The notes beneath the pieces were generated by a model. That model did no database searches. It was given only the letters and a program-made list of their open reading frames with translations, and was not told the origin of the DNA. DNA of 55,522 nt from an uncultured Ruficoccus sp. (GTDB lineage Bacteria; Verrucomicrobiota; Verrucomicrobiia; Opitutales; Cerasicoccaceae), in assembly GCA_965140785.1 (NCBI GenBank), contig OZ223498.1:1-55522 (forward strand), given 5' to 3'. The position numbers were made by a program, and so were the translations under genes. This document shows positions 1-55,522 of this stretch, piece by piece (position 1 is the stretch's first letter; each line of letters begins with the position of its first letter).

Positions 1-2280
1 CTGGCGGGGCCGGGAATGGGGGTAAGTCGGTCGCCCAGCGGTAGGTCTCGTTGGGTTTGAGCTTCAGGCTCAACTGCTGTGGGATGTAGTTGGGGGCTTC
101 GAGGGTAGCTTATAGTCTTCTCCTGCCGTCAGGGTGAAGCGCCGGGCATCTTTCAAGCGGAACGTCTTACTGTTGGCGGTGAGGGTGAGCGCGAGCCCGG
201 CCGGTTCAATCTCGAGGTTCACGACGCCGGGCTTGGGCTTCATATCCAGCGGGACGCGCAGGAGGGTGTTGTCGAGCAGTTGAAAGGTTTGCGAGGTGTC
301 GAGGTAATCCGGATGGCTGGCAATGAGCGTTACCTCGCCTTCGGGGATGTGGTCGAGGACGTTGGAGGTGCCCGGATAGGTATGCTCCCCGACGTGGTAG
401 GAGAGATCTTCGAGCAGCTTGCTGGTGGGGGCCGCTCCGTTGAAGGTCACTTGCGGCAGGACTTCACCCGAGCGTGGAGTGAGATCGCCGAAATCAAGCA
501 CGGTACGGGTATTGGGCTCCAGGGTGACGGCGAGCTTCTCGGTGCGGTAGCCGGGGCTTTCCAGAGTGACGACAAACTCCTCGCGCACGGGGAGTCCCTC
601 GATGGTGGAGTTGGTGACGCCGATTTCCTTGCCCTCGACATAAATGGTTGCGCCTTTGGGGTGGAGCGCACGCGCAGGGTGCCCGGCAGGGGCACGAGGG
701 GAAACTCCAGATTATTGTCTCCGCTTTCACCGAGCCGGAAGTTTTCCTTCTCCATCGGCATATAGTTTTCCTTTTCCAGACGCAGGGTATAGGTGCCGGC
801 ATAGAGCAACTGCGCGACCTGGATCAGGCCGTCGGCGTTTGCGGTTCCCAGGTCGTACATCCGCTGCGAGCTGTCAATGGCCACAGCGTGGGCTCCGGGC
901 GTCGTGATGATGTTGACATCGGCGAGCGCCGGTTCGAGCCGGATATTCAGGGTCTGCGGATCGCGGCCGACCTTAATGAGCTCATTTCGCGTTTTATAGT
1001 GGGGGGCACTGACGGTAAAGCGGTGCAGGCCCGGAACGATATTAAGGTCGAGGGTGCCGTCGCGGATATTGAAGCTCAGGTTTTGGCCGGAAAACTCGAG
1101 CAGAGCAGCCGGCGGAGTGGTTCGGATGCTCAGGCGGGGTTCTTTTCCGGCGGGCACACGTATGGCAATCGGGGTAGCGGGCGAGACGTCCTTACTGAAA
1201 GCCAGATCATAAAACATGGACGCCAGGTAAAGCCCCACGCAGCCGACCAGTCCGATCACCCCGAGGCGAAAGGCCCGGGTGGTTTTGAGGCCCCGGCGTT
1301 TGATCCGGCGTGGGACCGGGATGAAATCCATGTGACGGAACACCGAGCGGGTCTGTGCCGTGCCCGGATCCAGCGGGTCGCCCCGTCCCTGAATGTCTCC
1401 CCCGATTATTGAGATCCTCCAGCACGGCCCGGGCGGAGGCATAACGCTTGTTCGGGTCGCGTTCCAGGCAGTTGGCCAGGAGGATGTCCCAGCTTTTGTC
1501 GATTTCCGGATTGAGTTCGCTGGGGGGGGTGTAGTGATAGCCGGGTTTCTGGCCGGTAAGCAGCCAATAGGCGCTGATGCCGAAGGCGTAAATGTCCGAG
1601 CGCTCGTCGCCCGGTTTACCCAGGCGGGCTTCGGGGGAGAGAATATCGAGCGTGTTGATGCGGATACGGCGGGTGCCCAGGGAAATCGGGGGGGATGCCA
1701 GCCGAGACCAGCGTCCTCGAACAGCTCCTTGCCCGCCATGGTCATCAGCCCCAGTTCGGCCAGCTTGATCTGCCCGTCGCTGTTGCGGAGGATATTTGTC
1801 GGGTTGAGATTGAGGTGGAGAACCTTGTTGGCATGGGCATAGCTCAGCCCCTCCAGCACCTGCCGCAGAATCTCCTGTACTTCATCCTGCGGAAGTCCGA
1901 TTGGCATGTCTGCCAGCAGATCGTCCTTTTCCTTTTCGGCGGCAGGCTTGGACTGGTGTTTCTCAATCGCGTATTGCTCCAGATAGTCGGCGAGGGTTTT
2001 GCGCGTCAAAGGCCTCATGGAAGATGGTGAAGCGGTCTTTGATGATATCCGCCGTGTCGACTTTGAGCAGGTTGGGGTGGTCCAACTGCATCAGCCGCGT
2101 GGTCTGGTGAAAGAAACGCTCGCGGAACTGTGTGTCGTTCTGGACCAGCGGCGGCAGCACAAAGAGCGAGCGCACTTCTTTGACCCGGGCTCGGCGGACC
2201 CGGTAGAGGCTGCCCATCAGGTCGTAAGTCAGGCACCGCAGCACTTGGTAATCGCCAAATTTCTCGCCCGGTGTCAGCAC
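1..2280 (-). CDS. Membrane-anchored Hanks-type Ser/Thr kinase-like (probably pseudokinase) protein with PEGA repeats; frameshifted, runs off the left edge
   Basis: ORF pieces 1963-2280, 447-2018 and 70-588 join into a kinase fold (RFFHQTTRLMQLDHPNLL; LEGLSYAHANKVLH; SPE and SDIYAFG in a shifted frame). A TM helix (LGVIGLVGCVGLYLASMFY) and PEGA-like repeats (LSIRTTPPAA, GTYTLRLEKENY, GTLRVRSTP) follow. Several frame changes. Confidence 0.75.
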
Positions 2281-2401
2281 CTCATAGCCCCGTCCCGGGG
2301 CGGATTAATAGAGGAGGCGGAATCGGCGGGAAGGACAGCCATGGAGGGTGTGAGTCAGGCGCTGGAAACAGTCTGAAAACTGTTGGAGGGCGTAGAAAAG
2401 G

Positions 2402-2704
2402 TCAAGGCTTGAGGGTATCGGGCGCGGCGGTGTCTTTACCGGCCACCTTGTGGTAGGTGCCGCTTAGTTTGTCGCGCTCGTACTTGGTAAAGCCGGCTTT
2501 TTCCACATTCTCATTGCTCAGTTTGTTGCGGGTGGCGCCGGGTGAGTATTTCGAGCCCAGGTTGGGGGGGAGATAGACACGGCGCACCGGCTGACGCGTT
2601 TGTGGATGGTGTGTCAGCGCAGGATCGCTCGTCGGCTGTTCGATCTCAAAGCGCTCACCTTCGCCGTTATCACTGGTAATGACCTCGTAAACGTACACTG
2701 GCAT
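2402..2704 (-). CDS. FmdB-family (zinc-ribbon-like) small protein, Cys-less variant
   Basis: MPVYVYE...GERFEIEQPTSDPALTHHP...PVRRV matches the FmdB N-terminal pattern. Start placed at ATG 2704. Confidence 0.7.
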   Translation of the reverse strand: MPVYVYEVITSDNGEGERFEIEQPTSDPALTHHPQTRQPVRRVYLPPNLGSKYSPGATRNKLSNENVEKAGFTKYERDKLSGTYHKVAGKDTAAPDTLKP

Positions 2705-2975
2705 ACCCTCGAACATATTCATTCTTGACGAATGGAAATACCCCTTTTTACAATTGAGGAGATTTCCTTACTGTTTTCGATACAACGGCATATGTATTAT
2801 ATTCTAAAAATACCCCTATTTTATGGGTGGAAAGATATTGAGGTAACTGTAACCTTGTCAGCATCGGTTAGCTGGTATTAATAGCCGGACATGGGTGAGA
2901 TGAATCAGGTCGTCAAAAGAGGGGCGACTACTCCCACCGCTGCACCGTGGCAGGTCTCTGGAGGGCCGGCACTGA

Positions 2976-5982
<3,007 letters not shown>

Positions 5983-6054
5983 GGAGATTTTGAATACACG
6001 GAAAGCGGCGGGCATTCTGCACGCGGCAGATCCGGGCCCGTTTTCTTCCAGCCG

Positions 6055-6630
6055 TTACTTTTGCTCTTTAAGAAAGTCCCGCGTGGCGCGGCGCAGGCGT
6101 CGGATCTTGGATTCGAGCGGGCGCAGGACCTTCGGGTGCATGCGGTCGATGAAGAGCACTCCTTGCAGGTGGTCGTACTCGTGCTGGATGACGCGGGCAA
6201 AGAGCCCGTCGCAGGTGATCTCATGCGGGTTGCCCTCCACATCCTGAAAGCGCATGCGCAGGCGGGTGGGGCGGTCGACATTGCCGCGGATGCCAGGGAA
6301 GGACAGGCAGCCCTCCTCGTAGCCGGCGTCGTCACCGGCCAGTTCGAGCTTGGGGTTGACGACGGCCAGCGGCATGATCAACTCCAGCGGCGGCTGCTTA
6401 CCGTCGTAGAGAAAGTCAGGCTGAGGTTCATCCGGGTAGTCGGGCAGCTCCATGACGAAAAGCTGGATCGCCTTGCCCACCTGCTGGGCGGCCAGTCCGA
6501 TCCCCTCCGCCGCGTGCATGGTCTCGACCATGTCGTCGGCGAGCTTGCGCAGCTCGTCGTTGAACTCCGTGACCGGGGCTCCTTTTTCCTTCAGGACCGG
6601 TTCGCCGTACTGGGTGACGCGTAATACCAT
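6055..6630 (-). CDS. def: Peptide deformylase
   Basis: Motifs GIGLAAQQ, EGCLS and QHEYDHLQG. Start at MVLRVTQYGEP. Confidence 0.95.
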   Translation of the reverse strand: MVLRVTQYGEPVLKEKGAPVTEFNDELRKLADDMVETMHAAEGIGLAAQQVGKAIQLFVMELPDYPDEPQPDFLYDGKQPPLELIMPLAVVNPKLELAGDDAGYEEGCLSFPGIRGNVDRPTRLRMRFQDVEGNPHEITCDGLFARVIQHEYDHLQGVLFIDRMHPKVLRPLESKIRRLRRATRDFLKEQK

Positions 6631-6823
6631 GGAACCGTCACTAAAACGCCCTCTGCCCTCAATGGAAACCCGAAAATGCAACAGGACCGTGTCCTGCACC
6701 TGTGAAGCTGCGTTTCACTGAGGGGGCCTTGCCCCCTGCGCCGCCGGAAAGGCGGCTACCCCGGAACAACACAACGGGTATTTGTACTGTGAATCACGAG
6801 CAGTTGTTGTTCTATTGCCGGAT

Positions 6824-6970
6824 GGCATGCCCCGTATCGAAAGAGCAGAGCCCGGCTGAGCAGGCATGACTGGGGGCAGTGGTAACGCTGCTTCGGGGCA
6901 GGAGCCTTTCTGGCTCCGATGGGGGCCGAGCCCCGTTTCGGTGCGCAGCACCGAGGGTGCGGGGCATGTC
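6824..6970 (+). other. Highly structured intergenic element (candidate ncRNA or palindromic repeat)
   Basis: 6824-6838 pairs with 6956-6970 (15 bp, three G-U on the + strand) and encloses several hairpins, one with a GUAA tetraloop. Confidence 0.4.
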
Positions 6971-6974
6971 CGAC

Positions 6975-9215
6975 TTAGGTTTTGAAGCGGGAGATTTCGC
7001 TCTGGAGGATGTCGGCGCTGCGGCGGAGGTTGTCGAGCATGCGGTGGCTTTCGCGGACGGCGGCGGCGGTCTGCTGAGCCGAGGAGCTGAGGGCGGCCAT
7101 GGCCTCGTTGATCTGGCTGGCTCCGGCGGACTGCGACTGCATGCCCTCCAGAATCTGGTCGAAGCGCGGGGGCAAGCCCTGGACCTGCTGGATGACCTCG
7201 GTCAGGCGCTGGCCGATGCCGGTGATCTCCTGCACGCTGGTCTCCACCTTGCGCGAAAAGACGCTCATGCTCTCGACGCCGGTGCCGACGGCCTGAAGCA
7301 TGTCCTTGACGCTGGACTCGATCTCCAGGGTGGAAACGGCGGCCTGGTCGGCCAAGCGGCGGATTTCGGTCGCCACGACGGAGAAGCCGCGCCCGGCCTC
7401 GCCGGCCTTCCGGGCTTCGATGGAGGCATTGAGGGAAAGGAGGTTGGTCTGGTCGGCCACCTTGGTCATGGTCAGGATGATGCCGCTGATGGCGGTAGCC
7501 TTGGTCTGGATAAGGTTGAGCTGGTCGGAGACCTCAGAGTTGGAGGACTGGAGCTCGCCCATGGAGTCCTGCAACTGCTGGAGCAGGTCGAGGTCGGCCT
7601 CGGCGCCAACGGCCACCTGCTGGGTGATGTCGTTGACCTTGCGCATAGTGTTGGTCAGCTCCCGGGCGGTGGTGGAAATCTCCTTGGCCGTGGCGTTGAC
7701 CTCGACTGAGGAGGTGCCGGTCTGCTCGGCGGTGGTGACCTGCTGGCGGGTGGAGGTGGCGATGTGCTGGGCGGTCTTGGAAATCTCGCCCCCGGCGATT
7801 TTCACCTTGCCGATGAGGGATTTCAAGCTGGCGGCCATGCTGCGGGTGGACTTGGCGAGCTGCCCGATCTCGTTGCGGGTGCGACAGGAAATGCTGCCGG
7901 TCAGGTCGCCCTCGGCGATGCGGTTGGATGCCTGGGTGAGGTTGAGAATGGGCCGGGTGATGCCCCGGGCCAGCAAGATGGCCGCGATGATGACGATGAT
8001 GGCCGTCACGCCCCCGACCCAGAAGGAAATCGTGGCCAGTCGCATGACGGGCGCGAAGACCTCGCCCTTGTCGATCTTGATGACCAGGCCCATGCGCAGG
8101 TTGGGCAGGTATTTCCAGCCGGCGAGGACCTCCTTGCCGCGGTAGTCGGTGGTGAGGCCGCCGCCGCTCTCGCCGCGCACCGCCCGCTGCACGGGCATAA
8201 GGTCGTGGTCCTGTCCGGGCGCGTAGGGCACAGTGAAGTTGAAAGCCGCGTCGCTGCTGTAGCGCGGGTCGTTGAGGAAGAGGATTTTGTCCCCCTCGCG
8301 GGAGGCCAGGATGATGTCGCCGCTTTCGCTGATGCCGCCGTAGTTGTTGACCGCGGCGTAGATGTCATCGTTTTTGGGCGCGAGAATGACGACACCGAGG
8401 TACTTGCCTTCGTGCAGCACGGGCGCGCTGAGGTAGAGGGCGGGCTTGCCGATGGCCGGGTCGAGCCGGAAGTCCCCGGCCTGCGGGGTCATCATGCGCT
8501 CGGTGCGCATGAACAGCTGCGTCAGCTCGCTGGTAACATTCTCCTCGGAAAGCAGGTCCTGGTGATTCTCCGGCAGGTCGGGCAGGGAAAAGATGATTTT
8601 GCCCTCCGGGCTGACGAGGTAGAGCCGGTCAAAGCCGAGCTTGCTGACAAGCTTTTGCAGGCCCGGCTTGTGGATTTTCTTCAACTCCTGCAAGGAAGGG
8701 CGGGCCGGCGCGGAATCCGCAACGGGCGGCTGTGTCCGGGGGGAAGGTTGTGTCCGGGCGGGCGGCTGCCTCCTGTCAGGGGACTGCCCCGGGGACGAAG
8801 CGCCTGCCGCTGCCGTCGCCTCGGCCCCGTCTTTTTCCCGCTCGGCCTGCTCCAGCGTCAGCCAGACGCCAGGGCTCATGGCCACCAGCGAGGTGATGTT
8901 CTGCATCTCGAACAGGTAGGTGCGGATGCTGTCGATCTGCCGGGCCGCGATGGCCTCCAGGTACTGGGACTCGGTCTGGATCAGGGTCTCCTTCGCGATG
9001 AGGAAATTGACGGTGGCGACAATGGCCAGAGGCAGGAGCGAAATGAGGAGGAAATACGCCATCATCTGCCGCCCCAGGCGGCTGCGTTCGGGCCGCTGCT
9101 CATCCGGCGGTGGCCCGCCTCGTGTGCTCCGTGTGCCGCCTTTGGCCGACGCAGCGGCCTGCGCCGAGCGGGAGCCGGAGGTGCCGAGGGGGAAGGGATT
9201 GTCCGCTTGGGCCAT
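6975..9215 (-). CDS. Methyl-accepting chemotaxis protein (Cache-type sensor, HAMP, MCP signalling domain)
   Basis: Two TM helices, HAMP ([20 protein letters not shown]...NEIGQL) and hairpin tip [27 protein letters not shown]. Confidence 0.93.
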
Positions 9216-9227
9216 GGGTGGGTTGCG

Positions 9228-10172
9228 TCAGTGAGAGTTACGGGTGGAAGGAGCGGGCGCGGTCGCCTCGCCGGTATCGGTGGGGGCGTTAGTCCCGGAG
9301 CTGACGTCCTCGCCGCTTGGGCCGAAGAGGCTTTCCCGGTCGCCCTGGGCGGCGGTAGCAGACGAATGGACTTGAGGGGCCCGGGACGCTGAAAGCGGGG
9401 ACTGGACGTAGCTGTCGTAGCGGCCTTTTTCAATCTGAGAAATCAAGGCCGCATAGGTGAGGGGCATGACAATGCAGCCGCGCATGGTGGCAAAGGTGTC
9501 TGTTGTGTTCTGGACCGAGTCTTTCAGCATCTGGTAGCGCACGGGATCGAGGGTGTAAAAGCCGACCAGCGCATAGGCTCGCTGGGCAGGCGTCCCGTTC
9601 GCGGCCCACCGGTCGAAGCCGGCCAGTGGGGCGTCGGAGGTATAAATTTCGCGGAATTGAAGCTCACCGTTTGAGGTTTGGCCTCCGATGCCGATCCCGC
9701 CGAAAGCGAAGACATCGATAATATCCTCGGGGAAGTGCTTCGCCCGCGCGGCTTCGGGCAGGAGGGGCTTGACCACGGAGTCGTATTTGCCGTCCTCGAT
9801 GCTTTCGAACAACTGCTCATGGTTCATCGAGCCGACGAGGCAACCGCTCATGGTGGGGACTTGCAGGTGGCCCGCGGCGAAGTCCTTCTTCATCGCTGCG
9901 TAGCGGTCAGCGTCGAGATAGTAGAAGGCGACCATGGCGTAGGCTTTGCCGACGCTGCCGCCCTTCTCGGCCCACTCGGCGAAGCCGTCCGCCGGGTCGT
10001 CGGTGGCGAATATCTCCCGGAACTTCAACTCGCCCGGCGAGGTCGCCCCGGCGAAGCCCACGCCGCCGAAGGCGAACATGCCCGGCTGGCCTCCCTCGAT
10101 GCCGACGGCCGTCCCTGCCGCTGTCAGCAGCAGGCAGAAGGAGAGGAGAAAACGCTTGGGTAGCGGTGGCAT
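9228..10172 (-). CDS. Secreted hypothetical protein with two tandem copies of an uncharacterised ~115-aa domain
   Basis: Signal peptide; repeats FAFGGVGFAGATSPGELKFREI...TMSGC...IEDGKYDS and FAFGGIGIGGQTSNGELQFREI...TMRGC...IEKGRYDS. Confidence 0.8.
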   Translation of the reverse strand: MPPLPKRFLLSFCLLLTAAGTAVGIEGGQPGMFAFGGVGFAGATSPGELKFREIFATDDPADGFAEWAEKGGSVGKAYAMVAFYYLDADRYAAMKKDFAAGHLQVPTMSGCLVGSMNHEQLFESIEDGKYDSVVKPLLPEAARAKHFPEDIIDVFAFGGIGIGGQTSNGELQFREIYTSDAPLAGFDRWAANGTPAQRAYALVGFYTLDPVRYQMLKDSVQNTTDTFATMRGCIVMPLTYAALISQIEKGRYDSYVQSPLSASRAPQVHSSATAAQGDRESLFGPSGEDVSSGTNAPTDTGEATAPAPSTRNSH

Positions 10173-10211
10173 GGCGAGGGATGTCGGGGAGATTTGGGTT
10201 ACGGAAAGGAA

Positions 10212-11507
10212 TCAGCGCGGGGCGGTCCAGGAGCCGCCCCACTGGCGGTTGAGTTGCTTGATAAAGGCTTCCCACTCGTCCTTGCCGCGGAAGACCGGGT
10301 AGGGCTCGGGGCGGACGGGGATGTCGCTCTCCCAGACGATGTCGAAGTTGCCGTCGGGCTGGATCTGCCCGATGCGGACGGTCTTGAACAGGTGCTGGTT
10401 CTGCGGGTGGACGAAGACCATGCCCTCGGGCGCTTGCAGGCTCTGGGTGGAGAGGAACTGCCGGGCGGCCTCCGGATCGTAAAAGTGGTCGAAGGTCTTG
10501 ATCTCGGATTCGCGGGCCTCGGCCAGGGCCTTGGCCCAGAGGAGGACGCCGTCGTAGGCGGCCTCCATCGGGTCGGAGGTGTTGGCGTCCTCGCCGTAGT
10601 AGCTGTGGATTTTTTCGACGAAAGCGCGGTTGGCGGGACTGTCGATGCTCTGGAAGTAGTTCCAGGACGCATAGTCGCCGACCATGTCGCGCACCCCGGC
10701 CTCGCGCAGCTCGTTCTCGCCGATGCTGAAGGAGAGGGTGGGGATGTCCTTGGCGGTGATTCCGGCCTCGCGCAGCTTGCGGAAAAACAGGGTGTTGAGG
10801 CTGCCGTTGAGGGTATTGAGGATGACGTCGGGGTGCGTCTCCTTGATCTGGGCGATGACGGCGTCCAGCTCACCCTCGCGCAGTTGCTGGCCGGAGAGGG
10901 GCAGGTAAACCTCGCCCACGGCCTCGGCCCCGAAAGCTTTTAGCTGGTCCTGGATGATGGCGTTGGCGGTGTGGGGAAAGATGTAGTCCGAGCCCACGAG
11001 AAAGAACCGGTCGCCGAGGTTTTCCATCGCCCAGTGCACGGCGGGGATGATCTGCTGGTTGGGAGCGGCTCCGAGGTAAACGATGTTGGGCGAGCTCTCG
11101 ATGCCCTCGTACTGGACCGGGTAGAAGAGCAGGCTGTCGTACTGCTCGACCACGGTTTTGACGGCTTTGCGGCTGGCCGAGGTCCAGCAGCCGAAGATCG
11201 CCACCACGTCCTCCTCGGTGATGAGGCGCTCGGCCTCGCGGGCGAAGGTCGCCGGGTCGGAACGCCCGTCGGCGACCTCGTACTCGACCTTTACGCCGGG
11301 GATGAGGTGTTGCTGGTTGACCTCGTCGATGGCCAGGATGGTGGCGTCGATGACGGGTTTCTCCGAAGCGGCCAGCGGCCCGCTCTGCGAGTGCAGGATG
11401 CCGACCTTGATTACCTGGCGCTTGTCGGCATCGCGGTCACATCCGCTCATCCCAAGGATGAGTACGCCCATCATGAACCCCGCCAGCACCTGTCGCACGC
11501 CTATCAT
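10212..11507 (-). CDS. UrtA/AmiC-family urea/short-chain amide substrate-binding lipoprotein
   Basis: IKVGILHSQSG, FGCWTSASRKAV, YPVQYEG, GAAPNQQ, VGSDYIFP; lipobox-like MSGC. Start taken at Met31 of the ORF. Confidence 0.88.
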   Translation of the reverse strand: MIGVRQVLAGFMMGVLILGMSGCDRDADKRQVIKVGILHSQSGPLAASEKPVIDATILAIDEVNQQHLIPGVKVEYEVADGRSDPATFAREAERLITEEDVVAIFGCWTSASRKAVKTVVEQYDSLLFYPVQYEGIESSPNIVYLGAAPNQQIIPAVHWAMENLGDRFFLVGSDYIFPHTANAIIQDQLKAFGAEAVGEVYLPLSGQQLREGELDAVIAQIKETHPDVILNTLNGSLNTLFFRKLREAGITAKDIPTLSFSIGENELREAGVRDMVGDYASWNYFQSIDSPANRAFVEKIHSYYGEDANTSDPMEAAYDGVLLWAKALAEARESEIKTFDHFYDPEAARQFLSTQSLQAPEGMVFVHPQNQHLFKTVRIGQIQPDGNFDIVWESDIPVRPEPYPVFRGKDEWEAFIKQLNRQWGGSWTAPR

Positions 11508-11727
11508 CTGGCCCCCGATTGTCCGCAAAAGCCGCTCTGTATCAACCTTTTTTGCGGGGGTGTCGGCGGCAGAGGGAAAGGCCTCAGCCGGGAACAAGGC
11601 CCGGATTTCACTTTCTAGATGATCGGACTTTGCTAATGTTACGGGCGTGTGCTAGGAGGATGGCTTTTGTCGGGCAGTTTAAACGCTGTGTTGCCCGCCT
11701 TCCTGCTGATCCGCCCAAACTGCTTTC

Positions 11728-13398
11728 ATGAAAATCCTGGCCTTCGTCTCGCTCATTCTCGCCCTGCTGCTGGCGCTGGCGGGGTTGGTGGTGCCGGTGC
11801 AGTTCGGCTCGGTTTCGGCGGTGTGGCTGGAAGCGTCCGGGCGGGCTGCCGCCGGGCAGACGCTGGAGGACGAGGCGCGGGCCTACCTCGACCTCGGCAA
11901 GACCGGACCGGCCCAGGTGCTGATGGAGGCCGACCGGCAGGCGCGGGAGCTGAACGCCCTGCCGCCGCGGGAGTCGGACCTGCCCGCCGAGATCGCCGCC
12001 TACCGCGAGGAGCATCCGCAACTGGCCTACGTGGGCGGGCCGGACCCGTTTTTCGAGCAATTTTTAAAGCTGATTAAAACTCCCGAGGAGCCGGAGGGTC
12101 CGGTCACGGTCAACGCCCTGCTCATCCCCGGGCGCAACCGGGCCGAGCTGCTGGGCTTTTTGGAAAACTCCAGCAACGGCACCGTCCTCAAGCTGCTCGA
12201 GACACGCGGGCTGACCACGGTGACGCGCTTCATGCCGGTCTCGGCCCCCGCCGGGGCTCCGCTCGACAGCGCCATCCTGACCGCGGCCCTGCTGATTCAG
12301 GGGGAGGACTTTACGCCGGAGACGGTGCGCGCCGTCCGCGGCCTGGCCACCGGATCGCTGGCGGGTAACGGCCCCGCCGTGGACAAGCTGGAGGCCTTTT
12401 ACCTCTCCGTGCTCGGCTCGGCCGGGCGCATGGACTGGGTCACGCTGGCCGAGTGGACCACCCACGCCGGTTCCTGGACCGACCTGGTGGCCCTGACCAC
12501 GCTTTTACGTCAAAACACCGGCCACCTGCCGCTCATTTACGCGGCGGTGCTGCTCTCGGACGACCCGCGTTCTGTGATCGATTACCTGGGCGAGCCGGAC
12601 GAAGCCACCTGGCGCGACCTCGGGCTGGCACTGGCCAATGGCAAGCCCGCCCTCGACGCCGTGCTGGAGTCGGGGCGACCTGTTTACCACCCGCCGGCCT
12701 GGCTGGCCCCGCTGATGGAGCGCATCCCGCCCGACGCGGTTGACCTGGCCTGTAGCTACCCCGCCGCCGCCCTCGCACTCAAGCTCGCGCTGTTTTTCCT
12801 CGCCGGGTTTTTCCTGGCCATGTGCCTGAAGCGCCTGCTGGCCGGACAGGCCATGCGTGAAGCCCGCCGCCGGGGGCTGCTCTCGGTGCTGGTGGACGTG
12901 GGCCTGGGGGGCATGCTCGTGCTCATCCTCGTGCTCGTCTCCGAGCCGAACCTGATGGCCCAGCCGGTGTCCGAACCGGGCAAGAACTTTTTGGAGTTTG
13001 AATTCACCAATCCCGTCGACATTATCAACGAACAAGCCATGGATATCGCACAACTCGACCAGATCACCCTGCTGGTGCTGCTGATTTTCTTCGTCCTGCA
13101 ACTGCTCATCTACTCGGTCTGCCTGATCAAGCTGGCCCAGGTGCGCAGCTCGCCCGTGCCCGCCGCGATGAAGCTCAAGCTGCTCGAAAACGAGGAAAAC
13201 CTCTTCGACACCGGGCTCTATGTCGGCCTGACCGGGACCATCGTCTCCCTGCTCATGCTGGCCATGGGCATCGTGCAGGCCAGCCTCGTGGCCGCCTACG
13301 CCTCGACCCTGTTCGGGATCATCTTCGTGGCCATGCTGAAGATATTCAACGTCCGCCCCCTGCGCCGCAAACTCATCCTCGAAGCCGGCCTGCGCTGA
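11728..13398 (+). CDS. Membrane protein with C-terminal MotA/TolQ/ExbB-like ion-channel module and large N-terminal extracytoplasmic domain
   Basis: Last three TM segments carry GLYVGLTGTIVSL and AAYASTLFG, matching the GLxGT and A..xTxxG helices of MotA/ExbB/TolQ. Confidence 0.65.
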   Translation: MKILAFVSLILALLLALAGLVVPVQFGSVSAVWLEASGRAAAGQTLEDEARAYLDLGKTGPAQVLMEADRQARELNALPPRESDLPAEIAAYREEHPQLAYVGGPDPFFEQFLKLIKTPEEPEGPVTVNALLIPGRNRAELLGFLENSSNGTVLKLLETRGLTTVTRFMPVSAPAGAPLDSAILTAALLIQGEDFTPETVRAVRGLATGSLAGNGPAVDKLEAFYLSVLGSAGRMDWVTLAEWTTHAGSWTDLVALTTLLRQNTGHLPLIYAAVLLSDDPRSVIDYLGEPDEATWRDLGLALANGKPALDAVLESGRPVYHPPAWLAPLMERIPPDAVDLACSYPAAALALKLALFFLAGFFLAMCLKRLLAGQAMREARRRGLLSVLVDVGLGGMLVLILVLVSEPNLMAQPVSEPGKNFLEFEFTNPVDIINEQAMDIAQLDQITLLVLLIFFVLQLLIYSVCLIKLAQVRSSPVPAAMKLKLLENEENLFDTGLYVGLTGTIVSLLMLAMGIVQASLVAAYASTLFGIIFVAMLKIFNVRPLRRKLILEAGLR

Positions 13399-13649
13399 GG
13401 GTGGGGAGAGTTTTTCAGGTCACCAAGAGCACCAAGGAGACACGAAGTCCACGAAGGGGAGTCGGGAGAGGCTTTTAGGTGTTTCGCTGCGTACACGGTG
13501 TCCTCCGTGTGAGTAAAACGACTCGCTCGCAGGGGCGTGAAGTCAGCCCGTCCGAGCAAGTGGCAAACGTTGCGTTGATTGTGATATTTATCAGGGTGAC
13601 TGTTTAAGAAAAACGAGCACCATCGCTCCCCATCTCAACCGCCCCGCCG

Positions 13650-14789
13650 ATGACTACCCCCGCCCGCCGTCTCCCCCTGCCAACCGATAAACGCCTCTGG
13701 GCCACCCTGGCCCTGCTCGCGGTGCCGCTGATCGCGGAGGCGAATGCCGGGACTCCGCTCATGTGGATGGCGATGGTGCATCTGATGTTTGGAAATGCCC
13801 TCATCGGGTTACTTGAAGGGTTACTGATCGCATTCGTCTTCCAGGCTTCGAAAGGGAGGGCGATATTGCTGATGATTGTGGCCAATTATCTTTCGGCCTG
13901 GCTGGGACTCGTGTTTTTCCTTCCCCATTTGGGCGAATTGGCGCACCCCACGCTTGCGAGCGCCAAGTTGTGGATGGCTATCTTTTTCCTGCTGGCGTAC
14001 CTATTCACGCTCGTTGTTGAACTCCCATTTGTGCTTTTTGCTCTGGGTAAGGGAAAGCGCACTTTCAAACGGGTATTTATGGCCTCTTTGTTGGTTAACT
14101 CGGTCAGTTACGCCCTCCTTATTCTGATCTACGCTTTGCCGAGCGGTACAAGTCTGGTCACCGGTCTTGAACTGGTTTCGGCCAATCAAATGGACGCTCC
14201 TAAGGGCTATCTCGTCTATTACCTGTCTGATGATGACAGGTCTGTCTGTCGCATTGATCTCACTGGTACAAAAGGGGAGCCTGTTACGACGCTAGAAAGT
14301 ATGGAGGAGCCGGACAGCATGACTGGTGTCGAAAGAGAGGATGGTTCGTTGGATATCGTCTTGAATGAGAGGAGAAACACGGACAATGCCGGGCAAGTGG
14401 TTCTTCGGGGCATTGAGGAAGCTTCCGGACCTGAGGGTAAGTCTTCTTCGACTCGTGTGGCTTTTCATCCTTGGTTTGGCTCTGGCGAGGTTGATGATTG
14501 GGAGTATGATTCCGGCTTTTGGCCCATTGAGGGCGTATCCGGTAGAAATGATAAAACGGGGGAGGGATTTCACTATGCTTTCGAGACGCCTTTTTTTCAG
14601 TGGAGCATTCGTAGTGTGACCGTGATCGACGATGGGTTCTTGGTTTTTGGCCTGGAAGGTGCAGGGGGCAACGAGATCTGCCTCCTCGATCCGGCGTCGA
14701 AGAAGATAGCAGTGCTGGCGCCGGGGCGCTTCCCGGTGGTGGCAAGAACTGTTTCCGGGGTTGAACAAGTGGACGATTCCGGACACTAA
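13650..14789 (+). CDS. Hypothetical membrane protein (about 5 TM helices plus beta-rich C-terminal domain), visibly lower GC than neighbours
   Basis: 379-aa ORF, hydrophobic N-half, AT-richer codons after ~13790. Stop lies 14 nt before the next start. Confidence 0.7.
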   Translation: MTTPARRLPLPTDKRLWATLALLAVPLIAEANAGTPLMWMAMVHLMFGNALIGLLEGLLIAFVFQASKGRAILLMIVANYLSAWLGLVFFLPHLGELAHPTLASAKLWMAIFFLLAYLFTLVVELPFVLFALGKGKRTFKRVFMASLLVNSVSYALLILIYALPSGTSLVTGLELVSANQMDAPKGYLVYYLSDDDRSVCRIDLTGTKGEPVTTLESMEEPDSMTGVEREDGSLDIVLNERRNTDNAGQVVLRGIEEASGPEGKSSSTRVAFHPWFGSGEVDDWEYDSGFWPIEGVSGRNDKTGEGFHYAFETPFFQWSIRSVTVIDDGFLVFGLEGAGGNEICLLDPASKKIAVLAPGRFPVVARTVSGVEQVDDSGH

Positions 14790-14803
14790 TAGGTTTTTCG
14801 ACC

Positions 14804-16312
14804 ATGAACCGTTCCCTGCTGTTGGTGATTTGTGACTTCCTGCTGCTGAGCATGCTCGCGCTGGCGAAGTTCGACGAACCCGAGGAGGTGCAGCAGGAGC
14901 AGGTGACCGAGGCCGTCCAGCACGACACGCTGGCCGACCAGGATTTGATCGAGGTCCTGCGTATGTCGCTGGAGAGCGAGCGCGACGACCGCGTCGAGCT
15001 GGCCTCCGACCTGGAGCAGACGAAGAAGGAACTCGACGAGCGCGAAAAGGCCCTGGCCCAGAAGGAGGCCAGCCTCGACAAAACTCAGCAGAACCTGAAC
15101 CAGACCCAGCGGCGGGCGAAGGAGCTGGAGGCCGAGCGGGCCAAGCTCTCTGAGGAGGCCGCCCGGCTCGAAGAGGAGCGGAAACTTTTCGCCCAGCAGT
15201 TCGACGAGGCGCAGGAGCGGCTTAAGCAGGCCGAGGCCGACCGCGTCGAGTTGGCCAAGAACCTCGGTTCGCTCAAGGAGGACTCCGCCTCCTCCAAGGA
15301 AAAGCTCCGCCACCTTCAGCAGCAGGTCCAGCAGCAGGAAGAGGCCCTCGCCGCCGCCCAGGCCGAGAAGGACCGCTTGGCTGAGCAGGCTCAGGCCGCC
15401 GAGTCCGCCCGCCAGCAGCTTTCCACCCGGCTGGAGGTCGCCCAGGCCCAGTCGCAGGTCTTGCAGGAGTCGCTGGAGACGGCCCGCGCGGACGTGGCGG
15501 TGACCCGGCAGGAGAAGGACGTCGTGATGAAGCACGCCGACAAGCTGGCCGAGGGCGTGAGCGTGCTGGCCGAGTCCACCGACCGCATCAGCCAGGAGGT
15601 TAAAAAGAGCAACCCCCTCTCGCTCAACACGATCTACCAGGACTTTTTAAAGAACCGCGTCACCGTGCGTTTCTCGACCGAGGAGAACGCCCTCATCGGC
15701 ACCTCGAAGGAGAATTACACGGTGGAGACGGCCCTGATCGCGGACGGCGAACGGGCCTACGCGGTGCTGCACCTCGACGACACGCCCTTCAAACTCAGCA
15801 GTGCCGGACGCGGGCTGCTTAGCGCCGAGGGCCGGATCATGATCGGCGGCAAGGCCTACCGCTTCAAGCGGCTCTACTTCCTCGCCTCCGATCCGCGGCT
15901 GGCCGCCGTCCCCCTGCCCGCCAGCGTGGCCGAGCAGAACGGTATCAAAACCTTTACGCTGGCGGACGAGCCGTTGCGCTTCCCCGAGGCCGTGCTGATC
16001 GACAGCGGCAACGGCGGCTACGGCGAGGTGCCCTTCAAGCTCGACCCGCAGGACCAGCACTACCTGGCCATGCAGACGGATCTCTTTAACCGCATTTTCG
16101 GGGACTTCTCACCCGGCACCGGCGATGTGGTCTTCTCCAAGACCGGCGACTGGGTCGGGCTCATGGTCAGCTCCGACACCGCGCCCTTGATCGAGAACCT
16201 CTCCGTCAACGGCAGCGTTGACCTGGGTGAGGCATTCAACGCCGAGACCACCCGGCGCACCCTCTCCGCCCGGGCCTCCGCTCTGGCGCGACTCCCCTCC
16301 AGCGTGCGGTAG
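14804..16312 (+). CDS. Single-pass protein with MotB/ExbD-like Asp-containing TM helix, long coiled coil and beta-rich C-terminal domain
   Basis: MNRSLLLVICDFLLLSMLALAKF (Asp11, codon 14834-14836). E/Q/K/A-rich heptad region over about aa 45-270. Confidence 0.65.
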   Translation: MNRSLLLVICDFLLLSMLALAKFDEPEEVQQEQVTEAVQHDTLADQDLIEVLRMSLESERDDRVELASDLEQTKKELDEREKALAQKEASLDKTQQNLNQTQRRAKELEAERAKLSEEAARLEEERKLFAQQFDEAQERLKQAEADRVELAKNLGSLKEDSASSKEKLRHLQQQVQQQEEALAAAQAEKDRLAEQAQAAESARQQLSTRLEVAQAQSQVLQESLETARADVAVTRQEKDVVMKHADKLAEGVSVLAESTDRISQEVKKSNPLSLNTIYQDFLKNRVTVRFSTEENALIGTSKENYTVETALIADGERAYAVLHLDDTPFKLSSAGRGLLSAEGRIMIGGKAYRFKRLYFLASDPRLAAVPLPASVAEQNGIKTFTLADEPLRFPEAVLIDSGNGGYGEVPFKLDPQDQHYLAMQTDLFNRIFGDFSPGTGDVVFSKTGDWVGLMVSSDTAPLIENLSVNGSVDLGEAFNAETTRRTLSARASALARLPSSVR

Positions 16313-16362
16313 GGGAGTATAAATTCAGCTACAGCCGCGGATGAAACGCGGACAATGGTTTG

Positions 16363-16434
16363 TAACAGGAAGATCGGAAAGAACGGGAGAGTCCTTTCGG
16401 AGCTTTCTTTTCGTTCTTTCCGACCTTCCTGTTA
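16363..16434. repeat. Long inverted repeat between convergent genes (REP-like or bidirectional terminator)
   Basis: TAACAGGAAGATCGGAAAGAACG ... CGTTCTTTCCGACCTTCCTGTTA, one mismatch. Confidence 0.75.
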
Positions 16435-16461
16435 AAAGAATCCCCTTTTAGTCAGTGCGCC

Positions 16462-17433
16462 TCACTCGCTCTGGCTGTCGCCGGTGAAGGAGGTTGCGGT
16501 GCCGGGGAAGCCGGGGTCGCCGGGGGTAGAGTTGCCGGTGCCGACCTGCTCGGTCGGGAGGCCGGGCAAGAGGTTCTCCTCCGGCACGACGCCGCCCTGC
16601 ACGTGAGCGGGGCCGCGGTTGAGGGGAGCACCTTCGATGGTCGAGGGCTGGTTGCCCTGGCCGCCGAGGATGATGGTTTTGACCGGGATCAGGCTCTTGC
16701 TCATGGCGGGGACGGGGGTAGGCGGCAGGTCCGGCTGGCGGTCGCCGTCGCGGTCGGGCAGGAGAGCGCCCTGACCGGCGGATTGGTACGCGTTCACCAC
16801 GGCCTGAAGCCCTTGGCTGTCCGTGCTCAGGGTCAGGCGGACGGAGGCGGGGGCGGGGTTGAACTGGTAGAGGGCGTTTTGCCCGACCATCACCGGCGGG
16901 GTGTCCTGCTCGAAGCGGATAACGAGCCAGCGCCCGGCGGAGAGGTCTTCGGCCAGCAGGCTGGTCACGTCGATCACCTTGAGGCCGGGCTCGGCGGCGG
17001 CTTCGAGGGCTTGACCGACGCTGTGGAGGGCGGCGGCCTGAAACTGCCGCGCGCGGCTCGTCTCCGAGTCCTTGTCGTCCGTGACGCCGATGTACTCCAC
17101 CCGCAGCGGGTAGGGGGAGCCGATGACCTTTTGGAGGATGAAACTCAAAAACACCCGGTCGTTCCCGGCCTGAGCCAGCTGGCCGCGCAGGCCCGCCTGC
17201 TCCAGGTCGAAATAGGCCACGCCCTTGAGCGGAACGTTGGCCGGAGCTTCTTCGGCGGCGGGGATGAAGCGGTTGCCGGCGGTGAAGGCGGAGGCATCCG
17301 CTGAGCCGTAGCGTTCGGGGGCGGCGACCTGGCCTTGCAGGGTGCAGAGCTGGGCGGCGGCGGGTGCGGAGTCGGCCCACAGCGGCAGGCAGGCCAGTGT
17401 GAGCAGGGCGAAAAACGGACGGGTGAGAGGCAT
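16462..17433 (-). CDS. Secreted hypothetical protein with Pro/Gly-rich C-terminus
   Basis: Signal peptide MPLTRPFFALLTLACLPLWA; GC-biased codon usage. Confidence 0.7.
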   Translation of the reverse strand: MPLTRPFFALLTLACLPLWADSAPAAAQLCTLQGQVAAPERYGSADASAFTAGNRFIPAAEEAPANVPLKGVAYFDLEQAGLRGQLAQAGNDRVFLSFILQKVIGSPYPLRVEYIGVTDDKDSETSRARQFQAAALHSVGQALEAAAEPGLKVIDVTSLLAEDLSAGRWLVIRFEQDTPPVMVGQNALYQFNPAPASVRLTLSTDSQGLQAVVNAYQSAGQGALLPDRDGDRQPDLPPTPVPAMSKSLIPVKTIILGGQGNQPSTIEGAPLNRGPAHVQGGVVPEENLLPGLPTEQVGTGNSTPGDPGFPGTATSFTGDSQSE

Positions 17434-17592
17434 GAGAGGAGCGGAAGTTACCTCTATCCTTAGCACATCCGGTGCCCGGCGACAATTCCCATATGCTAGC
17501 TCTGCTAGCCCTCCTGCGCTGATCTTTGCTCCCCCCCCGGGGGGCGGGCGGGCGCCATAGGTCCGATGAGAAAGGGAAAGAAAACGGCCTCC

Positions 17593-18795
17593 TCAGAGCT
17601 GATAAGTCAGCATTTCGTCGCCGTGTAAGATCGTCAGGTGGTTGCCCTGGTCGGGGCGTTCGCTTTTTTCGGTGCGGCCCACGACGGCGGCCTCCACACC
17701 GAAGCTCTTGATCGTCTCCAGCAGGGTGTCCACGTCCTCGGGCGGGCAGTAAACCTCCAGCCGGTGGCCCATGTTGAAGACCTGGTACATCTCCTTCCAG
17801 GGGGTCTGGCTGGCGTGCTGGATGGCTTTGAAAACGGGCGGGATGGGCAGCAGCTCGTTTTTGATGAAGTGGACGTTGTTGCCGAAACGCAGGCACTTGC
17901 CCTGGCCGCCGCCGGAGCAGTGGACCAGTCCGCGCACGCTCTCGCGGTGCTCGGATAGAAGCTTGGCCACGATGGGGGCGTAGGTGCGGGTCGGGCTGAG
18001 GATGGCTTCGCCCACGGTCATGCCGTTGCCGTCGGGGAGCTTGTCCTCCAGCTTGTAAGGGCCGCAGTAAACGAGGTCCTTCGGGGTGGCCTTGTCGTAG
18101 GTCTCCGGGTACTTGTCGCGGTAGTAGCTGGAGAGCAGTTCGTGGCGGGCGCTGGTCAGGCCGTTGCTGCCGATGCCGCTGTTTTCAAAGGATTCGTAGC
18201 TGGCCTGTCCGGCGGAGCTGATGCCGATGATGGCCAGTCCGGGGACGATCTTCTCGCTGGTGATGACCTGGTCGCGGTCCATCACGGCCACGGCGCAGGA
18301 GTCCACCGTGACGGTATCGGTGCAGTCGCCCACGTCGGCGGTTTCGCCGCCGCCGGAGACGATGTTGACGCCGTGCTCGCGCAGGGTGGCGAGAAACTCT
18401 TCGGTTCCGTTGATCAGCTCGGCCAGCGCGTTACCGGGGAAGGCGCGGGCGTTGCGGTTGACGGTGCTGTTGATGAGGATGGGGCCGGTGGCGCCGACGC
18501 AGAGCAGGTCGTCGATATTCATGACGATGCTGTCCTGGGCGATGCCGCGGAAGATGCTCGCGTCCCCGGTCTCGCGGAAGTGCAGGTAGGCGATGAGCGA
18601 CTTCGTGCCCGAGCCGTCGGCGTGGATGAGGTTGCACTTGGCTGGGTCGCCGGTGAGCACGTCGGGGACGATCTTGCAGAAGGCCCCCGGGAAGAGCCCC
18701 TGGTCGAGCTTGTCCACGGCGGCGTGGACCTCGCCCTTGGTGGCGGAAACGCCGCGGGCGGCGTAACGGCCGGAATCTGATTGTTGGTTAGCCAC
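17593..18795 (-). CDS. purM: Phosphoribosylformylglycinamidine cyclo-ligase (AIR synthase, long PurM-like type)
   Basis: [53 protein letters not shown]. Confidence 0.85.
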
Positions 18796-18867
18796 GGTAT
18801 GGGAAAAGGGTATTCAAATCGGGCGGCGCGTCAGGCCGTTTTTTCAGAAAAATGGAGCTTGTGGTGG

Positions 18868-19467
18868 TCAGAGACGTTTCTCGATCTCGGCGCGCAGCTC
18901 GGCGTGCTCGCGGGTGACGGGGAAGGCCGGGTACTCGGCTGCGAAGGCGTCCGAGGGGCGGAAAAGGATGCCCGCGTCGGCGCTCTGGAGCATGCTGAGG
19001 TCGTTGTAGGAGTCGCCCGAGGCGATGGTCTCGAAGTTGAGCGAGCGGAAGGCCTCGATGGCTTTGCGCTTCTGGTCGTCCTGGCGCAGGGCGTAGCCGG
19101 TGATGCGGCCCTCCGCGTCCACCACCAGCTCGTGGCAGAACAGGGTGGGGAAGTCCAACTGGCGCATGAGCGGAGTGGCGAATTGCTGAAAAGTATCCGA
19201 GAGGATGATAACCTGGGTGACGCTCTTGAGCCAGTCGATGAACTCCTTGGCTCCGGGCAGGGGCGAGAGGGTGCCGATGACCTCCTGAATGAAGGGCAGG
19301 CGGATATCGTGCTCGGCCAGAAGCCCCAGTCGGTAGTTCATGAGCACGTCATAGTCGGGCTCGTCGCGGGTGGTGCGCCGCAAGCCCTCGACCCCGGTTT
19401 TCTCCGCGACCGCCATCCAGATTTCCGGGATCAAGACCCCCTCAAGGTCGAGACAGACCAATTTCAT
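18868..19467 (-). CDS. thrH: Bifunctional phosphoserine phosphatase / homoserine phosphotransferase
   Basis: CLDLEGVLIPEIW, TTRDEPDYDVLM, ILSDTF, GDSYND. Confidence 0.93.
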   Translation of the reverse strand: MKLVCLDLEGVLIPEIWMAVAEKTGVEGLRRTTRDEPDYDVLMNYRLGLLAEHDIRLPFIQEVIGTLSPLPGAKEFIDWLKSVTQVIILSDTFQQFATPLMRQLDFPTLFCHELVVDAEGRITGYALRQDDQKRKAIEAFRSLNFETIASGDSYNDLSMLQSADAGILFRPSDAFAAEYPAFPVTREHAELRAEIEKRL

Positions 19468-19737
19468 AGCCGCGGATGCTCCCGGCCCGGCCCCGTCCAG
19501 TCAAGGCTTTAGGCGCTGGGCGTGAATTATCTCGTCCCACCCAGCGAGTCGATCAGCGAGCGGGGGGCGGTCTTTGCCGGGCCGGTGTCCCCGTTCGCTT
19601 GGCCGCTGGCAGGATTAAGAGGGGCCGCAAAAAGGCACGAAAAGGCACAAAAGGAGAGCGTCTAGGCGGATGGGGGCTGTCTTGGAGTTCACGGCTTTGG
19701 CTCGGAGGGAGTGGGCTGAAGTTTGCGAATGCCGCGC

Positions 19738-20409
19738 TCAAGGACCGCGTCGTGTCCACAGCCGCGCGGCGAAGTGGTGCCCGAAGACCTCCTCGCGCTC
19801 CAGCTCCAGCCCGGCCTCCCGCATGAGGGCGCGGTGGTCGCTCAGCTTCCGGGCCGGGAAGTCGCACAGCGCCCCGAGAAAGCGGTAGCTCATGGCGAGC
19901 ATGAGCCGGTTGCGCAGGCGAATCAGCCGGGTGGGGCCGTCGGGCAGAAATTCCGTGTCCTGCCACAGCCCGCCGGGGGCGAGCGCGTTCAGGCCGGTTT
20001 GCAGGATGCGGGCCTGGTCCGGCGGCTCGAACAGGTCGAAGAGGTAGTGCGTGACCACCGTGTCGAAGGCTCCCTCCGGCAAGTCCGCCGTGAGGACGGA
20101 CTCCTGCCGCCAGGTCACGCGGGCGCGCTCATCCGGGTGGAGCGCGGCGCGGGCTTGGGCGATCATGCGTGGGCTGATCTCGACCACCGTGGCCGTACAG
20201 GCCGGGTTGGCCGCGAGCAGCGCCCGCAGGAAGCGCCCGTTACCCTCGCCGAGCAGGAGCAGGTGGCGCCGGGTGGAGAGCTCACCGAGGCAGGCCAGCC
20301 GCCCGCGCTCCAGGCGTTTGCCGTAGGCGATCCATTCCAGGCCGGGGTAGGCCCGGGCCACCCGGTCGAAGCCGGGTCGGCGGCCGGAAGCGGGGGTCGG
20401 GTGTTCCAT
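19738..20409 (-). CDS. Class I SAM-dependent methyltransferase
   Basis: LLLGEGNGRFL, VVEISPRM, FDTVVTHYLFD. Confidence 0.85.
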   Translation of the reverse strand: MEHPTPASGRRPGFDRVARAYPGLEWIAYGKRLERGRLACLGELSTRRHLLLLGEGNGRFLRALLAANPACTATVVEISPRMIAQARAALHPDERARVTWRQESVLTADLPEGAFDTVVTHYLFDLFEPPDQARILQTGLNALAPGGLWQDTEFLPDGPTRLIRLRNRLMLAMSYRFLGALCDFPARKLSDHRALMREAGLELEREEVFGHHFAARLWTRRGP

Positions 20410-20440
20410 GGCGGCTGCGGCAATTTTGATTAAAATGTTC

Positions 20441-21259
20441 TTAAACCAGCAGGCACAGGCCGGGCAGCAGCAGGAGGGCGTCGGCCAGGACGCGGAACAG
20501 CTCCGGCGAGAGGCGCCCGGCGCTCATACCCAGCACGAACAGCCCCGCCGCGCAGACACTGACCATCAGGTATTGCAGGGAGTGCCCGAGGCCCATCAAC
20601 AGCCCCAGCGCCGCCGCCAGGACCAGCCCGCGGAAGGCCCAGGCGCGGCTGCGCGGGTACTGGCGGGCCAGCGAGGTGCGGTTCATCCGGCGGTCGATAT
20701 CGAGTTCGCGGAAGGCGATGAGCGAGCAGTTGGCGAAGGCGAGCAGGAAAAGCGTGATCAGCCCGGCCAGACGCAGGGGGAAATGGCCCCAATTGAGCGG
20801 GAAAATCGCCGTCCCGGCCGCGAAAATGACCGCGACGAGGACTTCTTTCGGAATGCGGTAGTGACGGTGGACGGCCAGGGTGTAGGCGATACAAAGCGCC
20901 AGCAGAACGCCGCCGCTGGCGAGCTGGGCCAGACTCAGCCCGGTCAGGGACAGGACGATGTCCGCCACCAGCACGACCAGCCAGAGGACGATCAGTTCCT
21001 TTTCCCAGCGGCGGGCGAAGCGGTGGCGGTCGGTCACAATGCGCTCCGGGGGCAGTTCCCGCACGTCCAGCCAGCGGTCCCCCGTGTAGGTCAGCCAGAC
21101 CGAGAGCGCGAGCACGGCGCTGGCGGCTAATCCGGGGTGCCCCAGCCACTGCTGCCAGAGCACGGCGATCAGGACCGCGTCCACGGCGAGGATGTTTGGC
21201 CATTGCCACCAGCGCGGGCGTGGTCCGGTTTCGGGCCCGCTGTGCCTTATACCAGCCAT
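20441..21259 (-). CDS. Integral membrane protein, UbiA prenyltransferase-like
   Basis: About 8 TM helices; YTGDRWLD and ELDID acidic motifs resemble the two UbiA Asp-rich motifs. Confidence 0.5.
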   Translation of the reverse strand: MAGIRHSGPETGPRPRWWQWPNILAVDAVLIAVLWQQWLGHPGLAASAVLALSVWLTYTGDRWLDVRELPPERIVTDRHRFARRWEKELIVLWLVVLVADIVLSLTGLSLAQLASGGVLLALCIAYTLAVHRHYRIPKEVLVAVIFAAGTAIFPLNWGHFPLRLAGLITLFLLAFANCSLIAFRELDIDRRMNRTSLARQYPRSRAWAFRGLVLAAALGLLMGLGHSLQYLMVSVCAAGLFVLGMSAGRLSPELFRVLADALLLLPGLCLLV

Positions 21260-21531
21260 AAGATCGTCAGCATGGGCGAATCCCGCCTCTGATCCAAGCG
21301 TTGTTTTTGACAGGGAAGGGGTAATGTCACGCCAGTAAGCCCGGTTTCGCTTATCTTCGGACGGTAAGGGTGGAGGCTTGGCGGTCAGGGCCGATGAAAG
21401 CTGGACTTATGTGTGACATGCCTGTTAATTTTTTGTTGCTGGACCGGTTGATCTTTTTGAGGTCCTGGCCCATTAATAGTAGAAGATTTCCACTCCAAAT
21501 AACAGCAACAACCTAATCTGAATAAGTCTCC

Positions 21532-21867
21532 ATGAAAGTAAAAGCGTACCTGAAACCCCATTGCGGATGGAGCAATGGCGTCCGAGCAATTTTTAGCAAA
21601 TACGGCATCGACTACGAGGATATCGACATCATCAATTTCCCCGAGAACTACGCCGAAATGGTGGAGAAATCAGGTCAAACCCTCTCTCCCTGCGTCGAGA
21701 TCGAAGGGGTCATGCTGGCCGACGTCAGCGGCGAGGAAGTGGAAAACTACATGCTCAGCAACCAACTTGTGCAACGCAGCGACAAGGTCGTGGAGGTCCC
21801 GATCGACGCCCCCTGCACCGACGAAGAGCACGAACGCATGGCTTCTAAGACCATCCGCTTCTTCTAA
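21532..21867 (+). CDS. Glutaredoxin-family protein
   Basis: KPHCGWS active-site-like motif; SGQTLSPCVEI cis-Pro loop. Confidence 0.8.
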   Translation: MKVKAYLKPHCGWSNGVRAIFSKYGIDYEDIDIINFPENYAEMVEKSGQTLSPCVEIEGVMLADVSGEEVENYMLSNQLVQRSDKVVEVPIDAPCTDEEHERMASKTIRFF

Positions 21868-21890
21868 GCATTTCCGTCACCCTGACGCAG

Positions 21891-21922
21891 AAAAAACCGC
21901 CTGTTTTTCGGGCGGTTTTTTT
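21891..21922. terminator. Bidirectional intrinsic terminator
   Basis: AAAAAACCGCC-TGTTTTTCG-GGCGGTTTTTTT between convergent genes. Confidence 0.85.
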
Positions 21923-22036
21923 GTGGGCAAGACACCCGCCACTCCAACGCAACAAGGTCCCGGCAAACGGAGGCAGGCGTTCTTTTCGCTCTTACCGCCC
22001 TACCTGTTAAATCTCTCTACTCAGAAAGCCCTTGCC

Positions 22037-22852
22037 CTAAAAGCGCGGCACGGCTTCGAGGAGCTTTTTCGTGTAGTCGGACTGCGGGGCGGCGTAGATC
22101 TCCTCCGCGCTGGCCTGCTCGACGATTTTGCCCCCCGTCATGACGAGGACATCGTCGCTGATGTGCTCCACCACCGCCAAGTCGTGCGCGATAAACAGAT
22201 ACGTCAGCCCCAGTTCCTCCTGCAGGTCCTGCAACAGGTTAATGATCTGAGCCTGGATGGAGACGTCGAGCGCGCTCACCGGCTCGTCGCAGATGATGAA
22301 CTCCGGCTCCACGGCCAGGGCGCGGGCGATGCCGATGCGCTGCCGCTGCCCCCCGGAGAACTCGTGCGGGTAGCGGTCCATCTGGTCGGCGGTCAGGCCG
22401 ACGCGCTCCAGCAACTGCGCCACGCGGGCGCGGCGGTCGTATTTCGAGAGCTGGGGGAAATGAATGTCGAGCGGCTCGGCCACGATCTGAAAGATCGTCA
22501 TGCGCGGGTTGAGCGAGTTGAACGGGTCCTGAAAGACCATCTGCATGCGCTTGCGCACGCCGAAAAACTCACTCTCGGACAGCTCCGTTAGCTCTACGCC
22601 GTCGAAGCGGATCGAGCCCGCTGTGACCGGGGCGAGCCGGATGAGCGAACGCCCGATGGTGGTCTTGCCGCTGCCGGATTCGCCCACGAGGCCGGTCGTC
22701 TTGCCCTTGCGGCAGGTGAACGACACCCCGTCCACCGCCCGCACATGGTCCGTCACGCGGCGCATGAGTCCGCTGTGAACCGGGTAGTGCACTTTTAAGT
22801 CGGTCACTTCGAGGAGGGAATCGATGGCAGGCGGCTTGGTTTCAGCGTTCAC
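22037..22852 (-). CDS. oppF: Oligopeptide-type ABC transporter ATP-binding protein (OppF-like)
   Basis: [39 protein letters not shown]. Confidence 0.9.
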
Positions 22853-22981
22853 AGGCGAAAAGTTTGAGAGTTTGAAAGTTTCAGGTTTGAGAGTTCAAGA
22901 ACGGAGGGATGGGTAGATTTCCTTGGATATGATCTTTGTGCTCTTCGTGTCTTCTTTGTGTCCTTTGTGCCCCATTAACCC

Positions 22982-23818
22982 TTAACTCTGCTCCAGCGTC
23001 GCGTAGTCGATGGTGGTGAGGCGGTGCTGGTTGGCGCCCAGGCGGGGGATGCAGGAGATGAGCGCCTGCGTGTAGGGGTGCTGCGGGTTGCGCAAGACCT
23101 CCTCGGTCGGGCCGGCCTCGACGATCTCGCCTCGGAACATCACGACCACCCGGTCGGCGAAGCCGGAGACGATCCCGAAGTTGTGCGTGATCAGGATGAT
23201 CGACATGGTGCGCTTGCGGCGCAGGTCAACGAGCAGGTCCATGATCTGCTTCTGGATGGTCACGTCGAGCGCGGTGGTGGGCTCGTCGGCCACGAGGATG
23301 CGTGGCTCGCAGGCCAGAGCCATGGCGATCATGACGCGCTGCTGCATGCCGCCGGAGAGTTCGTGCGGGTAGGCGCGGTGGCGCTTCTCGGGGTCGCGGA
23401 TGCCGACCGATCGCAGTGCCTCGATCACCCGCCCGGTCACGTCCTTTTCTTCGGGGAGGTGGAGCTTGACTGCCTCGGCGATCTGGTAACCGACGGTGAA
23501 AACCGGGTTGAGTGAGGTCGAGGGCTCCTGAAAGATGTACGCGATGTCCTTGCCGCGGATGCCGCGCAGCTCGCGTGAATTCATCGCCATGACATCGCGG
23601 CCGTCGTAGAGGATGTTGCCGGAGACGCGGCAGGATGGCGGCGGGGGTAGCAGGCGCGTCAATGAGAGGGCGGTGACGGACTTGCCGCTGCCGGACTCAC
23701 CGACCACGGCCAGCGTCTCGCCCTCCTTGAGCGCGAAGTCGATCCCCTTGACCGCCTCCAGCGTGCGCTCGCGGTTGTGGAAGGAGATTTTCAGGTCTTC
23801 GATTTTCAGTAAATTCAT
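22982..23818 (-). CDS. oppD: Oligopeptide-type ABC transporter ATP-binding protein (OppD-like)
   Basis: [42 protein letters not shown]. Confidence 0.9.
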
Positions 23819-23958
23819 CGATGCGCGGAGGTATGAATTCGTAGATTGGGGGAGGGCGGTGAGCCGACAGAAGTATGAGTTGCTCGAAGAGGTTCGGTGG
23901 ACATCTCTAATTTATGAATCTCTATACATTTATGAATGCCGCACATACGGGCCTCCGC

Positions 23959-26499
23959 CTAGCTGTTGGACCGCATGCGCGGATCGACAATATCGCGCAG
24001 CGTATCGCCCATGACGTTAAAGGCAATCACGGTTATGAATATGGCGGCGCCCGGGGTGAGCAGCCACCAGAAGTTGAGGAAAAAGATTTTCATGTCCTGC
24101 TGGGACTGCTGGAGCATCAGTCCCCATGAGGCCGAGGGCTCCTGAATGCCCAGCCCGAGGAAGCTCAGGGCGGCCTCGCCCAGGATATAGCCGGGGATGG
24201 ACAGCGTGGCGGCCACCAGGAGGTAGCTGGCGAGATTGGGCAACAGGTGTTTGAGTAAGATGCGCCCGGTGCCCTGGCCCATACTCTCGGCGGCGAGGAT
24301 GTACTGGCGGGAGCGGATGGACAGGCTCATCCCGCGCAGCACGCGGGCCGTGCCCGCCCAGCCCACGAGCGAGAGGATGATGATAATCACCACAAACATC
24401 TGCCCGGACTCGAAGTGCGGGGCCAGCGCCGAACGCAGGGCCAGCAGCAGGTAGAGGCCGGGGATGGCCATGAGAAACTCCACCAGCCGCATGGCCAGGA
24501 AATCGAAGCGCCCGCCGAAGTACCCGGCCAGCCCGCCCACGAGGAAGCCGATCGTCATGGTGATGCCGATCCCGATCAGCCCGATGGTGAGCGAAATCTG
24601 CGAGCCGTAGAGCAGGCGCGAGAAGATGTCCCGCCCGGTCGTGTCGCTGCCCAGCAGGTACACCGGGTACTCGGCCCGGTCGATGGGGCCGCCCAGTTCT
24701 TTTTCCAGGGCCGCGTAGTCGGGCTGCACCAGGTGGCGGTCCATCGGGATGAGCCCGAAGAGCTTGTACTCGAAGCCCCGCGCGAACCATTTCAGGGGGA
24801 TGCTTTCGCCGGGGACCGGCTCGTACTTGGCGGCGGTGGGATCGACGTTGTTGTAAATCTTGACCGCCAGCCCGCCGTCCCAGGTCAGGGCGGTGGGCGG
24901 GTGGTAGGTCTGGAGCAGGTTCTGGTCGGAGACGCGGTGCGTGGCTAAAAACGGCGCGAAAGCCGCCCCGAAATACAGCAGCCCCAGCACACAGGCAGCC
25001 GCCAGCCCCACCGGGCGGCGCACCAGCTGGCGGGCGATGTGGACAAAGGTCGGCCAGGCTACCTTGGCAATGAAAGCCGCTACCGCGACCAGCACGGCGA
25101 GGCCGCCCCACTTGACCCCGCGCAGCATTTTCTCCATCGCCGCCGTGTCGCCCCAGGGGATGAAGGACACCAGCACCAGCAGGAGCACGACCACCGCGAT
25201 AAGGGCCGAGGCGGGCTTCCACTGGCCCCGGCGGGTGATCCCGCCCGCGCCCGACTCCAGCCGGATGCGTGGGTCGCTCCAGGCCAGCAGCAGGTCGGCC
25301 ACGAGATTACCCACCATGAGCATGGTGCAGCCCATCAGCACCGCCGCCTGTACGAGGGCGTGGTCCTTGCGCGTGACCGCCTCGAACACCAGCAGCCCCA
25401 GGCCGGGGTAGTTCATGACCTTCTCCACCAGCACCGCGCCGCTGAGCAGCCCGGCCAGGGCGAAGCCCAGCGAGGTCAGCAGCGGGTTGATGGCGTTGCG
25501 CAGGACGTGGCGGAACATGATGACCCGTTCGGACAGGCCCTTGGCCCGCGCCGTGGTCACAAAGTCCGACTGCATGTAGTCGAGGAAATTCGCCCGCATC
25601 ACGCGCATCATCCCGGCGATCCCGCCCACGCCCAGCACGAAGGCCGGGAGGATCAGGTGGTAGGCGTAGTCGGCCACCCGCAGCGGCGGCGGCATGAAGT
25701 CGCTGGCCAGCGAGGAGAGCCCCCCGGTCGGGAAGAGCCCCGTCTTGGCCGCGAAGAAGACCGCCAGGATGGCGAGGAAAAATTCCGGGATCGACAGCGC
25801 CGCGTAGGCAAAGAGCGAGCTGAGCCGGTCAAAGAGCCGGTTGCGCCGGATCGCGGCCAGCACCCCCAGCGGAACGGCCACCACCCAGGCGAAGATCAGC
25901 GCCGTCAGCGAGAGAGCGAAGGTCGCCGGCAGTCGCTGGGCGATCAGCTCGGAGACCGGAATGTTATAAGCCCAGGACTGCCCCAGGGACGGCTTGCCCC
26001 AGTGCAGGTCAAAGGTTGTGACGGTCTTGGTCGGCGCGGGTGCGGACTCCTCCGGTGCCGCGGCCTGGACCGTTTCCGCCTCTGCCTGCCCCTGGGCGGC
26101 GGGCGCGGATTCTTCGGTGGTTGTTGCCGTTGCGTCTGCTTCGGCGGTCGAGGTGGGGGTGTCCGAGTCAGCCGGGGCAGACTGGGCGGCGTCTTTTGCG
26201 CGGGCGGCGATTTCCGCTTCGGTCAGCGGGACTTCTTTCGTGCCGAGGAATTTCAGCGGCGAGAGATTATTGAGCCAATAGCCGTACTGCACATACCAGG
26301 CGGTGGGGTTGCCCTCGGCATCCACCAGCCCGTAGTCGCGCTCCATCTCGGCGATGAGCTCTTTGGAGATGTCGGGGCGCGAGCGGGCTTCGCTGAGGAA
26401 GTCGCCCGGCGAGAGCGTCATCAGGTAAAAGACCAGCGCGCTGACCCCGAAGAGCACGGGGATCATGGACAGGAAGCGGCGCAGGATAAAGGTGATCAT
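23959..26499 (-). CDS. Fused OppB-OppC ABC permease
   Basis: OppB half (MITFILRR...TARAKGL...DPRIR) and OppC half (LLGSDTTGRDIFSRLLYG...EAALSFLGLG...GDTLRDIVDP) in one frame. ATG overlaps the upstream TGA (ATGA). Confidence 0.9.
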   Translation of the reverse strand: MITFILRRFLSMIPVLFGVSALVFYLMTLSPGDFLSEARSRPDISKELIAEMERDYGLVDAEGNPTAWYVQYGYWLNNLSPLKFLGTKEVPLTEAEIAARAKDAAQSAPADSDTPTSTAEADATATTTEESAPAAQGQAEAETVQAAAPEESAPAPTKTVTTFDLHWGKPSLGQSWAYNIPVSELIAQRLPATFALSLTALIFAWVVAVPLGVLAAIRRNRLFDRLSSLFAYAALSIPEFFLAILAVFFAAKTGLFPTGGLSSLASDFMPPPLRVADYAYHLILPAFVLGVGGIAGMMRVMRANFLDYMQSDFVTTARAKGLSERVIMFRHVLRNAINPLLTSLGFALAGLLSGAVLVEKVMNYPGLGLLVFEAVTRKDHALVQAAVLMGCTMLMVGNLVADLLLAWSDPRIRLESGAGGITRRGQWKPASALIAVVVLLLVLVSFIPWGDTAAMEKMLRGVKWGGLAVLVAVAAFIAKVAWPTFVHIARQLVRRPVGLAAACVLGLLYFGAAFAPFLATHRVSDQNLLQTYHPPTALTWDGGLAVKIYNNVDPTAAKYEPVPGESIPLKWFARGFEYKLFGLIPMDRHLVQPDYAALEKELGGPIDRAEYPVYLLGSDTTGRDIFSRLLYGSQISLTIGLIGIGITMTIGFLVGGLAGYFGGRFDFLAMRLVEFLMAIPGLYLLLALRSALAPHFESGQMFVVIIIILSLVGWAGTARVLRGMSLSIRSRQYILAAESMGQGTGRILLKHLLPNLASYLLVAATLSIPGYILGEAALSFLGLGIQEPSASWGLMLQQSQQDMKIFFLNFWWLLTPGAAIFITVIAFNVMGDTLRDIVDPRMRSNS

Positions 26500-28420
26500 T
26501 CGCTGAGGTCCTCCTCGGTCCAGAGTTCGTCCAGGTTCCACAGCAGGCTGCCCGAGGGCGGCACCACGACATTGTTCCACTTGTTCTTGATACCGCTGTA
26601 GGCGTAGGGGGTGACGAGGTAGAGCAGCGGGAGTTCCTCGGCCATGATGGCCTGGATCTCGCCAAAGTACTTCACCCGCTCGGCCTCGTCAAAGGTCTGC
26701 TCCTGCGCCGTGATCAGCTCGTCGATCCGGGCCTCCCAGTCGGTGGCGGGCGTCTCCTGCTCGGAGTTCCAGATGTGGTAAATGCCGCTGCTGGCGTAGA
26801 GGGCTTTGCTGCCGGAGGGGTCAGAGGCCCCGGCGCTGGAACCCCAGCCGATGGCGCTCATCTCGTAGTCGTAGGTGTTGTCGATCTTCTGGATGACCAC
26901 GGCGAAGTCCACGTAGTTGATGCGCAGGCTCAGGCCGATGGCGGCGAGATTTTCCTTCAGGGTGGTGGCCATGCTGGTCATGTTCGGGCTGCTGTCGTAG
27001 AGCAGCAGCTCGATCTCTACCCGGTGACCGGCGGGGCCGTAGAGCTCGCCCGCATCGTTCCAGCTAAAACCCGCCTCGCGCAGGAGCTGGCGGGCTTTTT
27101 CGGGGTCGTAGCGGTACTTGCGCACGTCCGGGTTGTGCCACTTGGGGTTGCCCTGGGAGATGATCGAGTCCAGCGGCTCGGCCCGCCCGAAGTACACCCC
27201 GCGCGCGACCCCCTGCCGGTTGAAGGCGTACTGGATCGCCTGCCGGAAGCGCTTGTCCTGAAACCACGCCATCTTGTACGGGGGGACGTAGGGGACGCCG
27301 TTTTTGTCCGTGCCGGGTTTGAGGTTGAACCAGAAGAAACTGATGTTCGGTGCCGGTCCACGTTCGTAGATCGTGAAGTCGTGCGCCTGCGCGCCCTTGC
27401 GCACCCAAGCCTCGTCCGAGGCGGAAATGCCCGCTGCGTCAATCTGCCCGGTGGCGAAGAGCACGGAGTCGGCGTTCTGGTCCTTCATATACTTGACGAC
27501 GAGGAAGTCGATGTAGGGCAGGCGCTGCCCGTCGCGGTCGGCCCGCCAATAGTGCGGGTTGGGCTCGTAAACGATGCGCTCGCCCGGGTGGTAGGAGAAG
27601 ACCTTGAACGGGCCCAGGCCGACCAACTCCTCCGGGTGCTCGATCGCGGTCTGGGTGGACCACTGCTCCAGCAGGGTGCCGTCCTCGTAGGCCGCGTAGA
27701 GCTTGTGCTTGGGGATGATGGGCGCGAAGCCGATGTCGTTGATAAACGGCGAGTACAACTGCGGGGTGTAGAACTCGACCGTGTCGTCGTCGATCTTGCG
27801 GTACTGGATGCGCTCGCCGCCGATAGTGTACTGGCCGATGTAGCGGTTCGGGTAGCGGGGGCGCAGCTTGCCGGTCTGCGGGTCCTTCTGCTCGGCGAAG
27901 ATGCAGTCGAAGGTAAAGATCACGTCGTCGGCGGTGAAGGGCTCGCCGTCGCTCCACTTCAGCCCGCGTCGCAGGTGAAAGGTGTAGGTCTTCTTATCCG
28001 GGCCGATCTCCCAGGATTCGGCCAGGGCGGGGATGTTCTCGGTCTTGACCGGGTCCCAGCCCACCAGTCCGACGAGGAACTTCCCCATGGCCGAGGACGA
28101 GGCCGCGTCGCTGGGACGAGAAAGTTAAACGTCTTCGGCTCGGTGCTCTCGGTCAGGATGAGCACGCCCCCGTACTTACCCGGCTCGCAAGTGGCAACCT
28201 CCACCCCCTCGGGCAGCGGGTACTGCCCGCGCTCGACCTCCGGCGGCTCTTTGCCGCACCCCGCCAGTAGCAGGACCACGGCGGCGCCGATCGCACCCGC
28301 CCGCGCAGAAAAGCCCGGATGCGGGCGACGGCGACGGCCTGGGCCCCGGAGAGCCTCAACCGGGCCTGAACGCTGTTCAGGCCGACGGCGGAAAAGTGGA
28401 TTCTTGAGGAAGCGGTTCAA
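26496..28420 (-). CDS. ABC transporter substrate-binding lipoprotein, family 5 (OppA-like); one frameshift near 28100
   Basis: Lipobox LLAGC and EPKTFN in ORF 27959-28420; continues PALAESW...WSDGEPFTADDV in ORF 26496-28088. Confidence 0.88.
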
Positions 28421-28544
28421 AAGACAGTCAACGAAAACGCGGTGAGTGGAACCTGTATTGAGTCAATCACGAGCGGTTTGACCAGACTATAAACACATCG
28501 GTTCCCGGCGCGGCCATCCGCGTCCGCCGGTTTTTGCCCGTCGG

Positions 28545-28650
28545 AAAAAGAGAGGGCCTTGGGCGCCACGCGGTGAACGTGGCAGCCAAGGCCCAATCGG
28601 GGATTCGTGTTGCCGGCCCTTGCAGGCCCGCACTCCGAGGTGAGAATGCA
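28545..28650 (-). ncRNA. Candidate small RNA or attenuator with intrinsic terminator upstream of the opp operon
   Basis: TTGAAA-17-CATATT promoter-like site (28682-28654), two short hairpins (one with a GCAA loop), then a long stem GGGCCTTGG...CCAAGGCCC followed by TCTCTTTTT. Confidence 0.4.
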
Positions 28651-28788
28651 GGTAATATGCAGCAAACGGCGGAGCGTTTCAATCCGTATAAGCCGGGCTC
28701 GGGTAAGGTATTAACGACGATTAACGTAGGGCGGCCTGACTTAAGCAAGTACGGTCAGGAAGAACCGGAATCGCGGGCAAGTGTCTCG

Positions 28789-28927
28789 TTTGCCGAGTTT
28801 TTAAAGGAATGGATGGCCACAAAAAGGCACAAAAATCACGAAAAGGGTCCTCCGACGCCGTGCGCGTTTAAACTAACCATTCTTGTGCGTTTTCGTGGCT
28901 AATGGCTTTGGGTAATAACTATGCTAA
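28789..28927. repeat. Palindromic dispersed repeat, family A copy 1 (MITE/REP-like)
   Basis: Ends TTTGCCGAGTT / AACTATGCTAA; internal GCCACAAAAAGGCACAAAAA...TTTTCGTGGC. Homologous to 42907-43060 and 51326-51445. Confidence 0.7.
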
Positions 28928-28934
28928 CATGACA

Positions 28935-29102
28935 CTAGGCAGTGTACGCAAACCTGCTCAGGTCACATCCTCGTGTCTGTTTGGGTTTGAATTTCGTGTC
29001 CTCGGCTCGACAATTCTCAAAATTGCCTCCCCTCGGAGCCCAAAATTCAACCTCCAAAATACACTTTGGCTGTTCATTCCGAGGTTTGCGTACACAGCCT
29101 AG
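28935..29102. mobile_element. MITE-like element with 21-bp terminal inverted repeats ending in CTAG
   Basis: CTAGGCAGTGTACGCAAACCT ... AGGTTTGCGTACACAGCCTAG (1 mismatch); internal inverted repeat; no transposase. Confidence 0.75.
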
Positions 29103-29124
29103 CAGGAGTTCAGCTAGCCCCACG

Positions 29125-30666
29125 CTAGTAAAACAAATTCCGGTCGAGGCTGCGGTACTGGATGGCCTCCAGCAGGTGGGCAGTCTGAATCTGCTCCGAG
29201 CCTGCCAGGTCGGCGATAGTGCGGGTGACTTTTAAGATGCGGTCGTAGGCACGGGCGGAGAGCTGGAGCTCTTCCATGGCCCGCTGGAGCAGGTCTCCCT
29301 GTTCGGAGGAGACGGCGCAGTGGGTGCGAATCTGCCGGTGGCTCATGCGGGAATTACTGGTGGTCGCGGGGCTGTCCGCGAAGCGCTGTTGCTGGCGCGT
29401 CCGGGCCGTTACGATCCGTTCACGAATGACGGACGAGCTTTCGCCGGGCTCGCCTTTACGCATCTCGGAGATGGAGACAGCGGGCGCCTCGATGTGCAGG
29501 TCGATGCGGTCGAGCAGCGGGCCGGAAATACGGCTGCGGTAGCGCTGGATCTGCGTGGGCGAGCAGCGGCACTCCCGGCGCGGGTCCGAGAGGTAGCCGC
29601 AGGGGCAGGGGTTCATCGCCGCCACTAGCATGAAAGAACAGGGTAGGGTGATCTTAGCCGCACTGCGCGAGATGGTGACCTCGCCGTCCTCCAGCGGCTG
29701 GCGCAGCACCTCCAGCGCCGAGCGCTTGAACTCCGGTAATTCGTCCAGGAAGAGCACCCCGTGGTGCGCGAGCGAAATCTCCCCCGGCCCCGGATGGGTG
29801 CCCCCGCCGAGCAGCCCCACATCGCTGATCGTGTGGTGGGGCGAGCGAAAGGGGCGAGCGAAGTATCGGTCACCTCCGTTGAGGCTGACTCCGGCGGCGG
29901 ACTGGATACCGAGAATTTGTAGAAACTCGTCCAGCGCGGGTTCGGGCATGATGGTTGGGATGCGCTTGGCCACCATGCTTTTCCCCGAGCCCGGGGGACC
30001 GATCATGAGCAGGTTGTGCCCGCCGGCGACGGCGATCTCGACGGCGCGGCGCACCTGTCCCTGTCCCTTGATCTCGGAAAAATCGACCGCGTGGGCGGCG
30101 TCGGGGCGACGGTAAAAGGCGCTCTGTCCCGGGGTCATCGGCGCAATGACATGCTCGCCTTCGAGGAAGCGCACCGTCTCGTCCAGCGAGTTGACCGGGT
30201 ACACATTGACGCCCTCGACGAGGACGGCTTCCTCTGCCGCCTCGGGCGGTAGCAGCACCCCTTTTAATTTCTGCCTCCTCGCCAGTAGCCCGAATGCCAG
30301 CCCGCCGCGCACCGGACGAAGTGCCCCGGACAGGCTCATCTCGCCCGCGATCAGGTAGCCCTCCAGCGTCTCGGGTTTGAGCTGGTTCGTCGCCGCCAGC
30401 AGGCCGAGCGCGATGGGCAAGTCGTAGCAGGGGCCTTCCTTGCGCAGGTGGCCGGGGGCGAGGTTGATCGTGGTGCGGGTGGCGGGCATGCGAAACCCGC
30501 TGTTGGCCAGCGCGGAAGACACACGGTCCTTGGACTCCTTGACGGCCGCATCGGGCAGCCCGACCAGAAAGACGCCCGCTTCGCCGAACTCCCCCGCATT
30601 GACCTCTACCTGCACCGGCTGAGCCTCAACTCCCACAAGAGCTCCAGAAGTAACGACGGCTAGCAT
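29125..30666 (-). CDS. comM: YifB/ComM Mg-chelatase-like AAA+ ATPase
   Basis: [61 protein letters not shown]. Confidence 0.92.
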
Positions 30667-30855
30667 ATCACACAGTAGCAAGGCAGCGCGTAGCAGTCTT
30701 GGCAATGAAAAGGTGTATTAACGGTATCCGGTCTGAGATGATGATCGCTTCTTGATACTCGCGCTTAGTCAAGGTTGGTTCGATTCAGAATGAGGTGTAG
30801 GATTCAGAGGGCATACGCTCCTTGTGCTGTTGCAACAGATATGCAAGATCGAGAC

Positions 30856-31938
30856 ATGATCATTACGCTTCGATTTCTCTGTCCTCGCCTGATTCGCCAC
30901 TGCAGCCTCGCGGCTCTGATGGCCGTTGGCGCTTGGGTTGCTCCGCATTCGCAGGCCTGTACTCGGGTCGTTTATCGCGGCGTGGACAATCAGATTGTGA
31001 CGGCCCGCTCGATGGACTGGAAGGTCGATGTGGGAACGAACCTGTGGGTTTTTCCCCGCGGGATGGAACGCTCCGGTGAGGCGGGGGCGAACTCCCTCAA
31101 GTGGACCTCCAAATACGGCAGCGTGATTGCATCCGGCTATGACATTTCAACGACCGATGGTCTAAACGAGGCTGGCTTGTCGGCCAGTGTTCTCTGGCTG
31201 GTCGAGTCTGAATACCCCGCCTACGACGGGCAAAAACCGGGGCTGACGGTGGCGGCGTGGGCGCAGTATATCCTCGATAATTTCGCCACCGTGGCCGAGG
31301 CGGTCGCCGTGTTGGAGCAGGAACCCTTTATCGTGGTGACGGACAAGGTCCCCGGCGAGGATCGGCTGGCCGCGCTGCATCTGGCGATCTCGGATGCCGG
31401 CGGTGACAGCGCAATTGTGGAGTACATCGAGGGCAAGCAGGTCATCCACCACAGCCCGAAATACCAGGTGATGACGAACTCGCCGACCTTTGAGGAGCAA
31501 CTCGCCCTCCACAGCTACTGGGAGCAGATCGGGGGTACGGTCATGCTGCCAGGTACCAACCGCGCGGCGGACCGCTTCACGCGGGCGGCCTTTTACATCA
31601 ACGCCGTGCCCAGGACGGACGACCCGGTGGAGACGATTGCGAGTGTGTTCAGCGTTATCCGTAATGTCTCCGTGCCCTATGGGCTGACGACGCCGGACCA
31701 GCCGAATATCTCCTCCACGCGCTGGCGCACGGTCGCAGACCAGCAGCGACTGCGGTATTTTTTCGAATCCGCTCTGACGCCGAGTATCTTCTGGGTCGAT
31801 CTGCAGAAGGTGGACTTTTCGCCCGATACTGGTGAAGTGAAGAAACTCAATCTCGGGCCGGGGCAGCGTAACATTTTCTCCGGAGAAGTGAGTGCTGAGT
31901 TTGTCCCGAGCCAGGCGTTCAGATTTCTGGGTATATAA
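30856..31938 (+). CDS. Secreted Ntn hydrolase, choloylglycine hydrolase / penicillin V acylase family
   Basis: Signal peptide ending SQA then CTRVVY (N-terminal nucleophile Cys); ARSMDW, DGLNEAGL, VMTNSP, PGTN..DRF, STRW. Confidence 0.9.
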   Translation: MIITLRFLCPRLIRHCSLAALMAVGAWVAPHSQACTRVVYRGVDNQIVTARSMDWKVDVGTNLWVFPRGMERSGEAGANSLKWTSKYGSVIASGYDISTTDGLNEAGLSASVLWLVESEYPAYDGQKPGLTVAAWAQYILDNFATVAEAVAVLEQEPFIVVTDKVPGEDRLAALHLAISDAGGDSAIVEYIEGKQVIHHSPKYQVMTNSPTFEEQLALHSYWEQIGGTVMLPGTNRAADRFTRAAFYINAVPRTDDPVETIASVFSVIRNVSVPYGLTTPDQPNISSTRWRTVADQQRLRYFFESALTPSIFWVDLQKVDFSPDTGEVKKLNLGPGQRNIFSGEVSAEFVPSQAFRFLGI

Positions 31939-32021
31939 GCCCCTCTCACTGATTGCCGGGGATGAGGGAAATCCTGGTCAATCGAACTTGAAGCATGAGA
32001 CCAAACTTTTAACGTTACGTT

Positions 32022-32222
32022 GTGCCATCGGAAATAGAGATACTTGGGTCGTATGTACCCGGCTGGTTGATAGCGGCAGTGCTGGGGGTTATCCTGGCAG
32101 GCGTCAGCAAGGTCGTGCTTGCCCGGTTGGGCTTGCACCGGGTGCTGGTGGCCCCGGTCCTATTCTACGTCTGCCTGGCATTCCTCTGGGCAGGATTCCT
32201 CTGGCTCCTCATTTTTAAATAA
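32022..32222 (+). CDS. YtcA-like small membrane protein
   Basis: PSEIEILGSYVPGWLIAAVLG resembles YtcA; sits directly upstream of an MdtN-like gene. Confidence 0.65.
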   Translation: MPSEIEILGSYVPGWLIAAVLGVILAGVSKVVLARLGLHRVLVAPVLFYVCLAFLWAGFLWLLIFK

Positions 32223-32250
32223 GCGGTTACGCTGCTACTGGCATACGCGA

Positions 32251-33306
32251 ATGACTGATTCGACCGAACCGAACCCTCCGGCCCCGCCGTCAAAAGGTAA
32301 GAAGACTGTGGGCCGCATCTTGAGCCTGGTCGTTGTGCTGGGGGCGCTCGTCCTGGCGTTCTACCTGATCACGCATGGCGAGCACTATCCGCGTACCGAC
32401 GATGCCTATGTGCAGGCGCGCTACATCACGGTGGCTGCCGAAGTTCCGGGCAGAATTGCTGAGCTGCCGGTGCAGGATGGCTTAGCGGTGGAGACCGGGC
32501 AACTGCTTGTGCAGATCGACCCCAAGTCCTATGAGCTCGCTGTGGCTTCGTCCGTCGCGCAAATCGAGGCCCTGGAGGCTCAGCTGAGTGAGGCCGAGCG
32601 TCAGCGCGAGGCGGCCTTGGAGTTGGTGGAGACTTCACGTGCAAACACGGAGCGGGCATTGGCCCAGGAGCAGTTGGCGCAGTCCACCTACGAGCGGATG
32701 GGACCGCTGGCCGAGGAGGGATTTGTCACGAAGGAGCGTTATGACGCGGTGACCTCCGCGTGGGAACAGGCGCGCGCGGGCGTGCTCATGGCCAAAAGCA
32801 GCGAACTTTCAGCGGAGCTGGCTGTGCCGTCACTGGATACACTGCGGGCTGAGTTGAAAGCCGCGCGTGTGCGCCTGGCGCAGGCTGAGCTGGAGCTGGA
32901 GCGAACGCGGGTACTGGCATCGTTTCCGGGTCGTATCGTCAACTGCGACATCGCACCGGGGATGATGACCATGCCCGGTGAACCGCTCTTCACTCTGGTG
33001 GACACGCGCGAGTGGTTTGTCATGGCCAACTACCGGGAGGGTGACCTGAAAAATATCCACCTCGGCGACAAGGCCAAGGTGCGCCTGCTCACGCTGCCGA
33101 ATAAAACCTTCACCGGGGAGGTGGTCAGCATCGGGCATGGTGTGCAAAATTCGGATACGTATAACGTCGGGCCGCTGCCCATCGTGCGCAGTGACCTGGA
33201 TTGGGTGCGTCTGGCGCAGCGCTTCCCGGTGCGTATACGCATCGACCAGCCCGAGCCCGAAGAGGCTTTCCGCATCGGAGCCAGTGCGGTGGTGGTAGTT
33301 GAGTGA
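32251..33306 (+). CDS. HlyD-family membrane fusion protein (MdtN-like)
   Basis: PRTDDAYV, lipoyl-like GRIAELPV.DG..V..GQLL.QID, coiled coil, WVRLAQRFPVRI. Confidence 0.9.
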   Translation: MTDSTEPNPPAPPSKGKKTVGRILSLVVVLGALVLAFYLITHGEHYPRTDDAYVQARYITVAAEVPGRIAELPVQDGLAVETGQLLVQIDPKSYELAVASSVAQIEALEAQLSEAERQREAALELVETSRANTERALAQEQLAQSTYERMGPLAEEGFVTKERYDAVTSAWEQARAGVLMAKSSELSAELAVPSLDTLRAELKAARVRLAQAELELERTRVLASFPGRIVNCDIAPGMMTMPGEPLFTLVDTREWFVMANYREGDLKNIHLGDKAKVRLLTLPNKTFTGEVVSIGHGVQNSDTYNVGPLPIVRSDLDWVRLAQRFPVRIRIDQPEPEEAFRIGASAVVVVE

Positions 33307-35840
33307 GCATGGTCGGGCGATTGACAGTACAGGAGATTATCCGGGAGCTGAGGCCCTATCCCGGTCGGGAATGGATGACTTTGCGTATTGTCCTGTCTGT
33401 GCTGCTGGCGACGGTGATCATCATGTGGCTGCAAATCCCCAACGGTTGGCTGAGCATTTACTTCAGCTTTGTCTTTGCCAAGCCCACGACCAAGCAGACC
33501 TTTTTAATCACGACCGCTGTGGTCATCGTAGTGGTGCCGATGATACTGCTCTCGCTACTCCTGCTCAAGTTCACGGCAGAGTATACCTGGCTGCGGCTTG
33601 CCACGCTCGCGCTGGTGCTGTACGGGTCGTTCTTTCTGGCCAATATCATGACCGAGGGCGACATCGTCCGCAACCTGGCCATTGTCTTCGCGACTGCGCT
33701 GACCATACCGGATGTCTACCCCTATCCGCACCTGTGGGTAACGGAGATGATGTGGCTCATGCCGGTCGTGCTGGCCGGGGTCATCCCGGTCATGCTGACG
33801 ACGCTCCTGATTCGCCCCGAGCGTAACTGGGCTCCCGAATATCGACCCCCGGCCAAGAAACTCGGCATCGTCCCGGACTGGCTGAGCAATCGCGCCCACC
33901 AGGTTTACGCCCTCAAGTGCACGTTTGCCGCGATGGGCACGTACTTCATCTACACGCTGGTGAACTTTCAGGAGATTCAGACAGCCATGATGACCTGCCT
34001 AATCCTTGCCCTGCCCACCACCGACCAGATCATCCACAAGACCTGGCTGCGCATCGGCGGGGCCACGGTTGGGGCTGGGATTGCCTTGTTTTGTGCGATC
34101 TGGATCATCCCTCAGTCGAACTCGATCGGCATCCTGCTGGTGGCGGTTGGCTGTGGGGCGTCGCTGGCCGCGTGGGTGGCCCTTAGCTCGCCCCGTTTGT
34201 CCTACGCGGGCTGGCAGATGGCCCTGGCGCAGTTCATGATGATCTCTACCTCCTTTGGCCCTGCCACGGAACTCACTGTCCTGCGTGATCGGCTGCTGGG
34301 CATCCTACTGGGAAATATTATGATGGGAATGACTTTTAAGTACCTCTGGCCTGAGAAGAAAAGCGCCCCTGCCGCGCTCCAGCAAATCGTGCCGGTGCTG
34401 CTGGTCGCCGGATTGGCGCTCGGGCTGAGCGGTTGCCGCAACACGGAAGACCTCGCCCCGAAAACTCCGAGCCGCCCGTGGCGCAGTGCCGAGGTCACGA
34501 ATTACCAGCTGCCCCGGCAGTATACCCTGCCTATGGAGGAAGTGTTTGACGAAGAGCACATCTACACGCTGTCTGAGCTGGCAGACATCGCTCAGCGCAA
34601 TAACCCAAAGACGCGGGTGGCCTGGGAGCAGGCGAGGGCGGCAGCAGCCGGAGTCGGGGTGGCTGAGAGCGCTTACTACCCGGAGCTGACGCTGCTCACT
34701 GCTGCCGGGTACGAACACGTGCCCATGCCTTTGCCGCAGAATATTTTTCCCAAGGGGTATTTCTACTCTGACATGGCCGTCATCCGCCCCGAGCTCCAGA
34801 TGGATTGGGTGCTGTGGGACTTCGGGCGGCGCGAGGCGAGTGTCAAAAGCGCACGTGAGCAGTCCATGGCCCAAAACTTTGCCTTCAATGCAATGCACCA
34901 GGAGGTGCTTTTCTCCGTCTGCCGGGCCTACTATAAACTAATTAGTATTCGCTCGGCGCTGGCGGTGATCTCAGCTGCCCAGGATGATGCCGCGTTGATT
35001 GAGCGCGCCACGCAGAAGGCGCTGGAGCAGGGCTTTTCCACCCGCGCGGAACTGTTGCAGGCCAAGCAACAGGTCGCGCAGTTCGACTTCGACAAGTCCG
35101 CGCTACAAGCCGACCTGCGCAAAGCCCAGGTGAACCTGTCCGAAAGCGTGGGGCTGGACCCCGCCGTGCCGCTACAGATTCAGGACCTTTCCCAGATCCC
35201 GCTGCCGGATAATCTCGGGCAGTCGGTTAACGCGCTTGTTGACCGTGCACTGGCTAACCGACCGGACCTGCAGGCGCGTGTGGCCGAGCTGCGCGCGGCC
35301 GAGGCACAGGTCGAGGAGGCTGAAGCCGCCTTTGGGCCGACGCTCGCCATCAGCGGTAATGCCGGTCCGATCTACACTGCTTTTGATGCGGATAACACCG
35401 GCTGGGTCTCGACCTTCGAGCCGCAGTACGGCGGCGCGCTGGTCTTTCAGTTGCCGATCTTCGACGGGTTTCGCCACCAGCAGGAAAAGATTGCCGCGCT
35501 GGCCGAAAAGCGTCGGGTGGAGGCCGCGATCGAGGATGCCCGAAATGCTGCGGTGAGCGATGTGTGGGAGGCCTATACGGACTTCGAGAACGCCCGCCGC
35601 AAGCTCAATGCCGCCCAGGCGCTGGTGGAGGCGTCAGAGGCCTCACAGGAGGCGACTCTGGCCTCGTTTGAGAAGGGCTTTTCGGACGTGACCGACGTGC
35701 AGACCCAGCAGGCGCTTTTAACCGCTGCGCGTGAAAGCTACAGCCAGGCGCGCACCGATGTCTTTCTGAGCGCCTCTCTGCTGCAGTTTGCTACCGGGCA
35801 ACTGAGTGCCGAGAAAATTGGCCCCGGTCTTTCTAAGTGA
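33303..35840 (+). CDS. In-frame fusion of compact MdtO/FUSC-like inner-membrane protein and TolC/MdtP-like outer-membrane factor
   Basis: N-half ELRPYPGR...LRIGGATVGA...SYAGWQMA...RDRLLGILLG...LWP. Internal lipobox LALGLSGC, then OEP repeats (LSELADIAQRNNP, WDFGRREA, RPDL, LPIFDG). Confidence 0.85.
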   Translation: MSMVGRLTVQEIIRELRPYPGREWMTLRIVLSVLLATVIIMWLQIPNGWLSIYFSFVFAKPTTKQTFLITTAVVIVVVPMILLSLLLLKFTAEYTWLRLATLALVLYGSFFLANIMTEGDIVRNLAIVFATALTIPDVYPYPHLWVTEMMWLMPVVLAGVIPVMLTTLLIRPERNWAPEYRPPAKKLGIVPDWLSNRAHQVYALKCTFAAMGTYFIYTLVNFQEIQTAMMTCLILALPTTDQIIHKTWLRIGGATVGAGIALFCAIWIIPQSNSIGILLVAVGCGASLAAWVALSSPRLSYAGWQMALAQFMMISTSFGPATELTVLRDRLLGILLGNIMMGMTFKYLWPEKKSAPAALQQIVPVLLVAGLALGLSGCRNTEDLAPKTPSRPWRSAEVTNYQLPRQYTLPMEEVFDEEHIYTLSELADIAQRNNPKTRVAWEQARAAAAGVGVAESAYYPELTLLTAAGYEHVPMPLPQNIFPKGYFYSDMAVIRPELQMDWVLWDFGRREASVKSAREQSMAQNFAFNAMHQEVLFSVCRAYYKLISIRSALAVISAAQDDAALIERATQKALEQGFSTRAELLQAKQQVAQFDFDKSALQADLRKAQVNLSESVGLDPAVPLQIQDLSQIPLPDNLGQSVNALVDRALANRPDLQARVAELRAAEAQVEEAEAAFGPTLAISGNAGPIYTAFDADNTGWVSTFEPQYGGALVFQLPIFDGFRHQQEKIAALAEKRRVEAAIEDARNAAVSDVWEAYTDFENARRKLNAAQALVEASEASQEATLASFEKGFSDVTDVQTQQALLTAARESYSQARTDVFLSASLLQFATGQLSAEKIGPGLSK

Positions 35841-35981
35841 CCGTTCGACTTTACGATACTGCTCAAAAAGGCTTCTATGGGTAAATAGGCCTCGACATCA
35901 GCAGGTTATGCCCGCCGGCCGCCCTTTAGCGATTTCTCGGCTTCTCCGGGTGAAATCGCAAGGCAGGCGTGTATTGAACTT

Positions 35982-36329
35982 TCAATACGACGTCAGGAAG
36001 GCGGCGAAGGATATCCAGTAGGTGAAAATGGCGGCCACACCCAGGCCGATCAGGAAAAGCCCGATGCGGGTTTTTCGCCAGACCTCGGAAAATCCAGATA
36101 GCTGGATGAAGACATCGGGGAGGTAGGCCAGGCAATAGAGGACGTTGGCGGCGACCGCCAGCAATATGAAGACCAGGAGTTGGTTGAACTCGAAAACCCG
36201 CAACGAGGTGGGCAGGCCGGCCACGAAGTAGGTAATGACGATAAGGGCGAGAACCGCGTTGTAGACGATCCGCATACGCTCCCAGTAGCGCAGGGCGTCG
36301 GTGACGATTTCCTTCAGGCGCTGGTTCAT
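35982..36329 (-). CDS. Small hypothetical membrane protein
   Basis: Three hydrophobic helices, YWERMRIVYN motif; start overlaps the upstream stop (ATGA). Confidence 0.75.
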   Translation of the reverse strand: MNQRLKEIVTDALRYWERMRIVYNAVLALIVITYFVAGLPTSLRVFEFNQLLVFILLAVAANVLYCLAYLPDVFIQLSGFSEVWRKTRIGLFLIGLGVAAIFTYWISFAAFLTSY

Positions 36330-37618
36330 GGGGTGTCGGGGCGAGAGGTGGTATCAGGCGGAGTTACGGCGGGAGCAGGGGAAGGCATCTCCTGCGAAAA
36401 AGGCTGGACTGGGGTGGATGAGGGGACGGCTTTTTCTACCATACGGGGCGGAAAACCGGTGCCGTCCAGACTAAGGGCGTTCTTCTCCGCTTGCAGACGT
36501 TCGAGGCAGTTGGAGAGGATGGCCTCCTGAACTTCCAGTCCCTGTTCCAGCTTTTGCTTGGCCGCTTTTTGCTCAGGAGTAAGGGGGGCGGTCTTGGCTT
36601 GTGTGTCGTAGGCGGCGAGTTCGTCGCGGAGAGCTTTTATTTTTGTGCGATGCCGATCGGCGCGGGCACGTAGGTCTTCGACTGCGCTCATGGCGGCTCC
36701 GATCGCTCGTCGCACGTCATGGGCAATGCATTCGTCGGCGTAAAGATTTGCGATCATGGCTGCCATGTCGGGGTCCGGGTGGGTATAGCCGATACGGATG
36801 AGCCATGTTTTTCGGATCCTTTGCACCGCTTTGTTCTGTTCAATGATGGTAGCAGGATCGAGGGGAGAGCCGGCCGAGACACCCGCATCCCGGTAGGGAG
36901 CCAGAAAGCGCACGCGTTCATCGTCTTTGAGGCGCTGGGCGACGGCTTCGGAGAGGGTGGGCGAGCTGAACTCTTCCACCAGGCTCAGCAAGTCCTCTTC
37001 ATCGCTGGTGGCGGGTGGTTGCGTGGGCAGGTCTTTGACTTCCACGGCTCCAGTACGAAGTATCTGGAGAGTCGCCCGGGAGTAGTAAAGCACTTCGGGA
37101 GAATACGCGACCTCCTGCTGTTCTTTGAGTCGGGTGGCGGCGGCGTGGCGTACGTTTGGGTCCGTGTCGTGCCCGGCGACTTCCGCCAGGGCGAGTGGGT
37201 CGGTCAGTTTTTTGGTGGCGGCGAGACGGACGGCGGAGTCGGGGGCGCTACGGGCGATGTCGGCCAGCAGCGCAGGATCGGTCAAGTCTTTGACGGCCTG
37301 GCGGCGGCTGCTTGCGTCCTCGCCGCGGAGCGCGGTTTGCGCGAGCGCCTGCTGGTTGGCTCTTCGTTCAGCGGCGGCGATGCTGTCGATCGGTGCGACC
37401 TCGGTGGCCGGGTTAAAGTTATCGAGAAAGTCGTCGAGGACTTGTGGAGCGTCGCTGCGGTAAATTTTTAAACTGCCCTCGACCGAGGGCGGAATCCGTG
37501 GGTTCCGATCCGCCTCTTCGAGGATCTGCTCATAGGGGCTCTCGTCGTCGTCCCGGCCAGTGAGGGGGGCGGCGGGCAGCAGCAGGAGGGCGAGGGCCCA
37601 CGCGAGGTGGCGCTTCAT
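36326..37618 (-). CDS. Secreted protein with HEAT-like repeats and a Wzz/GumC-like chain-length-determinant segment
   Basis: Signal peptide; three R..A...LTDP..LA..A repeats; IRIGYTHPDPDMAAMIANLYA followed by a coiled coil and MVEKAVP. Confidence 0.6.
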   Translation of the reverse strand: MKRHLAWALALLLLPAAPLTGRDDDESPYEQILEEADRNPRIPPSVEGSLKIYRSDAPQVLDDFLDNFNPATEVAPIDSIAAAERRANQQALAQTALRGEDASSRRQAVKDLTDPALLADIARSAPDSAVRLAATKKLTDPLALAEVAGHDTDPNVRHAAATRLKEQQEVAYSPEVLYYSRATLQILRTGAVEVKDLPTQPPATSDEEDLLSLVEEFSSPTLSEAVAQRLKDDERVRFLAPYRDAGVSAGSPLDPATIIEQNKAVQRIRKTWLIRIGYTHPDPDMAAMIANLYADECIAHDVRRAIGAAMSAVEDLRARADRHRTKIKALRDELAAYDTQAKTAPLTPEQKAAKQKLEQGLEVQEAILSNCLERLQAEKNALSLDGTGFPPRMVEKAVPSSTPVQPFSQEMPSPAPAVTPPDTTSRPDTP

Positions 37619-37788
37619 GGGGAGATGGCGTTGGGTTTGGCGCAGGCTGACGGCAGCAGAAAGCTGCCACAAGCCGGAGGCTAACGTTTACTTGCATGAC
37701 GGCTTTTCCCGGCGAAGGCAAGCCTCTACGAGGGGTGGCGGGTGAGCCCCCCGGTTCGGACGCTTCCAGCCCCGTGCGCGAAGCCCCC

Positions 37789-40467
<2,679 letters not shown>

Positions 40468-40600
40468 GGGTGAGGGGACGTGTCGGATTTAATGAGCGGT
40501 GAGAGAAGGTCCGCTGTGGTCTTGAAGCATGGCAAGCGCCCGCCCCCGGGCCAAGGCGAAAGTTTTATTGGGCCAGGGTGGGGAGCAGGCGTGTGGCCAC

Positions 40601-40630
40601 AAAAAAGCCGCAATCGACGACTGCGGCTTT
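40601..40630 (-). terminator. Intrinsic terminator of the PEP-CTERM gene
   Basis: AAAGCCGCA...TGCGGCTTT stem with a U-run on the minus strand. Confidence 0.7.
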
Positions 40631-40655
40631 CGAAAGGCGTGAGGGCTGCGGGGGA

Positions 40656-41246
40656 TTACTTGCTTCTGCGGCGGTACACGAGGGCTAGCCCGAGGGCAGA
40701 GATACCGGCGAGAGCCGCCCAGGTGGAGGGCTCGGGCACGGGAGTCAGGGCTGACAGGGCGTTGCCGGATCCATCTGTGACAAATACATCTCCCGTAAAG
40801 GTTTGGATCGCTTCTGGATTGAAATCGGGATTACCGGATGTCGTCCATGTCCCCGATAAAATGGTCAGCGTGTCGCCTTGGCTCACATTGATGGTGGCAA
40901 GACTCATAAATCCGTCGTTGGGCCCCAGATCACTAATCTGAACTGCATTATTGTCATACAAAGGCATTGATTGTGACGATTCATATGTTACGCCGTTGAG
41001 CTTGTAGCTTAAGGTAGTTGGTGATAGGGATATATAAGAAAAGCTATCACTATTGGTCACCCAATCGGAAAATGCAAGAAACCAAACATTGCCCGCAGTA
41101 GTGATGGTCAGGGTAATATCTTGGGTGATTTCAAAAGTTCCGCCGGTTGTGGTGACGTCGCCGGAGAGGGAAATCGCCGCACGTGTGGTGCAGAGACTGA
41201 GAAGAGCGGCGATTGTAGCCGCGAGGAGGATTTTAGTGGCTTTCAC
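40656..41246 (-). CDS. PEP-CTERM sorting domain protein
   Basis: Signal peptide; C-terminal VPEPSTWAALAGISALGLALVYRRRSK. Confidence 0.92.
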   Translation of the reverse strand: MKATKILLAATIAALLSLCTTRAAISLSGDVTTTGGTFEITQDITLTITTAGNVWFLAFSDWVTNSDSFSYISLSPTTLSYKLNGVTYESSQSMPLYDNNAVQISDLGPNDGFMSLATINVSQGDTLTILSGTWTTSGNPDFNPEAIQTFTGDVFVTDGSGNALSALTPVPEPSTWAALAGISALGLALVYRRRSK

Positions 41247-41522
41247 GAGAGAGATTATAGGTAGATAATTTGTTTAACGTTATTGAATGGTGTTTAATGA
41301 TATTTAATGGGTAGTTTTAGCCTTTTTGTCAACCTTTGAATATAAAGTGAAAGCAAATGCTATTTTAAAATGTCACTCTGTTACCTGCCTTCATCGTCCC
41401 GTGGAAGCTGGACGTGGAAGCGCATGGGCGAGCAAATGCTGGAGCTTTTTTTTTAGCTGGCCAAGGGGGTGGAGGGTGTACAAAGTTTCACGCCTTAGGG
41501 AGCCGGTGAAAGCAAAATCGTT

Positions 41523-42898
41523 TTGAGCAACAAGTTTCAGTCCAGCCTTTTTGATGACTCCGCGCCGCACAAGGGCGGGGATGACGAGTCGCCGGCCAGC
41601 TCCGTGCAGAAGCGCCGCCCGCTGGCCGTGCGCATGCGCCCGCGCAACCTCTCGGAGGTGCTCGGTCAGGAGCACCTGATCGGGGAGGGGTCGCTGCTGC
41701 CCAAGCTCGTGCGGACCGACACCTTCGGGAGCCTGCTGTTTTACGGCCCGCCCGGCTGCGGCAAGACCACCCTGGCCGAGGTCATCGCGCAGGAGACAGG
41801 GGCCAAGTGCATCCGCATCAACGCCGTCATGTCCAACGTGGCCGAGCTGCGCGATATCTTGCGCATGGCCCGTTACGATTCGGCTCACGAGACGATTCTT
41901 TTCATCGACGAGATCCACCGCTTTAACAAGGCGCAGCAGGACCTGCTCCTGCCGGATGTGGAGGCGGGCAACATCCGCCTGATCGGCGCGACCACACACA
42001 ACCCCGGCTTTTACATCATCGACCCGCTCCTGTCGCGCAGCCACCTGTTTCGGCTGGAGCCGCTGCCGGAGTCGGCCACGGTCGCGCTCCTGCGGCGGGC
42101 GCTGGAGGATGACGAGCGGGGGCTCGGGGCCACCCGTTGCACGGCCGGGGACGCGGTGCTGGTCGGCCTGGCCCGGCTCTGTGACGGCGACATGCGCCGC
42201 GCCCTCAACGCGCTGGAGACCCTCGTGCTCAGCCAGCCCACCGGCAGCGAGATCACCCCGGCGGAGCTGGAGGTCTTTGCCCGCGAGCGGCAGATCCGCT
42301 ATGATGCCGACGAGGACGAGCACTACGACACGATTTCGGCCTTTATCAAGAGCGTGCGCGGCTCCGATCCGGACGCCGCCCTGTACTGGCTGGCCAAGAT
42401 GATCGAGGGCGGGGAGGACCCGCGCTTCATCGCCCGGCGGCTGATCATCCTCGCCTCGGAGGACATCGGGCTGGCCGATTCGCGCGCCCTGCCGTTGGCT
42501 ACCGCCGCGCTGCAGGCGGTCGAGTTCATCGGCATGCCGGAGGCGGCGCTGACGCTGAGCCACTGCACGCTTTTTTCTCGCCCTGTGCCCCAAGAGCAAC
42601 TCCGCGACGGAGGCGATTTTCCCGCGCCCGGCGGGCGATCAAGGAGGGGCCGGTTCAGCCGGTGCCCCAGTGGCTGCGCGACAGCCACAACAAGGTCGGC
42701 TAGCAGCTCGGCCACGGCGACACGTATCAATATTCCCACGACAGCCCCGATCACATCTCGGGGCAGGAGTACCTCGTCAACCCGCTGGAGCTGTACCAGC
42801 CCAGCCACTACGGGGCCGAGGCCGCCCTGGCCGAACGTCTCGAACGCTGGAAGGCGCTCAAGCGTGAACGTCAGGCAGGACCGGACCCTTCAGCCTAG
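41523..42898 (+). CDS. rarA: Replication-associated recombination protein A (MgsA/RarA); C-terminal indels and one in-frame TAG
   Basis: [52 protein letters not shown]-terminus (PVPQWLRD...YQYSHD...QEYL) continues in another frame to TAG 42896-42898. Confidence 0.9.
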
Positions 42899-42906
42899 GC
42901 TTGGCG

Positions 42907-43060
42907 TTAGCTGAGTTCATTGAAGATGTGTTTGAGCCACAAAAAGGCACAACACTCACAAAAAATAAGGATAAGCCGCGAATCGACGAGAGATCAGTTC
43001 CAGTTTTGTGCTTTTTGTGCCTTTTTATGGCCATTCCACATTTGTTAAGAACTTGGCTAG
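42907..43060. repeat. Palindromic dispersed repeat, family A copy 2
   Basis: TTAGCTGAGTTC ... GAACTTGGCTAG ends; internal GCCACAAAAAGGCACAA / TTGTGCCTTTTTATGGC. Confidence 0.7.
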
Positions 43061-43126
43061 CATTACATTATGCCGCGTCTTTAAATTCTCTCTCGTCGCC
43101 CCGCTTGATAGGGCTTCTGCTTGGTC

Positions 43127-44299
43127 CTACGCGGTCTGCCGCTTGCGTCGCCACTGCTGCCAGCCCATCCAGGCGGCGCCGAGGGTCAGCAGGATGCCGC
43201 CCATGACGGTGCTCGGCTCGGGGATGACGGAGAAGTTGGCGTAGGGGACGAGCTGACCGTTGCTGAGCAGCTTGGCACCGTAGATGCCAGGGCCGAAGCC
43301 GTTCGGGTTGACGAAGCTGATGGAGTTGACCTGATCGGCGGTCAGGCTGCTGGCGTCGGTGCCGAAGTAAATCTGGCTGAAACCGTCGCCATTGTCCTCA
43401 CCGTCCCAGTTGGTGATGAGAAGCGAGCCGCTCCAGGCCGTGCCGCTGCTGTCGGCGAAGGCGAGAGTGCCGTTCTGGCCCATGTCGATGGTCGAGGTGG
43501 ACGAAAGGGTGAGTGCGCCGAGGTTTTCCGAATTACCGGCGGTGGCGAAGGTGCCGCCGTCCAGTTGCAGGGTGGCGTTGTCGGCGATCTGGTTGGAGGA
43601 GGCCAGCAGCAAGGTGCCGCCGGAGACGGAGATATTGCCGCCGACCGCGGTGGCGCCGTTGGACTTGTTGAGGACGACCGTGCCGCCTTCGACCTGAAGG
43701 TTATCGATGGAATTGGACTGGCTGCCGCTGAGCTCGAGCGTGCTGTTGCCCTGCTTGATGATCGCGCCGCCCGGATCGGGCGGGGGCCAGTACTGGCCGC
43801 CGGGATCGTAGGTGCTGTCAACGGCGCCGCTGAGGTTCAGCGTGCCGCCGTTGTTACCGGTGATGTGGATGTCGTCATCGATATCAATATTGCTCGATAT
43901 GATCGCGGTACCGGTGTGGTCGACGCTGATAATGGGCGCATTCTTAAACTCGAGCAATCTTTCCGGCGAAGTGCTGCTGAGGGTGAACGTCGTGTTGCCG
44001 AGACTTTCGGTGAAGTGGATCTCCTTTTGGGTATGTATCCACTGGTCATTGAAAGAGTTGGTGCCGGTGCCGAAATTCAGGACCGTCTTGTCCGAATTCT
44101 CAGGGGGGGATTTGCCGCCTTCCCAGTTGGAGCTTTGGGACCAGCCATCATACCACGGGCTGCCCACCCAGTCATAGACATGGCCCTTGCCATTATTACC
44201 ATTATTGCCATGGAGGGCGGCAGGCACAGTCGCCAGGACCGCGCACATAGTCAAAGTGCGCGCTTGTCGGAGCAAACGGCTGGTGTTGAGTTCAAACAT
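43127..44299 (-). CDS. PEP-CTERM protein with autotransporter-associated beta-strand repeats
   Basis: IIKQGNSTLELSG, VEGGTVVL, VSGGTLLL repeats; C-terminal IPEPST-TM-RRKR. Confidence 0.9.
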   Translation of the reverse strand: MFELNTSRLLRQARTLTMCAVLATVPAALHGNNGNNGKGHVYDWVGSPWYDGWSQSSNWEGGKSPPENSDKTVLNFGTGTNSFNDQWIHTQKEIHFTESLGNTTFTLSSTSPERLLEFKNAPIISVDHTGTAIISSNIDIDDDIHITGNNGGTLNLSGAVDSTYDPGGQYWPPPDPGGAIIKQGNSTLELSGSQSNSIDNLQVEGGTVVLNKSNGATAVGGNISVSGGTLLLASSNQIADNATLQLDGGTFATAGNSENLGALTLSSTSTIDMGQNGTLAFADSSGTAWSGSLLITNWDGEDNGDGFSQIYFGTDASSLTADQVNSISFVNPNGFGPGIYGAKLLSNGQLVPYANFSVIPEPSTVMGGILLTLGAAWMGWQQWRRKRQTA

Positions 44300-44507
44300 A
44301 TAAGGGAAAAAGAAGGATTCCTGCTTACACACCCTATCGGTCGAATCTCGGATCGGACAAGGCCTTTAGGGGCGGTTTTCTTTTACTTTTTTGAGATGAT
44401 TTTATAAGCCGCTTTATTCCATGACCTTATGGGTCTTTATAAAAAATCTGTCAAGCCAGGCCGGAAGCGGAGTTCTCCCTTGTGGGGAGGCAGGCGGCCT
44501 TGTTAGT

Positions 44508-45008
44508 ATGACGCCCATGCTCCGACATCTGTTCATCGGTCTTTTCTGCCTCTTTGCCACGGCTTTCGCTCAGGCCGCCGAGGAGGCCGGAGGTGGTGAC
44601 CTGGATAGTCTCAAGGTCGGCGACGTGCTGCCGGAGGCCGGCCAATACTGGAACCTGCATGAGGCCGAGGGGCAGATCAACCTGCGCTATGTCGGCACCC
44701 GCTTGCGGCTGTACTTTGTGGATACCGAGGGCAAGATTATGGAGCCGCTTTTTCCGGTCGCGCTGGTGCGCTACCGCAACGACCTGGCGAACTGGCAGAA
44801 AACCGGTCAGCAGATGACAAAGCTCACCGCCGGCCCCGGTAATGTTTACCTGGCCAGCTCGCGGGTGCTACCGCAGCCCTTGCGCTACCGCGTCTGGGTG
44901 GTGCTCAAGGTCGAGAATGAGAAAACCACCTCCATGAGCGAGGAAGAAGAGGAAGCCTCAGACCCTCAGGCCTATCCCATGCGCATCCTCAACGGTCTGG
45001 GCCAGTAG
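44508..45008 (+). CDS. Secreted hypothetical protein
   Basis: Signal peptide MLRHLFIGLFCLFATAFAQA; GC-biased codons. Confidence 0.7.
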   Translation: MTPMLRHLFIGLFCLFATAFAQAAEEAGGGDLDSLKVGDVLPEAGQYWNLHEAEGQINLRYVGTRLRLYFVDTEGKIMEPLFPVALVRYRNDLANWQKTGQQMTKLTAGPGNVYLASSRVLPQPLRYRVWVVLKVENEKTTSMSEEEEEASDPQAYPMRILNGLGQ

Positions 45009-45083
45009 GCGGGGTGCTCGGGTCTTCTCTGAAGCCTGCCTGCGGGGTTGCGTCCGCGAAAAAGGCATGCAAAAGTAACGGCA

Positions 45084-45566
45084 GTGGATAAGCGCACCGA
45101 AAAGAAGGGTCAGATTAATTTTATCAAGCTCCTGCAAAGCTGGGTGCTGATCGCGCTGGGCGTATTGATCGCCTCCAGCCTCAGTGACGGCGTACACTAT
45201 GACACGCGGGGCACGCTCGTGCTGGTCGTCCTGTTGGTCAGCCTGTTCAACATCATTATCCGGCCCTTGCTGATCCTCTTCACACTGCCGTTTGTTATCT
45301 TCACCTTCGGGCTTGGGCTGGTCGTAATCAACGCGTTGGTGCTCCTGCTGGTGGAGGCCATCGTGCCGGGCTTTCACCTGGCCTCGTTTTGGTCTGCACT
45401 GTGGGTGGCAATCGTCATCAGCCTGGTCTCCATGATCGCGAACCTCCTCATCGGCACCAGCCGTATCCGCATAAACATTCAGCGCGGCGGCCCGCCCCGC
45501 GACGGTCCCCACGGCTCCTCGCGCAAGAACATCTCCCGTAAGGACGACGACGTGATCGACATCTGA
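45084..45566 (+). CDS. YvlD/DUF360 (phage holin family 4-like) membrane protein
   Basis: LFNIIIRPLLILFTLP..IFTFGL...VINA...VPGF..ASFWSALW signature. Confidence 0.85.
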   Translation: MDKRTEKKGQINFIKLLQSWVLIALGVLIASSLSDGVHYDTRGTLVLVVLLVSLFNIIIRPLLILFTLPFVIFTFGLGLVVINALVLLLVEAIVPGFHLASFWSALWVAIVISLVSMIANLLIGTSRIRINIQRGGPPRDGPHGSSRKNISRKDDDVIDI

Positions 45567-45731
45567 GCGCACAGGGAAGGCGGCTTGCCGGTTTACTTCG
45601 TTGTTCGGTTTTTGCTGAGAGAGTAGGGGCTCTGCGCCTGCCGGTGCGGTTCCTATTTTGAAACATGTCCGAAGCGGCATTGACGGGGGAGCGGATTGCG
45701 GCTTTAGTGCCTTTTTTACAAAAATACCGAT

Positions 45732-47129
45732 ATGGCAGAGCAACCGACATACGATCTGGTAGTAATTGGCGGCGGACCCGCCGGCTACGCGGGCGCGATT
45801 CGCGCCGGACAATTGGGCAAGAAAGTGGCCTGCGTGGAAATGGAACGCGCGGGCGGCACCTGCCTCAACTGGGGCTGCATCCCCTCCAAGGCCCTGCTCA
45901 AGAGCGCCGAGCTTTACCGCACCATGCTGCACGCAGAGGACTTCGGCTTTAAAGTGGGGGACATTGAGGTGGACTTCGCCAAAGTGGTTGAGCGTTCCCG
46001 TGGCGTGGCCAACCAGATGGCCAAGGGCATCGAGTTTCTTTTCCGCAAAAACAAGGTCGAGTACATCAAGGGCAAGGCCCAGGTGAATGTGCCCGGTCTG
46101 GTCGAAGTCGTCGACGGCGAGGACAAGGGTAAGATCCTTTCGACCAAGAACGTCCTCATCGCCACCGGCTGCCGCGCCCGTATGCTGCCCGGGCTCCAGG
46201 CCGACGGCAAGCGCGTCATGACTGCCCGCGAGATCCTCGACCGCCGCGACCTGCCCAAGTCCTGCATCGTGCTCGGCGCAGGTGCCATCGGGATGGAGTT
46301 CGCCTACTTCATGAACGCCTTCGGCTGCGAGGTCACCATTGTCGAGATGCTCCCGAACGTCCTGCCCGTCGAAGACGAGGAGGTGTCGAAGTTCGTCGAG
46401 CGCGAGTTTAAGAAGCAGGGCCTAACCATCCACACCGACACCAAGGCCGAGAATATCGCGGTGACCGAGGACGGCGTCACTCTCGACGCGGTCAAGGGCG
46501 ACAAAGTCACCCCCCTCAAGGCCGAAAGCCTGCTGGTGGCCATCGGCGTCCAGGCCAACATGGACGGCCTGCTCTCCAAAAAGGTCAAGCTGGAGATGGA
46601 CCGCAAGTACATCAAGGTCGATCCCCACTACAACACCTCCGTCAAGGGCATCTACGCCGCCGGGGACATCATCGGACCGCCCTGGCTCGCCCATGTCGCC
46701 ACCTACGAGGCCGTCCAGGCTGTCAACGGCATGTTCGGCCACGGCGAGCCGCGCCCGATGGAGCGCTTCCCCGGATGCACCTACTGCCAGCCGCAGGTCG
46801 CCAGCATCGGCATGACCGAGCGCGACGTGAAGGAAAAGGGCCTCAAGTATAAGGTCGGCAAGTTCCCCTTCACCGCTTCCGGCAAGGCCGTCGCAGCGAT
46901 GGAGTCCGAGGGCTTCGTCAAGCTGATCGTGGCCGAGGAAGACGGCGAGTTGCTGGGCGCCCACATCACCGGCCACGAGGCCACCGAGCTGATCGCCGAG
47001 TACGCCCTGGGCATGGAACTGGAAGCGACCTGGGAGGAAATCCACGGCACCATCCACGCCCACCCGACCCTCAGCGAAGCCCTCATGGAAGCCGCCGCCG
47101 CCACCCACGGCGAGGCCATTCATATTTAG
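45732..47129 (+). CDS. lpdA: Dihydrolipoyl dehydrogenase
   Basis: VIGGGPAGY, GGTCLNWGCIPSK, GAGAIGMEFA, HAHPTLSE. Confidence 0.96.
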   Translation: MAEQPTYDLVVIGGGPAGYAGAIRAGQLGKKVACVEMERAGGTCLNWGCIPSKALLKSAELYRTMLHAEDFGFKVGDIEVDFAKVVERSRGVANQMAKGIEFLFRKNKVEYIKGKAQVNVPGLVEVVDGEDKGKILSTKNVLIATGCRARMLPGLQADGKRVMTAREILDRRDLPKSCIVLGAGAIGMEFAYFMNAFGCEVTIVEMLPNVLPVEDEEVSKFVEREFKKQGLTIHTDTKAENIAVTEDGVTLDAVKGDKVTPLKAESLLVAIGVQANMDGLLSKKVKLEMDRKYIKVDPHYNTSVKGIYAAGDIIGPPWLAHVATYEAVQAVNGMFGHGEPRPMERFPGCTYCQPQVASIGMTERDVKEKGLKYKVGKFPFTASGKAVAAMESEGFVKLIVAEEDGELLGAHITGHEATELIAEYALGMELEATWEEIHGTIHAHPTLSEALMEAAAATHGEAIHI

Positions 47130-47143
47130 CCGCACCCAGTGCA

Positions 47144-47246
47144 GTTGCGGGGCTCCGCGCCCCGCAACCCGCGGCGGCTGATAGCTGGTCCAGCCGGACC
47201 CTGCACTTCCGGTCCAGCGCCCGGGCTTCGCCCAAACGCTGGACCG
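47144..47246. repeat. GC-rich hairpins downstream of lpdA (REP-like or terminator)
   Basis: GTTGCGGGGC-TCCGC-GCCCCGCAAC and CGGTCCAGCG...CGCTGGACCG. Confidence 0.5.
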
Positions 47247-47501
47247 ACTTTGAATGCTTTCCTGACGTGGTCAGTCCAATCCTAAACCTGTCAATCCAGG
47301 GATCTCCTCTGGATGGCGACCCCGTTTTGATACTCTTTTCCACAAACGCCAATGTAAGGCATCGTATGGAAAGTGCAGCAGCAATCAGGGGTAGCGGCCT
47401 TCCTGACCGCGTAGGGGAACTTGTTCCCCTTAGTGCCACCGGGTGCAACCCGGGGCGGGTCTGGGCGGCATAAGCCCAGTATTAATTTCCAACAACATCC
47501 C

Positions 47502-48137
47502 ATGACCCGAGTTATTATCATCCGCCACGGCGAGACTGAGTGGAACCTGCAAGGCCGTTATCAGGGGCAGGACAATTCGCCGCTGACCCAGCGGGGCGTG
47601 GCCCAGGCCAAGGCGGCGGGCCAGCGCCTGGCCGCGGTCCATCTGGATGCGATTGTTTCCAGCGACCTGGAACGTGCCGTCCGCACTGCCGACAAGATCG
47701 CCGCAGCGCACCCGGAAACGCGACGCTTTGAAGACGAGCGCCTGCGCGAGCGCCACTTTGGCAAGCTCACCGCGATGACCCGCGAGGAGGCTTTGGCAAA
47801 ATACCCGGAGGAGGAAAAGAGCTACCTCAGCCACGACCCGGACTACCGCATTCCCGGCGGCGAGAGCCTGCGCGATGTTTATGACCGCACCGCCGCCGCC
47901 CTCGACGATTGGGCTGGGCGCTTCGAAGGAAAAACCCTCTGCGTCGTGACCCATGGTGGCGCGCTGGGGCAGTTCCTGCGTTACGTGCTGGGCATCCCGC
48001 TCAACCACCAGCGGGCCTATAAATTCGTCAACTGCGCCTACACGGAGTTCACCTGGGAGGCAGGCCACTGGCTCATGCACACCTGGGGCGACACGCACCA
48101 CCTCGCCCATCTCGGCGCCGAAGACGACATCCGCTGA
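47502..48137 (+). CDS. Histidine phosphatase (phosphoglycerate mutase family)
   Basis: IRHGETEWN, SSDLERA..TA, LRERHFG, PGGES, VVTHGG. Confidence 0.92.
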   Translation: MTRVIIIRHGETEWNLQGRYQGQDNSPLTQRGVAQAKAAGQRLAAVHLDAIVSSDLERAVRTADKIAAAHPETRRFEDERLRERHFGKLTAMTREEALAKYPEEEKSYLSHDPDYRIPGGESLRDVYDRTAAALDDWAGRFEGKTLCVVTHGGALGQFLRYVLGIPLNHQRAYKFVNCAYTEFTWEAGHWLMHTWGDTHHLAHLGAEDDIR

Positions 48138-48365
48138 AGGGCATAGCCCTTCGCCCCCGATCCTTCGGATCGTGATGGATTTGTTGAAGATAAATCCATA
48201 CGGGCACATCAGGTTGGCAGACCGGCGAAGATCCGGGGTTCTCCGATCTGCGTGTGACGGAACTCTCTTTCGACTCCGCTCGCAGCAAGAGTGAAAGAAT
48301 GCTGCCCCAACCGGACCTTTCGGCTTGTCATCCCTGCGCAACCCGCCATCGTGTCCCTTTCTGCT

Positions 48366-48440
48366 GCTCCCGTAGTTCAATGGATAGAATGTCGGTTTCC
48401 GGTACCGAAGATTCGGGTTCGACTCCCGGCGGGAGTACCA
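48366..48440 (+). tRNA. tRNA-Arg (anticodon CCG)
   Basis: GCTCCCG/CGGGAGT acceptor stem, D arm, TCGGT-TTCCGGT-ACCGA anticodon arm, GGTTCGACTCC T arm, encoded CCA. Confidence 0.96.
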
Positions 48441-48555
48441 GCGGTAAGGCCTTCATGGATAGGGATGCGCTGGTGTTTGGGTGAAGTGCTGGGATGTTGG
48501 ATTTGTTTAGCTTTTGCCGGTGAGTGCAGCCATGCAGGTGAAGAGATGTGGGTAC

Positions 48556-48585
48556 AAAAAAGCGGCGGGTTTTCAGGCCGCCGCT
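48556..48585 (-). terminator. Intrinsic terminator of the carbonic anhydrase gene
   Basis: AGCGGCGG/CCGCCGCT stem followed by a T-run on the minus strand. Confidence 0.65.
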
Positions 48586-48665
48586 GGGTGATAAAAGGGT
48601 GCCTTCCGGAAGTGAAGGCTGGTTGTGAGCTGGAACGAGAACCGGGGCTCGCGCCGTTGCGGGCG

Positions 48666-49439
48666 TTACTTCTCGTCGAGGAATTCGACTTCGCCGGATT
48701 CGAGGTGATAGACGCCACCGACGATCATGATCTCGCCGTCGTCTTCCATCTGCTTGAGGATCGGGCTCTGGTCGCGGATCTGTTGCATGGCGAGGAGGAC
48801 ATTGTCATCGCAGACGGCCTGGACAAACTTCGGGTTGGAGGCGGTGGCGTCGCCTTTGAAGCTGGAGGAGGCTTCCTTCACGGCGGGCTGGATCTTGGCC
48901 AGCAGTTCGGTGATGTTGCCGAGCTTAACGTCCTGGATGGCGGAGCGGATCGCGCCGCAGTGCTCATGGCCAAGGACCAGAACCAGCCGGGAGCCGGAGA
49001 CTTTGCAGGCGAACTCCATGCTGCCGATGATGTCCACGTTGACGATGTTGCCAGCGACGCGGGCCACGAAGAGGTCGCCGATGCCGCAGTGGAAGACGTC
49101 CTCGACTGGCACGCGTGAGTCCAGGCAGGAGAGGACGACGGCCATCGGGTACTGGCCCAGGGCGGCGTCGCGCACACGCTGGGTGTTGTTGCGCACGGTC
49201 AGGTTGTCGTTGATGTAGTCGTGGTTGCCCTGCTTAAGCGTGGCGAGTACCTTTTCCGGGGTCAGCTTGGCCTGGGCCTCGCGGGTCAGCACGGTGTCCG
49301 CGATGACTTCGGAGGCGGGGATGGCAATGTCTTTGGCACCGGCCATCTGGCCGGGGTTGGGGGAGTTTGTCTTGTCGGCATGAGCCAGCACCGGAAGGGA
49401 GCAGGCGGTGAGAATCGCGAATGAGAGGATTTTTTTCAT
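48666..49439 (-). CDS. Secreted beta-class carbonic anhydrase
   Basis: Signal peptide; LSCLDSRV, RVAGN, LGHEHCGA zinc ligands. Confidence 0.93.
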   Translation of the reverse strand: MKKILSFAILTACSLPVLAHADKTNSPNPGQMAGAKDIAIPASEVIADTVLTREAQAKLTPEKVLATLKQGNHDYINDNLTVRNNTQRVRDAALGQYPMAVVLSCLDSRVPVEDVFHCGIGDLFVARVAGNIVNVDIIGSMEFACKVSGSRLVLVLGHEHCGAIRSAIQDVKLGNITELLAKIQPAVKEASSSFKGDATASNPKFVQAVCDDNVLLAMQQIRDQSPILKQMEDDGEIMIVGGVYHLESGEVEFLDEK

Positions 49440-49562
49440 ATAGATTTATCTAGGTGAGAACGTTTTTTTTATGTGGGGTGTGAGAGTTTGTGAGATTGGA
49501 TGGAGTCGGGTAGAGGCCCTTCGCCAGAACGGACGAGCCTGGGTGGCTCCGGTGCGCCGGCT

Positions 49563-49994
49563 TTAGCAGGGGGTAACGCCTTTTTTGAGCAGGATGTTGC
49601 CGTACTTGGCGGTTTCGCCGGTCATGAGCACGGCAAAGGCGTCCTTCGTGCGGTCGTAGAAGGCGAAGCGGTCGATCCGGGCGATAGCCGGGGCCTCGGG
49701 GGCGTGCTTTTTGATCGGGACGCGGTAGGACTCCTCTACCGCCGGGTCGAGGGTGTCGCCCTCGACGGCGGCCATCATGACCAGCGGGGCGTCCACGTAG
49801 GCGTCGAGCTCGAACAGCGGCAGGATCGCGTCGAGCAGGTCGGGGATGCGCAGGCCGTCGGCCCGCAGCACGCGGCTGTTAAAGCTTTCGCCGGGGAAGT
49901 GCGCGTCGGCGAGAACGATTTCATCGCCATGGCCCATGCGGGCGAGCACAGCGAGTAGTTCCGGGGAAATCAGCGGGGAGATTCCTTTGAGCAT
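49563..49994 (-). CDS. fucU: L-fucose mutarotase (RbsD/FucU family)
   Basis: [50 protein letters not shown]. Confidence 0.92.
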
Positions 49995-50136
49995 AAGTGA
50001 ACGTATTGAAGCATGACTGCCTTACAGGCAAAGCAAGGCCGGTAGGCTAGTAAACTTACGGCCCGAAGGAAAGCCCTTAAAACGGCGTCTTCACCGGTCG
50101 GAATCCGTACTGCGCAACGGTCCTGGCGCGTGAACT

Positions 50137-51213
50137 TCAACGGTGGACCTCGGGCAGGGCGAACGCGCTCCGCTGTTTGATCTCTTCACTGATTTTGAGA
50201 ACCGCCAGGCCCTGTTCGAGGGTGACCGGGAAGGGGGTGCCTTCCTTGATGGCCGCGTAGGTAGCGGCCCAGATCGTGGTGATGTCAGCCGGGGTTGACG
50301 GCTCGATTTCGATGTCCTGCTCAATCCAGCGGACCGCTTCGAGGTCGGCGTAGGCGTTGCTGATGCCGCCTTCGAGGGGGGGATTGCCGGGATGGGCTTC
50401 GACCTGTTGAAAGACCTGCTCCGGGTCGATGTATTTTAAGTGAATGCGGTTTTCGTGGCAGGTGAGGGCTCCGCGTGTGCCGAAGACGGTGTACGCGGGC
50501 TGGGGGAGGGCGACGCCGCTGCTGATCTCCAGGTCAACGACTCTTCCGCTCTCGCCTTTCATCACCACCTTCAGGTGATCCTCGGCATCGCCGACCGCGG
50601 CGACTCTTTTGAGGTCGCTCCAGGTTTCCTTGACCTGGTAATCCAGGAACTGGAGGGCGTGGTCGATGATGTGCGGGCCCCAGTTGTTGAGCTGTCCGCC
50701 GCCGCAGGCGATGAGGGTCTGCCAGTCGCTGCGTCGCTTGTAGCTGTGGCGGCAGAGCTTGATCTCATAGACCTCGCCGAGCAGGCCGGAGTCGATGATC
50801 TCCCGGACGCGGTTGAAGGCCGCCTCGAAGCGGCGGTTGTGCCGCAGGAAGAGCTTACCGGGGTATTGGCTGTCCAAGGCCTTCAGCCGCAGGCCGTCCG
50901 CGTAGGTGAGGGCGATCGGTTTGTCCAGGACCACATATTTCCCGGTGGCGAGGGCTTTTTCGCAATGGGCGACATGGTCCGCAGAACGCGTCGCGATCGT
51001 GATCATGTCGGTCGCCGGATCGTTGAGAAGCGCCTCTTCGCTCGCGTAAGCTTTTGCCCCGGTCTTTTGCGTAAAAATCCGGTTGTGCTCCGGGTCGATG
51101 TCGTAGCCGCCACAGACTTCGTACATCTGCGGATATTGCATGAGTTCGGCCGCATGCATGTTTATCCCGGCCCGGCCCAGGCCCCAAATTCCGACTTTAA
51201 TCCGATCAGACAT
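50137..51213 (-). CDS. Gfo/Idh/MocA-family oxidoreductase
   Basis: GIWGLGRAG, VVLDKPIA, HNRRF, GGGQLNNWGPHIID. Confidence 0.9.
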   Translation of the reverse strand: MSDRIKVGIWGLGRAGINMHAAELMQYPQMYEVCGGYDIDPEHNRIFTQKTGAKAYASEEALLNDPATDMITIATRSADHVAHCEKALATGKYVVLDKPIALTYADGLRLKALDSQYPGKLFLRHNRRFEAAFNRVREIIDSGLLGEVYEIKLCRHSYKRRSDWQTLIACGGGQLNNWGPHIIDHALQFLDYQVKETWSDLKRVAAVGDAEDHLKVVMKGESGRVVDLEISSGVALPQPAYTVFGTRGALTCHENRIHLKYIDPEQVFQQVEAHPGNPPLEGGISNAYADLEAVRWIEQDIEIEPSTPADITTIWAATYAAIKEGTPFPVTLEQGLAVLKISEEIKQRSAFALPEVHR

Positions 51214-51314
51214 AGACTCTTGTCGTTGAAAAAAGCAGGTATCGCCAAAATCAAAAGCCAAGGCAATCCTCATCGCCGCTGGACGGTCTTGAAATCGACG
51301 AAAGCGGACGTGGC

Positions 51315-51479
51315 CTAGTGTCGTGTTAGCCTAGTTCTTAATTAAATACTCATGGCCACCAAAAAACACAAAGAGGATATCTCCGATGTCGCACGCGTGT
51401 GAGCTGACTACTTTTGCGCCTTTTCGTGCCTTTTTGTGGCTAATGACTCATTTCAATTACGAATCGGACACCACACTAG
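51315..51479. mobile_element. CTAG-bounded MITE-like element containing family A repeat copy 3
   Basis: CTAGTGTCGTGT ... ACACCACACTAG inverted ends; internal TTAGCCTAGTTCTTAA and GCCACCAAAAAACAC...GTGCCTTTTTGTGGC. Confidence 0.6.
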
Positions 51480-52267
51480 AGGTTCTTGGAGGCGAGATAC
51501 TCGAAGCTGGACTTGAGGCAGTCGAAGGGATCGCGGTAGCAGTTGTCCTGCTCGACGGCGTACCAGTCCACGCCGGCAGCCGCGCAGGCCGGGAGGATGT
51601 TGTCCCAGTCCATGTTGCCCTCGCCGATGGGGGCCATGCGGGTGTCGTTGGTCGGTTCGTTGACCTCCTTGTCCTTGAGGTGGATGACCGGGACGCGCCC
51701 CTTGGAGCGTTCGAGGATGCGAACGCAGTTGGCGCCGGCGTGCTCGAGCCAGTACAGGTCGAGTTCGAGCATGACCTGCGGGTCGGTCTCGTCGATGAGG
51801 ATATCGAGGAGCGAGGGGCCGTTTTTCTCGGGGCGGAAAAACTCTTTGCTGTGGTTGTGCAGGCCGAAGCGGATCCCGGCTTTCTTCAGGGCTTCGACGA
51901 CCGGGCCGGATTCCTGGATAAAGCGGCGGTAGCCCGCGTAGGTGTCACCGTAATTGGCGGGAATGCCGCCGATGGCCACGTAGTCGCAGCCGAGTGTTTT
52001 GTGGAAATCGATCTCGGCCTCGACGTTCTTCAGAAGGTTGTCCCAAGGGCGGTGGGTGGCAATGCAGATGAGGCCGTTGTCGTCGAGCATCTGGCGGGCG
52101 GCTTTGGCGTCGACCTCTGGCGAATCGCCATTCATGGAGCCGATGGCGGACATCTGGACGGCGGGGTAGCCGATGTCGCTGATCGCTTTCAGCGTCTTGG
52201 CCAGATCGGCGGCGCTCTTGGTGTGCTCGCGCAGGGTGTACATTTGTACGGCGGTCTTCGATTTCAT
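51476..52267 (-). CDS. Sugar phosphate isomerase/epimerase (xylose isomerase-like TIM barrel)
   Basis: VQMYTLR, LHNHSKEF, ELDLYW, IHLKD, IGEGNMDW, VEQD. Confidence 0.9.
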   Translation of the reverse strand: MKSKTAVQMYTLREHTKSAADLAKTLKAISDIGYPAVQMSAIGSMNGDSPEVDAKAARQMLDDNGLICIATHRPWDNLLKNVEAEIDFHKTLGCDYVAIGGIPANYGDTYAGYRRFIQESGPVVEALKKAGIRFGLHNHSKEFFRPEKNGPSLLDILIDETDPQVMLELDLYWLEHAGANCVRILERSKGRVPVIHLKDKEVNEPTNDTRMAPIGEGNMDWDNILPACAAAGVDWYAVEQDNCYRDPFDCLKSSFEYLASKNL

Positions 52268-52384
52268 AAAGCGGTATCTCCGGGTTGCGGGGTGAGACGG
52301 GCTTGCTGCCCAAAGCTAAAGAGTAACAAAATCGCACCGCATTTTTAAATAGGCAATTGCGGCAATTTTTTGTTAAATCACGGC

Positions 52385-53182
52385 ATGAAAAGCGAGGCCC
52401 TTTTCCCGCCCATCCGAATCAACACAGTGGGGCAAACAATCCCGTCTCCGCAGTGGCGCTGGGACCCGGGACCGATGCGGGATCACGACCTCGTGATCCT
52501 GATGGAGGGGCAGGGGACCTATTCGGATGGGGAATCCTTGTGGAAGGTTTCTCCGGGATCCTGCATGTTTTTTCAGCCGCAGGAAAGCTACCGCGGGGTT
52601 CAGGAGCCCATGCGCCCGGTGGCGATGTTTTTTGTCCATTTCGATTTTCTGGATAGAAAAAGTCGGCCTGTGGGGATGGCGGGGGAAAGGCTGTTGCCGC
52701 GACACTTCCAGACGGACCGTTTTGAATTCGTCCAACGCATGAGCTGGCGCCTATTGGAGGCTTATAGACGCGGAACGGTCGAGGAGGCGGACGTCTGGTT
52801 GCGGGCCTTGATCCTGGAGCTGAGGCGACAGGCGCTGCAACCGCGCTGGCAGGGGATCGAGCGGGAGCAGGCCGAGCGGGTGGAGGCTCTCTGCGGAGAG
52901 ATTCGCGGGCGTATCGGGGAGCCCTGGCGGCTGGCGGATATCTCGACCCGGTTGGGGTGCGGGGCTGAGCATGCCGGGCGGCTATTTCGCAAGTACCGGG
53001 GCGTGGCACCGGGTGAATACGTCATCCAGGCCCGGCTGGAAGCGGCCAAGGCACTGCTCAACTCCTCTTCGCTCAGTATCAGCCAGGTCGCGGAGACGCT
53101 GGGATTCTGCGATGTCTATGCGCTCAGCCGTCAGTTCAAGCAGCGGACGGGGCTGAGCCCGCGCGCTTTCAGGGAGCAATGA
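52385..53182 (+). CDS. AraC-family transcriptional regulator
   Basis: Cupin N-domain; C-terminal RLEAAKALL...ISQVAETLGF.D...LSRQFKQRTGLSP. Confidence 0.93.
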   Translation: MKSEALFPPIRINTVGQTIPSPQWRWDPGPMRDHDLVILMEGQGTYSDGESLWKVSPGSCMFFQPQESYRGVQEPMRPVAMFFVHFDFLDRKSRPVGMAGERLLPRHFQTDRFEFVQRMSWRLLEAYRRGTVEEADVWLRALILELRRQALQPRWQGIEREQAERVEALCGEIRGRIGEPWRLADISTRLGCGAEHAGRLFRKYRGVAPGEYVIQARLEAAKALLNSSSLSISQVAETLGFCDVYALSRQFKQRTGLSPRAFREQ

Positions 53183-53336
53183 GCGCGGAGGCGCAGGACC
53201 CGAGGGGAACGGAGAGGCGTGTGCTGAGAGGGAAAGGGTCCGCCGGGGGGGGCGAAGCCGGTGTCGCGGGGGATGTGAGGGCCGTCGAAGGAGGGGTGTG
53301 TTCAGGGCTGCTGGGAGCCTGCGAGAGCACGAGCGG

Positions 53337-53374
53337 GGAGATCCTTCGACTCGTTGCGCTCGCTCAGGATGACA
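53337..53374. repeat. REP-like element of the GTCATCCTGAGC...GAAGGATCT type
   Basis: GAGATCCTTCGACTCGTTGCGCTCGCTCAGGATGACA. Confidence 0.6.
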
Positions 53375-53452
53375 GCTTCTGTTGACCGACCCCGGGGTGG
53401 GTGAGGGTATTGTCATTTTTTGTTTTAAACAAAATTGTTTATAATTAGGCGT

Positions 53453-53480
53453 AAAAAAAGAGCCGACTTCGGCTCTTTTT
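53453..53480. terminator. Bidirectional intrinsic terminator
   Basis: AAAAAAAGAGCCG-ACTT-CGGCTCTTTTT between convergent genes. Confidence 0.85.
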
Positions 53481-53554
53481 GAAAGTCCCGCTGGGCGCTT
53501 TCGCGTTGGCGGCGTGTTCGCGGGGCTGACCTGCGGGCGGACCCGGAGGGGGCG

Positions 53555-54244
53555 TTATTCGGTCAGGGCGGCGGTCTTGATGTTGGGGAGCAGAACCGTG
53601 TCGATGACGTAAACGACGCCGTTGGAGGCGGTGATATCGGTTTCGACGACCTTGGCCCCGCCAGCGGTGAAATAACCGTCGGTGAAGGCCAGCTCCAGCG
53701 GCGCGCAGTTAACGGTTTCGACTTCACCGGCCTGGATGTCCTTCATCCGCAGTTTGCCGGGGACGGCGTGGTAGGTGAGAATAGCGGCGAGCTGTTCCTT
53801 GTTCTCAGGCTTGAGCAATTCGTCCAGCATACCTGCCGGGAGGCTGGCAAAGGCTTGGTCGCTGGGAATGAAAAGGGTGTACGGGCCTTCGGCCTGAAGC
53901 TCGGCGGTGATCCCGGCCTGCTGGGCGGCGGAGACGAAAGTGCTCAGGTTTTTCTGGTCGGCGGCGGTGGAGACGACATCGCCCTTGTTCTTGCCCTTGC
54001 TGGCGGCCATGTCGGAGCAGGCGCCCCCGGCGCAGTCAGCGGCGGATTTCTTGGCACTGTAGCCGTAGGGACAGGTGCCTCCGTCCATGTCGGATTGGGT
54101 CGCAGGCTGAGTCGCCGCGGTTTCGGTTTTTTTCGGGCCGGTGGAGGCCGAAGCGCTGCCGCAGCAACCGGCGCCAGCCTGGGCGGCGGGCACGGCCAGC
54201 AGGCCGGAAAGGGAAAGGGTGAGGAGGTGAAGATGGATTTTCAT
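53555..54244 (-). CDS. Secreted fasciclin (FAS1) domain protein with Cys-rich N-terminal extension
   Basis: GPYTLFIPSDQAF, ILTYHAVPG, DITASNGVVYVIDTVL. Confidence 0.9.
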   Translation of the reverse strand: MKIHLHLLTLSLSGLLAVPAAQAGAGCCGSASASTGPKKTETAATQPATQSDMDGGTCPYGYSAKKSAADCAGGACSDMAASKGKNKGDVVSTAADQKNLSTFVSAAQQAGITAELQAEGPYTLFIPSDQAFASLPAGMLDELLKPENKEQLAAILTYHAVPGKLRMKDIQAGEVETVNCAPLELAFTDGYFTAGGAKVVETDITASNGVVYVIDTVLLPNIKTAALTE

Positions 54245-54393
54245 GAATAATAGCGGTTGAGAGTGACAGAGAAATGTTGAACAGACGGGGATTTTCGTTT
54301 TTGTCAACCAGTTGACGGAGTTAGCCTTTATCGGGCGTTTTTATCAGGATTATCAGGGCACGTAAGTTGCTTTCACAGACAGTATTACAGCAT

Positions 54394-55374
54394 ATGGGGG
54401 AGGTTAGGGCGGATGTAGCCATTATTGGAGCCGGTTTATCTGGATTGCTGGCGGCTCAAGCGCTGGTGCGGACGGGTTGCCGGGTGGTGGTTTTGGAAAA
54501 AAGCCGTGGCGTGGGCGGGCGGATGGCGACCCGCCGTTTCGCGGGCGCCGTCTTCGACCATGGTGTGCAAAATTTTACGGTCCGCTCCGGGCGTTTCCGC
54601 GAATGTGTCGAGAGCTGGGTGGAGGCTGGGGTGGCGGTTCCGTGGTACTCCTGTCGCACGAGCGACGGTTTGGAAACCATTCACTACCGGGGCGCTCCCT
54701 CCATGAACGCCGTGGGCAAGCACCTGGCGCGGGGGCTCGATCTGCGCTGCGAATCTCTGGTCACAGCGGCCAGCCGGCGGGACGGGCAGTGGTTCCTGCA
54801 GGTGGCGGGGACGGACGATGTCCAGGCGCGGTTGTTGCTGATGACGGCTCCGGCGCCGCAAACCCGGGCCATTCTGGATGCCGGTGGTTATGGCTGGCCG
54901 ACAGAAGTCTCTCAGCCGCTGCACAAGGTGAGCTACGTTAAAATGCTGACCGTGCTGGCGCTGCTGGACGGTCCGAGCGGATTACCGGGACCGGGAATCC
55001 TGGAGCCCCCCGGGGGCGAGCCGGTGGCCTGGGTGGCCGATAACGCGCTCAAGGGCGTCTCCCCGTTGCCCTGCCTGACGATCCACAGCGGTGCGGAGTT
55101 CGCCCAGCGTTTTTATGACTCTCCCGACGAGGTGCGCATGCCGTTGCTGCTGAACGCAGTGCGCCCCCACCTGCAGGCGCAGGTCATCCGGACGCATGCC
55201 CACCGCTGGCGCTATGCCTTCCGCCGGGCCGGCATCCACGGGCCCTGCCTGGCGCACCTGGAGACGGCATTATGGTTTTCCGGGGACGCTTTCATCGACG
55301 AACGGGTGGAGGGGGCGGCCCTGTCCGGGCTGGCGGCGGCGGACTCCCTGGCCGAGGCACTGCGCGGGCTGTAG
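54394..55374 (+). CDS. FAD/NAD-dependent oxidoreductase (renalase-like)
   Basis: IIGAGLSGL, LEKSRGVGGRMATRR, FDHG.Q.F, HRWRYA, VEGAALSG. Confidence 0.9.
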   Translation: MGEVRADVAIIGAGLSGLLAAQALVRTGCRVVVLEKSRGVGGRMATRRFAGAVFDHGVQNFTVRSGRFRECVESWVEAGVAVPWYSCRTSDGLETIHYRGAPSMNAVGKHLARGLDLRCESLVTAASRRDGQWFLQVAGTDDVQARLLLMTAPAPQTRAILDAGGYGWPTEVSQPLHKVSYVKMLTVLALLDGPSGLPGPGILEPPGGEPVAWVADNALKGVSPLPCLTIHSGAEFAQRFYDSPDEVRMPLLLNAVRPHLQAQVIRTHAHRWRYAFRRAGIHGPCLAHLETALWFSGDAFIDERVEGAALSGLAAADSLAEALRGL

Positions 55375-55467
55375 TTTTTTAAGAAGGAGATCGGAAGGAG
55401 CGGAAAAAGGCGGAAGGTGATTTGTCCGTCTTTTTCTATTTTGTAGTATTCCTACCTCGGTGGCCCC

Positions 55468-55522
55468 TTACTCGACGTGCTCGCCCATGGCCTGCTTAAT
55501 GCGCGTCATGTTGCGCCGAACA
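55468..55522 (-). CDS. 3' end of a gene entering from the right edge
   Basis: ...VRRNMTRIKQAMGEHVE* with GC-biased codons; too short to identify. Confidence 0.4.
   Translation of the reverse strand, partial: VRRNMTRIKQAMGEHVE

Follow-up and report, generated by a model that had tools for sequence, protein, structure and literature searches.

To our knowledge, ion-driven stator-type motors are the sole route by which double-membraned bacteria energise the periplasm and the outer membrane, and the recognition of each new motor (Ton, Tol, GldLM, Zorya) has started a field of its own. In MotA, ExbB and TolQ, conserved Thr/Ser residues in the last two helices face an Asp of the partner subunit; GldLM instead has a charged pair, an Arg of GldM with a Glu of GldL, as against the lone Asp of the protein described below. 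GldLM is a motor that does not obviously resemble MotAB in sequence; its inner subunit consists of a membrane helix followed by a long periplasmic shaft that carries movement outward (PMC9389320). Here we describe two unannotated membrane proteins, A and B, from an uncultured Ruficoccus sp. (assembly GCA_965140785.1, contig OZ223498.1, positions 1–55,522 of the forward strand; this 55,522-nucleotide stretch is the window, within which we examined 11728–16312). Judged by sequence, the pair is laid out like the two-part ion-driven motors that drive flagella and transport at the outer membrane. Kinship with those motors is unproven. The conservation of the features in question shows that they go beyond chance.

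Gene A (11728..13398; on the + strand, as is every coding feature below) encodes a polytopic protein of the inner membrane (556 aa), the candidate for the outer (“A-type”) subunit. Its family comprises 92 matches in the homologue search and 521 representative clusters at E ≤ 0.001, yet A itself matches no Pfam, NCBIfam or PADLOC family (including no PADLOC ZorA model), and its whole model finds nothing in Foldseek at E ≤ 0.001. We took its layout from hydropathy with the positive-inside rule and from an AlphaFold2 model (mean pLDDT 85). An N-terminal membrane anchor (aa 3–22, 11734..11793; hydropathy 2.98, model helix 2–21) is followed by an all-helical soluble domain predicted to be periplasmic (aa ~25–344, 11800..12759), which is acidic (24 K+R vs 42 D+E) and modelled in blocks mostly of pLDDT >90, and then by an extra two-helix membrane hairpin with an Arg-rich cytoplasmic turn (aa 345–405, 12760..12942; by hydropathy, with model helices 345–371 and 373–405). 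The first-pass annotation had described these appendages as an anchor, a ~320-aa soluble domain and two extra transmembrane helices, a description with which both hydropathy and model agree. The soluble domain is present in the Opitutales and absent from short forms of A, and matches from the phylum outside the order skip it.

The remainder is the conserved core module (aa 445–556, 13060..13395), a three-helix bundle in the model with 10 invariant columns in the phylum-wide alignment. It is the sole part of A matched outside the order, the rest of the 556 residues not being conserved phylum-wide. The core runs from a helix bearing Q458 and Y462 through a short cytoplasmic helix (LENEENLFD), the GLTGT helix and the AYAST helix to a basic C-terminal tail. 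By hydropathy and model the final helices span 445–474, 495–512 and 519–555, and with charge distribution they indicate an out-in, in-out, out-in topology with the C-terminus inside. This is the topology of TM1–3 of ExbB, and TolQ has it too. No sizeable cytoplasmic domain lies between the membrane helices of A, only a 26-residue loop that includes one 15-residue helix, and the cytoplasmic tail has 16 residues. The short A of other families (~180 aa, little beyond the core module) has one helix, a periplasmic loop and then three helices, with both ends inside and the 15-residue cytoplasmic helix lying between the first and second of the final three; it thereby shares the four-helix topology of MotA and PomA, but A lacks their torque-generating cytoplasmic domain.

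Across relatives the core motifs read GLxGT and AYxST. GLTGT (G500–T504, 13225..13239) lies in the penultimate helix, with G500 invariant and T504 nearly so (Ser in 2 of 36), and STLFG (S526–G530, 13303..13317) lies in the last helix, with S526 and G530 invariant and T527 nearly so; the motifs and coordinates given in the first-pass annotation are exact in the translation, and its three C-terminal helices are borne out by hydropathy and model. Q458, D494, L497, Y498, G500, A523, Y524, S526, G530 and I531 are invariant in all 36 phylum-wide sequences, most invariant core positions being polar, aromatic or Gly, and residue 538 is a conserved K/R. A shares with ExbBD and TolQR the G-L-x-G-T-V of the penultimate helix and the Ser/Thr motif of the last one. 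T504 and S526/T527, conserved in A, are candidate counterparts of the MotA/ExbB Thr/Ser residues. The core matches only unnamed clusters of Verrucomicrobiota and Lentisphaerota in the ESM Atlas, and a search for shorter homologues of it returned mainly gene fragments on short contigs, every one “hypothetical”.

Gene B (14804..16312) encodes a 502-aa bitopic protein starting MNRSLLLVICDFLLLSML, the candidate inner (“B-type”) subunit; the 281 matches of its family bear database names that say just “hypothetical”, “Smc” or “coiled-coil”. Three cytoplasmic residues precede a single membrane helix (aa 4–22, 14813..14869, by hydropathy), and few stretches of B are as well conserved as its N-terminal ~24 residues, which are kept phylum-wide. 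Asp11 (codon 14834..14836), the lone helix Asp to which the first-pass annotation had drawn attention, is invariant in all 33 aligned homologues and in 16 of the 16 distant B proteins read at their N-terminus. As in ExbD and TolR, an invariant Asp thus sits near the cytoplasmic side of one N-terminal helix, as the B-subunit layout has it, with the gene beside that of A; MotB and PomB share this Asp. Its depth from the cytoplasmic face is about 7 residues, against about 8 for T504 and about 11 for Q458 of A, similar enough to suggest that the depths match.

A coiled-coil stalk follows (aa ~45–259, 14936..15580), with coiled-coil-type matches only (SMC, Rad50, ZorA tail). Its length varies between lineages, and the indels in the 33-homologue alignment are confined to it. 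The head (aa 260–502, 15581..16309; model pLDDT 92.5) is modelled as an HtrA/DegP-like double beta-barrel plus a C-terminal helix. Sequence searches with it (Pfam and a PDB profile search) found nothing, and the ESM Atlas gave a weak lead, Trypsin_2 clusters at 0.90, that the fold search later confirmed: Foldseek returned at least 200 matches at E ≤ 0.001, with Deg9, DegP and DegQ at the top (best E 2.6e-6), and VIA gave Z 11–12 over 165–180 residues, the top match being the S1C-like domain of RsgI9. Sequence identity to HtrA-type structures is 8–15%. At the position in the model equivalent to the GxSGG site, 36 homologues have G-D-[VLFIAY] (32), S-D-L (2), S-N-I (1) or V-R-A (1); none has Ser at the third position, where a hydrophobic residue replaces the GxSGG Ser in all 36. 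The aligned homologues share no invariant His, and the head lacks the PDZ domain of HtrA/DegP. The modelled head has the fold of an HtrA/DegP protease but not its catalytic Ser. The first-pass outline of B (one N-terminal helix with an Asp, coiled coil, globular head) is recovered by hydropathy, HMM matches and the model, and so is its statement that B has no OmpA-like or ExbD periplasmic domain, neither of which gives a Pfam match.

The first-pass annotation had also called A MotA/ExbB-like, and this claim fared worst. At E ≤ 1, A has no match to Pfam PF01618; the 8 matches to this family in the genome are separate canonical genes, none at the A–B locus. Profiles of A and of its core retrieved no MotA, ExbB, TolQ or ZorA chain from the PDB. 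By hhalign, A aligns colinearly but weakly with MotA/ExbB-type profiles (P 0.03, 0.0028, 0.0034 and 0.011; scores 21.7–25.7 at P 0.0028–0.011), pairing GLxGTV with GLLGTV and AYxST with ALiTT. These scores exceed reversed and column-shuffled controls, but a negative control, ExbB against the unrelated FtsX, scored 27.2 (P 0.0017), above every A score, and block shuffles with HMM-to-sequence scoring reduce the A signal to essentially one helix motif of 4–6 bits. Membership of A in the MotA/ExbB family is not supported.

The best PDB sequence match of the core profile was in fact FtsX, at a non-significant E of 0.48. The short A has the FtsX layout (helix, periplasmic loop, three helices, 15-residue cytoplasmic helix), and EnvC combines a coiled coil with a degenerate peptidase domain, a parallel to the coil and dead peptidase-like head of B. 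One could accordingly imagine an FtsEX-EnvC-like mechanotransmission in which A, as an FtsX/MacB-type protein, docks an ATPase encoded elsewhere on its short cytoplasmic helix and B, like EnvC, activates cell-wall hydrolases. We consider this distinctly improbable: hhalign of the core against FtsX gives 15.2 (P 0.11), Pfam FtsX/MacB (PF02687) does not match A (the 2 PF02687 matches of this genome lie elsewhere), and no FtsX or MacB chain is among the best 50 structural matches listed. Further, EnvC has no Asp-bearing membrane helix, neither A nor B has a nucleotide-binding part, and ATPase genes are not among the conserved neighbours at the 19 loci of the order and 17 loci of other families, an ABC-F gene standing two genes downstream of the pair in only 5 Lentisphaeria loci.

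The structure search of the A core covered 48,161 chains, of which the 50 best matches were listed. Six of these are ZorAB/ExbB entries: five ZorA or ExbB chains (Z 8.2–10.2, 111–113 residues aligned; ZorA 10.2, 8.5 and 8.3, ExbB 8.3) and 8vvi_F (Z 9.6, 98 aligned, subunit unassigned). The best stator-type match listed is the ZorA chain 8qyh_A (Z 10.2, rmsd 3.3, 111 aligned). Ribosome recycling factor (RRF) scores 11.3 and designed three-helix bundles 10–10.7, and for helical bundles a Z under about 13 may, by the search tool's own caution, merely reflect a common arrangement. The modelled core thus matches ZorA/ExbB no better than it does generic three-helix bundles. On profile and structural similarity, the MotA/ExbB claim comes close to refutation. 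CorA (Z 10.4) and Mrs2 (Z 9.5) are also among the matches and, with the invariant polar residues of A in membrane helices, they would suit a reading of A as an ion channel or small transporter, whether a CorA-like pentamer or of another form, with B as its regulator or periplasmic sensor. The CorA match is one of generic long helices, however, and 1:1 gene coupling with an Asp-bearing helix and a 200-residue stalk is unlike known channel layouts, which makes this improbable. A complex prediction with four copies of A(425–556) and two of B(1–70), that is 4:2 and not 5:2, gave ipSAE values of 0.11 and 0.09, which we weigh neither for nor against such a complex. With no family match but a stator-like architecture, we find that “works like a stator unit” is the best reading, on architecture.

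The two genes are inherited together. Among 121 sampled genomes of the order, all 62 that hold A also hold B; in 55 of these A immediately precedes B on the same strand, with a gap of <450 bp in 54. This co-occurrence, without exception and nearly always in adjacency, and the invariance of Asp11 speak for the first-pass annotation, which had named the lack of either as refuting. In other families of the phylum the minimal A adjoins B, in A-then-B order, at 17 of 17 loci (seven of them named in Lentisphaerota or Kiritimatiellota), and this gene order is also that of ExbB-ExbD and TolQ-TolR. The genomes searched here show the pair nowhere outside the Opitutales-Lentisphaerota-Kiritimatiellota part of the PVC group. 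No third partner gene is conserved phylum-wide (19 + 17 loci). In this window the genes around the pair encode a PBP, an MCP, def and an AIR-synthase-like protein. The description of the pair as orphan fits: housekeeping def, syntenic at 14 of 19 loci, is the only order-wide conserved neighbour, and no TonB/TolA, flagellar or Zorya genes lie within about 5 kb. We conclude that this unannotated pair belongs to the core genome of several hundred species and is passed on vertically.

Anti-phage defence by a Zorya-like motor, one of the roles offered in the first-pass annotation, is extremely improbable on this distribution. ZorA chains are, it is true, the top-scoring motor-type membrane proteins in the structural search, ZorAB too has a long coiled coil on a motor, and the PADLOC ZorA3 model matches B at E 7.6e-6. 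That match, however, falls in the ZorA coiled-coil tail and on B rather than A; the tail is cytoplasmic and belongs to ZorA, whereas the coil here is predicted to be periplasmic and belongs to B. ZorC/D/E-like genes were not found nearby, and a single stable core-genome locus beside def, present family-wide (46 of 48 genomes of family f52), is unlike a defence island. Synteny and distribution are the grounds on which we reject a defence role.

Our preferred explanation, on which we are evenly divided, is that the pair is an ion-driven envelope motor of a separate lineage, passing force along a periplasmic coiled-coil stalk to a gripping, dead-protease head. The two would make an inner-membrane complex powered by an ion gradient in the manner of MotAB, ExbBD, TolQR and GldLM. 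Several three-helix cores of A would ring the membrane helices of B, whose invariant and otherwise unpaired Asp11, surrounded by Q458, Y462, T504 and S526/T527, would bind and release the ion. The resulting rotation or pull would be directed outward, because neither protein has a cytoplasmic domain, and would run along the ~200-residue coiled coil to the catalytically dead HtrA-like head, whose role, we infer, is to hold on to a peptide or protein of the outer envelope. The 320-aa helical periplasmic domain and two membrane helices gained by the Opitutales A may anchor the ring or guide the stalk. Our data establish the anatomy of the pair, its conservation and co-inheritance and the fold of the head; ion coupling, stoichiometry, movement and target belong to the proposal. 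HtrA-type domains are usually trimeric, a habit that sits oddly with a dimeric inner subunit and counts against a motor.

GldL-GldM and PorL-PorM, of gliding and type IX secretion, offer the closest functional analogy through their shaft-bearing inner subunit (PMC9389320). They differ in that GldL consists of two membrane helices plus a cytoplasmic tail and the GldM shaft is built of folded domains, not coiled coil. TolA sends a long helical stalk into the periplasm much as B would, but ExbBD and TolQR differ in having stalk and head on a third protein (TonB or TolA), in the cytoplasmic domain that A lacks, in the absence of significant sequence or profile similarity, and in their periplasmic domains, the HtrA-like head of B being neither the ExbD/TolR nor the TonB C-terminal domain. 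MotB and PomB, for their part, have an OmpA-like peptidoglycan-binding domain. A bolder version, offered tentatively as a possibility, makes the pair a third, independent ring-and-axle ion-motor lineage beside the MotAB/ExbBD/TolQR/ZorAB superfamily and GldLM, with a rotating or pulling periplasm-crossing shaft whose dead-HtrA tip clamps an outer-envelope target; the motor would power an outer-membrane process in these polysaccharide-degrading bacteria.

The same anatomy could belong to a passive envelope-spanning scaffold or tether, or to a regulatory pseudo-protease complex, in which A only anchors or stabilises B, the coil acts as a spacer or link between the membranes, the head is a docking site for a partner and Asp11 serves helix packing rather than ion transfer. 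Synteny with def suggests a core envelope function of this kind, A has no significant similarity to any motor family, the conserved K/R538 could pair with Asp11, and catalytically dead S1C domains do serve as binding modules, as in RsgI9. A plain anchor would nonetheless leave unexplained the phylum-wide conservation of the first ~24 residues of B, the invariant acidic residue within its helix and the conserved polar residues inside the membrane helices of A, and we rate it unlikely. Should the pair be a motor, it would show that the membrane part can be as small as about 110 residues per A core, that a B subunit can itself carry the force transducer, and that PVC bacteria energise an outer-envelope process by a route of their own; should it not, an invariant Asp in a phylum-wide single-pass helix still needs explanation. 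Either way the pair comes with its own periplasm-spanning stalk and with a head that is without precedent, a protease fold minus its serine. The A/B family goes undescribed in the stator-motor literature returned by a full-text search, including PMC12505986 and PMC9389320, as far as the partial texts of these sources extend.

In this genome B is downstream of A on the same strand, as first annotated, but a further gene that the annotation omitted lies between them. ORF M (13650..14789) encodes 379 aa with several membrane helices and a soluble C-terminal part, and has a GC content of 0.538, against 0.666 for A and 0.657 for B. It occurs in 3 of 41 relatives' genomes, this one counted, and as a query it has no match in any of the 4 same-genus genomes searched; contigs from two runs showed no joint across ORF M, and base-level comparison shows that the homologous A–B junction of two same-genus genomes (L009 and L026) lacks 13399–14803. 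ORF M is a low-GC foreign gene, inserted between A and B in this genome alone, and is outside the system. We considered it as a third subunit and rejected it for its rarity in relatives, its absence from same-genus A–B junctions and its deviant GC. Just past the A stop, at the insertion edge, lies a copy of a dispersed ~40-bp repeat (13416..13458, no strand assigned) with 9 further matches in the genome at 82–92% identity, and contigs of other loci touch this repeat copy.

Gene A (11728-13398, + strand) and gene B (14804-16312, + strand), ORFs of 556 and 502 aa, are best described as a candidate for an ion-driven envelope motor of a separate lineage. Translation of the two ORFs bore out the first-pass annotation's account of both proteins, and its motif coordinates in A are exact. 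Hydropathy, charge distribution, and an AlphaFold2 model (mean pLDDT 85, pTM 0.73) all agree on the layout of A: the N-terminus inside, an anchor helix (aa 3-22), an acidic all-helical domain predicted to lie outside (aa ∼25-344), a helical hairpin with an Arg-rich cytoplasmic turn (aa 345-405), a poorly modelled outside loop (aa 413-443, pLDDT <50), and a three-helix membrane module, the core (aa 445-556). The first core helix (445-474) carries Q458 and Y462; a cytoplasmic 15-residue helix (479-493, LENEENLFD) precedes the helices carrying GLTGT (495-512) and AYAST (519-555), the latter followed by a basic tail inside. With polar invariant residues within its membrane helices, the core is a candidate ring-type subunit. 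In family f23 (genomes G023, G056, G080, and G101), A reaches 770-810 aa and matches the profile in two pieces; the stretch added between the N-terminal piece and the rest further elaborates its periplasmic part.

Protein B begins with 3 cytoplasmic residues, and its single membrane helix (aa 4-22) contains Asp11. This helix is among the best-conserved stretches of B and the sole one kept right across the phylum, and its invariant acidic residue lies at the depth of A's polar residues. A coiled-coil stretch, differing in length among lineages, follows, and then a head (aa 260-502, modelled at pLDDT 92.5) whose predicted structure has the HtrA/DegP double beta-barrel fold. At E ≤ 0.001 the head has at least 200 Foldseek matches, with Deg9, DegP, and DegQ foremost (E 2.6e-6, TM ∼0.45). 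In VIA-align it reaches Z 11-12 across 165-180 residues, with the RsgI9 S1C-like domain, HtrA, and DegP at the top; the relation is invisible to sequence searches. The conserved head motif G-D-x-V-x-x-K-x-G-x-x-x-G-x-M-V sits at the place of the S1-protease G-x-S-G-G...G-x-V-x-G-I, an equivalence taken from position in the model, not from residue-level superposition. Because motif position 3, that of the catalytic Ser, is V, L, F, I, A, or Y and is Ser in 0 of 36 sequences, and the aligned B sequences have no invariant His, we read the head as a binding domain that is probably catalytically dead.

The first-pass annotation had read the pair as MotA/ExbB-like, a candidate new ion-driven motor, and this interpretation is partly supported. 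On present evidence A and B are best read, from their architecture, as working like a stator unit; membership in the MotA/ExbB family is not demonstrated. PF01618, the Pfam MotA/ExbB/TolQ family, does not match A, and PDB searches with profiles of A or of its core returned no stator chain. Under hhalign, the core aligns colinearly with canonical PF01618 profiles along its three helices, placing GLxGTV over GLLGTV and AYxST over ALiTT. Against the eight PF01618 proteins of its own genome, the core scores 19.7 (P 0.03) as the A1 alignment, 25.7 (P 0.0028) as a 48-sequence alignment, and 25.4 (P 0.0034) as the phylum-wide A3, which scores 21.7 (P 0.011) against 36 PF01618 proteins of the phylum. 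These values exceed those of reversed (13.7-18.3, P 0.05-0.22) and column-shuffled (6-14) controls. Yet block shuffles retain the hhalign score, HMM-to-sequence scoring yields only 4-6 bits, via the single GLLGTV motif, and ExbB against FtsX, an unrelated pair serving as negative control, outscores A against ExbB (27.2, P 0.0017). For these three reasons, the sequence evidence for kinship is motif resemblance and nothing more.

Foldseek found no match to the whole A model at E ≤ 0.001. When 48,161 chains were searched all-against-all with VIA, the core appeared as a long three-helix bundle matched by 60 chains at Z ≥ 8; ribosome recycling factor, at Z 11.3, and designed bundles head the list. 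ZorAB/ExbB entries are 6 of the 50 matches listed by VIA (8qyh_A, Z 10.2, rmsd 3.3 over 111 aligned; 8vvi_F, Z 9.6; 8qyk_A, Z 8.5; 8qyd_A and 6ye4_A, Z 8.3 each; 8vvn_C, Z 8.2). The result is compatible with a stator-like arrangement of the predicted core but does not single one out.

The case for a motor is one of architecture. The two genes are coupled, in the order A then B, and neither protein has a cytoplasmic or nucleotide-binding domain; the membrane gradient is the one energy source in evidence, and output can only be toward the periplasm. GldLM, according to PMC9389320, shares the architecture of such motors while lacking sequence similarity, and its 18-nm periplasmic shaft transmits movement outward. 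By that analogy, ion passage at Asp11 would drive B relative to an A ring, and the coiled coil would transmit the movement across the periplasm (its ∼200 residues would span, by arithmetic, up to ∼30 nm if they form a single continuous coil). The dead-protease head would hold the load, perhaps binding extended peptide in the old substrate groove. We regard this mechanism of ion-driven ring, shaft, and gripping head as about an even prospect. A passive tether or regulator is a rather improbable alternative, since a plain anchor would leave unexplained the invariant Asp of B and the polar residues conserved inside A's helices. Those same polar residues could belong to a channel with B as its regulator; this we think unlikely for a partner with an Asp-bearing helix and so long a stalk. 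An FtsEX-EnvC-like module, in which B's coil and dead head would parallel EnvC, seems quite unlikely given that no ATPase gene is a conserved neighbour at the 19 Opitutales and 17 distant loci, and given the score of A3 against the FtsX profile (15.2, P 0.11).

The first-pass layout of the locus has A and B right and leaves unmentioned an ORF between them, M (13650-14789, + strand, 379 aa), which combines several membrane helices with a soluble C-terminal part. Relatives of M occur in 3 of 41 related genomes, the source genome counted, and are scattered, with 39% identity in G406 and pieces in G001; M as query matched none of the 4 other genomes of the genus. GC content is 0.538 in M, as compared to 0.666 in A and 0.657 in B. 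In two same-genus genomes the A-B junction aligns on either side of 13399-14803, and a ∼40-bp dispersed repeat (13416-13458), with 9 further genome copies at 82-92% identity, lies just after the A stop codon at the left edge of the insertion. We therefore reject M as part of the A-B system; it is a recent insertion, lying between A and B in the source genome only.

Pfam, NCBIfam, and PADLOC assign no family to A or M, and for B give coiled-coil noise only, including a ZorA3 match within the ZorA tail region. Upstream lie genes for peptide deformylase, a chemotaxis receptor, and a periplasmic binding protein, and downstream those for an AIR-synthase-like protein, a HAD hydrolase, a methyltransferase, and a weak UbiA match; two more nearby ORFs lack a family. 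As the first-pass annotation noted, there are no Ton, Tol, flagellar, or Zorya-type genes among these neighbours, and a Zorya-like defence role, to which the ZorAB structural matches might point, is highly improbable. The sole other conserved neighbour is peptide deformylase (6055-6696, − strand), which recurs at 14 of the 19 Opitutales loci, in most cases just upstream of A and transcribed divergently; in the source genus a ∼5 kb block (chemotaxis receptor, duplicated ORF, binding protein) separates the two. That ORF (9231-10172, − strand, 314 aa, no Pfam family), between the receptor and binding-protein genes, is an internal duplication of two similar halves (FAFGG.G..G.TS.GEL.FREI...F..WA..G....AYA.V.FY.LD..RY).

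The pair occupies a stable core locus rather than an island. Word-indexed search gave 92 matches to A, and the family comprises 521 representative clusters at E ≤ 0.001; all organism-named matches are Verrucomicrobiota in the broad sense. In an evenly drawn sample of 121 Opitutales genomes, source genome included, A is present in 62, and all 62 have B, a result that favours the first-pass reading. Four further genomes gave B matches, one a piece covering the head only (G012) and three weak, in the coiled coil (G030, G046, and G120; E 1e-4 to 1e-6). In 55 of the 62, B comes directly after A on the same strand, with a gap <450 bp in 54 and of 1,415 bp in the source genome; the genes are apart in seven (G073 and G115 of the source genome's family, G028, and G043, G068, G090, and G111 of family f3).

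Across the phylum, A matches in 114 of 301 genomes, 45 within the order and 69 outside. Counts by family include 46/48 in f52, 11/21 in f59, and 3/3 in f62; the listed same-class families outside the order gave none in this sample (e.g. f43, 0/23). Of the 69, 67 match the profile only toward its C-terminus (∼360-450 to 560), in ORFs mostly of 170-250 aa, with a few of ∼590-850 aa; G140, a long form, matches from 193. All 17 fetched non-order loci have a short or long A followed immediately by a B-like gene (485-629 aa, one read only as a shorter ORF), and share no additional gene. Conservation of Asp11, which likewise favours the first-pass reading, holds in the 16 of 16 distant B proteins with the N-terminus read, which start M-x-x-x-x-[LM]-x-[VIC]-x-x-D. 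From the C-terminal-only matches and the short-A/B loci it follows that the ancestral unit is a four-helix A of ∼180 aa plus B, to which Opitutales added the periplasmic domain and hairpin. In seven Lentisphaeria loci (L027, L029, L030, L031, L034, L036, and L037) a gene for a ∼870-aa membrane Ser/Thr protein kinase directly follows B, with an ABC-F ATPase gene next in five; this arrangement is lineage-specific, not seen in Opitutales or Kiritimatiellia loci.

Exact look-ups named 7 of 10 proteins (Victivallis vadensis, a second Victivallis sp., two Lentisphaerota isolates, Kiritimatiella glycovorans, Tichowtungia aerotolerans, and Pontiella agarivorans), annotated as ‘hypothetical’, ‘Smc’, or ‘coiled-coil’. 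A pattern scan over 185,579 species genomes turned up 376 stretches that encode a relative, and the 80 retained all come from Verrucomicrobiota except one ‘uncultured bacterium’ and two otherwise-labelled bins. These two, labelled Yoonia sp. and Rhodospirillaceae, have A cores 65-68% identical to the window's, like Puniceicoccaceae ones, and their contigs are probably mis-binned.
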